A DNA stretch of 38,862 bases, taken from NCBI GenBank assembly GCA_964651835.1, contig CAZYYI010000002.1:1-38862 (forward strand), read 5' to 3'. The notes beneath the pieces were generated by a model. It was not told the DNA's origin and made no database searches. It worked only from the letters and a program-made list of their open reading frames with translations. Below are positions 1 to 38,862 of this stretch, piece by piece; position 1 is the stretch's first letter, and the number at the start of each line of letters is the position of its first letter. Source of the DNA: an uncultured Lachnospiraceae bacterium. Its GTDB lineage: Bacteria > Bacillota > Clostridia > Christensenellales > UBA1242. A program made the position numbers and the translations under genes.

Positions 1-247
1 CTTGAATCAAAATTTCTTCATAACTTCCGTCACCAGCATACTTCAAAAACTCAAGTGGTTCACCAGCAGAAATCTTTGCAGCAACTTCCCTAATAATTTT
101 CATAGGCAAACATAGTACATCAAGTTTTGTGTTAATTATCGCAATATGCCTTTGCTTGTCCTCTACACTTTCGCCTCTAGCAAAAGATTTTAAATCTTTC
201 ACAAATTTGTTATAGTCGCTTTTGCTTTTAATTATAATTTTTTCCAT
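1..247 (-). CDS. hypothetical protein, N-terminal 82 codons only (runs off window start); faint resemblance to DNA alkylation-repair/HEAT-like proteins
   Basis: Uninterrupted frame from ATG at 247-245 (MEKIIIKSKSDYNKFVKDLKSFARGESVEDKQRH...) to the window edge. It is absent from the ORF track because it is truncated. AGGAA-type SD lies inside the 3' end of the upstream gene, with only 9 nt between the upstream stop (257) and this ATG. Confidence 0.5.
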   Translation of the reverse strand, partial: MEKIIIKSKSDYNKFVKDLKSFARGESVEDKQRHIAIINTKLDVLCLPMKIIREVAAKISAGEPLEFLKYAGDGSYEEILIQ

Positions 248-256
248 AGCAATTTC

Positions 257-2362
257 CTACTTGACCTCATAAACTGCATTTAGCGACGATAACTTATTTT
301 TGAGTTTTGTAAGTTCCTCTCTTCCCTTAACCATTACACCAAGTTTGATGACTAAGTCACCAAGCCTATTTGTAGATGTATTGAGCGAAGTAACTTTTAC
401 ACCCATTTCACCAACAGAGTTTGTAATATCCATATAAATGGTAGGAGTGTTGCGTACAACTAGATCAAGACTTGAATTAAATTCAAAACCTTTTTCTTTG
501 TTAATATTCCAATCAACATTAATCAGTCTTGACTCATTTAACTTTTCAAGACTTTCACAATCAGTTTTATGGATAATTATGCCTCTACCTCTTGAAACAT
601 AGCCCACAATTTTGTCACCAGGAATTGGACAGCAAAGCTTACAATATTTGGTAAGTGTACCTTCTGTTCCAATAATATCTGCCTTGTTTTCAATGTTGAG
701 TGGCAATTTTCTGACATTTCCGCTCATCATTTGCGATTTTTTGTCATCACTTAATTTTAAATTAAGTAGTTTTGTTACAATGCCCTCAGCCTTAATTGAG
801 CCATAACCAATTGAAGCATAAATATCATCAATACCCAAAAATGCACTCTTTTTAAGAATCTCATTTATATATTCATCTTTCATAATTGATGCAAGCTGAA
901 TATCATTACTTTTAGCATAATTTTCAATCATTGCTTTTCCAAGTTTGATATTTTCCTCTTTCATCTGTTTTTTGAAGAATGAGCCAATCTTATCTTTTGC
1001 CTGCTGAGTTCTTACTTTTTTTATCCAATCTCTTGATGGACCTTTTGAACTTTGTGAAGTTAAAATTTCAACAACATCACCGTTTTGAAGAGTGCTAAAA
1101 AGTGGAACCATACTGCCATTAACTTTTGCACCAACACACTTGTTTCCAACCTCTGAGTGAATCATATAAGCAAAGTCAATAGGTGTTGAGTTTTCAGGCA
1201 TTTTTACAACTTTGCCCTTTGGTGAACAAACAAAAATTTCACCAAGGTACACATCAGTTTTAAGTTCTTTTAAAAGTTCAGAACCTGAAACCTCATCTTT
1301 GTTTTCAAGCATTTTACGAATCCAAATAAGTTTACTATCAATATTAGCAATGCTATTTTTATGCTCTTTATACAAAAAGTGAGCTGCGACACCATATTCA
1401 GCGAACTCATGCATTGCATAAGTTCTAATTTGAATTTCAAAAAATTCATGATTAAAGTAAACCGTTGTATGAAGTGACTGATAGCCATTTGGCTTTGGGC
1501 TTGCAATATAATCTTTAAACCTTCCATCAACTGGAGTAAGTGAACTATGCACAAGACCAAGAGCCGTATAACATTCTGCAACGCTATCAACCAAAATTCT
1601 GACAGCTGAAATATCATAAATATTTTTAAGTGTCAATTTCTTTTGATTAAGTTTGTTATATATACTAGACAAGTGTTTTACTCTGCCATAACAAGTGCAT
1701 TTTATACCACTATCTGCAAGCATAGTTTTAAGTTTTTCAACAACACTTTCAATCATCAAATTGTTTGCACGAGTTTCGTTCTGCACATCTTCAAGAAGTT
1801 TTAAATACTCTTCTTTTTTATGGAAATAAAATGATAAATCTTGAAGTTCTGATTTTATTTCAGATAGACCAAGACGAGCTGCAATTGGTACAAAAATATC
1901 ATCAATAGACTTAAACACTTCTTCTGATTTAACATTATGAAAATCCTTATTATGCCTTGCATATACAAGTACATCTGCAATTTTGATAATAATTACCCTA
2001 ATATCTTTAGTGATAGCGATAAGCATTTCTTTAAGTCCGTCAGCATCAGTATAATTTTTAGCTAAGCTATTGCACTTTTCAAGCTTTTTTAAAAGACTAA
2101 GCACATCAGCATTATCAGTAAGTGGCTTGCCAAATTTAAATTCACTATTAGCTTGAATTAAGATATTTTTAACAGCGAAAATTAAAGCAGCACAAACACT
2201 TGAAGCGTCAAGCTTTAATCCAACAACCAAATTTGCAAGTTCATCAGCCTCAGCCAAAAGTTTTTCATTACCTGCAAGTTTTAAAAGTTGTTCTCTTGTT
2301 TCAAAAATTTGGCAATACTCTTTTTCTTCATATTTTTTTTCAAGAAACTTTTTATCTAACAT
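257..2362 (-). CDS. relA: long RelA/SpoT homologue (p)ppGpp synthetase with degenerate N-terminal hydrolase domain, TGS and C-terminal ACT-like regions
   Basis: Synthetase core: YGRVKHLSSIYNKL..ISAVRILV..DGRFKDYIASPKPNGYQSLHTTV..EIQIRTYAMHEFAEYGVAAH. TGS-like segment: FVCSPKGKVVKMPENSTPIDFAYMIHSEVG. Start moved from track 2398 to ATG 2362 (MLDKKF), which has an AGAAGGGG SD upstream. Confidence 0.85.
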   Translation of the reverse strand: MLDKKFLEKKYEEKEYCQIFETREQLLKLAGNEKLLAEADELANLVVGLKLDASSVCAALIFAVKNILIQANSEFKFGKPLTDNADVLSLLKKLEKCNSLAKNYTDADGLKEMLIAITKDIRVIIIKIADVLVYARHNKDFHNVKSEEVFKSIDDIFVPIAARLGLSEIKSELQDLSFYFHKKEEYLKLLEDVQNETRANNLMIESVVEKLKTMLADSGIKCTCYGRVKHLSSIYNKLNQKKLTLKNIYDISAVRILVDSVAECYTALGLVHSSLTPVDGRFKDYIASPKPNGYQSLHTTVYFNHEFFEIQIRTYAMHEFAEYGVAAHFLYKEHKNSIANIDSKLIWIRKMLENKDEVSGSELLKELKTDVYLGEIFVCSPKGKVVKMPENSTPIDFAYMIHSEVGNKCVGAKVNGSMVPLFSTLQNGDVVEILTSQSSKGPSRDWIKKVRTQQAKDKIGSFFKKQMKEENIKLGKAMIENYAKSNDIQLASIMKDEYINEILKKSAFLGIDDIYASIGYGSIKAEGIVTKLLNLKLSDDKKSQMMSGNVRKLPLNIENKADIIGTEGTLTKYCKLCCPIPGDKIVGYVSRGRGIIIHKTDCESLEKLNESRLINVDWNINKEKGFEFNSSLDLVVRNTPTIYMDITNSVGEMGVKVTSLNTSTNRLGDLVIKLGVMVKGREELTKLKNKLSSLNAVYEVK

Positions 2363-3671
2363 TATTTTCCCCTTCTTTTCCAAGTTTTTCCTTAGCATTT
2401 GAAAGCATTAATTTAATGCGATTTTCTTGATTGATTTTAGATGCAGAAGCATCATAATCAATTGCAATGATATTTGCTTCTGGGTTTTTGTCCCTAACTG
2501 CCTTCATCATACCCTTGCCAACAATATGGTTTGGCAAACATCCAAATGGCTGAGTACAAATTATATTGTTTATGCCTCTATCAATAAGTTCAACCATTTC
2601 AGCGGTAAGTAGCCAGCCTTCACCCATCTTTACACCTTCACTTATATAACCTTCTCTAAATTTTACAGTTTTAGAAAAGCTGGTAGGTGCTCTGAAAGTT
2701 CCGTCATCTTCAATAATTTTTATTATCTCATCATTTTTCTTTAAAAAGGCTTTATAGATAAATTTAGATACAAAAGCTTTAAACTTTCTAACACCATATA
2801 ATTTTGCATCGTCCATAAAGGTTGTTAAGAAGTAGAGCATAAAATCGACAAGTCCTGGAACATAAACTTCTGCACCCTCTTCCACCAAAAACCTTTCAAG
2901 ATTATTATTGCCAAGTGGCGAATATTTAACAAATATTTCACCAACAATACCAACTTTTGGCTTTACCTCACTGGTACGTTTAATGCTGGCAAAACTCTTA
3001 ACAATTTCTTTCAAATTTTCTCTTACGTGACTATATTTCATAAGTTTTTTGCTTAGCAGTTCACTTGAAATTTTATTGATCCAAAAATCAACCATTTTGT
3101 TTGTGTCGCCCTTATTTACTTCATATGGCTCACACTGATTTTTGAGAAGCATTAGTAAATCACCATAAATGCAACACTTAAACATATTATAATAATCACG
3201 AATTTTAAACCTAAAGCCTGGTTGCGACTTCATTTTGCTAAAGTTAAATGACAATATTGGCACATAGCCATAGCCAGCTTTTTTGAGAGCTTTAAGCAAA
3301 AGGTGCCAATAGTTTGAAGCTCTGCACCCACCACCAGTTTGTGCAACAACAAGCGCAATTTTGTGCGTGTCATAGTCACCCGAAAGCACAGCGTGCATAA
3401 GCTCACCAATAACCAAAGTAGACGGATAACAAATATCATTATGCACACACTTCAAGCCCGTTTCGATAACATCAGTGTTTGAATAGTCAAGCACCTCTGC
3501 ATCATAGCCAAATTGCCTAAGCATATTTTTAAGCAAAGTAAAATGAATGGGGAGCATTGTAGGAATCAAAACTTTATAAGTTTTTTTCATCTCCTCAGTA
3601 AAAATTGCTGAACCATCTTCTGCGTTTACAAGTACGCCGTCAATCTCTTTTACTTTCTTCTTTTCTTTCAT
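2352..3671 (-). CDS. 2-hydroxyacyl-CoA dehydratase-related / 'CoA enzyme activase' C-terminal-module protein (DUF2229-like)
   Basis: N-terminal IPTMLPIHFTLLKNMLRQFGYDAEVL and QTGGGCRASNY, CTQPFGCLPNH motifs are typical of HgdB/BcrC-like dehydratase-family modules that accompany BcrAD/BadFG ATPases. AAGGTG SD before ATG 3671. Overlaps the upstream gene by 32 nt. Confidence 0.65.
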   Translation of the reverse strand: MKEKKKVKEIDGVLVNAEDGSAIFTEEMKKTYKVLIPTMLPIHFTLLKNMLRQFGYDAEVLDYSNTDVIETGLKCVHNDICYPSTLVIGELMHAVLSGDYDTHKIALVVAQTGGGCRASNYWHLLLKALKKAGYGYVPILSFNFSKMKSQPGFRFKIRDYYNMFKCCIYGDLLMLLKNQCEPYEVNKGDTNKMVDFWINKISSELLSKKLMKYSHVRENLKEIVKSFASIKRTSEVKPKVGIVGEIFVKYSPLGNNNLERFLVEEGAEVYVPGLVDFMLYFLTTFMDDAKLYGVRKFKAFVSKFIYKAFLKKNDEIIKIIEDDGTFRAPTSFSKTVKFREGYISEGVKMGEGWLLTAEMVELIDRGINNIICTQPFGCLPNHIVGKGMMKAVRDKNPEANIIAIDYDASASKINQENRIKLMLSNAKEKLGKEGENNVR

Positions 3672-6627
3672 CTAAAACACCTTTTAAACTTCTCAGCCTG
3701 ATTTTTACAGCACCAAGGTTAGTTATTTCATCAATTTTAATTTGTGTATAAAGTTTGTCTTGACTTTCCATAATGCTTCTGACTTCGTCTGAAGTGATTG
3801 CGTCAATGCCACAACCAAAAGATACAAGTTGCACAAGTTCAATATCGTCATTTTTAGCGGCAAATGTAGCGGCATTATACATTCTTGAATGGAATGACCA
3901 TTGATTAAGCACACCTAAGGTTTGTGGTTTAATTAAATCAGAAATGCTGTCTTCTGAAAGCACAACAAAGCCAAGGCTGGTTGCAAGTTTATCAATACCG
4001 TGGCTAACTTCTGGGTCAATATGATATGGTCTGCCTGCAAGTACCAAAGCAAATCTGCCAGTATCCCTTGCAAAGTTAAGAGCTTTTTTGCCCTCTTGCT
4101 TAATATCAAATTTCCACTTTTCGTAAGCAATTTTTGCAGTTTTTACTGCTTTTGCCACTTTATTTTTGTCTATTTTGCAAAGTTTTGCAAGTTCTTTAGC
4201 AAGACCTTTTGCGAGTACTTTTTCATTATTTATATTTAAATATGGATACAAAAATTTAACATCTTTAAGTTTATCGAGGTTAGCATTAAGTAATTCTGAA
4301 TAGTATGCAACCACAGGACAGTTGAAATGATTTTCACCATTCTTTTCATCAATATTGTAAGTTAAGCTTGGATAGAAAATTGCATCAACATGCTTTTCGA
4401 TAAGTTCCAAAATATGCCCATGCATAACTTTTGCTGGATAGCAAACAGTGTCAGATGGAATGGTATATTGACCTTTTTGATAAGTCTTTTTTGTTGTGAA
4501 TCCTGAAAGCACCACATTAAAACCAAGTTCCTCAAACAGAGTTTTGAAAAATGGTGCAAACTCATACATACCAAGACACATAGGCAGTCCAATTGTGAGT
4601 TTGTTTTCATCAATATTTGTTTTGAAAAGTTCTTCAAACTTTTCTCTTTTATATTTGAATAAATTTGGAATCTGGATCATATCAGCGTGGCTTTCACCAA
4701 GGTTTGCACCCTTTTCGCACTGATTACCAGAAATAAACCTGCCACCATCATTAAATAAATTTATTGTAAGGTTGCAATGATTACCACAACCATTACACTT
4801 AACCATTTTTGAGGTGTGTGTAAATTCTTTAAGTTCCTCTCTTGATTTTAGCGATGATTTGCCATTGCTAAGTGATTTTGCATAGAGGGCTGAACCGTAT
4901 GCACCCATAAGCCCTGATATTACTGGGCGGATAACATCTCTGCCAATTTCTCTTTCAAAGGCACGTAGCACTGCGTTATTCAAAAATGTTCCGCCTTGCA
5001 CAATTATATTTTTGCCAAGTGCTTGAGCAGATGCTTCACGAATAACTTTATAAATAGCATTTTTAACAACACTGATAGACAGTCCCGCAGAAATATCACC
5101 AACCTCTGCCCCATCTTTTTGTGCTTGCTTTACAGATGAGTTCATAAACACTGTACACCTTGAACCAAGGTCAACAGGATTTTTTGCAAAGATTGCAAGT
5201 TCTGCAAAATCTTTCACACTGTAGCCTAGTGATTTTGCAAAAGTTTCAATAAACGAACCACAACCAGATGAGCAAGCCTCATTCAAGTTTATGCTGTCTA
5301 TTGAGTTTTTCCTAATCTTAAAACACTTGATATCTTGACCGCCGATGTCCAAAATATAGTCAACCTGCGGATTAAAGTGTTTTGCAGCAGTATAGTGAGC
5401 AAGAGTTTCAACAAGCCCAGCATCAACACCAAAAGCTTTTCTTATAAGCTCTTCACCATAACCAGTTACAACGCTTCCACAAATTGTTATTCTATTATCT
5501 ATAAGTTCATAAATTTTTATAAGTTCAGCTTTAATAATTTCAACTGGGTCACCTTGATTTGAGTTATAATAACTATAAAGTAACTTGTTATCTTCAGAAA
5601 TTAAAACAAGCTTTGTGGTTGTGCTTCCGCAATCAATACCAAGATATGCTTTACCGCTATATTCTTTTATATTAAGTTCTTCTACCGTTGCCTTTTGATG
5701 ACGCTTTAAAAAATCTGCATACTCCTTTTCATCAGCAAAGAGTGGAGCAATTGTTTTTGTAAGTTTTTTTGTTGTTGTTTTGTTTTTTACTTTTGTGATA
5801 AGTTCATCAATTTCAAAAACCTCTTTCTGCTTAGATGCATAAATGCTTGCACCAATAGCAACCGAAATAGGCGCATATTCTGGAAATATTGCGGTTTCTT
5901 CTGTTAAATTTAATGTTTTTACAAACTGCCTTCTAAGCCCTTTGCAAAAATAAAGTGGACCACCCAAAAACATTACCTTACCCTCAATCTTTCTGCCTTG
6001 GGCAAGCCCTGAAATTGTTTGGCTAACAATACTTTGATATATACTTGCTGCAATGTCTTCTTTTCTAGCACCTTGATTTAAGAGTGGCTGAATATCTGAT
6101 TTTGCAAACACACCGCATCTTGAAGCAATTGGATACAACTTTTCACTTTTAAGGCTAAGCTCATCAAGTTCACTGCTTGTCACATTCATAAGGGTTGCCA
6201 TTTGGTCGATAAAAGCACCTGTGCCACCTGCACAAGTACCATTCATACGCTCATCAGTTCCGCCATCAAAAAAGATAACCTTGGCATCTTCACCGCCAAG
6301 TTCAATAACAACGCTTGTATCGCTTTGCAAAGTTTTGACAAGTTCGCTAGTTGCAAAAACTTCTTGAACAAAAGGAAGCCCAAGTTCATTAGCAACGCCC
6401 ATACCAGATGACCCAGAAAATGCAATTTTTAAAGGTTTGCCGCTAATCAATGGCTCAATTTTTTTTAGCTGTTCAACAACCTTTTGCTTGATTAGTGACA
6501 AGTGCCTTTCATAGCAATTATAGATGAGTTTATTATCTTCAAAAAGTGCAAGTTTAATAGTGGTTGAACCAACATCAACCCCTAAAAAAACGCCCTCTTT
6601 TTTAAATATTTTAGTATAAAATTCCAT
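3640..6627 (-). CDS. acyl-CoA dehydratase activase-related protein: two BcrAD/BadFG/HgdC-type ATPase domains plus C-terminal dehydratase-like domain
   Basis: Two ASKHA phosphate-1 motifs (FLGVDVGSTTIKLALF and LGIDCGSTTTKLVLI). Cys-rich linker CNGCGNHCNLT..GNQCEKG. Start set to ATG 6627 (MEFYTKIF, GGAGA SD) rather than the GTG at 6654 used by the track. Confidence 0.75.
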   Translation of the reverse strand: MEFYTKIFKKEGVFLGVDVGSTTIKLALFEDNKLIYNCYERHLSLIKQKVVEQLKKIEPLISGKPLKIAFSGSSGMGVANELGLPFVQEVFATSELVKTLQSDTSVVIELGGEDAKVIFFDGGTDERMNGTCAGGTGAFIDQMATLMNVTSSELDELSLKSEKLYPIASRCGVFAKSDIQPLLNQGARKEDIAASIYQSIVSQTISGLAQGRKIEGKVMFLGGPLYFCKGLRRQFVKTLNLTEETAIFPEYAPISVAIGASIYASKQKEVFEIDELITKVKNKTTTKKLTKTIAPLFADEKEYADFLKRHQKATVEELNIKEYSGKAYLGIDCGSTTTKLVLISEDNKLLYSYYNSNQGDPVEIIKAELIKIYELIDNRITICGSVVTGYGEELIRKAFGVDAGLVETLAHYTAAKHFNPQVDYILDIGGQDIKCFKIRKNSIDSINLNEACSSGCGSFIETFAKSLGYSVKDFAELAIFAKNPVDLGSRCTVFMNSSVKQAQKDGAEVGDISAGLSISVVKNAIYKVIREASAQALGKNIIVQGGTFLNNAVLRAFEREIGRDVIRPVISGLMGAYGSALYAKSLSNGKSSLKSREELKEFTHTSKMVKCNGCGNHCNLTINLFNDGGRFISGNQCEKGANLGESHADMIQIPNLFKYKREKFEELFKTNIDENKLTIGLPMCLGMYEFAPFFKTLFEELGFNVVLSGFTTKKTYQKGQYTIPSDTVCYPAKVMHGHILELIEKHVDAIFYPSLTYNIDEKNGENHFNCPVVAYYSELLNANLDKLKDVKFLYPYLNINNEKVLAKGLAKELAKLCKIDKNKVAKAVKTAKIAYEKWKFDIKQEGKKALNFARDTGRFALVLAGRPYHIDPEVSHGIDKLATSLGFVVLSEDSISDLIKPQTLGVLNQWSFHSRMYNAATFAAKNDDIELVQLVSFGCGIDAITSDEVRSIMESQDKLYTQIKIDEITNLGAVKIRLRSLKGVLDERKEESKRD

Positions 6628-6764
6628 CTTTCGTATAATTCTCCAATCGTACACCTTAAATTATACACAAAATAAGATTTTTTGGCAAACGATAATCATT
6701 GTATAAATTTAGTTGTTGATATGTAATTTTTAAGTTATAATTTAATTGTAAATTAGGAGGCTAT

Positions 6765-7439
6765 ATGTTGATAACCGTAAATTGTCATAGTTCAATAAAA
6801 ATTGATGATATGTTTTTTGACCCATATAACATTGATGATAAAAACTATAATGCTTACAATACTGAAACTGGCAAAATTATGAGCCAAAAAGTTACAGATA
6901 AAACTGCAAAGTTTGTTTTTATCACCCACACACATTTTGACCATTTGAGTATTGATGATATCAAAAAAGTTGCAGATGAAAAAACAACTTTCGTTATCCC
7001 AAAAGATGCCGAAAATGAGATTATTAAAAATTTTAGTGTTAATAAAGTTATTGTGGTAAAACCCAACCAAACTTTAAAACTTGATGATATGAACATTGAA
7101 GTTTTGCCAGCCTATAACAAAATCAAAAAATTCCACCCAAAAGAAAATGGCTGGTTAGGATTTAAAGTTACTAAAAATAATACAAGTTTTGCAGTTTTGG
7201 GCGATACTGACTTAACACCAGAACTTGAAAAACTTAAAGTAGATATTTTAACACTCCCTATCGGTAGCACATTTACAATGAACTACTCAGAAGCTGCCGA
7301 ACTCACAAACATTATTAAACCAAAAGTAGCAATTCCTGTTCACTATGGGCTTTTAGATGGAACTGGAGATAAAAACACAAGTCGTGATTTTAAAAACTTG
7401 GTTGATAATTCAATAAAAGTTGAAATTTTAATACAATAA
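6765..7439 (+). CDS. MBL-fold metallo-hydrolase
   Basis: HxHxDH motif (FITHTHFDHL), later GDTD and VHYG motifs, AGGAGG SD 5 nt upstream of the ATG. Confidence 0.8.
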   Translation: MLITVNCHSSIKIDDMFFDPYNIDDKNYNAYNTETGKIMSQKVTDKTAKFVFITHTHFDHLSIDDIKKVADEKTTFVIPKDAENEIIKNFSVNKVIVVKPNQTLKLDDMNIEVLPAYNKIKKFHPKENGWLGFKVTKNNTSFAVLGDTDLTPELEKLKVDILTLPIGSTFTMNYSEAAELTNIIKPKVAIPVHYGLLDGTGDKNTSRDFKNLVDNSIKVEILIQ

Positions 7440-7465
7440 AAAATCCATACAAAATATGGATTTTT
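7440..7465. terminator. bidirectional intrinsic terminator hairpin
   Basis: AAAATCCATA-CAAAA-TATGGATTTT sits between convergent genes, flanked by A- and T-runs. It overlaps the stop of the minus-strand gene. Confidence 0.65.
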
Positions 7466-8507
7466 ATTTTAGAAAAAAGTATATAGCTGCTGCAACAAGA
7501 GCGGCGGCTGCAACACCAAGAAAGATTTTTACATATTTACCAATACTGCGTGGAACTTTGCCAATCGTTTTGCCGGTTGTTCCGCTAATATATGTTTTAT
7601 ATACTTTGCCTTTGTAGGTAAAGGTGTTAACATAAACTGGAACATATGCAAAGTTAAAAAATACATCTTCTGCCTTGGCTTCTACCATAATATCTCGAAC
7701 TTCCTTAAATCTTGAAAGAACATTCTTTTTCATTTCATCTTCAAGTATTGATTCAGCCTCTTTAGTGATTTTGTTATAATATTCGTGGATATTTTTATCT
7801 ATACTATCTACCCTATAACCATAAGTATACTCTGGAGAATATGGTATAAGTTCTGCATAATCGGTTTCATCAAAAAGTTCCAAAAAGCCATCGTCCTCTA
7901 TGCCAGATGCTGCTTTATCAAGAGATTTTACCCTTTTAAATTTTTCACCAAACACAGGTTTTGCAACACTATAGTAACTGCCAGAAGCATCTTTTCTGAG
8001 TTCAGTTGCTGTTGCCCCGTAAGTTCCACTAACATTAAATGAAAAATTCCAAACAGGAACATACACACCCATCAAGTTATTGTTGATAGCAAATTTTTTA
8101 AGTTTTTTCTTTTCACCAAACTTGTGACTTATATGCTCTAAAAACTTTTTTGATGCTTCTTCTTTGGTTATTTTAAATGGAATAATTGCGTCTGCACAGT
8201 AACCATCACTTTCAACAAGTGTACAAGATGAACCACCGCAGTTTGGACATTTTTTTGATGTACCCTCATAACTCATAAAATAAGTTGATTTGCAATTGTT
8301 GCATCTGTAAGCTTCAAGCATGCGGTTAAGCTGATTAGGGTGAAAATCCTTACTATACTGACGAACAATAACTGCATCGTCCTTTTTTTTCGGCAAAAAA
8401 TAATTTGACTCACAATACTTGCATGTCAAACATTTTTCTTTAGGATTATACCAAAGCTCACTTCCGCAATTTTGGCACTTCGACATTATACTAACTTCAT
8501 CTTTCAT
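7464..8507 (-). CDS. double zinc-ribbon protein with C-terminal transmembrane anchor (uncharacterised family)
   Basis: Two CxxC..CxxC pairs (CQNCGSEL..CLTCKYC; CNNCKST..CPNCGGSSC). C-terminal hydrophobic helix IFLGVAAAALVAAAIYFFL. The start is ambiguous: ATG 8507 or ATG 8486 (MSKCQNCG). Confidence 0.6.
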   Translation of the reverse strand: MKDEVSIMSKCQNCGSELWYNPKEKCLTCKYCESNYFLPKKKDDAVIVRQYSKDFHPNQLNRMLEAYRCNNCKSTYFMSYEGTSKKCPNCGGSSCTLVESDGYCADAIIPFKITKEEASKKFLEHISHKFGEKKKLKKFAINNNLMGVYVPVWNFSFNVSGTYGATATELRKDASGSYYSVAKPVFGEKFKRVKSLDKAASGIEDDGFLELFDETDYAELIPYSPEYTYGYRVDSIDKNIHEYYNKITKEAESILEDEMKKNVLSRFKEVRDIMVEAKAEDVFFNFAYVPVYVNTFTYKGKVYKTYISGTTGKTIGKVPRSIGKYVKIFLGVAAAALVAAAIYFFLK

Positions 8508-8783
8508 AAAACTATTTTATATTTTTTTTAAATCTTTCGCAACCAAATATAATGTAAATTTAATTTTTACCCAAAATTTTATTAAAATATTAAATTTTAC
8601 TTACAAAATAATTTATTTAAAAGGGCTTAAATTTTCCCCCTCTTCCCTGCACCTAACTCCCGCCCCTTCGTTCACACCTAGTATAACAAGAAATTTGCCA
8701 AAAGTCACAAACCCCTGACATGAATTTGAAAAAAAATTTTACTTTCCTAGCAATGTAAATTAAATGAGAGGCAAGGCACAAAA

Positions 8784-8833
8784 AAATTTATAGGCAGGAG
8801 TGTAGTAAATTCTACATGACTATCTATAAATTT
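8784..8833 (-). terminator. long imperfect hairpin followed by a T-run on the minus strand
   Basis: AAATTTATAG (8784-8793) pairs with CTATAAATTT (8824-8833), with an inner TGTAG/CTACA stem. On the minus strand it is followed by TTTTTTT (8777-8783). It lies directly downstream of the 97-aa gene. Confidence 0.6.
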
Positions 8834-8855
8834 TAGCAGTAACACAGCATATCGT

Positions 8856-9149
8856 TTAATTTTCGCTACTAGGATTTTCATTTGCAATATCTAACCCCAT
8901 AAGCACACCAAACCTAAAACCCTCAAAAAAATGGTTGTCGCTATCTTCACATTGTGCTTCCATTAATGCATCTATGTTTTTGTTGTAAAGCTTTATAAGT
9001 TCTTCATCTCCATTTAATTTTTCTAAAAAATCTTCTTGAATTTTATTTGCAATATCAATAAGCCTAAAATATTCTTTACTTGTGGGCACATCTTCACATG
9101 TGCCTCTTTCCCTAAAATACATTTGCGCTATTGCTGATTTGTGTTTCAT
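8856..9149 (-). CDS. small helical hypothetical protein paired divergently with an XRE regulator
   Basis: 97-aa ORF with AGGAG SD 7 nt upstream. C-terminal FFEGFRFGVLMGLDI motif resembles small proteins that accompany XRE regulators on Firmicute mobile elements (from memory, unverified). Confidence 0.6.
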   Translation of the reverse strand: MKHKSAIAQMYFRERGTCEDVPTSKEYFRLIDIANKIQEDFLEKLNGDEELIKLYNKNIDALMEAQCEDSDNHFFEGFRFGVLMGLDIANENPSSEN

Positions 9150-9177
9150 ATATCATCTCCTAAATTATATTTTGCAT

Positions 9178-9244
9178 ATTATTGCATTTGTAATATTATT
9201 ATAATATTGCAATTGCAATAAATCAAGCAAAATTATTGCATTTG
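9178..9244. promoter_or_regulatory. divergent control region with candidate operators
   Basis: 13-nt direct repeat ATTATTGCATTTG at 9178-9190 and 9232-9244 (54 bp apart) flanks a perfect 14-bp palindrome ATTGCAATTGCAAT at 9206-9219. Confidence 0.55.
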
Positions 9245-9259
9245 AAATAAAATATAAAT

Positions 9260-9475
9260 ATGGAAAACATAAAATCAAAATTTAATGAAAGATTAAAAGA
9301 GTTACGCATCGAAAAAGGATTAACTCAAATAGAATTATCAAAAGCCACAGGATTAAGCCAAAGTGCAATAGCATTATGGGAATGTGGACAAAGATTGCCT
9401 AATGTAGAAGTAATTATTACCATTGCAACTTATTTTGGCGTTACTTCCGATTATTTAATAGGTCTTGAAGATTAA
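9260..9475 (+). CDS. XRE-family helix-turn-helix transcriptional regulator
   Basis: RLKELRIEKGLTQIELSKATGLSQSAIALWECGQRLPNVEVIITIATYFGVTSDYLIG is a classic Cro/C1-type HTH. No SD precedes the ATG. Confidence 0.9.
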   Translation: MENIKSKFNERLKELRIEKGLTQIELSKATGLSQSAIALWECGQRLPNVEVIITIATYFGVTSDYLIGLED

Positions 9476-9491
9476 AAACGGCGTACTATTA

Positions 9492-9670
9492 TTAAACGGC
9501 GAAAATTGACTGAGTAATCTTACAACTGTTAAACGGCGAAAATTGGGTATATTGCGAGGCACTAAAAAAATCTCACGCATGAGCGTACAAAATAGTACGT
9601 GATTGTGTGAGATTTTTTTAAAGAACAAAGCAAGATGCCTAATTTTCGCCGTTTAATTTTCGCCGTTTAG
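9492..9670. repeat. nested inverted-repeat element built from TTAAACGGCGAAAATT units
   Basis: Direct copies of TTAAACGGCGAAAATTG at 9492-9508 and 9529-9545. Inverted copies AATTTTCGCCGTTTAA/G at 9641-9656 and 9655-9670. The last copies overlap the 3' end of the ABC gene. Confidence 0.85.
9564..9619. terminator. bidirectional intrinsic terminator at the centre of the repeat element
   Basis: AAAAAAATCTCAC (9564-9576) pairs with GTGAGATTTTTTT (9607-9619), with an inner CGTAC/GTACG stem. It sits between the convergent XRE and ABC genes. Confidence 0.7.
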
Positions 9671-11491
9671 ACCGTTGAGTGAGAATTGTGAGTTATATAA
9701 CTCCGCATAAAATCCGCCTTGCTTGATGAGTGCTTTATGATTGCCACTTTCAATAACATCACCATCTTTAAGTACCAAAATCAGATCTGCATTTTTGATA
9801 GTTGAAAGACGATGTGCAATAACAAAACTTGTTCTGCCAGTGGTTAGTTTATCCATTGCTGACTGGATGAGTTCCTCAGTACGAGTATCAACATTGCTGG
9901 TTGCCTCGTCCAAAATTAGCATTGGAGTATTTTGAAGCATCGCACGAGCAATTGTAAGCAACTGCTTTTGACCAACAGAAACATTGGTTTCATCTGAAAG
10001 CACTGTGTCATAACCATTTGGAAGAGTTTTTATAAAGTGGTCAAGCCCGCAAGCCACACATACCCTATCCAAATCTTCATCTGTTATACCTGATTTATTG
10101 TAAATTAAGTTTTCACGAATTGTACCTTCAAACAGCCAAGTATCTTGAAGCACCATTGAAAAGATATTACGAAGCTGGCTTGCTTTCATATCTTTTATTG
10201 ATACGCCATCAATCAAGATGTCACCAGAGTTCACCTCATAAAATCGCATTAAAAGGTTAACTATTGTTGTTTTACCAGCACCAGTTGGTCCAACTATTGC
10301 AACCTTTTGACCAGGTTTGATATTTGCAGAAAAGTCATGGATAATCTCTCTGCCCTCATCATAACCAAATTTTACATTTTTGATAGTAACTTCACCAGTG
10401 ATTGTTTCTGGCAGTTCAACATTTTTATGTGATTCATCAGCAAGTTCATCTTGTTCCAAAAAGTTAAATACCCTTTCACTAGCAGCGGCTGCTGTTTGAA
10501 TATTAGTCATTGCCTGTGCAATTTGTGAAAGTGGGTTTGTGAAATATCGAATATAAATCATAAATGACACAATAACACCAAAACTGATAGTGCCGTTTTT
10601 TGCAAGCACAGCACCAAGCACGCACACAACAACATAGCCAAAGTTGCCAATAAAGCTCATAAGCGGTTGCATTATACCTGATATAAATTGTGATTTCCAC
10701 GATGCTTTGTAAAGCTTGTCGTTAACTTTGTCAAATTTTTCAGAAGTTTCTTCCAAAGCATTATAAGTTTTGACAATTGTTTGACCTGAATAAACTTCTT
10801 CAACAACGCCGTCTAATTCACCAAGTCTGTTTTGTTGCTGAATGAAATATTTTTGAGATTTTGATACAATTAAAAACATTAAAACAAAGCCAAGTATTGT
10901 TGAGCCGATTGCAGCAAGTGCCATTATCCAGTTTGTAACAAACATCATAATGAGCGAACCAATAAACAACACGATTGCACCAACAAGACCAGAAACACTT
11001 TGATGCAAAGTTTGACCAATGGTATCAATATCATTAGTCATAACAGAAAGCACATCACCATAAGGTGTTTTATCTAAACTTGAAAGTGGAATTTTGTTGA
11101 TTTTATTTGAAAGCTCGCCTCTGAGATTTTGGCTCATTTTAAAACAAACTTTGCCCATCAACACATTAGCAATATAGGTGCTTGCAAAGCCCATAACATA
11201 TAGCACAATTAAAACGATACCAATGTTTATAATTTGGCTCATTTCGTAGCTCACGCCAAGCGATACTGGAATAAGTGAACCCTCTTCAAACACTGGAAGT
11301 GCTTGTTGGATAATATCCGTCATCCTTGAAAGTTGGCTTGGACCAACAAGCCTGAACACTGTGCTAGCAATAATTAAAATTAAAGAAATAATAATAAGTG
11401 GTAAAAATCCATGTAAATATCTAAAAAGTTTTCCTATGGATTTTTTCATATTTTTTGGTCTTTCACCAGCTCTTTGATTCATTCTAGGCAT
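9653..11491 (-). CDS. ABC exporter fused permease/ATPase, consensus-site subunit of a heterodimer (LmrD/BmrD/TM288-like)
   Basis: Walker A GPTGAGKTT, Walker B+Glu MLILDEATS, H-loop IAHRLS, deviant signature VSVGQ. AAGGAGG SD. Start overlaps the upstream stop by 8 nt. Confidence 0.9.
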   Translation of the reverse strand: MPRMNQRAGERPKNMKKSIGKLFRYLHGFLPLIIISLILIIASTVFRLVGPSQLSRMTDIIQQALPVFEEGSLIPVSLGVSYEMSQIINIGIVLIVLYVMGFASTYIANVLMGKVCFKMSQNLRGELSNKINKIPLSSLDKTPYGDVLSVMTNDIDTIGQTLHQSVSGLVGAIVLFIGSLIMMFVTNWIMALAAIGSTILGFVLMFLIVSKSQKYFIQQQNRLGELDGVVEEVYSGQTIVKTYNALEETSEKFDKVNDKLYKASWKSQFISGIMQPLMSFIGNFGYVVVCVLGAVLAKNGTISFGVIVSFMIYIRYFTNPLSQIAQAMTNIQTAAAASERVFNFLEQDELADESHKNVELPETITGEVTIKNVKFGYDEGREIIHDFSANIKPGQKVAIVGPTGAGKTTIVNLLMRFYEVNSGDILIDGVSIKDMKASQLRNIFSMVLQDTWLFEGTIRENLIYNKSGITDEDLDRVCVACGLDHFIKTLPNGYDTVLSDETNVSVGQKQLLTIARAMLQNTPMLILDEATSNVDTRTEELIQSAMDKLTTGRTSFVIAHRLSTIKNADLILVLKDGDVIESGNHKALIKQGGFYAELYNSQFSLNGLNGEN

Positions 11492-13241
11492 TTTTCAGTT
11501 CCTCCTTGCTAAGCTGTGAAAGTGCGATTTCTTTATAGACACTACAATTTTTCATAAGTTCGTCGTGTGTTCCCTCACCAACAACTCTGCCACTGTCAAG
11601 CACAATAATTTTATCGGCATTTTTGATTGTACCAATACGTTGTGCAACAATTAAACATGTAGTATCTTTCGACTTTTCCTGAAGCGCTGTTCTGAGCAAT
11701 TTGTCAGTTTTATAGTCAAGTGCAGAAAAGCTGTCATCAAAAATTAATATTTCAGGTTTTCTTGCAAGAGCCCTTGCAATTGCAAGCCTTTGCTTTTGTC
11801 CACCAGAAAAATTCTTTCCGCCTTGGTCAACAGGTGCATCTAATTTTTCTGGAAGCTTTTTAACAAATTTTGATTGTGCGATATCAAGTGCCAAGTCAAT
11901 GTCACTATCCGTTGGTTTATTGCCATCTACATTTCCAAAAGTTAAATTTTCTTTGATAGTACCAGAAAATAGAATTGCTTTTTGAGCAATGTAACCAATT
12001 TTGTTATTAAGGTCTGCAATCTTGTAATCTTTTACATTGACACCGTCAACAATAACTTGACCCTCGGTTGCATCATACAGCCTTGGCACAAGATTGATAA
12101 GGGTACTTTTGCCACTGCCAGTTGAACCGATAAATGCAATAGTTTGACCTTTTTCAGCTTTAAAACTTACATCATGAAGCACATACTCTTCAGCATCTGG
12201 ATATTTGAAGCCAACATTGACAAATTGAACTTCACCAGTTTTGATTGGTAAATCTTTACCCTCGCCAGAAATTATTGATGGTTTTGTTTCAAGCACTTCA
12301 TTAATACGCTTTGCAGAAACCTCTGCTCTTGGAAGCATAATAAATATCATAACTAGAAATAGAAAACTCATTACAACTTGAATTGCATATGAACTGAATA
12401 CTACCATATCACTGAACAAAAATAATTTGTCAATTATGCCAGCATTACTAATTAAATATGCGCCAATCATATAGATTGCAAGTGGAAGTCCACTCATTAT
12501 CAAATTGATAACGGGGTCAATAAGAGCCATAAATTTGTTTGTAAAAAGATGATTTTTTGTGATATCTGTATTCACCTTTTCAAATTTATTCTCTTGGTAA
12601 TTTTCTGCATTATAAGCTCTAACTACTCTGACACCAGTAAGGTTTTCTCTGGTAACTTTGTTAAGATTATCAGTTAAATCTTGAATTTTTTTGAATTTTG
12701 GCATTGCAACCAAAATAATAACAACCATAACTACAAGCATAAACACAACAGCTATTGCAGTTGCAGCCGTCCATTGCCAACCCTTGCCTACGATTTTGCA
12801 AATTGCCCAAACTGCCATAATTGGTGCTTTGATTAAAAGTTGAAGTCCCATTGCAACAATCATTTGAACTTGGCTAACATCATTGGTTGTTCTTGTAATC
12901 AAACTTGCAGTTGAAAAGCGTTTGATTTCGGCATCTGAAAAGTTGATAACTTTATTAAACACAAGCGCACGAAGTCTTTTTGCAAGCCTTGAAGCAAGCC
13001 TTGCGGCAAAGTAACCAACAATAACAGATGTCACAACACTCGCAGCTGCACAGGCAAGCATAAATCCGCCATTTTTGAGAATTTCACTCATACTACTGCC
13101 TTCTGTTTCAACAAGCCTTGTTATTGTGCTCATATATTCTGGAACTTTAAGTTCAAGCCAGACTTGAAGCACTATAAAGCCTACTGAAAGAAGTGCAATC
13201 AACCATTCCTTCTTTTTTAAATACTTTAAAAGCTTTAACAT
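11484..13241 (-). CDS. ABC exporter fused permease/ATPase, degenerate-site subunit of a heterodimer (LmrC/BmrC/TM287-like)
   Basis: Walker A GSTGSGKST, canonical signature FSGGQ, Walker B followed by Asp not Glu (ILIFDDSFS), Gln in place of the H-loop His (VAQRIG). Start set to ATG 13241 (MLKLLKYL, AAAGGAG SD) instead of track 13277. Confidence 0.9.
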   Translation of the reverse strand: MLKLLKYLKKKEWLIALLSVGFIVLQVWLELKVPEYMSTITRLVETEGSSMSEILKNGGFMLACAAASVVTSVIVGYFAARLASRLAKRLRALVFNKVINFSDAEIKRFSTASLITRTTNDVSQVQMIVAMGLQLLIKAPIMAVWAICKIVGKGWQWTAATAIAVVFMLVVMVVIILVAMPKFKKIQDLTDNLNKVTRENLTGVRVVRAYNAENYQENKFEKVNTDITKNHLFTNKFMALIDPVINLIMSGLPLAIYMIGAYLISNAGIIDKLFLFSDMVVFSSYAIQVVMSFLFLVMIFIMLPRAEVSAKRINEVLETKPSIISGEGKDLPIKTGEVQFVNVGFKYPDAEEYVLHDVSFKAEKGQTIAFIGSTGSGKSTLINLVPRLYDATEGQVIVDGVNVKDYKIADLNNKIGYIAQKAILFSGTIKENLTFGNVDGNKPTDSDIDLALDIAQSKFVKKLPEKLDAPVDQGGKNFSGGQKQRLAIARALARKPEILIFDDSFSALDYKTDKLLRTALQEKSKDTTCLIVAQRIGTIKNADKIIVLDSGRVVGEGTHDELMKNCSVYKEIALSQLSKEELKNA

Positions 13242-13388
13242 AAATACTCCTTTACATAATATAACATTATAATTCAAAATTTTTATTTATGCAAATTATA
13301 TCGAAAAATAATGCAAATTTTTTATTATTTATTTTATTATATTTATAATATATGATATAATTAGCGCAAGGAATACAAAGGAAAAATT

Positions 13389-14411
13389 ATGGATTTAAGA
13401 CAAACTGTAACAAATGATAAAGTTGCGTCTACAACCAGAAAGCGTGATGAGATTAGAGCATCTGGCTATGTTAGAAGCGATAATTTTATAAAAGCAACTA
13501 AAAACTTAAAGGCAATAACTAGGTTAAAGTCAGCTGAAGAAAAATCAAGTGTTGAGCAATCTAAAACTGCAAGTTTAAAGAAACTGAAAGCAGATAGCAA
13601 TGTTCATAAAAATCACAGAAGCAGACTTAAAGCCCAGTGTATTAAAAGTGGTATTGAAACACTTAGTGATGTTCAAATGATTGAGCTTTTGCTGTTTTAT
13701 GGTATACCACAAAAAGATACCAACCCAATTGCACACGAACTTTTGAATAAATTTGGAAATATCAAAAATATACTTAATGCAAAAATGTCGGATCTTAAAA
13801 AAGTTAATGGCATCAAAGATAACACAGCTCTGCTTATTCATATAATAAACGGATTTATGCATTACACTAATTTACCAGAAGAAAAAGAAGTTTTAGATAC
13901 AACAGACAAAACCAAAACATTTTGCAAGAGGCTTTTTGTTGGTGTCAATGTTGAACAATTTTATGTTATTTGTTTAGGCAAAGATAATAAAGTTATTAAA
14001 TATAAATGTATAAATACTGGTTCAGCAGATGAAGTGCCAATACAAATCAGAAACATTACTGAATTTGCTATTGAACAGCATTGCAATCAAATAATAATCA
14101 GTCATAATCACCCTATTGGCCTTGGCGAAATGTCAGATGAAGATATTGCTTTTACCTACAAAGTTATGTGCAGTTGTTTGCTTAATGACATAACTATTGT
14201 TGACCACATAGTTGTTGGCACAGATTTTACAAGATCGATGAAAGATGACGGCATCATTAATGCTCTTGAAAACCGTGCTTTTGAAACCATTAAACTTCCA
14301 TTAAGCACAAAAACTTTAGTTTCTGAAAACGCTGCAAAATACAAGGCTTCTAACCCAAGCAAGTTTAATAGTAAATCCTATAATGAAATATTAAATAACT
14401 ATGATTATTAA
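13389..14411 (+). CDS. radC: RadC-like JAB/MPN domain protein with a Lys-rich N-terminal extension of about 75 aa
   Basis: HRSRLKAQCIKSGIETLSDVQMIELLLFYGIPQKDTNPIAHELLNKFG (HhH part) and the JAMM-like ISHNHPIGLGEMSDEDI motif. Confidence 0.8.
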   Translation: MDLRQTVTNDKVASTTRKRDEIRASGYVRSDNFIKATKNLKAITRLKSAEEKSSVEQSKTASLKKLKADSNVHKNHRSRLKAQCIKSGIETLSDVQMIELLLFYGIPQKDTNPIAHELLNKFGNIKNILNAKMSDLKKVNGIKDNTALLIHIINGFMHYTNLPEEKEVLDTTDKTKTFCKRLFVGVNVEQFYVICLGKDNKVIKYKCINTGSADEVPIQIRNITEFAIEQHCNQIIISHNHPIGLGEMSDEDIAFTYKVMCSCLLNDITIVDHIVVGTDFTRSMKDDGIINALENRAFETIKLPLSTKTLVSENAAKYKASNPSKFNSKSYNEILNNYDY

Positions 14412-14437
14412 TAAATTGAATAGCCAAATTTAAAATT

Positions 14438-14465
14438 AAATGCAAAGTTTTTTGCATTTTTTTTA
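14438..14465 (+). terminator. intrinsic terminator after radC-like gene
   Basis: AAATGCAAA-GTTT-TTTGCATTT followed by a T-run. Confidence 0.6.
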
Positions 14466-14505
14466 TGGCTTAAACATATTTGTTTAATACATAGGAGTGC
14501 AAAAA

Positions 14506-17124
14506 TTGGCTTATTATAATAAAGATTACAGAGATGTACTATCAGAATTTAAAAGTAGCAAAAATGGCATAAGTTCAACTAGCTGCGAAACAAGAACCCA
14601 AACTTATGGTATAAATGAACTAGACAAACAAAAAAAGAATGGCTTTTTTAAAAGGCTACTTTTACAATTCAAAAATATAATGATTATAATTTTGTTGCTT
14701 TCAGCAATAATTTCAGAGGCAAGCGCCATTTTGGAACAAAATTATGAAAATGTTTTTGAAGGATTACTTATTTTTGCTATCGTGCTTATAAACGCAATTG
14801 TTGGTGTTATTCAAGAGCAAAAAGCAGAAAATGCGCTTGCAGCACTCGCAAAATCAACCGAACCTTTTGCCAAAGTTATTAGAGACGGTCAGCTTGTTAA
14901 AGTTAAAGTACACGAAGTTGTTGTTGGTGATATTGTTGTGCTTAAAGCTGGTGACTCTGTGCCAGCAGACTTACGACTTATTGAAACAAACTCCCTCAAA
15001 GTTAATGAAAGTTCACTTACTGGTGAAAGCCAATCTGTATCAAAATCAGCAAGCACAATTTCAAAAAATAATGTGCCACTTGCCGAGCAAGAAAATATGT
15101 GCTTTTCAGGCACAACAATAACTTCTGGCTCAGCAAAAGGTGTGGTAGTTGCAGTTGGTAAAGCTACAGAACTTGGCAAAATTGCAAAGGTGCTCAGCAC
15201 CTCAATCAAAGAAAAAACACCTCTTGAAAAGAATATTGACAAAATTGGCAAAGTCATCACTTTTGGTGTGCTTGGCATAACCTTTGTTGTATTTTTAGTT
15301 CAAATATTTATTGCTAAAAATGTAAGCGTGCTTCAAGCATTGCTTACCGCTGTTGCCCTAGCCGTTGCGGCAATACCTGAAAGTTTGCCAGCAGTAATAA
15401 CCATTATTATGGCGCTTGGTGTTCAAAGGCTTGCTAGAAAAAATGCCATCATTAAAAAACTTAGTGCAGTTGAAACCCTTGGCTGTTGCAATGTAATTTG
15501 TAGTGACAAAACTGGAACTCTCACCAAAAATGAAATGACTGTAAAACATATTTACTTTGGCGACAAAGTCTATAAAGACAATGAAGTAAATGCAAATATA
15601 GTTAAACCAATTCTTGATGCAGGAGCAATTTGCAACACAGCAAATATTGATGACTCTGGCAAAATAATAGCCGATGCAACAGAAACCGCTATTATAAAAT
15701 TTTTGAGTGATTTAAATATTGATACTAAAGCTATTAAATCAGAGAACAAACTTATTAGGCTTGATGAATTTAACTCAACCAAAAAGACAATGGGCACTGT
15801 TACAAGCAACGATGGCAAGTTAACATATTATGAAAAAGGTGCTATTGACTATATAACAAAAAGATGTACACATATTTTGATTGATGGTCAAGTTAAGCCA
15901 ATGACAGAGGCTATGATTCATAAAATTATGCAAGCAAATGAAACTGTTTGCAGTAGTGGCGAACGTGTTATTGCTTTTGCCACAGGTTTTGAAAACTCAG
16001 TTAATGATAATAATGGATTAATTTTTATTGGATTTTTAGGAATAATTGACCCACCAAGACCTGAGGCTTTAAAGGCAATAAAAAAGTGTAAAAAAGCCGG
16101 GCTTAAAACCGTTATGATTACTGGTGACTACCCTACCACAGCTTTTGCTATAGCAAAGAGTTTAGGTATCACAGATAATAAAAAAGAAGTTATGACTGGC
16201 GGTGAGCTAGACAAACTTAAAGAAAATGAACTTACAAAAATTATTGACAAATACTCAGTTTTTGCAAGAGTAACACCTGACCATAAACTTAGAATTGTAA
16301 AAGCACTTAAAAAACGTGGAAACATTGTCGCTATGACTGGTGACGGCGTTAACGACGCACCAAGCATAAAGTCAGCAAACATTGGTGCTTGTATGGGCAT
16401 AACCGGCACTGATGTAACTAAAGAAGTTTCTGATATGATTGTTGCAGATGACAACTTTGCAACCATTGCCGTTGCAATTGAAGAAGGTAGAACAATCTAT
16501 CAAAACATTGCCAAAACCATACTATTTTTACTTTCAACAAACATAGTTGAAGTTTTGGGCATATTTGTAACAAGCCTTGTTGTGCCAGATGCAGTATTTT
16601 TGCTACCAGCACAGATACTGTTTATAAATTTGGTAACAGACAGCTTGCCAGCCTTTGCACTTGGAATTGAAGCTCCAGAAAAAAATATTATGGACCAGCC
16701 ACCTCGTGATTCATCTAAATCTCTACTTTCTGGCGTGATTGGAACATCTATTATCTATCAAGGCTTTATTCAATCACTTATGGTACTTGTAATGTTTGTT
16801 TGTGCTAAAAACTTTTTCGGAAACGAAATCGCTAGCACTATGTCATTTATGACCATCTGTTTGATGCAAATTATTCACGCAATTAACTGCAAGAGTGAAA
16901 AAAGTATATTTAAAATTAATATCTTTAAAAACCATTTCTTCAACTTTAGTTTCTTGCTACTTCTTGCAATGATACTTGCGGTTTACTTTGTGCCAGCACT
17001 AGCTAGTATGTTTGGCTTGGTTGCACTTAATGGAACACAGTGGCTTATTGTTTCACTGAGCAGTTTATCAATTATTCCACTTGTTGAAATTGGCAAACTT
17101 TTTATAAAAGAAAAGAAAGCCTAA
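14506..17124 (+). CDS. Ca2+-transporting P-type ATPase (type IIA, SERCA/YloB-like)
   Basis: CSDKTGTLT phosphorylation site, TGDGVNDAPS hinge, IPESLPAVITI (M4 Ca site-like). The track start GTG 14497 overlaps the AGGAG SD, so TTG 14506 (8-nt spacing) is preferred. Confidence 0.85.
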   Translation: MAYYNKDYRDVLSEFKSSKNGISSTSCETRTQTYGINELDKQKKNGFFKRLLLQFKNIMIIILLLSAIISEASAILEQNYENVFEGLLIFAIVLINAIVGVIQEQKAENALAALAKSTEPFAKVIRDGQLVKVKVHEVVVGDIVVLKAGDSVPADLRLIETNSLKVNESSLTGESQSVSKSASTISKNNVPLAEQENMCFSGTTITSGSAKGVVVAVGKATELGKIAKVLSTSIKEKTPLEKNIDKIGKVITFGVLGITFVVFLVQIFIAKNVSVLQALLTAVALAVAAIPESLPAVITIIMALGVQRLARKNAIIKKLSAVETLGCCNVICSDKTGTLTKNEMTVKHIYFGDKVYKDNEVNANIVKPILDAGAICNTANIDDSGKIIADATETAIIKFLSDLNIDTKAIKSENKLIRLDEFNSTKKTMGTVTSNDGKLTYYEKGAIDYITKRCTHILIDGQVKPMTEAMIHKIMQANETVCSSGERVIAFATGFENSVNDNNGLIFIGFLGIIDPPRPEALKAIKKCKKAGLKTVMITGDYPTTAFAIAKSLGITDNKKEVMTGGELDKLKENELTKIIDKYSVFARVTPDHKLRIVKALKKRGNIVAMTGDGVNDAPSIKSANIGACMGITGTDVTKEVSDMIVADDNFATIAVAIEEGRTIYQNIAKTILFLLSTNIVEVLGIFVTSLVVPDAVFLLPAQILFINLVTDSLPAFALGIEAPEKNIMDQPPRDSSKSLLSGVIGTSIIYQGFIQSLMVLVMFVCAKNFFGNEIASTMSFMTICLMQIIHAINCKSEKSIFKINIFKNHFFNFSFLLLLAMILAVYFVPALASMFGLVALNGTQWLIVSLSSLSIIPLVEIGKLFIKEKKA

Positions 17125-17125
17125 T

Positions 17126-17161
17126 AAAAAAAAACCACTTAATTTATTTTAAGTGGTTTTT
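17126..17161. terminator. bidirectional intrinsic terminator
   Basis: AAAAACCACTTAA-TTTATT-TTAAGTGGTTTTT between convergent genes. Confidence 0.7.
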
Positions 17162-17162
17162 A

Positions 17163-18056
17163 TTATGGTATTAATAATATTCCATTTTGAAGTCCTTTTT
17201 CACCAAGGCCATCAACAAATTTACAATCACCAAACACATCTATACCCTTAGACAATATATCAGATAATGCTTCAGTAAACTTGGTTGCATTCATTTTATC
17301 TTCTTCAGGGAAAATAAATTCAATAAGAAGATTGATTAAAATTTCACTCTGTTTTTCTGTTCTGCCATTGATTGCAATGGTTGCGTTTGAACGTGTTGTT
17401 TCATCAGTTAAATCAATATCATAGTTAACAGTAAAATACAAAGTATCTGGAATAATCATATTAAGCAAGAAGATTGGAGTATCCATTTGTTTTGCAATTT
17501 GTTCACGAATATCTACAGTATTAATTTTGATAATAAAGCCAATATTTGCACCAAGGTAACCCTCACCATCTTCAGCTGGTTTATCTAAATTTGGCTCAAC
17601 GTCCATTTCAAGAAGCGTGATGTTAAGCACATTCAAATACTTAAGATTTGGCAGAGTATTTACCAAAATACCAGTAGAAATAAGTTTATTACAAAGTGCG
17701 GCGAACTGCCTATCAGTGAGTTCTACTGGGCTTGCATCCTTTTTAAACTCATTAAAGTCTTTTTCAATCATCTCACCATTTTTATCTAGCTTATATCCAC
17801 TATCGATTAAAATATCAATTGAATCTCTAAGGTCTTTTTCAGTATATGGTTTTTTTACAATATCGGCTTCTTTTGGTGACTTGTAAAGTGAAGTAACAAC
17901 GCCCACCAAATCGCCCATACCATTAATACCGTAAGATGAGAAATATTTAGGAACAATTAATTTATCAAGAAAAAAGTAACCGCCAGTAAAAATTGCAGCG
18001 ATTATACATAAAGTGATTAGTATTTTTATTAAAATGTTAGTTCTTTTTTTCTTCAT
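17163..18056 (-). CDS. hypothetical N-terminally membrane-anchored protein
   Basis: 297-aa ORF with one N-terminal TM helix (ILIKILITLCIIAAIFTGGYFF). No recognisable motifs. Its ATG overlaps the stop of the upstream 35-codon ORF (TAATG). Confidence 0.6.
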   Translation of the reverse strand: MKKKRTNILIKILITLCIIAAIFTGGYFFLDKLIVPKYFSSYGINGMGDLVGVVTSLYKSPKEADIVKKPYTEKDLRDSIDILIDSGYKLDKNGEMIEKDFNEFKKDASPVELTDRQFAALCNKLISTGILVNTLPNLKYLNVLNITLLEMDVEPNLDKPAEDGEGYLGANIGFIIKINTVDIREQIAKQMDTPIFLLNMIIPDTLYFTVNYDIDLTDETTRSNATIAINGRTEKQSEILINLLIEFIFPEEDKMNATKFTEALSDILSKGIDVFGDCKFVDGLGEKGLQNGILLIP

Positions 18057-18163
18057 TAAATTATACTGCCTGTAATAGATGCTTTGAATAAAAGAAAAAG
18101 TACCACTGCAGTTACCAGCGCTAAACCAATAAGTTTAAATATTGATAATCTTTTTTTAAACAT
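18056..18163 (-). CDS. 35-aa single-pass membrane peptide (below the ORF-track size cut-off)
   Basis: ATG 18163-18161 preceded by an AGGAG SD. Translation: MFKKRLSIFKLIGLALVTAVVLFLLFKASITGSII. The stop overlaps the next ATG by 1 nt. A consensus promoter lies immediately upstream. Confidence 0.55.
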   Translation of the reverse strand: MFKKRLSIFKLIGLALVTAVVLFLLFKASITGSII

Positions 18164-18189
18164 CTAAAACTCCTACACTTATATGCTTA

Positions 18190-18219
18190 ATTATATTTTA
18201 AATATATATAACTTGTCAA
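18190..18219 (-). promoter_or_regulatory. sigma-A-type promoter for the 35-aa/297-aa operon
   Basis: On the minus strand: TTGACA (18219-18214), 18-nt spacer, TATAAT (18195-18190). Confidence 0.55.
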
Positions 18220-18248
18220 CTTGTTTATTACCTTTATAAAACTAAAAT

Positions 18249-19580
18249 CTATATATCATTAAAAAATTCTAATTTAATAATGGTATCTGTTGTGCTGTCA
18301 ACTTTAACAAGTTCACTTATGTCTTTACCCGCAATAACTAGCACCTTATTTCCACTTGCAAGCACTGGAAGATTATTTCTTAAATCGTACTCAGTTTTTT
18401 TGTCAGTATAATAATCGCTTAGCGACTTTGTGCCAGTGCCAAGCATTGTAAACTTATCACCGACATCTCTCTTTCTCCAAACAGCGTCGGTAGGAATTTT
18501 GCTTATATCAACATAAAGCGTACCATCGCCATAATTAACACTATAAGCATCAATCTTGGTTGCTTTTATTTTGCCATAGCCTTCAAAAACAATTTCCCCA
18601 ACTGTAAAATTCAGCTCAGATATTTTATCAACTTTTTTACCTTTTTTGAAAATTTGAACTGTGGTATAACTTTTTCTTGCAGTAAGCTTATGTGGCAAAT
18701 CAATAGTTGTATTAACCTTTTCGCCAGCAAGTTTTATAAGCATATTATAGTGCTTATCTTCAATATCAGAACATACACCAAGTTTACTAAAAGCCAACTT
18801 TAAATATTCACGAACAATAAAATTTTCATTATTAAATGCTTGAAGTTCAATCAAAACTTCATCTTTTTTTTGCAAAACAAGCTCATTTTTGACCTGTTTT
18901 TCGATAAATTTTTGCACTTCATTGCATTTTTTTGCGAAATCTGCAATAGAATCAACAACAGTTGGATAAACCTTTTCAATTTCTGGAATTATTTTATTAC
19001 GCAAAAAATTGCGAGTAAACTTGTTATCACTATTGCTACTATCTGTAACAAATTTTATGCCATACTCTTTAGCTAGTTTATCAATCTCACTTCTTTTTAA
19101 ATTAATAAGAGGTCTAAATATAATATCATTTTCACGAATACCGCAAGCACCAGACAAGCCTGCACCACGAAAGATATGCATAAGCACGGTTTCTGCTTGG
19201 TCGTTTTTATGATGAGCAAGAAACAATTTGTTTAGCCCGTCCTTTTTCATCTGACTAAAAATTGCATCAAATCTTGCATTTCTTGCAGCCTCTTCAAGAG
19301 TATAATTATTTTCTTCTTTTAGCTTATTTACATTGACACTCAAAATTTCACAAGGAACTTTTTTCTTATCACAAAAGTCACTAACAAACTTGCTGTCAGC
19401 GTCACTTTCGTCACCTCTTAAATTGTGATTTACATTGATTACTTTTAAATAAAAACCAACTTTTTTTTGTTTGTCAAGCAATGCCCAAAGAAGCAGCATA
19501 CTATCTACGCCACCACTTACCCCAACAGCAATCTTATCATCACTTTGCACAAGGCTATCATCAATCAAATACTCTAACAT
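18249..19580 (-). CDS. tilS: tRNA(Ile)-lysidine synthetase
   Basis: PP-loop VGVSGGVDSMLL, LAHHKNDQAET motif, AGGAG SD, position directly downstream of spoIIE as in Bacillus and Clostridia. Confidence 0.9.
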   Translation of the reverse strand: MLEYLIDDSLVQSDDKIAVGVSGGVDSMLLLWALLDKQKKVGFYLKVINVNHNLRGDESDADSKFVSDFCDKKKVPCEILSVNVNKLKEENNYTLEEAARNARFDAIFSQMKKDGLNKLFLAHHKNDQAETVLMHIFRGAGLSGACGIRENDIIFRPLINLKRSEIDKLAKEYGIKFVTDSSNSDNKFTRNFLRNKIIPEIEKVYPTVVDSIADFAKKCNEVQKFIEKQVKNELVLQKKDEVLIELQAFNNENFIVREYLKLAFSKLGVCSDIEDKHYNMLIKLAGEKVNTTIDLPHKLTARKSYTTVQIFKKGKKVDKISELNFTVGEIVFEGYGKIKATKIDAYSVNYGDGTLYVDISKIPTDAVWRKRDVGDKFTMLGTGTKSLSDYYTDKKTEYDLRNNLPVLASGNKVLVIAGKDISELVKVDSTTDTIIKLEFFNDI

Positions 19581-19610
19581 AGTTACTCCTATAACTATGA
19601 TAAACTATTT

Positions 19611-21890
19611 TTATTTATTTTTCAATAAATTTATGCCTATAATCGTCATATCATCACTATGTTTACTTTGAGCCTCTGCATCTGAGATAACATCTTCCAA
19701 AAATTTTTGAACATTGTAAATTTTGCTATCATTTATAAAACACTTATACTCTTCTATTGAAGAAAAACTGTCAACAACGCCATCACTTGCAATAAATATC
19801 ATATCACCAGCTGTTATTGGTTTTCTTGTTATTGTTGGCTTGAGGTTTTGAACAATACCTATAGGCAAACTATCAGACACAACAAGTTCCGAAGTGCCTT
19901 GATGCTTTATGGCAGTTACGCTTGAACCAAGTTTTATAAATTCACAAATCATTTTATCAGCATCAATCACGCAGGCATCAAGGGTGGTAAAGTTATCAAG
20001 ACCCGCTGGAAGCAAAAGCTTGTTCACTGATTCAAGTATAAGCTCATCTTTGAGCCCCACCATAAATAGCGACTGCAAAAGTTTAAGCACCATGCTTGAA
20101 ATTCTGCTTGCGCCCTCACCGTGTCCCATTCCGTCAGCGATAGCTACAAAAAATTTATTTTCAGAAAGTTTAGTTACCACAACGTTGTCGCCATTTTGAC
20201 CATCTTTTGCTTTTGTTGCTACCGAAAAGTCAACTTTGATTGCAGGAAGTGGAATAAACTTTGCAAGGCTTAGCCCAGCAAATTCTAGATGCTTAACTTT
20301 TTGCATTTTGAAATTAATTTTTGTTACTGACCTAATTGCATCAATAACTTCTTTTTTCATTATATGTTCATTGACAATTACGGCGAGTACCATGTCAATG
20401 CCAGATTCATTCTCGGAAATCAGCACTTCTTTTGCATCAATCATCAATGAATTCAATTTATCTTTTAATATAACAGCCAACCTGTCATTAAATTTTAAAT
20501 CGCTTACAACCCCTCGTGAAAAATCTGCAAATATGTCAGAAAAATTACCAAGCTCGCCAGCAATAACAAGTTTGCTTACGTCCTCTGCCTTCATCGCGGT
20601 TTCATAGGACAAATACATTTTGGCTGTTTGGTTAATTTCACTTATCATCACACCTGACTTGGTGCAATAAGCTTGCATACCACTTGGCAAATCATCACTT
20701 GTAGCCCCACCGTTTTCAATAGCTTTTCTTAACACCGATTCAAGATGTGCTTTTTTATTTATATTTCCAAAAAAGCAATTTTTAAAATTTTCGCAGTTTG
20801 AACAACATTTATTAATTACATCAGTAGCAAGTTCTATGCAAGCTTTTTCACGACTAATGTTGCCAACTACCAAGTATTTAAATTCATTTTGCATATCTTT
20901 AAAAGTTTCAGACATTAAAAGTAATCTTGCCTTTATATTTCCACTACTTTCTGTTTGTAGTTCATTAACTGCCAAGTTTAAGGTATCCTTATCAAAGGCA
21001 CTGGCAAGCTGAAATCTTAACTTTTCTGGAACAGCTATATATGCAACAACTGCAAGTGTTAATGAAATTATGTCAAAAACTGCATAAAAACTGAAAAGCC
21101 AAGCAAAAATTGTAAAAATTACAGAAGTAATTAGTGCATATATATACTTATTGAAATTTTTAAATTCAAGAATTAAAATTGTGGTGACCACTGCAAAAAT
21201 AAATAAATTAACATTGCCACAAGCAACCAGTGCGCCAATGGCAAGTCCAAAACTTACTGTGAAATATTTTTCAGTTGGAAGCAGCCTGCAGAGCATAACC
21301 AAAGGAAATGCAATAATAAAAAGACCTATATAATCTGCTATAAAATTATAGCTGAATATACCTATAGACAGTAGCAAAATGGTAATAGAATAAATTAAAT
21401 AATCGCTATGACTGAACTTAAAAAATATAAATTTGTTTTTGGAAACGGCAAAGAATTTTATAAAGTATAACAGCAGTAATATTTCACAAGCAAGCACTAC
21501 TAAAAAATGCCAGAACTCAGTTAAACTTAAAAGGCTATAATAAAAATATAAAATATTGCTTGCAAAAATAAAACCTATACAAAGGAGTGTTTTTTTCTTA
21601 ATTTTGAAATATCCGTTAGCAAAGTAAAATAGAGCCAAAAATACAATTTCATAAATACTTATAAGTAGTCCCTGCAAGGTCCAAAAAGTATAAATTTTTG
21701 AAACTGCATAAGCTCCAATAACAACAAAAATATTGCCACCAGAAAGCAGCCTAACAATAGCAAAAGGTAGTCCTGCAGGACTTAAAAAACCAAATAAATT
21801 GATTCTTGAAAAAGCCAACTGCATAACTACATAAATTGCTTCTATTAATATTTTTTTAATTAGGGATTTGTTCACAAATCTATCATACAA
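19611..21890 (-). CDS. spoIIE: stage II sporulation protein E (polytopic membrane domain + PP2C phosphatase)
   Basis: About 10 N-terminal TM helices. C-terminal PP2C motifs FFVAIADGMGHGEGAS and IFIASDGVVD..SDDMTIIGI. The start is uncertain (TTG 21890 from the track; no good SD). Confidence 0.85.
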   Translation of the reverse strand: MYDRFVNKSLIKKILIEAIYVVMQLAFSRINLFGFLSPAGLPFAIVRLLSGGNIFVVIGAYAVSKIYTFWTLQGLLISIYEIVFLALFYFANGYFKIKKKTLLCIGFIFASNILYFYYSLLSLTEFWHFLVVLACEILLLLYFIKFFAVSKNKFIFFKFSHSDYLIYSITILLLSIGIFSYNFIADYIGLFIIAFPLVMLCRLLPTEKYFTVSFGLAIGALVACGNVNLFIFAVVTTILILEFKNFNKYIYALITSVIFTIFAWLFSFYAVFDIISLTLAVVAYIAVPEKLRFQLASAFDKDTLNLAVNELQTESSGNIKARLLLMSETFKDMQNEFKYLVVGNISREKACIELATDVINKCCSNCENFKNCFFGNINKKAHLESVLRKAIENGGATSDDLPSGMQAYCTKSGVMISEINQTAKMYLSYETAMKAEDVSKLVIAGELGNFSDIFADFSRGVVSDLKFNDRLAVILKDKLNSLMIDAKEVLISENESGIDMVLAVIVNEHIMKKEVIDAIRSVTKINFKMQKVKHLEFAGLSLAKFIPLPAIKVDFSVATKAKDGQNGDNVVVTKLSENKFFVAIADGMGHGEGASRISSMVLKLLQSLFMVGLKDELILESVNKLLLPAGLDNFTTLDACVIDADKMICEFIKLGSSVTAIKHQGTSELVVSDSLPIGIVQNLKPTITRKPITAGDMIFIASDGVVDSFSSIEEYKCFINDSKIYNVQKFLEDVISDAEAQSKHSDDMTIIGINLLKNK

Positions 21891-21985
21891 AAAGAAAGAT
21901 AATTTACTCTATGATAAATTTGATGGTTTATAATTTTTATAGCCGAAATATCAAATATTTTAGTATTTTAATAATTTTTGCAAAC

Positions 21986-22945
21986 TTATCTCAGCTTTGT
22001 TAATTGTTTTAAAATTTCTACTGCATTATAAGCAGCACCACGCCTTAAGTTGTCTGCAATAATTATAAAGGAAATTTCCTTACTACTTACTAGCCTCATT
22101 CTGCACACAAAAGTTAAATTGCTGTCAGCACAATATACCGGGTAAAAATTTTCAGTTGTACTATATTTTATATATGAAGTATTAAGCAAACTATTTAGCT
22201 CATTTAAATTTATATCTTTATCAAAATATACATAGACACTTTCTAAATGGCAGTAAGGCACAGGAACACGAACTGTTGTTGCCGACACATCAATATTGCT
22301 TTCAAGAATTTTATTTGTTTCAAACATAATCTTATCTTCTTCAACGCAATAGCCATTTTCTAAGGTTTCACCAATATATGGCACTAAGTTGTTTTTTATC
22401 CCTTCAGTAATTTGAAGTTTGCTACCATTTTTTAAATCTTCAAGTGCTTGTGTTCCTGCCCCACTAACTGACTGATAACTGCTAACAATAACCTTATTAA
22501 TATCAGCAAGTTTTTTGAGCCTATCAAGAACCACAACAAGTTGAATAGTTGAGCAATTTGGATTAGCAATGATTCTGTCATCACTCTTTATTTTTTTGAT
22601 ATTTATTTCTGGCACTACTAAAGGAACATTACTTACCCTTCTAAACGCATTTGAATTATCTATAACCTTAGTTCCAGACTCTGCAAAAATATTTGCGTAC
22701 TCCTTGCTTATGTCGTCACCGGCAGACATTATTACATAATCAAAATGTTTGCGAGCTTCACTTTTACTCAGTAATATATATCGATAATCCGTGCCAGCTA
22801 TCGTCACTGTTTTACCCGCACTTTTATCAGAAACAAAAAGTGTTAAGTTAAACCTATTTAAAATATCTTCCTCTTGCAAAATCTTAATTACTGTTGACCC
22901 AACCAAACCACTTGCACCAACAATAGCCAAATTAAATTTTTTCAT
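21986..22945 (-). CDS. asd: aspartate-semialdehyde dehydrogenase
   Basis: NAD(P) fold LAIVGASGLVG, active-site NPNCSTIQL. Start set to ATG 22945 (MKKFNLAIVG, GGGGGAATAGGT upstream) instead of track 22993. Confidence 0.9.
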   Translation of the reverse strand: MKKFNLAIVGASGLVGSTVIKILQEEDILNRFNLTLFVSDKSAGKTVTIAGTDYRYILLSKSEARKHFDYVIMSAGDDISKEYANIFAESGTKVIDNSNAFRRVSNVPLVVPEINIKKIKSDDRIIANPNCSTIQLVVVLDRLKKLADINKVIVSSYQSVSGAGTQALEDLKNGSKLQITEGIKNNLVPYIGETLENGYCVEEDKIMFETNKILESNIDVSATTVRVPVPYCHLESVYVYFDKDINLNELNSLLNTSYIKYSTTENFYPVYCADSNLTFVCRMRLVSSKEISFIIIADNLRRGAAYNAVEILKQLTKLR

Positions 22946-23023
22946 ACCTATTCCCCCATATTTTATAATATTCACTTTGAATTTATAGGTCACAAAATTA
23001 AATAGACATCATAAAATATAACT

Positions 23024-23980
23024 ATGAGAATATTAAAGTTTGGTGGAAAAAGTTTAAGCACGAAAGAAAAAATGCAAAAAATCTGCAAATATATCAAAAA
23101 AATATATAAAAATGATAAAAAAATAATTGTTGTGGTCAGTGCTATGGGAAATTCTACTGACAAACTTTTGGATTTGGCATCGGACTTTGTGGGAACTAAA
23201 ACAACAAGCAGAGAGCTTGCTACATTACTTTCAACTGGCGAAACTGTTTCAAGCAGTATTTTTGCAATGATGTTAAATAGTATGGGCGTGCCTGCAAAAA
23301 GCATTCAAGGTTTTGAGCTTCAAATAACAACTTACGGTGAACATACAAATAGCAGAATCGCCTATTTAAATAAAACCATTCTTGAAAATGTAATGAGCAA
23401 TGATACAGTTGCAGTGGTTTCAGGTTTTCAAGGTATAAACAGCAAAGGTGAAATCACCACTCTTGGCCGTGGCGGTTCAGACACAACTGCAGCAGCGATT
23501 GGCGCAGTGTTTAACCAAACTCCTGAAATCTATTCAGATTTTAATGGTGTGTTTACAGGTGACCCAAGAGAACTTGATTTTAAAAAGCTTAAAGAGGTTG
23601 GCTATGATGAAATGATTGCTATGGCAGAAGGCGGAGCAAAAGTTATTGATAGTAGAGCAAGTAGCATAGCAAAAGAATATGAAATTGATCTTATTTCAAA
23701 ATCTTCAAGTCAGCCAGAAAAAAGTGGAACAACAATTTCTTCATTAGAACGAGATATAATTTCACTTGCAATCATTGACAAACTCACAAAGGTTACCATT
23801 GTTGTAACAAATCCTGAAAGATTTGAAAAAGTTGTTAAAAGCGTCATTTTATGCATAAACAAAAACAAATTTTATAACTTTTCAGCAAACTTAAATAAAA
23901 TAAGTTTTTTGATTTATAGCAGTGACAAAACAAAAATATTAACTGAACTTGCAAATAAATTAAACTTAGTAAAAAAATAG
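23024..23980 (+). CDS. aspartate kinase, short form (318 aa)
   Basis: KFGGKSL.., VVVSAMGNSTDKL, TTLGRGGSDTTAAAIG and SDFNGVFTGDPR motifs. The C-terminal regulatory part is long enough for only about one ACT domain. Confidence 0.8.
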   Translation: MRILKFGGKSLSTKEKMQKICKYIKKIYKNDKKIIVVVSAMGNSTDKLLDLASDFVGTKTTSRELATLLSTGETVSSSIFAMMLNSMGVPAKSIQGFELQITTYGEHTNSRIAYLNKTILENVMSNDTVAVVSGFQGINSKGEITTLGRGGSDTTAAAIGAVFNQTPEIYSDFNGVFTGDPRELDFKKLKEVGYDEMIAMAEGGAKVIDSRASSIAKEYEIDLISKSSSQPEKSGTTISSLERDIISLAIIDKLTKVTIVVTNPERFEKVVKSVILCINKNKFYNFSANLNKISFLIYSSDKTKILTELANKLNLVKK

Positions 23981-24008
23981 CAGTGGCTAAAAACCACTGT
24001 TATTTTTT
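23981..24008. terminator. bidirectional intrinsic terminator
   Basis: CAGTGG-CTAAAAA-CCACTG followed by TTATTTTTT, with an A-run on the other side. Confidence 0.6.
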
Positions 24009-24015
24009 ATTTTCT

Positions 24016-25983
24016 TTATTCTGCATTTGGTTGTTTTTCTGAACCATTTACAATAACATATATAATATTATTTAGTTTTTCTTCCCTAGCGCAAATTTCA
24101 TCAAAACTCTTCCTTCGCCTTTTAGCTTCTAGAAAATCTTGCAATGCTAGTCCAAGTTTAGAGTAATTGTCAAACCCAATCTCACGTACAAACTCAAACG
24201 GAGTATTAGATATTTTTGCATCAATAATTTGGTCTTCAAATTTTTGGAAAAAAGGCTCCATAACTTTAAATGCATTTACATATATACAATAAAATTTATT
24301 AGAATTTTTAAGAAATTTTTGGTTATTTTTCTGAGCTCTATTTTCAGCTTTACAAGCAAGCCATTCTGTTACAACTTCATCAATATATTGATAACCTAAC
24401 ACATCAGCAGAAACATTAAAATTTTTCTCAATAAAATGCACTTTATCAGAATTTTGTTCTTGCCTAACCAAAGATGCCGCATCAAAATCATAATCAAGAA
24501 ATTTTTGAGGATCAGGACATTTAAAATCTGTGTGGTCACTACCATAATCAAGACCATTCGTAAATACCACCAAAGAATGTTTTTTGCTTACACCAACAAT
24601 ATTTTTTCCTAAAGAATGGATACTTTCGTGAATCAAAACCGTATCATCAGCTGAGCCAATGTCAAGCATAACAAATGAACGAACACCCAAATTATTATCT
24701 ATATTATTAATATAGACAGAACAAAAGTTTTTTGTAAAATCTATAGTTCCATCATTAACTCCACCTAAAAATATGTCTTCATATTTTTTGTCTTCTTTGC
24801 CAGCACCCTCCATAGTATTAATGACAGCATTTTTAACGCCGGAACTTTGCTTAGTTTCCCAATAGCTGTCTATTTTATCAAAAAGATTTTTACATTCTTC
24901 TCTGTATAATTCAAGTTCTTCTATTAGCTCATTTGTAATTTCCTCTACATTTTTATCATATTGATAGTGTTTAATTTCTAAAATCAGTTCTGCCAAATTA
25001 GAAGCATAATAACTAAAATCACCATAAATTGTAATCAACTTTTCAGGTGTTATCACTGACCATAAATCAGCCAGCAATGGTTTATCTTTTAAATAAAGAC
25101 TTTTCTGATATTGTTTTTTTGCAACATCAAAACTTACATTATATTTCTTTTCTACACTTGCAATGAACTGGTTAAACATTTCTTCCCTAGTGGCTTTTTT
25201 CTCAATTTCATCACCACAAAGAGCTAATAAAATTTTTAAATATTTTTCTTTTTGAGATTTTGGCATTTTAAAAGTTTCTTGCAAGGTTTTTAATAATGAT
25301 ATATATTTCCCTGACCAGCTAGACAATTCATTCAAAACTTCTGTTAAATGTTTTCGTTGAAGGCCAAAATGTTCTCTTTCCAAATCTTCTACAAAAAAAT
25401 AGTCGGAATTTGCATATAGCATTCCACGAGCTTGATTTTCTGCTCCTACCATATCAAGATTATCTTTTATACTTGTAAATAAATATTCAATAGTATTATG
25501 CTTAACTTTTGTTGCCTCTTGAACTGCTCTCTTCCATTCTGGAGTTCTGCAAATATCAACTGGTAGCCCAATCACCCAAGGATAATCAGCCGTTTCATCT
25601 AAAATTTTAACCATATCATCTACATTTTCTGGATTCAAGTTTGAAATGGCATCAACTTTTTCTAATAATATAGCAAGTTGTTTAAAACTTTTTTCAACAA
25701 AACAATAATAAATGTTATTAAAAAAATCATTATAACCTGAGTCATACATAAGTTTTTGAAAAAAATTATCTATTTGCTCATTGACATAATCAATATATTC
25801 ATTTCTACTGCCCATAAAGAAAAATTCGGTCTGGTCTAACCTTTCTCTAATTTTATCTGCGTGTTTTTCACCAAAAGTTTTAATAAGCAAATTTGCTAGT
25901 TCACTCTTTTTGTCGTTATCAATTGGCCTAATCATTTTGGTTAAGTTTACACGCCTTGCTTCTTCATTCTTTACAACTTCCAT
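24016..25983 (-). CDS. hypothetical 655-aa cytoplasmic protein with a single HExxH motif
   Basis: Long uninterrupted ORF with no TM or signal sequence. HESIH is encoded at 24616-24630 in the context FVMLDIGSADDTVLIHESIHSLG. I could assign no other family. Confidence 0.6.
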   Translation of the reverse strand: MEVVKNEEARRVNLTKMIRPIDNDKKSELANLLIKTFGEKHADKIRERLDQTEFFFMGSRNEYIDYVNEQIDNFFQKLMYDSGYNDFFNNIYYCFVEKSFKQLAILLEKVDAISNLNPENVDDMVKILDETADYPWVIGLPVDICRTPEWKRAVQEATKVKHNTIEYLFTSIKDNLDMVGAENQARGMLYANSDYFFVEDLEREHFGLQRKHLTEVLNELSSWSGKYISLLKTLQETFKMPKSQKEKYLKILLALCGDEIEKKATREEMFNQFIASVEKKYNVSFDVAKKQYQKSLYLKDKPLLADLWSVITPEKLITIYGDFSYYASNLAELILEIKHYQYDKNVEEITNELIEELELYREECKNLFDKIDSYWETKQSSGVKNAVINTMEGAGKEDKKYEDIFLGGVNDGTIDFTKNFCSVYINNIDNNLGVRSFVMLDIGSADDTVLIHESIHSLGKNIVGVSKKHSLVVFTNGLDYGSDHTDFKCPDPQKFLDYDFDAASLVRQEQNSDKVHFIEKNFNVSADVLGYQYIDEVVTEWLACKAENRAQKNNQKFLKNSNKFYCIYVNAFKVMEPFFQKFEDQIIDAKISNTPFEFVREIGFDNYSKLGLALQDFLEAKRRRKSFDEICAREEKLNNIIYVIVNGSEKQPNAE

Positions 25984-26087
25984 ATTATTTCCCTATAACA
26001 AAATTATAACATATTTTTGGTATATAGTCAATATTCAAATATTCTAGCAAACTTAATAAATAATTAAAAAAAATTTTTATTTTTTGC

Positions 26088-26149
26088 TTGACAATTGAGT
26101 AGTTATTCAACTATTATATTGGTGTTAATTGAATAAGCATTCAACTATT
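26088..26149 (+). promoter_or_regulatory. promoter with two tandem ArsR/SmtB-type operator-like imperfect palindromes
   Basis: TTGACA 26088-26093 and TATTAT about 26112-26117. AATTGAGTAGTTATTCAACTATT (26093-26115) and AATTGAATAAGCATTCAACTATT (26127-26149) each contain TTGA-N8-TCAA. Confidence 0.6.
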
Positions 26150-26204
26150 TTATTTAATTGCATATAATAAATAATAGGATAAAACAACCAATAAGGAGAA
26201 AGTT

Positions 26205-26561
26205 ATGACAAAAAATTCTTACTACTGCGATTGCAACACTATTCACAGAGACACAGTTGCAAAAGTAGAAAACAAAATGTTAACTAGTGCAGAGTTTGAT
26301 GCAATAACCAAATTTGCAAAGGCACTTGGTGATAAAACCAGAATCAAAATTGCGTGGGCATTATATAACAATGAGATGTGCGTTTGTGATATTGCAAACT
26401 TGCTTTCAATGACAAAGTCGGCAGTGTCACACCAGTTAAGAGAGCTTAGACTAGCAAACCTTGTAGATTGCAGACGTAATGGAAAAACTGTTTACTACTC
26501 ACTTGCAGATGACCATGTATCAAACTTTTTGAAAAATGCCCAGGAGCATATTAAGGAGTAA
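26205..26561 (+). CDS. cadC: ArsR/SmtB-family metalloregulator, CadC-like
   Basis: CVCDIANLL (alpha3 Cys pair), N-terminal Cys pair YYCDCN, HTH SKSAVSHQLRELRLANLV. AAGGAG SD. Confidence 0.8.
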   Translation: MTKNSYYCDCNTIHRDTVAKVENKMLTSAEFDAITKFAKALGDKTRIKIAWALYNNEMCVCDIANLLSMTKSAVSHQLRELRLANLVDCRRNGKTVYYSLADDHVSNFLKNAQEHIKE

Positions 26562-26564
26562 TGT

Positions 26565-28403
26565 ATGGATAATAAAGAAAAACTTTTAATTGCTAGAATT
26601 GTTGTATCAGCAGTTTTGCTTATATTAACACTATTTTCATTTTTAAATGATTTAGCTAAACTTATTATGAATATAGTTGCATTTGTAATAATTAGCTACG
26701 ATATTTTGATTGAGCTTGTGGTTGGTATTTTTAAAAAGGAATTTGAAAGCGAAAAATTTTTAATGCTGATTGCAAGTATTGGTGCGTTTTGCATTAATGA
26801 ATATCACGAGGCTGTTGCAGTTATGCTACTTTACCAGCTTGGAGAATTTTTGCAAGACAAAGCAGTGGATAAAAGTAAAGACTCAATTGTTAAACTTATG
26901 GACATTAGACCAGACTATGCTAATGTTATTCGTGATGGAAATATTTTAAAAGTAAGCCCTCAAGATGTGAAAGTTGGCGAAACAATAATAATTTATGCCG
27001 GTGAAAAAATTTCACTTGATGGAAAAATTTTAGAAGGTTCAACCAGCCTAGACACCTCTGCCCTAACTGGCGAAAGTTTACCTGCTGATGTGACTGAAGG
27101 TGACAATGTGCTTTCTGGTTCAGTTAACTTAACCGGTACTATTAAGGTTGAAGTTACCACCACTTACGGCGAATCAACTGTTGCAAAAATAATTGAAATT
27201 GTCAGCAATAGTGAGAAAAACCAAGCAAAATCACAAAAATTTATATCAAAATTTGCAAAAATCTATACACCAGTGGTTGTTGGATTAGCAGTACTCATTG
27301 CAATTTTGCCACCAATAATTATTGGGGGCGAATGGTTTACCTGGCTTGAGCGTGCTTTGATGATGCTTGTTATATCTTGCCCTTGTGCCTTAGTTATATC
27401 TATTCCACTTACCTTTTTTGCAGGCATTGGCGGAGCGTCAAGAAACGGAATTTTGGTTAAAGGTGCAAACTTTATTGAAGCTCTTTCTAAATGTACTTGT
27501 ATAGCATTTGACAAGACTGGAACTCTCACCAAAGGTAATTTTAAAGTTACTAAAGTTATAGCTAATGGAGTTAGTGAAGATGAACTACTAGAACTTGCAG
27601 CTGCCGCAGAAACTGAGTCATCACACCCAATAGCAATGGCAATTAAAAATGAAATAAAAACTTTATCTAAACTAAAACCAACATCAACCTCTACCCTTGC
27701 GGGTTTTGGTGTTAAAGCTATCATCAATAAAAAAACAATTTTGGTTGGTAGCTTTAAACTTATGCAAGAAAGTAGCATTGAAGCAGAACAAGTTGATGAT
27801 ACTGGCACTATTATCTATATTGCACGAGAACAGGATTATCTTGGTGCAATAGTTATTGAAGATGAAATAAAAGAAACCGCAATAGATGGCCTAGCAGCAT
27901 TGAAAAATGTAAATGTTAATAAAACATTAATGCTAACTGGTGATAAAAAATCTGTAGCTTACTCAGTTGCTGAAAAACTTAAAATTGATGATTGTTACTA
28001 TGAACTTTTGCCAGAGGACAAAGCCAAAATTTTGGCAGAAACAAAAAATAACAATAAAGGCAAAATTGCTTTTATTGGTGATGGCATAAACGATGCCCCT
28101 GCTTTTAAAACTGCTGACATAGGTATTGCGATGGGATTAAACGGCAGTGATGTTGCAGTTGAAGCCGCTGATGTTTTGGTTATGAATGATGACTTAAACA
28201 AACTCAGCACTATGATTAAACAATCTCAAAAGACAATGCGCATTGCAAAACAAAATATTATCTTTTCAATAGCATTCAAAGTTTTAATGCTTACACTTGG
28301 TGCTTTTGGATTAATCAATATGTGGCTTGCAGTGCTTGCAGATGTTGGCGTTGCACTGCTTGCTGTACTCAACGCCCTAAGAGCAATGAGAAAAATAAAA
28401 TAA
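26565..28403 (+). CDS. cadA: heavy-metal (Cd/Zn/Co-type) P1B-type ATPase lacking an N-terminal HMA domain
   Basis: CPC motif (VISCPCALVIS), FDKTGTLT, GDGINDAPA. The protein starts directly with TM helices. It begins 4 nt after the cadC-like stop. Confidence 0.8.
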   Translation: MDNKEKLLIARIVVSAVLLILTLFSFLNDLAKLIMNIVAFVIISYDILIELVVGIFKKEFESEKFLMLIASIGAFCINEYHEAVAVMLLYQLGEFLQDKAVDKSKDSIVKLMDIRPDYANVIRDGNILKVSPQDVKVGETIIIYAGEKISLDGKILEGSTSLDTSALTGESLPADVTEGDNVLSGSVNLTGTIKVEVTTTYGESTVAKIIEIVSNSEKNQAKSQKFISKFAKIYTPVVVGLAVLIAILPPIIIGGEWFTWLERALMMLVISCPCALVISIPLTFFAGIGGASRNGILVKGANFIEALSKCTCIAFDKTGTLTKGNFKVTKVIANGVSEDELLELAAAAETESSHPIAMAIKNEIKTLSKLKPTSTSTLAGFGVKAIINKKTILVGSFKLMQESSIEAEQVDDTGTIIYIAREQDYLGAIVIEDEIKETAIDGLAALKNVNVNKTLMLTGDKKSVAYSVAEKLKIDDCYYELLPEDKAKILAETKNNNKGKIAFIGDGINDAPAFKTADIGIAMGLNGSDVAVEAADVLVMNDDLNKLSTMIKQSQKTMRIAKQNIIFSIAFKVLMLTLGAFGLINMWLAVLADVGVALLAVLNALRAMRKIK

Positions 28404-28413
28404 AAAGTATAAT

Positions 28414-28445
28414 AAAAATCCAAGGCAGCCAAACTTGGATTTTTT
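28414..28445. terminator. bidirectional intrinsic terminator
   Basis: AAAAATCCAAG-GCAGCCAAA-CTTGGATTTTT between the convergent cadA-like and copA genes. Confidence 0.7.
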
Positions 28446-28464
28446 ATTTTATTATAAACAAAAG

Positions 28465-28674
28465 TTATTTGATTTCTGTAACTGTGTAGCCAGCCTCTTC
28501 AACTGCACTAATAATAGTTTTATCATCAACATCTTTTGTAAGTTTAATAATTGCTTGGTTTTGTTCCAAACTAACTAGAGCTTCGCTTACGCCATCAATT
28601 TTTTCAAGTGCTGACTTTGTATGACCCACGCAGTGCATACAAACCATACCTTCAATTTTAATTGTTTTAGTCAT
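28465..28674 (-). other. CopZ-like HMA module in frame within the copA 3' end, with its own SD and ATG
   Basis: AAGGAGG (28689-28683), 8-nt spacer, ATG (28674-28672). Translation: MTKTIKIEGMVCMHCVGHTKSALEKIDGVSEALVSLEQNQAIIKLTKDVDDKTIISAVEEAGYTVTEIK. Confidence 0.5.
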
Positions 28675-31077
28675 AACTTTATCCTCCTTTAACTTATTAT
28701 ATTCATTATTATTTTTGTCATCAACTATAATTTTATCATTATTTTTGATATTTTTTGCAGTTTTTTGTTTTGGTTTGAAAAAGTTTAATCTTAAAGCATT
28801 AAGTACCACACAAACTGAACTAAAGCTCATTGCAAGCGAACCTATCATTGGGCTTAATTGCCAGCCAAATACTGAATAGAATACTCCTGCCGCAAGAGGT
28901 ATGCCAAGTATATTATAGAAAAACGCCCAAAATAAATTCATTTTAATATTATTAATAGTAGCCCTTGAAAGTTCAATAGCTGTGCTTATTCCACCAAGTG
29001 ATGAACCAGTTAGCACTATATCTGCAGACTCAATTGCTATATCACTTCCGCTGCTAACAGCAATGCCCACATCTGCTTTAGAGAGTGCTGGAGAGTCATT
29101 TATGCCATCACCCACCATTGCAACCTTGTAGCCAAGCTCTTGATATTTTTTAACTACACTCAGTTTTTCATCTGGCAAAACATCTGACACAACTTCAGTT
29201 ATACCAACCTCTTTCGCAATAGATGTTGCAATCAACTTGTTATCACCAGTAAGCATAACTACTTTTAAATTTTTGTCTAATAGCTTTTGTATTGCAATTT
29301 TGCTATCTTCTTTTATTTTATCTGAAATTGATACAATACCTTGCAATTTTTTGTTCTTTACAAATATGATTGAAGTTTTACCTTCACTGCCAAATTTATT
29401 GGTATGTTCATTTACCCAAGCCAAATCTATACTTTTTAACAAATCTTTAGTTTCTAAAAGTTTTAAATTTCCTGCATAGTACATTTCACCATCAATTTTT
29501 GCACACACGCCCTTGCCAGCAATTTCTTCAAAATTATTAGTTTTTACATTATCATTTTGCAAATCATTAATTTCAGAAACAATTGCTTTTGCAAGTGGAT
29601 GACTGCTTAACGCTTCAAGTTTTGCTAGGTCTTGCAAAAATTTATTTTCATCTATACTTTTATCAAATATAGCAACATCTCTAACAGTAGGTTTGCCGAT
29701 TGTTATTGTGCCAGTCTTATCCAATATGATTGTGTCTATGCTATGCAGTTTTTCCAAACTTTCGGCAGACTTGATTAGCAAACCAAGGCTGGCCGCTCTG
29801 CCAGTAGAAACCATAATAGCAACCGGGGTTGCAAGCCCAAGTGCACACGGACAAGATATAACAAGCACTGCTACCGCACAGGTTAGCGCAAAACCAAAAG
29901 TAGCACCAGCAATAAGCCAAACAACAAACGTGAGCAAAGCAATGCACATAACAATTGGAACAAACCAACCGCTAACTTTATCTGCTATTCTTGAAATAGG
30001 TGCTTTAGTGCTACTAGCTTCTTCAACCAGCCTAATGATTTTTGCAAGAGTAGTATTTTTGCCAACGCTTGTAGCACGCATTTTGAAACTACCATTTTCA
30101 CAGACGCTTGCAGACATAACTGGCTCGCCCACTATCTTTTTTACTGAATTAGATTCGCCAGTAATTGCCGCTTGATTTAACCTGCCTTCACCCTCAACAA
30201 CAACTCCATCAACAACAAGGGTGTCACCTGTTTTAATCACCAAAATGTCATCTGTTAAAATTTCATCAGCTTTTATAGTAACTTCTTTCCCGTCCCTTAG
30301 AACTATTGCAGTTTTTGGTGCTAAGTTCATAAGTTTTTGAATGGCAGATGTTGTTTTAATTTTAGATTTACTTTCAAAAAACTTACCAAGTGAAACCAGT
30401 GTGAGTATTGTGGCTGCAGATTCAAAATAAAGCGAATGAGCATATGACAAGGCTGAATCAAATTTTCCGTGCCCAATATCAAAAGCTAATATAAAAAGTA
30501 TTACAATGCTATATATATAAGATGCTCCTGCTCCAACAGCAACCAAACTATCCATATTAGGTGAACGATGAATTATTGCTTTAAAGCCTGAAACAAAGAA
30601 TTTTTTATTTATTATGATTATTGCTGTGCAAAGTATGAGCTGAGCAAGTGCCAAAATTAAAGCGTTTTCTTTACCTTCAAAAAACCAAAAATTAGGAGCA
30701 CCTAGCATATGAGCCATAGCAATATAAAGCAATGGCACAAGTAATATAAATGAAATTATTACTCTTAATTTAAGTTTTTTACAAGCAAGCTTTTGGCTAT
30801 CTATTGCTGTTTTAAAACTGCTACTTTCAGCTGGCTCAGCATCATTTTTATTATCATTATTTGTGCCAGCAACAGTTGCGCCATATCCAGCTGATTCAAC
30901 AGCAGCAATTATCTTATCATTATCAGTTTTGCTTTCATCAAAAACTACTTCCATACTGCCAGTAAGCAAATTTACATTTGCTTCTTGCACTCCAGAAGTT
31001 TTATTAACAGCTTTAGTTACGCTACGCTCACAAGCTGAACACGTCATTCCAGTAACATAAAACTTTTGCTTTTTCAT
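28465..31077 (-). CDS. copA: copper-translocating P1B-type ATPase with N-terminal and C-terminal HMA domains
   Basis: N-terminal GMTCSACERSV, CPC (VISCPCALGLATP), LDKTGTIT, GDGINDSPA. C-terminal 69 aa form a complete HMA fold with GMVCMHCVGH. Confidence 0.9.
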   Translation of the reverse strand: MKKQKFYVTGMTCSACERSVTKAVNKTSGVQEANVNLLTGSMEVVFDESKTDNDKIIAAVESAGYGATVAGTNNDNKNDAEPAESSSFKTAIDSQKLACKKLKLRVIISFILLVPLLYIAMAHMLGAPNFWFFEGKENALILALAQLILCTAIIIINKKFFVSGFKAIIHRSPNMDSLVAVGAGASYIYSIVILFILAFDIGHGKFDSALSYAHSLYFESAATILTLVSLGKFFESKSKIKTTSAIQKLMNLAPKTAIVLRDGKEVTIKADEILTDDILVIKTGDTLVVDGVVVEGEGRLNQAAITGESNSVKKIVGEPVMSASVCENGSFKMRATSVGKNTTLAKIIRLVEEASSTKAPISRIADKVSGWFVPIVMCIALLTFVVWLIAGATFGFALTCAVAVLVISCPCALGLATPVAIMVSTGRAASLGLLIKSAESLEKLHSIDTIILDKTGTITIGKPTVRDVAIFDKSIDENKFLQDLAKLEALSSHPLAKAIVSEINDLQNDNVKTNNFEEIAGKGVCAKIDGEMYYAGNLKLLETKDLLKSIDLAWVNEHTNKFGSEGKTSIIFVKNKKLQGIVSISDKIKEDSKIAIQKLLDKNLKVVMLTGDNKLIATSIAKEVGITEVVSDVLPDEKLSVVKKYQELGYKVAMVGDGINDSPALSKADVGIAVSSGSDIAIESADIVLTGSSLGGISTAIELSRATINNIKMNLFWAFFYNILGIPLAAGVFYSVFGWQLSPMIGSLAMSFSSVCVVLNALRLNFFKPKQKTAKNIKNNDKIIVDDKNNNEYNKLKEDKVMTKTIKIEGMVCMHCVGHTKSALEKIDGVSEALVSLEQNQAIIKLTKDVDDKTIISAVEEAGYTVTEIK

Positions 31078-31160
31078 ATTTTCTCCTTTAAATTATAAAA
31101 AAATTTTTGCCAAACTTTAGCAAAAACTTTTTCTTACGTAACAACTAAAAATATATAAAA

Positions 31161-31532
31161 TTACAATAATTTTTTATACATATCAATAACTTCTGGCAAA
31201 AGTGATTTATCATTATTTTTAATTTTGTCAGTAACAGTTGTTTCAAGAAAATCTTGATAAACTAAAACCGCTACCATTTGAATATCTTTTTCACAAGCTT
31301 TAAGCTGTGTTAAAATATCAGTAGTGTATCTATTGTCATCAATCATCTTTTTTACGCCATTGATTTGACCAATAGCCTTGTTAAGTTTTGCTTGCAAGCT
31401 TTTGATAGCAGCTTCACTTCTCTGTTGATGTTTAACAACATAGCCATTTTCACGGCTTGCACCATTATAAACTTCACCAACTGCATATTCTGAATTTTGA
31501 ACAGTTGTTGTTTTGCTTTTTGTATTTGCCAT
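31161..31532 (-). CDS. CsoR/RcnR-family (DUF156) regulator lacking canonical metal ligands
   Basis: LQAKLNKAIGQINGVKKMIDDNRYTTDILTQLKACEKDIQMVAVLVYQDFLETTV aligns with the CsoR core (RL.RIEGQ..G...M......C.D.L.Q.....H...C). Start set to ATG 31532 (MANTKSK, GGGGG SD). Confidence 0.7.
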   Translation of the reverse strand: MANTKSKTTTVQNSEYAVGEVYNGASRENGYVVKHQQRSEAAIKSLQAKLNKAIGQINGVKKMIDDNRYTTDILTQLKACEKDIQMVAVLVYQDFLETTVTDKIKNNDKSLLPEVIDMYKKLL

Positions 31533-31537
31533 TTTAA

Positions 31538-31594
31538 ATACCCCCATACCCGTACATCTATTTTAATAATACTTTAAATTAATAATCTTGTCAA
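31538..31594 (-). promoter_or_regulatory. promoter plus G/C-rich box in the 5' UTR of the csoR-like gene
   Basis: On the minus strand: TTGACA (31594-31589), 17-nt spacer, TATTAT (31571-31566), then GTACGGGTATGGGGGTAT (31555-31538) just before the ATG. Confidence 0.5.
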
Positions 31595-31660
31595 TAATAA
31601 AAAATTGATTTTACATAATAATTTTGATAAAATTACAAATAATATTAGAAAGGACAAATT

Positions 31661-32134
31661 ATGTTATTAAAAATTGCAATGTGCTTTCTATTTTTGTTTG
31701 GAGGATTTATGACTGAAAAATCAGATTTTAACAGCTTAAATGATGCTTTTAAAAGTGCGACAAGTATAGTGGTTTATGATGATAACACAAGCACCACTTT
31801 GAGTAAGGGCGACGATAAATATGAAGAGATACTTTTATCACTTGAATCTATTATCAAAGGTGCTCATGAGATGCCAGCTTTTAGTGTGAGTTTAGATGAA
31901 GAGACCAGAAAAGAACTTAAAAAAGGTTTTTGGATTGAACTTGTTTTTGATACTGAAAAATTTTACGGAGGTATGAATTTTGATAAACTTTTAATCAGTA
32001 TCAAACCTGAAAATTCTGGTTTTAACATAATAAGGCATAATAATGGCAAATACGACGGCAGATGTTTCTATTTGGATTTAGATGGAACAATGAAACCCGT
32101 TTTTGACAAAGTAATCGAAATTTCTAAAAATTAA
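31661..32134 (+). CDS. hypothetical protein
   Basis: ORF with two plausible starts. ATG 31661 (AAAGGA SD) gives a hydrophobic N-terminus, MLLKIAMCFLFLFGGF. ATG 31709 (GGAGG SD) gives a soluble 141-aa product. No recognisable motifs. Confidence 0.55.
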   Translation: MLLKIAMCFLFLFGGFMTEKSDFNSLNDAFKSATSIVVYDDNTSTTLSKGDDKYEEILLSLESIIKGAHEMPAFSVSLDEETRKELKKGFWIELVFDTEKFYGGMNFDKLLISIKPENSGFNIIRHNNGKYDGRCFYLDLDGTMKPVFDKVIEISKN

Positions 32135-32159
32135 TTGCGAATTTATCGCAATTTTTTTT
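32133..32159 (+). terminator. intrinsic terminator
   Basis: AATTGCGA-ATTTA-TCGCAATT followed by a T-run. It overlaps the stop codon. Confidence 0.6.
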
Positions 32160-32238
32160 AATTAAATTTTTCAAAACCTCTTTACGAAACTTAACCTTTA
32201 TGTTATAATCCATAGGTAAACAAAATTAGAGGTGACAT

Positions 32239-33018
32239 ATGGTTAAGAAAAACAATTTATCTGTTCTTAGTAAATTAGAAAAAGTGCATGAATACATAAA
32301 GCAATTGATAGCTGATGAAATTTTGCCTAACGATAAAAAATTGCTAAATCACTATATCATTGATATTAGATGTAATTTGACTAGTGCAGATATTATATAT
32401 AGATATATGACAGAAGTTTTTGTTGAAGACAGCAAACCTAAAACTGCCAAGCAAAATGCTTATAAAAAATTAGCTAGCAAAGAATATTTTAAATGCTCAA
32501 ACGACTATGATAATCTTGCAAGACTTTTAACTGAAGATAAACCATATTATGAAGGTGGTATATTTGCGAACGGCATTTATTGTTCTGAAAATCTTAATGC
32601 TGCTAATAAACGTTACAAAGATTATAATGATGATGGTAGCGAGCCTTGCCATTTAAAATTTAAATTAAATTCAAACCGAATTATCAGCAAAGATGAATTA
32701 TATAATGAATTTGTATGTCTATCAAATGGTCAAACTTCTATGGACAGTTTCCTTCATGATAGAGAAAATGAACTTGCAATGTTTTTGGTAAAAATTACAG
32801 ATGATGACATTTTTGATAGCAACTTGTTTATAAACTTATTAGAGAATGATGCCGGAAAACTTGGTCTTATTCTTGGTTTTGATGCAATTGATGTTGAAAA
32901 TAATGGTGAAAATATTGCAATTTTAAACCCAGGCAAAATCGTTGTTAATAGCTCAGAATTTGACAGAGTTTGTGAAAGTTCAGATTCTTTCAGCGACTAT
33001 GCTTCACAAAAACAATAG
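32239..33018 (+). CDS. hypothetical protein (259 aa)
   Basis: AGAGGTG SD and a TGtTATAAT extended -10 upstream. No TM segments and no motif I can assign. Confidence 0.6.
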   Translation: MVKKNNLSVLSKLEKVHEYIKQLIADEILPNDKKLLNHYIIDIRCNLTSADIIYRYMTEVFVEDSKPKTAKQNAYKKLASKEYFKCSNDYDNLARLLTEDKPYYEGGIFANGIYCSENLNAANKRYKDYNDDGSEPCHLKFKLNSNRIISKDELYNEFVCLSNGQTSMDSFLHDRENELAMFLVKITDDDIFDSNLFINLLENDAGKLGLILGFDAIDVENNGENIAILNPGKIVVNSSEFDRVCESSDSFSDYASQKQ

Positions 33019-33027
33019 TAAAAAAAT

Positions 33028-33056
33028 AAAAATATAAGCATTTCTGCTTATATTTT
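33028..33056. terminator. bidirectional intrinsic terminator
   Basis: AAAATATAAGCA-TTTC-TGCTTATATTTT between convergent genes. Confidence 0.65.
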
Positions 33057-34684
33057 TATTTTGCTATTTTTTCATTTTCTTTTTTATCTTTATCTTCAAT
33101 AACATCAAATACCGAACAATGTATACCAAAGCCAGTAAGTCCAATACCCACAATTGCAAAAATTAATGATACCGGAAGCAATATCCACGGTGTTCTTAAA
33201 TCATCAAACACAATATCTGGGTTAGTTTTATCTATATATACTTTTATTGTATCACCTTGATTTGGGGCAAGCTCTGGGCTTTGACCATATGATATATGTT
33301 TTTCATAAGTCTCGCCGTTATACTCATAAGTATAATCATAAACTGCTAAAAGATTTCCCTTTTTGTTATAATAAGTTTCAACCCTTGTGACAGTTGCTGT
33401 TACCTCTTGCATATTTCTGGTTTTTGCTAAAGGAATAATACTTGTAGTTATTAATACAACAATACCTACACCAGCAAACAGTAATCCTGCAAACAGCATA
33501 CCTAAGCTTTCCTTAGAAAAACTTATCCTCTTTTTGCATTTTTCTTTTTTCTTAGTTTTTTTTTCTGTTGGTTTTCCATCTACTAATGTATCATTTTGGC
33601 TAACTTCAATATTCTTAACTTTATTATTGCTATTTTGATTATCAATACTTTTCCTGCCAAACACCTCTTTATAAGTATTTTTATAATCTTTGCGCACATG
33701 AATTGCAGCAGAAATATTTACAAATAGTTCTTTTATTCCAAAGCCAAATAGTAATAATCCTACAGCAGCAAAACACAAACAAGCAGCAACAGATGTTCCA
33801 CTACAAGCAAGAATATAAAATGGCAACCCACTTGCAAGTGCTGACGCAGTTATAAAACTTACACCAAACAGCATAAACAAAAAGCCCATAAACATTGCGG
33901 CAATTGATGATACTTTATCAACCACACCAAGACACGCCAAAGCAATAAATATTCCAAAAACTAAAAATAATGTTGCACCAAAGTAAGTCATTACACAGTC
34001 AGACGGACAATATATAATTTCTGGATTAGACCTATTAACATAAATTGTAGTTTTTGAGCCATCTTTGAACTGAATAGCTCCATAACTTGCACCGCTTTGT
34101 GAAATATAATATTCGCCATCTACCTCATAAACATATCTAGGCACACCTTCATTAATGTCTGTTTGAACAAACTTTACTGTTGCTTCAACTGGTATGTTTG
34201 ATGAACTCTTGATCTTGCTACTTGAATTAGCCCCCAAAAGAAATAATGGAATATAACCAATTCCACATGCAATAAATAGTGCCAAAGCACCACAAATTCT
34301 CTTTAATTTTTCTGCATCAATTTTAAATTTTAATTTATTTTTTATAGAACTTTTTTTGTACTCTTTTTCATATTCTTTTATTTCTTGATCACTATATTTT
34401 TCTTCATAAAACTTAGCATAATTTTTTAGTTTTTCATAATATACAGGATTATTTTTAGAAACACTTTTTTTAGTTTTCTTATCTTGATTAAAACTTGCTT
34501 TAAGTATAAAACTAAAAATCATGCAAAATATTCCACAAACAACTAAAGTTAAAACAGCATTTACAATTGAAGTTACAGAAAAAGAATAAAAGGCGAAGTT
34601 ACCTACTACGCCATATATTCCACAAATTGCAAAAAATATTATTAGTAATAAAACCACTAATTGATAAAATTTAAACTTTTTCAT
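33056..34684 (-). CDS. polytopic membrane protein with two copies of a beta-rich module (DUF3592-like)
   Basis: Internal repeat: VEATVKFVQ..YVYEVDGEYY..TIYVNRSNPEIIY versus VTATVTRVE..YDYTYEYNGETYE..IKVYIDKTNPDIVF. Each copy is flanked by TM helices. Lys-rich cytoplasmic linkers. Confidence 0.6.
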   Translation of the reverse strand: MKKFKFYQLVVLLLIIFFAICGIYGVVGNFAFYSFSVTSIVNAVLTLVVCGIFCMIFSFILKASFNQDKKTKKSVSKNNPVYYEKLKNYAKFYEEKYSDQEIKEYEKEYKKSSIKNKLKFKIDAEKLKRICGALALFIACGIGYIPLFLLGANSSSKIKSSSNIPVEATVKFVQTDINEGVPRYVYEVDGEYYISQSGASYGAIQFKDGSKTTIYVNRSNPEIIYCPSDCVMTYFGATLFLVFGIFIALACLGVVDKVSSIAAMFMGFLFMLFGVSFITASALASGLPFYILACSGTSVAACLCFAAVGLLLFGFGIKELFVNISAAIHVRKDYKNTYKEVFGRKSIDNQNSNNKVKNIEVSQNDTLVDGKPTEKKTKKKEKCKKRISFSKESLGMLFAGLLFAGVGIVVLITTSIIPLAKTRNMQEVTATVTRVETYYNKKGNLLAVYDYTYEYNGETYEKHISYGQSPELAPNQGDTIKVYIDKTNPDIVFDDLRTPWILLPVSLIFAIVGIGLTGFGIHCSVFDVIEDKDKKENEKIAK

Positions 34685-34697
34685 CTTAGTCCTATAT

Positions 34698-35942
34698 CTA
34701 TTTTATTGTAACCTTAACAAAACTCTTTTTGCCTTTTTTGAGAAGAAGTGAGCCATTTTCAAAGTCTTTTTCAAAAAGTTTCAAATTTGGGTCAGTTACC
34801 TTTTCGCCGCCAGCAGTTATACCGCCGTTTTGAATAAGTCTTCTGGTTTCACCATTGCTTGTGGCTAAATTTGTTTTGACAAGCAAAGTGAGTATGCCCA
34901 TACCATCAGCAATTTCGGTTTTAGAAATCTCAACAACAGGTGCATCATCTCCACCATCAGTGAACAAGTTTTCACTCATATTTTTGGCAAGGATAGCATC
35001 TTCTTCGCCACGAACAAATTTTGTGATTTCATAGCAAAGACGCTTTTTTGCACTAACAATATCACTTGATATAAGTTTTTCAATTTCACTCATAGGCAAA
35101 TCAGTGAAAAGTGCAAACATCATTTTTACACAAGCATCTGGAGTTTGATAAATACCTTGGTAAAAATCATAAGCAGAAATTTTATCCTTATCAATCCAAA
35201 TAGCACCTCTTTCAGTTTTGCCCATCTTTTTGCCCTCTGGAGTCAAAAGCAATGGGTTTGTTGCACCGATTAAATTGATATTTGTGCCATTTACAAAATT
35301 AAGTTTTCTTGCAAGCTCTGTGCCAGCAGCAATGTTACCCCACTGGTCTGCACCGCCATACTGCAAAGTGCAGCCATATTCTTTATTTAAATGCACAAAG
35401 TCATAAGCTTGCATTGGCATATAACCAAGTTCAAAAAGTGAAAGCCCACCTTCACTAAGTCTGTTTGCATAAATTTCATTAGAAAGCATTTTGTTAATAT
35501 TGAAATGTACACCAATATTACGCATAAATTCAATATAATTAAGATTTTTAAACCAGTCAGCATTATTAACAATTATTGCAGGGTTTTCACCTTCAAAATC
35601 CAAAAACACACTAAGAGTCTTTTTGATTTTTGAGATATTGGTTACAATCTGTTCAGCCGTCATCATTGGTCGCATTTCAGACTTGCCTGTTGGGTCACCA
35701 ATACTTGCAGTTGCACCGCCCATTAAAACCAAAACTTTGTGTCCTGCTTTTTGAAAGCGTCTAAGAATAGTATATGGCACACAGTGACCAATATGCAAAC
35801 TATCTGCAGTTGGGTCAGTACCTTCATATAGTGTTATAGGCTTGCCACTTTCAAGCATATTTTTAAGTGCTTGCTCATCAGTACATTGATAAAGCAGCCC
35901 TCTCTCTTTTAGCTCATTATATAAATTTGTATTAACTTTCAT
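34698..35942 (-). CDS. tyrS: tyrosine--tRNA ligase
   Basis: HIGH motif (DSLHIGH), KMSKS variant KMGKT, C-terminal S4-like domain. Start set to ATG 35942 (MKVNTNLY; AGGAG SD at 8 nt) rather than the track GTG 35960. Confidence 0.9.
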   Translation of the reverse strand: MKVNTNLYNELKERGLLYQCTDEQALKNMLESGKPITLYEGTDPTADSLHIGHCVPYTILRRFQKAGHKVLVLMGGATASIGDPTGKSEMRPMMTAEQIVTNISKIKKTLSVFLDFEGENPAIIVNNADWFKNLNYIEFMRNIGVHFNINKMLSNEIYANRLSEGGLSLFELGYMPMQAYDFVHLNKEYGCTLQYGGADQWGNIAAGTELARKLNFVNGTNINLIGATNPLLLTPEGKKMGKTERGAIWIDKDKISAYDFYQGIYQTPDACVKMMFALFTDLPMSEIEKLISSDIVSAKKRLCYEITKFVRGEEDAILAKNMSENLFTDGGDDAPVVEISKTEIADGMGILTLLVKTNLATSNGETRRLIQNGGITAGGEKVTDPNLKLFEKDFENGSLLLKKGKKSFVKVTIK

Positions 35943-35991
35943 ACCATTATCTCCTAGCACATATTAAATCAAATGCTTTGCATTTAATAAG

Positions 35992-36019
35992 ATTTTAACA
36001 CAAGTTTTAAAATATTCAA
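35992..36019 (-). promoter_or_regulatory. candidate tyrS promoter
   Basis: On the minus strand: TTGAAT (36019-36014), 16-nt spacer, TGtTAAAAT extended -10 (-10 hexamer at 35997-35992). Confidence 0.45.
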
Positions 36020-36041
36020 AATTTTTAAGTGTAAAAAACAA

Positions 36042-36068
36042 AAAAAGCATACAAATAGTATGCTTTTT
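36042..36068 (-). terminator. intrinsic terminator after the multi-HTH gene
   Basis: AAAAAGCATAC-AAATA-GTATGCTTTTT, with a long T-run on the minus strand. Confidence 0.7.
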
Positions 36069-36080
36069 AGTTATTTTTAA

Positions 36081-37940
36081 TTATTCAGTTGTCTTTTCTT
36101 TTTTGCTATCACTTTCGCCATTTATAAGAAAATCAATTTTTTCTTCCAATTTCTTCTTCTTAGTATAGACAGTAGCTATCGCACAATCAACTTTTTTGCT
36201 AACTTCCTTTAAAGTTAAAGGATTGTAAGCAAGGATAATTTCAAATAATATAAATTTTTCATCTTCATCTAACGTATTTGCAAATTTTAAAACTTCCTCT
36301 TCTCCACCCATAGCTTCAATTAATTTTGTAACATTTGACTTTTGAGTTTCATAACCATTAAGTTTATCAATCACGCTTTTCTTTATATTATAAATTATAT
36401 CACGACTAATACCCATTGTTTCAGCTGAATTATATAAATTTGTGTAATGATAATCCATTAAAAATGTAATTAACATTTGAAATTCTCTATCATTTAAAGT
36501 TGGCCCAAATTCATTAATTAAAAAGTCTTCACCATGGTTAGCCTCAATAAATTTCTCACATTCTTGCTTACGCTTAATTACATCAAAAACTATGTTCCTT
36601 GTTTTATTAATTATATTTAAAGCATCGCTGGAAACAATTTTATTTTCATCACAAAATTCTTCTATACTCTTTGGCTCATCTTCGATTATAAAACTATGAA
36701 AAACTTTTTTTTGCATATCATCCAAAAACAACTCAATATCTTGAATAGTATTGTCATCATATGTTATTTTTGAATAATTTTCATTATTATCTTGCAATAA
36801 TGTTTTTACTTTTTCAAAATTGTTTTTGCAACTCTTTACATAATCATTAATAGTAACAAGCACCCTACAAATATGATCTCTACTTTGTTTGTCAGTGCCA
36901 AGCCCAGCAGCTTTTAATTTTTCTTCATTAACATCAATAATTAAATTTTCAAAAACAATTCGTTCTGTTCCTACAAGTTTTTCATTAACCGTTAAAACAA
37001 ATTGCGGATTACTAGCAAGTTCACCCATCATTTTTTTGATATTGATAATTCTTGTAAAATTTGTATAATATTTAAATTCAGAATCACCAGTGTAAACATA
37101 ATCTTCAATTTGCATAAAGCCATTTAAAATTTTATTAATTACACCAATTGAATCACTGGTTGCTTGTCTACTTATATTTCTTTGGTCACCAATTTCATAA
37201 AAAGTTTTGCCTTTGATATAGTACTCAACAAATAAAGGTATATAAAATTCGCTAAGCCCCATGGAAACTTTAAAAATAGAATCAAGGTTATCGCTACCTA
37301 CTGCTTTCTTCAAACTTTTAATATGGTCAAGATTGTAGTAAATTTCTTTATCATCAATTTCTTTATAATATTTTTTTATAGAATTCACAAATTCTAGTTG
37401 CTCTTTATAATTAAATATTTTTCTAAGTTCAGCTTTTACTGAAGCATATTTATATCGCTTTATACCTTCAAGTTCCTCAGAAGTTTTATTAATTGTTGCA
37501 TTTTTAAAATAATAATTTGTAAAAATATTGAACAGTTTTGAAGGCAAAATTTGCAAATCTTCAAGTAAATTTGGAATGGTTGTAAACTCTTGCACATAAT
37601 CAAAAAATTCATTAATCTTTTCTTCATTATAAACTACATAATCAACCAGTCCATTATCTACAAAGCCCTTGGCAACATCAACAAATTCAGGATATTTGCC
37701 AGCAACCTCAAGCTGACTGTAAACTAATTGCATAGTTCTTGATGTCCAATTACGAGGTTTATTTAAATAATCTTCTACTTCAATACAAGATTTATTATTT
37801 AAATAATAAAGTTTAAATCCCTCAACCATTTCTTTTTCCATAGTAGAAAAAACCAATTCAAGTCTTTCAATAGTATCTATATTGAACTTTTTGGCAAAAC
37901 GGGTTAATTTTTGTTTATTAGATTTATTCATATTCTCCAT
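36081..37940 (-). CDS. 619-aa protein composed of about 7 tandem sigma-70 region 4 / YlxM-like HTH modules
   Basis: Recurring pattern every 75-98 aa. Examples: LFVEYYIKGKTFYEIGDQRNISRQATSDSIGVINKIL; FKLYYLNNKSCIEVEDYL..TSRTMQLV; FQMLITFLMDYHYTNLYNSAETMGISRDIIYNIKKS; FILFEIILAYNPLTLKEVSKKVDCAIATVYTKKKKL. Start set to ATG 37940 because the track extension to 38030 runs through the promoter. Confidence 0.6.
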   Translation of the reverse strand: MENMNKSNKQKLTRFAKKFNIDTIERLELVFSTMEKEMVEGFKLYYLNNKSCIEVEDYLNKPRNWTSRTMQLVYSQLEVAGKYPEFVDVAKGFVDNGLVDYVVYNEEKINEFFDYVQEFTTIPNLLEDLQILPSKLFNIFTNYYFKNATINKTSEELEGIKRYKYASVKAELRKIFNYKEQLEFVNSIKKYYKEIDDKEIYYNLDHIKSLKKAVGSDNLDSIFKVSMGLSEFYIPLFVEYYIKGKTFYEIGDQRNISRQATSDSIGVINKILNGFMQIEDYVYTGDSEFKYYTNFTRIINIKKMMGELASNPQFVLTVNEKLVGTERIVFENLIIDVNEEKLKAAGLGTDKQSRDHICRVLVTINDYVKSCKNNFEKVKTLLQDNNENYSKITYDDNTIQDIELFLDDMQKKVFHSFIIEDEPKSIEEFCDENKIVSSDALNIINKTRNIVFDVIKRKQECEKFIEANHGEDFLINEFGPTLNDREFQMLITFLMDYHYTNLYNSAETMGISRDIIYNIKKSVIDKLNGYETQKSNVTKLIEAMGGEEEVLKFANTLDEDEKFILFEIILAYNPLTLKEVSKKVDCAIATVYTKKKKLEEKIDFLINGESDSKKEKTTE

Positions 37941-37946
37941 AAAACC

Positions 37947-37975
37947 ATTATAACACGCAAAAAGGTCACAGTCAA
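37947..37975 (-). promoter_or_regulatory. near-consensus promoter placing the TSS at or next to the ATG (leaderless)
   Basis: On the minus strand: TTGACT (37975-37970), 17-nt spacer ending in TGt, TATAAT (37952-37947), GGTTTT, ATG (37940). No SD. Confidence 0.55.
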
Positions 37976-38023
37976 TAGTGAATTTTAAATGATATATAAC
38001 AAAAATATTGAGTATAAATTTTA

Positions 38024-38052
38024 TTGACAAGATTAAAAAAAAAGTCTATTAT
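38024..38052 (+). promoter_or_regulatory. promoter for the tRNA-Arg transcript
   Basis: TTGACA (38024-38029), 17-nt spacer, TATTAT (38047-38052), about 75 nt upstream of the tRNA. Confidence 0.55.
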
Positions 38053-38129
38053 TTAATATGTTCAAGCAAGCTTAGCCACTTTAAAAGTGGTATCCCCTCC
38101 CTTTTTTATAGCTTTGCTGAACAAAACTT

Positions 38130-38206
38130 GCAACCGTAGCTCAGCTGGATAGAGTACTCGGCTACGAACCGAGCGGTCGGGAGTTCGAATCTCTCTGGAC
38201 GCACCA
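38130..38206 (+). tRNA. trnR: tRNA-Arg (anticodon ACG) with two acceptor-stem mismatches
   Basis: Cloverleaf: GCAACCG / TA / GCTC-AGCTGGATA-GAGT / A / CTCGG-CTACGAA-CCGAG / CGGTC / GGGAG-TTCGAAT-CTCTC / TGGACGC / A / CCA. Positions 3:70 (A:C) and 4:69 (A:A) do not pair. Confidence 0.8.
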
Positions 38207-38210
38207 TATC

Positions 38211-38239
38211 AAAAGGAGTGGCCAAGTCCACTCCTTTTT
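38211..38239 (+). terminator. intrinsic terminator after the tRNA
   Basis: AAAAGGAGTGG-CCAAGT-CCACTCCTTTTT. Confidence 0.7.
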
Positions 38240-38343
38240 CAATCCAGCGTCCTTCGAGATAACAACATCTGTGACGCTCGCTATTAAAGCAGGTCAGTCA
38301 ATGTACACTCGCTATTCCGTCGCAAGCAATGCCTTGCTCCTTA

Positions 38344-38364
38344 CGAATCTCTCTGGACGCACCA
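38344..38364 (+). repeat. 21-nt perfect direct copy of the tRNA-Arg 3' end
   Basis: CGAATCTCTCTGGACGCACCA at 38186-38206 (inside the tRNA) and again at 38344-38364. Confidence 0.9.
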
Positions 38365-38389
38365 AAACGCCCATAAAATGAGCAAAAAT

Positions 38390-38421
38390 GCGAGGATTCT
38401 ATCCAACCTCGCTTTTTTTTT
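38390..38421 (+). terminator. intrinsic terminator after the duplicated tRNA 3' segment
   Basis: GCGAGG-ATTCTATCCAA-CCTCGC followed by TTTTTTTTT. Confidence 0.6.
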
Positions 38422-38607
38422 GTTTCCATTTTACTTTTTTCTATCGCACTCGTAAATGTCGTATTTTCTTCATTTGGGGGTTCGTTTTTAGGTCTTTCAA
38501 AATGTATAGAAATTTAGCCCATTTTTGCCTAAAAATGCCCTCCAGCTAAGATGAAACACATTTCTTATGCTTATTTGTTTGATTTACTTCATTAGGTGTT
38601 CTTTCAC

Positions 38608-38862
38608 TTAAATCATATTATTATTTTCAAGCCAATTTTTTACAGTATTTTTACAAGTGTCCTTTCTAGCATTGCTGCCGCTAATAGAAAATCCGTTATT
38701 ATTCAAAGTAAAGCCTTTTGAAGTTGCATAGCTGCCAATAGTCGTTCTACTACTACCAAAACCACTACCTTCGTGTGTGCAGAAAGGAATAATTGTTTTG
38801 CCACTTAAATCATAGCTTTCAATAAAAGTTTTAATAATCATAGGAACATCGCTCCACCAAAT
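38608..38862 (-). CDS. flavodoxin-like protein, C-terminal part (N-terminus beyond window end)
   Basis: The frame stays open past the track ATG to the window edge (..IWWSDVPMIIKTFIESYDLSGKTIIPFCTHEGSGFGSS..). The PiWW..P and GKtiipFcT.ggsG pattern is typical of flavodoxin-fold proteins. Confidence 0.55.
   Translation of the reverse strand: MWWSDVPMIIKTFIESYDLSGKTIIPFCTHEGSGFGSSRTTIGSYATSKGFTLNNNGFSISGSNARKDTCKNTVKNWLENNNMI

Follow-up and report, generated by a model that had tools for sequence, protein, structure and literature searches.

A gene in the window, the 38,862-nt stretch of DNA that was analyzed as a whole, encodes, judging by its sequence, a σ2-less member of a tiny, undescribed family descended from sigma factors. 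Its array of helix-turn-helix (HTH) modules is, on the same grounds, no orphan oddity, and derives from a sigma family with a four-repeat extension by absence of the σ2 domain. The explanation that we consider best, and to which we give about as much belief as doubt, is that the protein would be a chromosomal, vertically inherited member of this small sigma-70-derived family and most likely a transcription regulator. In this layout, the place of σ2 is taken by two decayed copies of sigma-70 region 4 (σ4), followed by a well-kept σ4 and then by four repeats, R1 (decayed), R2, R3, and R4. The positions of these parts and of the surrounding features are collected in Table 1; the public gene call (P0001, 616 aa) begins at Met4, which corresponds to an alternative ATG at nt 37931.

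Table 1. Positions of the gene, its modules, and the neighboring features in the window.
Feature	Position	Strand	Description
CDS, multi-σ4 protein	36081..37940	(-)	619 aa from ATG 37940, stop codon counted in
Module 1	37701..37883	(-)	about residues 20-80; decayed σ4-type, with FKLYYLNNKS
Module 2	37389..37616	(-)	about residues 109-184; decayed σ4-type, with LPSKLFNIFTNYYFKNAT
Module 3	37098..37328	(-)	residues 205-281; well-preserved canonical σ4, regions 4.1/4.2, ...YYIKGKTFYEIGDQRNISRQATSDSI...
R1	36771..37073	(-)	about residues 290-390; decayed first copy of the family four-repeat module
R2	36564..36758	(-)	residues 395-459; repeat HMM 7e-10; pLDDT above 90
R3	36339..36563	(-)	residues 460-534; carries the family signature; most conserved of the repeats
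R4	36108..36335	(-)	residues 536-611; repeat HMM 3e-20; pLDDT above 95
σ70-type promoter	37947..37975	(-)	TTGACT, 17 nt, (TG)TATAAT; 11/12 matches, TG present
Intrinsic terminator	36033..36068	(-)	11-bp stem, 5-nt loop, T-run; 13 nt past the stop codon
tRNA-Arg(ACG)	38130..38206	(+)	divergent from the gene; neighbor also present in L001
21-nt exact copy of the tRNA 3' end (38186-38206)	38344..38364	(+)	158 nt downstream; att-like

The preliminary description of this DNA had read a recurring HTH module at seven places in the protein, and profile HMMs recovered a σ70-region-4-like HTH module at each of them. The modules are of two kinds. Of σ4 proper there are three copies, of which that at residues 205-281 is strong and the others are decayed; the second kind comprises four C-terminal repeats of about 73 aa each, strong in R2-R4 and decayed in R1. 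In each repeat, an additional helix, h0, which mostly terminates in GG, precedes a σ4-like three-helix unit. An HMM of the family C-terminal repeat, built with the window protein left out, scored 126.7 bits on this protein, with matches at residues 395-459 (7e-10), 460-534 (5e-23), and 537-607 (3e-20); a trace of R1 was detected at residues 321-343 (i-E 1.4e-3), and the real score of the segment 286-394 was reached by none of 1000 shuffles. Out of 62 ordinary sigma factors, 41 were matched by the same HMM in their C-terminal σ4 at E<0.01, with 1e-8 as the lowest value and 0.014 for the best shuffled match. When the repeat profile was searched against the PDB, the best match was region 4 of σA (1TTY, E 0.009), followed by RpoD, RpoS, FliA, and LuxR-type HTHs. 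No off-diagonal match was observed in a self-BLASTP of the protein, even at E=1000; repeats as divergent as these escape pairwise comparison and require profiles.

Module 3 displays a 4.1 helix, an HTH, and an S-R-Q recognition helix, and it aligned with the Pfam-positive σ4 of the relative P0003. Residues 215-279 scored 49 bits against a σ4 HMM of 44 ordinary sigma factors, a value that may be somewhat inflated, the 44 having been pre-selected by a profile containing the window protein. The earlier impression that this module resembles σ4 and YlxM was borne out by the curated profiles at sub-threshold scores, with 20.3 bits for Pfam Sigma70_r4 (PF04545, cut-off 24.1), 17.6-22.6 bits for UPF0122 (PF04297, cut-off 22.7), and 35.7 bits for NCBIfam YlxM (NF045758, cut-off 80). 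In Pfam searches with the seven segments separately, only module 3 gave a match, below threshold. No curated family claims the protein, in agreement with its first reading as an array of no described role: all Pfam and NCBIfam scores lay below their cut-offs, no match was obtained in PHROGs or in PADLOC, and the full-length sequence found nothing when searched against the PDB.

For the N-terminal part, the σ4 HMM gave 9.8 and 11.7 bits on residues 1-100 and 101-200. No shuffle among 1000 attained these scores, 350 tiles of 100 aa cut out of real proteins did not exceed 8.8, and the reversed segments scored 2.6 and 0.1 bits. Module 2 received 8.7-11.7 bits from the σ4 portion of an N-terminal HMM of the family's class A, the σ2-containing members. 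Modules 1 and 2 align over no more than the 4.1 helix and the first part of the HTH (xYYxxxK motif); by these sequence scores, the two modules are weak, yet above chance.

An exhaustive profile search found 37 proteins at E<=1e-10, 30 of them at E<=1e-30, and past those 37 came ordinary sigma factors matching the σ2-σ4 part only. In a collection of 1.84 billion representative proteins, the matches amount to about 36 clusters, and all family members come from uncultured, low-GC gut Clostridia and from metagenomes only. The family profile, which includes the window protein itself, scored 947 bits on it. Repeat mapping resulted in three architectures, σ2 and σ4 followed by the four repeats (4R), σ4 followed by 4R, and 4R only. 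Most members are true sigma factors (σ2 and σ4) with a four-repeat C-terminal extension, and in the long members Pfam Sigma70_r2 and r4 scored above the gathering cut-off. The family, defined here as the 'GGEDFL-MDYHY' four-repeat family, has the R3 signature C[EQ]KFIxxNxGEDFLINEFGxTLxDxxFxxLxxxMDYHY, with NGGEDFL[IV]xEFG in the family definition of that stretch, and the window protein carries this signature as NHGEDFLINEFGPTL...MDYHY.

The order tRNA-Arg, gene, tyrS, DUF3592 was kept in the syntenic ortholog locus L001, where the encoded protein is only about 37% identical to that of the window. Other relatives were located between mnmE and jag or beside rpoBC, several of them adjoining the oriC region, and many adjacent genes in the family loci examined had no family assignment. 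In L004, from a single MAG, the slot between mnmE and jag is occupied by five tandem paralogs of the 4R-only type, and in L002 the same slot is filled by a σ2-σ4-4R gene. The presence of five tandem repeat-only genes in this slot argues that the R1-R4 block is autonomous.

An AF2 model computed from a 36-sequence alignment showed one four-helix unit five times (219-277, 312-384, 396-467, 470-543, and 547-618); a model from 3 sequences was poor (pLDDT 54) and was discarded. The pLDDT was 86-93 in module 3, 70-84 in the R1 unit (312-384), above 90 from residue 395 on, and above 95 in R4, and it was below 50 for residues 1-200. Values above 90 and connecting helices of 30 residues suggest that R2-R4 would form a rigid block. 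A Foldseek search of the whole model against the PDB and BFVD gave no match at E<=0.001; its top lists consisted almost wholly of sigma factors, none statistically significant.

Across the family, the HTH is the least conserved part of R1-R4 (1.3-1.7 bits) and the h0 and 4.1 helices are the most conserved (2.1-2.8 bits), a pattern opposite to that of real σ4, and the σ4 S-R-Q signature is gone from the repeats. The HTH halves of R1-R3 carry a net charge of +2.2 to +4.1 on the family average, as compared with +3.8 in real σ4, and a conserved basic RK(K/Q) closes each repeat. With a pI of 5.15 and a net charge of -18, the window protein is acidic, its R2-R4 carrying -4 to -6 each with just +1 to +3 in their HTH halves. 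The preliminary description had proposed a multivalent nucleic-acid binder, and the array of σ4-like HTH modules on which this proposal was built stands, but seven equivalent DNA readers are doubtful, as the poor conservation of the HTH face in R1-R4 argues against them and the protein is acidic.

In its full form, with most or all seven HTHs placed at once on DNA or RNA at an extended or repeated site, the proposal of a multivalent binder is rather unlikely in our estimate, although no other alternative survives better. The R1-R4 rod of the σ2-bearing relatives would then read DNA upstream of the -35 element as a built-in activator, and such contacts without σ2 would make the window protein a promoter-occluding repressor or a nucleoid-type protein. 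Every module is indeed a σ4-like HTH unit, and the average charge of the R1-R3 HTH halves, the basic end of each repeat, the predicted rigid spacing of the units, which could fit successive DNA grooves, and the location of several relatives beside the oriC region are all in line with it; the inverted conservation, the loss of S-R-Q, the negative charge of R2-R4, and the decay of modules 1, 2, and R1 are not, and no repeated operator-like motif stood out when two aligned upstream regions were read by eye. The variability of the recognition helices could come from a diversification of DNA specificity instead of decay, and the positive HTH halves of R1-R3 leave room for DNA contact by the repeats.

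If the protein is, as we favor, a σ2-less regulator of sigma-factor descent, its intact σ4 module would most likely contact a -35-like DNA element and/or the β-flap of RNA polymerase. From the model, R1-R4 would probably serve as a rigid autonomous scaffold, and the task of their conserved h0/4.1 surfaces would probably be to engage a partner protein or to keep the array together, not to add four further sequence-specific readers. The net effect could plausibly be competition with, or modulation of, the σ holoenzyme at promoters.

The near-consensus promoter and the strong terminator (36042-36068, -15.3 kcal/mol, z = -5.4) that had been noted for this gene were both recovered, with 6 nt between the -10 box and ATG 37940 and no Shine-Dalgarno sequence in front of this codon. 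The gene would appear to be expressed alone from a strong promoter of the housekeeping type and to end at its own terminator. The promoter geometry was kept in L001 (TTGACT, 17 nt, TAAAAT, 6 nt, ATG). A leaderless mRNA, as suggested previously, is compatible with this geometry in both loci, but it could not be upheld as the sole option, since the alternative ATG 37931 has a GGAG upstream, at only 3 nt, and the start codons of the relatives in L002 and L004 have a Shine-Dalgarno sequence. The mRNA may be either leaderless or provided with a leader of about 9 nt.

These expression signals also bear on whether the gene is a decaying relic, the remains of a σ2-σ4-4R sigma factor now drifting without a role, its extra N-terminal modules and decayed R1 being marks of erosion. 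We consider this improbable. The weakness of modules 1, 2, and R1, the low pLDDT of residues 1-200, the rarity of the family with its unstable architectures, and a gene GC of 26.5%, the lowest within the window, would be expected of such a relic; however, the 619-codon reading frame is intact in a genome of 32% GC, where stops arise readily, the promoter is near-consensus and the terminator strong, the promoter geometry and the synteny are shared with L001 despite the low protein identity, and σ4, R2, R3, and R4 are well conserved.

The σ2 domain is responsible for core binding and for recognition and melting of the -10 element. No match to Pfam Sigma70_r2 was found at E<=10 in the whole protein or its segments, and the σ2 portion of the N-terminal HMM of class A found nothing in residues 1-200; the σ4 portion of this HMM matched residues 163-277 and 97-180. 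The σ2 domain that a test for the sigma-70 family requires was thus absent from the window protein, and its identity as a true sigma factor was rejected by Pfam and by the family's own profile alike. Because σ2 is missing, we infer that the protein cannot work as a sigma factor. That it is nonetheless a genuine alternative sigma factor, with a σ2 too divergent for profiles, seems quite improbable. True σ2-σ4 proteins are among its nearest relatives, the N-terminal region was predicted to be helical and of about the length expected for σ2 (AF2, low confidence), and NCBIfam TIGR02937 gave 33.2 bits against a cut-off of 42.9; yet this last match covers residues 448-602, on the C-terminal repeats and in no σ2 region, the family σ2 profile was blank on residues 1-200, although it readily finds σ4 in class-B members, both N-terminal segments match σ4 instead, and the syntenic ortholog P0002 also begins straight at σ4.

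The tRNA-end repeat reported beside the gene was present, the last 21 nt of tRNA-Arg(ACG) being copied exactly, and it was absent from all relatives' loci examined. Located past the 3' end of the tRNA, it encloses just 137 nt, whereas the gene lies on the 5' side, away from the repeat, and the mobile-element ancestry with which the features of the gene had been called compatible is not supported by the comparison of loci. A mobile-element or phage regulator inserted beside the tRNA was rejected as highly improbable: the adjoining tRNA with its repeated 3' end, the gene's own promoter and terminator, its low GC, genes for a serine recombinase and for Rep next to the relative P0026, and matches of P0002 and P0003, but not of the window protein, to PHROG transcription-regulator/sigma-factor families (e.g., phrog_1740, RNA polymerase sigma factor, 9e-08) are outweighed by the synteny with L001, the core positions of the relatives (mnmE-jag, beside rpoBC, or ligA-rpsL), the blank PHROG and PADLOC results, the absence of a family relative from IMG/VR viral contigs in an alignment-based pattern scan, the absence of an integrase, recombinase, or other mobile-element gene among the neighbors checked from 24016 to the window end, and a GC3 inside the range of the adjacent genes.

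Compared with sigma-70 region 4 (PF04545/PF08281; groups 3 and 4 alternative sigmas), module 3 is a recognizable σ4, the other modules align to σ4 profiles, and the long family members have σ2 and σ4 above the Pfam thresholds. The window protein differs from the sigma-70 family in its missing σ2, in having seven σ4-like units instead of one, and in its sub-threshold curated scores, and the R-type units differ from region 4 in their added h0 helix and inverted conservation. YlxM, whose gene lies upstream of ffh, has about 110 aa and a single module; module 3 resembles its one σ4-like HTH, just below threshold, but membership in YlxM/UPF0122 was rejected on the NF045758 and PF04297 scores given above, on size (619 aa, seven modules), and on the neighbors, tRNA-Arg and tyrS. 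The fold class is common to the tetrahelical HTH effector domains of LuxR/GerE type, and the repeat profile weakly matched the C-terminal domains of DesR and VraR in the PDB; these matches were non-significant (E 0.08-0.85) and weaker than that to σ4, and we know of no tandem arrays described for this domain.

The same design was observed in a sister family from metagenomes, with proteins of about 760 aa (P0038, P0040, P0042, P0043, P0048, P0050, and P0051), in which σ2-σ4 is followed by tandem 'GGxxFLxxxF...L' σ4-like repeats that were found by the same repeat HMM at 1e-8 to 1e-18. It likewise occupies a core position, between ligA and rpsL-rpsG-fusA-tuf, but it has five repeats rather than four and no MDYHY signature, and it is also uncharacterized. 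P0063 and P0079 are shorter relatives.

A literature search for tandem σ4 or region-4 repeats yielded nothing relevant beyond a re-classification of ECF sigma factors (PMC7826278), in which factors with fused C-terminal regulatory extensions, e.g., ECF41 and ECF42, are treated. In the portion of that paper used here, the fused extensions are sensor-type domains, and the types named are TPR, SnoaL-like, Cys-rich, DUF1835, and transmembrane, with no σ4-like repeats among these (PMC7826278). As far as this portion allows comparison, the long family members resemble such factors in the fusion of a compact σ2-σ4 to a large C-terminal domain and in having no evident adjacent anti-sigma gene in the family loci examined. 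Unlike such extensions, the R1-R4 block also stands alone, and the window protein has no σ core to regulate; without σ2, it does not classify as an ECF factor with an extension, whereas its long relatives do have the core.

It is possible, although unlikely and put forward tentatively, that R1-R4 are an unrecognized functional module of the bacterial transcription machinery, a rigid rod built of four σ4-derived units. Together with σ2-σ4, the block would be a built-in reader of upstream promoter DNA or a second polymerase dock, and the σ2-less proteins, such as that of the window and the L004 paralogs, would mimic a sigma factor and occupy or remodel its promoters, amounting to a σ/pseudo-σ system in gut Clostridia of reduced genome.

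Sigma factors are thought to carry one region 4. A region 4 multiplied into a conserved four-unit block would be a design new to the regulation of transcription in bacteria. This block occurs in fusion with σ2-σ4 or with σ4 only, as a protein by itself, and, in the window protein, behind three σ4 copies, and the family would provide a natural 'σ minus σ2' series for studying σ4-like domains away from sigma factors.

The product of the minus-strand ORF (the window protein) was proposed in the preliminary description to consist of seven tandem HTH modules resembling sigma-70 region 4 (σ4) or YlxM. No off-diagonal similarity was observed in a pairwise self-comparison of the protein. Pfam and NCBIfam recognized module 3 (residues 205-281) alone, below threshold, with scores of 20.3 bits for Sigma70_r4 (cut-off, 24.1), 17.6-22.6 bits for UPF0122 (22.7) and 35.7 bits for YlxM (80); the other modules were not seen, and the protein could be assigned to no characterised family. 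A profile HMM of the relatives' C-terminal repeats, from which the window protein was excluded, matched residues 395-459 (7e-10), 460-534 (5e-23) and 537-607 (3e-20), together with a remnant at residues 321-343 (1.4e-3), and the real score of segment 286-394 was reached by none of 1000 shuffles. With a σ4 HMM derived from 44 ordinary sigma factors, residues 215-279 scored 49 bits and the first two 100-residue segments 9.8 and 11.7 bits. Neither of the latter scores was reached by any of 1000 shuffles or by any of 350 100-aa tiles taken from real proteins (maximum, 8.8), and the reversed segments yielded 2.6 and 0.1 bits. Modules 1 and 2 aligned to σ4 only over the 4.1 helix and the beginning of the HTH, and an xYYxxxK(S/T) motif was common to modules 1, 2 and 3. 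In an AF2 model (36 sequences), one four-helix unit recurred at residues 219-277, 312-384, 396-467, 470-543 and 547-618, with pLDDT values >90 from residue 395 on and <50 at residues 1-200. The seven modules were thus borne out at the proposed positions by profiles built from relatives (the repeat and σ4 HMMs), and they are of two kinds: three σ4-proper copies (one intact, two decayed) and four R-type repeats (three intact, one decayed).

An R-type unit consists of an extra helix (h0), usually with GG at its end, followed by a σ4-like three-helix unit. The repeat HMM, which holds no canonical σ4 sequences, matched the C-terminal σ4 in 41 of 62 ordinary sigma factors (E<0.01, best 1e-8; best shuffled match, 0.014). 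When a profile of 39 repeats was compared with all PDB sequences, the top match was region 4 of Thermotoga σA (1TTY, E 0.009), followed by region 4 of RpoD, RpoS and FliA and by LuxR-type HTHs. Foldseek searches of PDB and BFVD with the whole model gave no significant match; nearly all of the top 50 PDB entries (none significant) were sigma factors, and in BFVD a "sigma-70 region 4" protein was matched locally over 66 columns (rmsd 2.6), likewise without significance. Judged by these profiles, the R-type repeats are σ4-like.

Two relatives were retrieved from 5.8 billion proteins by a word-indexed search, and 37 proteins at E<=1e-10 from 1.84 billion representatives by an exhaustive profile search, beyond which ordinary sigma factors matched solely the part of the family profile covering sigma-70 region 2 (σ2) and σ4. 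Repeat mapping and Pfam assigned the family to four architecture classes: class A (~550 aa; σ2, σ4 and the four repeats R1-R4), class B (~400 aa; σ4 and R1-R4), class C (~340 aa; R1-R4 only) and irregular forms (the window protein, P0026 and P0033). Sigma70_r2 and r4 exceeded the gathering cut-off in several class A members, which identifies the class A proteins as sigma factors extended at the C-terminus. Each of R1, R2, R3 and R4 has a separate consensus conserved family-wide, indicating that the block is old and did not expand recently. No σ2 was found in the window protein with the family's own σ2 profile, the σ4 part of the N-terminal profile matched residues 163-277 and 97-180, and the syntenic ortholog P0002 likewise begins at σ4; the window protein thus lacks σ2. 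In an uncultured Eubacteriales MAG (MGBC150436), five tandem class C paralogs without σ2 or σ4 (L004 7629-12793, plus strand) fill the mnmE/jag slot beside the oriC region, which in locus L002 holds a single σ2-σ4-R1-R4 gene. This occurrence of stand-alone R1-R4 proteins at a slot where other genomes hold the longer gene suggests that the block is functionally autonomous.

The sequence features listed earlier for the gene and its surroundings, namely the promoter, the 6-nt gap from the end of the -10 box to the ATG, the terminator and the repeat of the tRNA end, were all confirmed as real.

Features of the window gene and neighbouring loci
Feature	Position	Strand	Remarks
CDS of window protein	36081-37940	-	619 aa from ATG 37940
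Promoter	37975-37947	-	TTGACT, 17 nt, TATAAT with upstream TG; 11/12 consensus positions; best promoter-like site in region
Terminator	36042-36068	-	11-bp hairpin then T-run; 13 nt past stop codon
tRNA-Arg(ACG)	38130-38206	+	divergent from window gene
Exact 21-nt copy of tRNA-Arg(ACG) 3' end (38186-38206, including CCA)	38344-38364	+	158 nt downstream
tyrS	34698-35942	-	
csoR-type repressor	31161-31547	-	
copA-like ATPase	28465-31077	-	two HMA domains
arsR-type regulator and P-type ATPase	26205-28403	+	

The terminator hairpin has a predicted energy of -15.3 kcal/mol (z = -5.4 against shuffles). At the syntenic locus L001 the geometry is TTGACT, 17 nt, TAAAAT, 6 nt, ATG, and its alignment with the window shows conservation of the -35 box, the extended -10 box and ATGG. 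The next in-frame ATG in L001 lacks a Shine-Dalgarno sequence. These observations favour a leaderless start for both tyrS-linked genes. Caution is called for by ATG 37931, the fourth codon, where the publicly annotated identical protein (P0001, 616 aa) begins and which is preceded by GGAG with a spacer of only 3 nt, and by L004 and L002, where similar promoters are followed by starts carrying a Shine-Dalgarno sequence. Leaderless translation is a plausible possibility for the window gene, whose geometry fits it, and does not characterise the family as a whole. In L002 (10001-10081), the called start of P0003 (ATG 10001) overlaps the -10 box of the gene's own promoter (TTGACG, 17 nt, TAAAAT), so that translation probably begins at GTG 10079, preceded by GAGGGA; given this start, the 26 N-terminal residues of P0003 are likely spurious.

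The window protein combines one intact σ4 and the conserved R1-R4 block with the absence of σ2. Conservation within R1-R4 is highest in the h0 and 4.1 helices (2.1-2.8 bits), above all in R3 (NGGEDFLxNEFGxTL...MDYHY signature), and lowest in the HTH and recognition helix (1.3-1.7 bits), whereas real σ4 shows the opposite pattern. The protein is acidic (pI 5.15, net charge -18; R2-R4 each -4 to -6), and the HTH halves of the repeats are mildly basic family-wide. We give about an even chance to a joint reading in which the protein is not, and would be unable to serve as, a sigma factor; its intact σ4 module would most likely act through contact with a -35-like DNA element, the β-flap or both, R1-R4 would most likely form a rigid scaffold or partner-binding block, and the net effect would be modulation of, or competition with, the holoenzyme. 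The multivalent binder envisaged earlier, here taken as a reader of DNA, is possible but not favoured, and with so variable a recognition helix we regard it as rather unlikely. A decaying relic, which the three decayed modules might suggest, is improbable beside the well-conserved σ4, R2, R3 and R4, and a cryptic true sigma factor is very improbable.

The order tRNA-Arg(ACG) (divergent), gene, tyrS and DUF3592 gene is identical in L001 and the window, where csoR-copA, arsR-cadA and a flavodoxin gene are further neighbours; no recombinase or phage gene was found among the neighbours checked. P0003 sits between mnmE and jag-yidC-rnpA-rpmH-dnaN-dnaA, the L005 relative also adjoins jag, and P0026 alone among the relatives has a recombinase gene and a Rep gene nearby. 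No relatives were found in IMG/VR and no PHROG or PADLOC matches for the window protein, and P0002 and P0003 match PHROG regulator and sigma-factor families via their σ4. The GC content of the gene is 26.5% (window, 32.4%), and its GC3 (0.18) lies inside the range of its neighbours. The 21-nt repeats enclose just 137 nt (a terminator hairpin and ~110 nt) 3' of the tRNA, with the gene on the opposite side and a second terminator beyond the copy. The pair resembles att sites, empty or collapsed, left by an element that had integrated at the 3' end of the tRNA, which may be a hotspot of integration. On the matching side in L001 are accessory genes, among them those for a methyltransferase and a MazE-like protein. 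With L001 synteny conserved, relatives at core positions and the repeat on the tRNA side away from the gene, the proposed mobile-element ancestry was rejected: the multi-σ4 gene is a conserved chromosomal gene, and a mobile-element regulator is scarcely credible.

Only ~100 nt (35942-36042) separate the terminator from the tyrS start codon. In Firmicutes, T-box regulation is the usual case for tyrS; no T-box leader was found ahead of the window gene for it in Rfam at the gathering threshold. The two metal-resistance pairs, arsR-cadA and csoR-copA, are adjacent (26205-31547). Elsewhere, P0033 (812 aa, five R-type repeats; L008 8001-10439) is encoded divergently from rpoB-rpoC, a suggestive placement for a sigma-derived gene directly adjoining RNA polymerase genes.

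Tandem σ4 arrays exist, rarely, outside this family. A sister family of ~760 aa (P0038, P0043 and others), likewise uncharacterised, carries σ2-σ4 and five 'GGxxFLxxxF' σ4-like repeats of the same type, in a conserved slot between pcrA-ligA and rpsL-rpsG-fusA-tuf (L010 4931-7276; L011 8001-10289). Further metagenomic proteins with σ4 arrays are P0062, P0104 and P0037 (1818 aa), the last another, unrelated case in which the repeat HMM detects three repeats (residues 1275-1467). By eye, its sequence shows a sigma-70-like core followed by ~5 σ4-like repeats, with long hydrophobic segments flanking. The extension types that PMC7826278 names for ECF sigma factors include TPR, SnoaL-like, Cys-rich, DUF1835 and transmembrane, and we found no description of tandem σ4 arrays in the literature searched. 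What is new here is an undescribed architecture in which σ70-derived proteins carry multiple σ4-like modules, unusual and somewhat surprising to a specialist, in a tiny, metagenome-only family of putative regulators.
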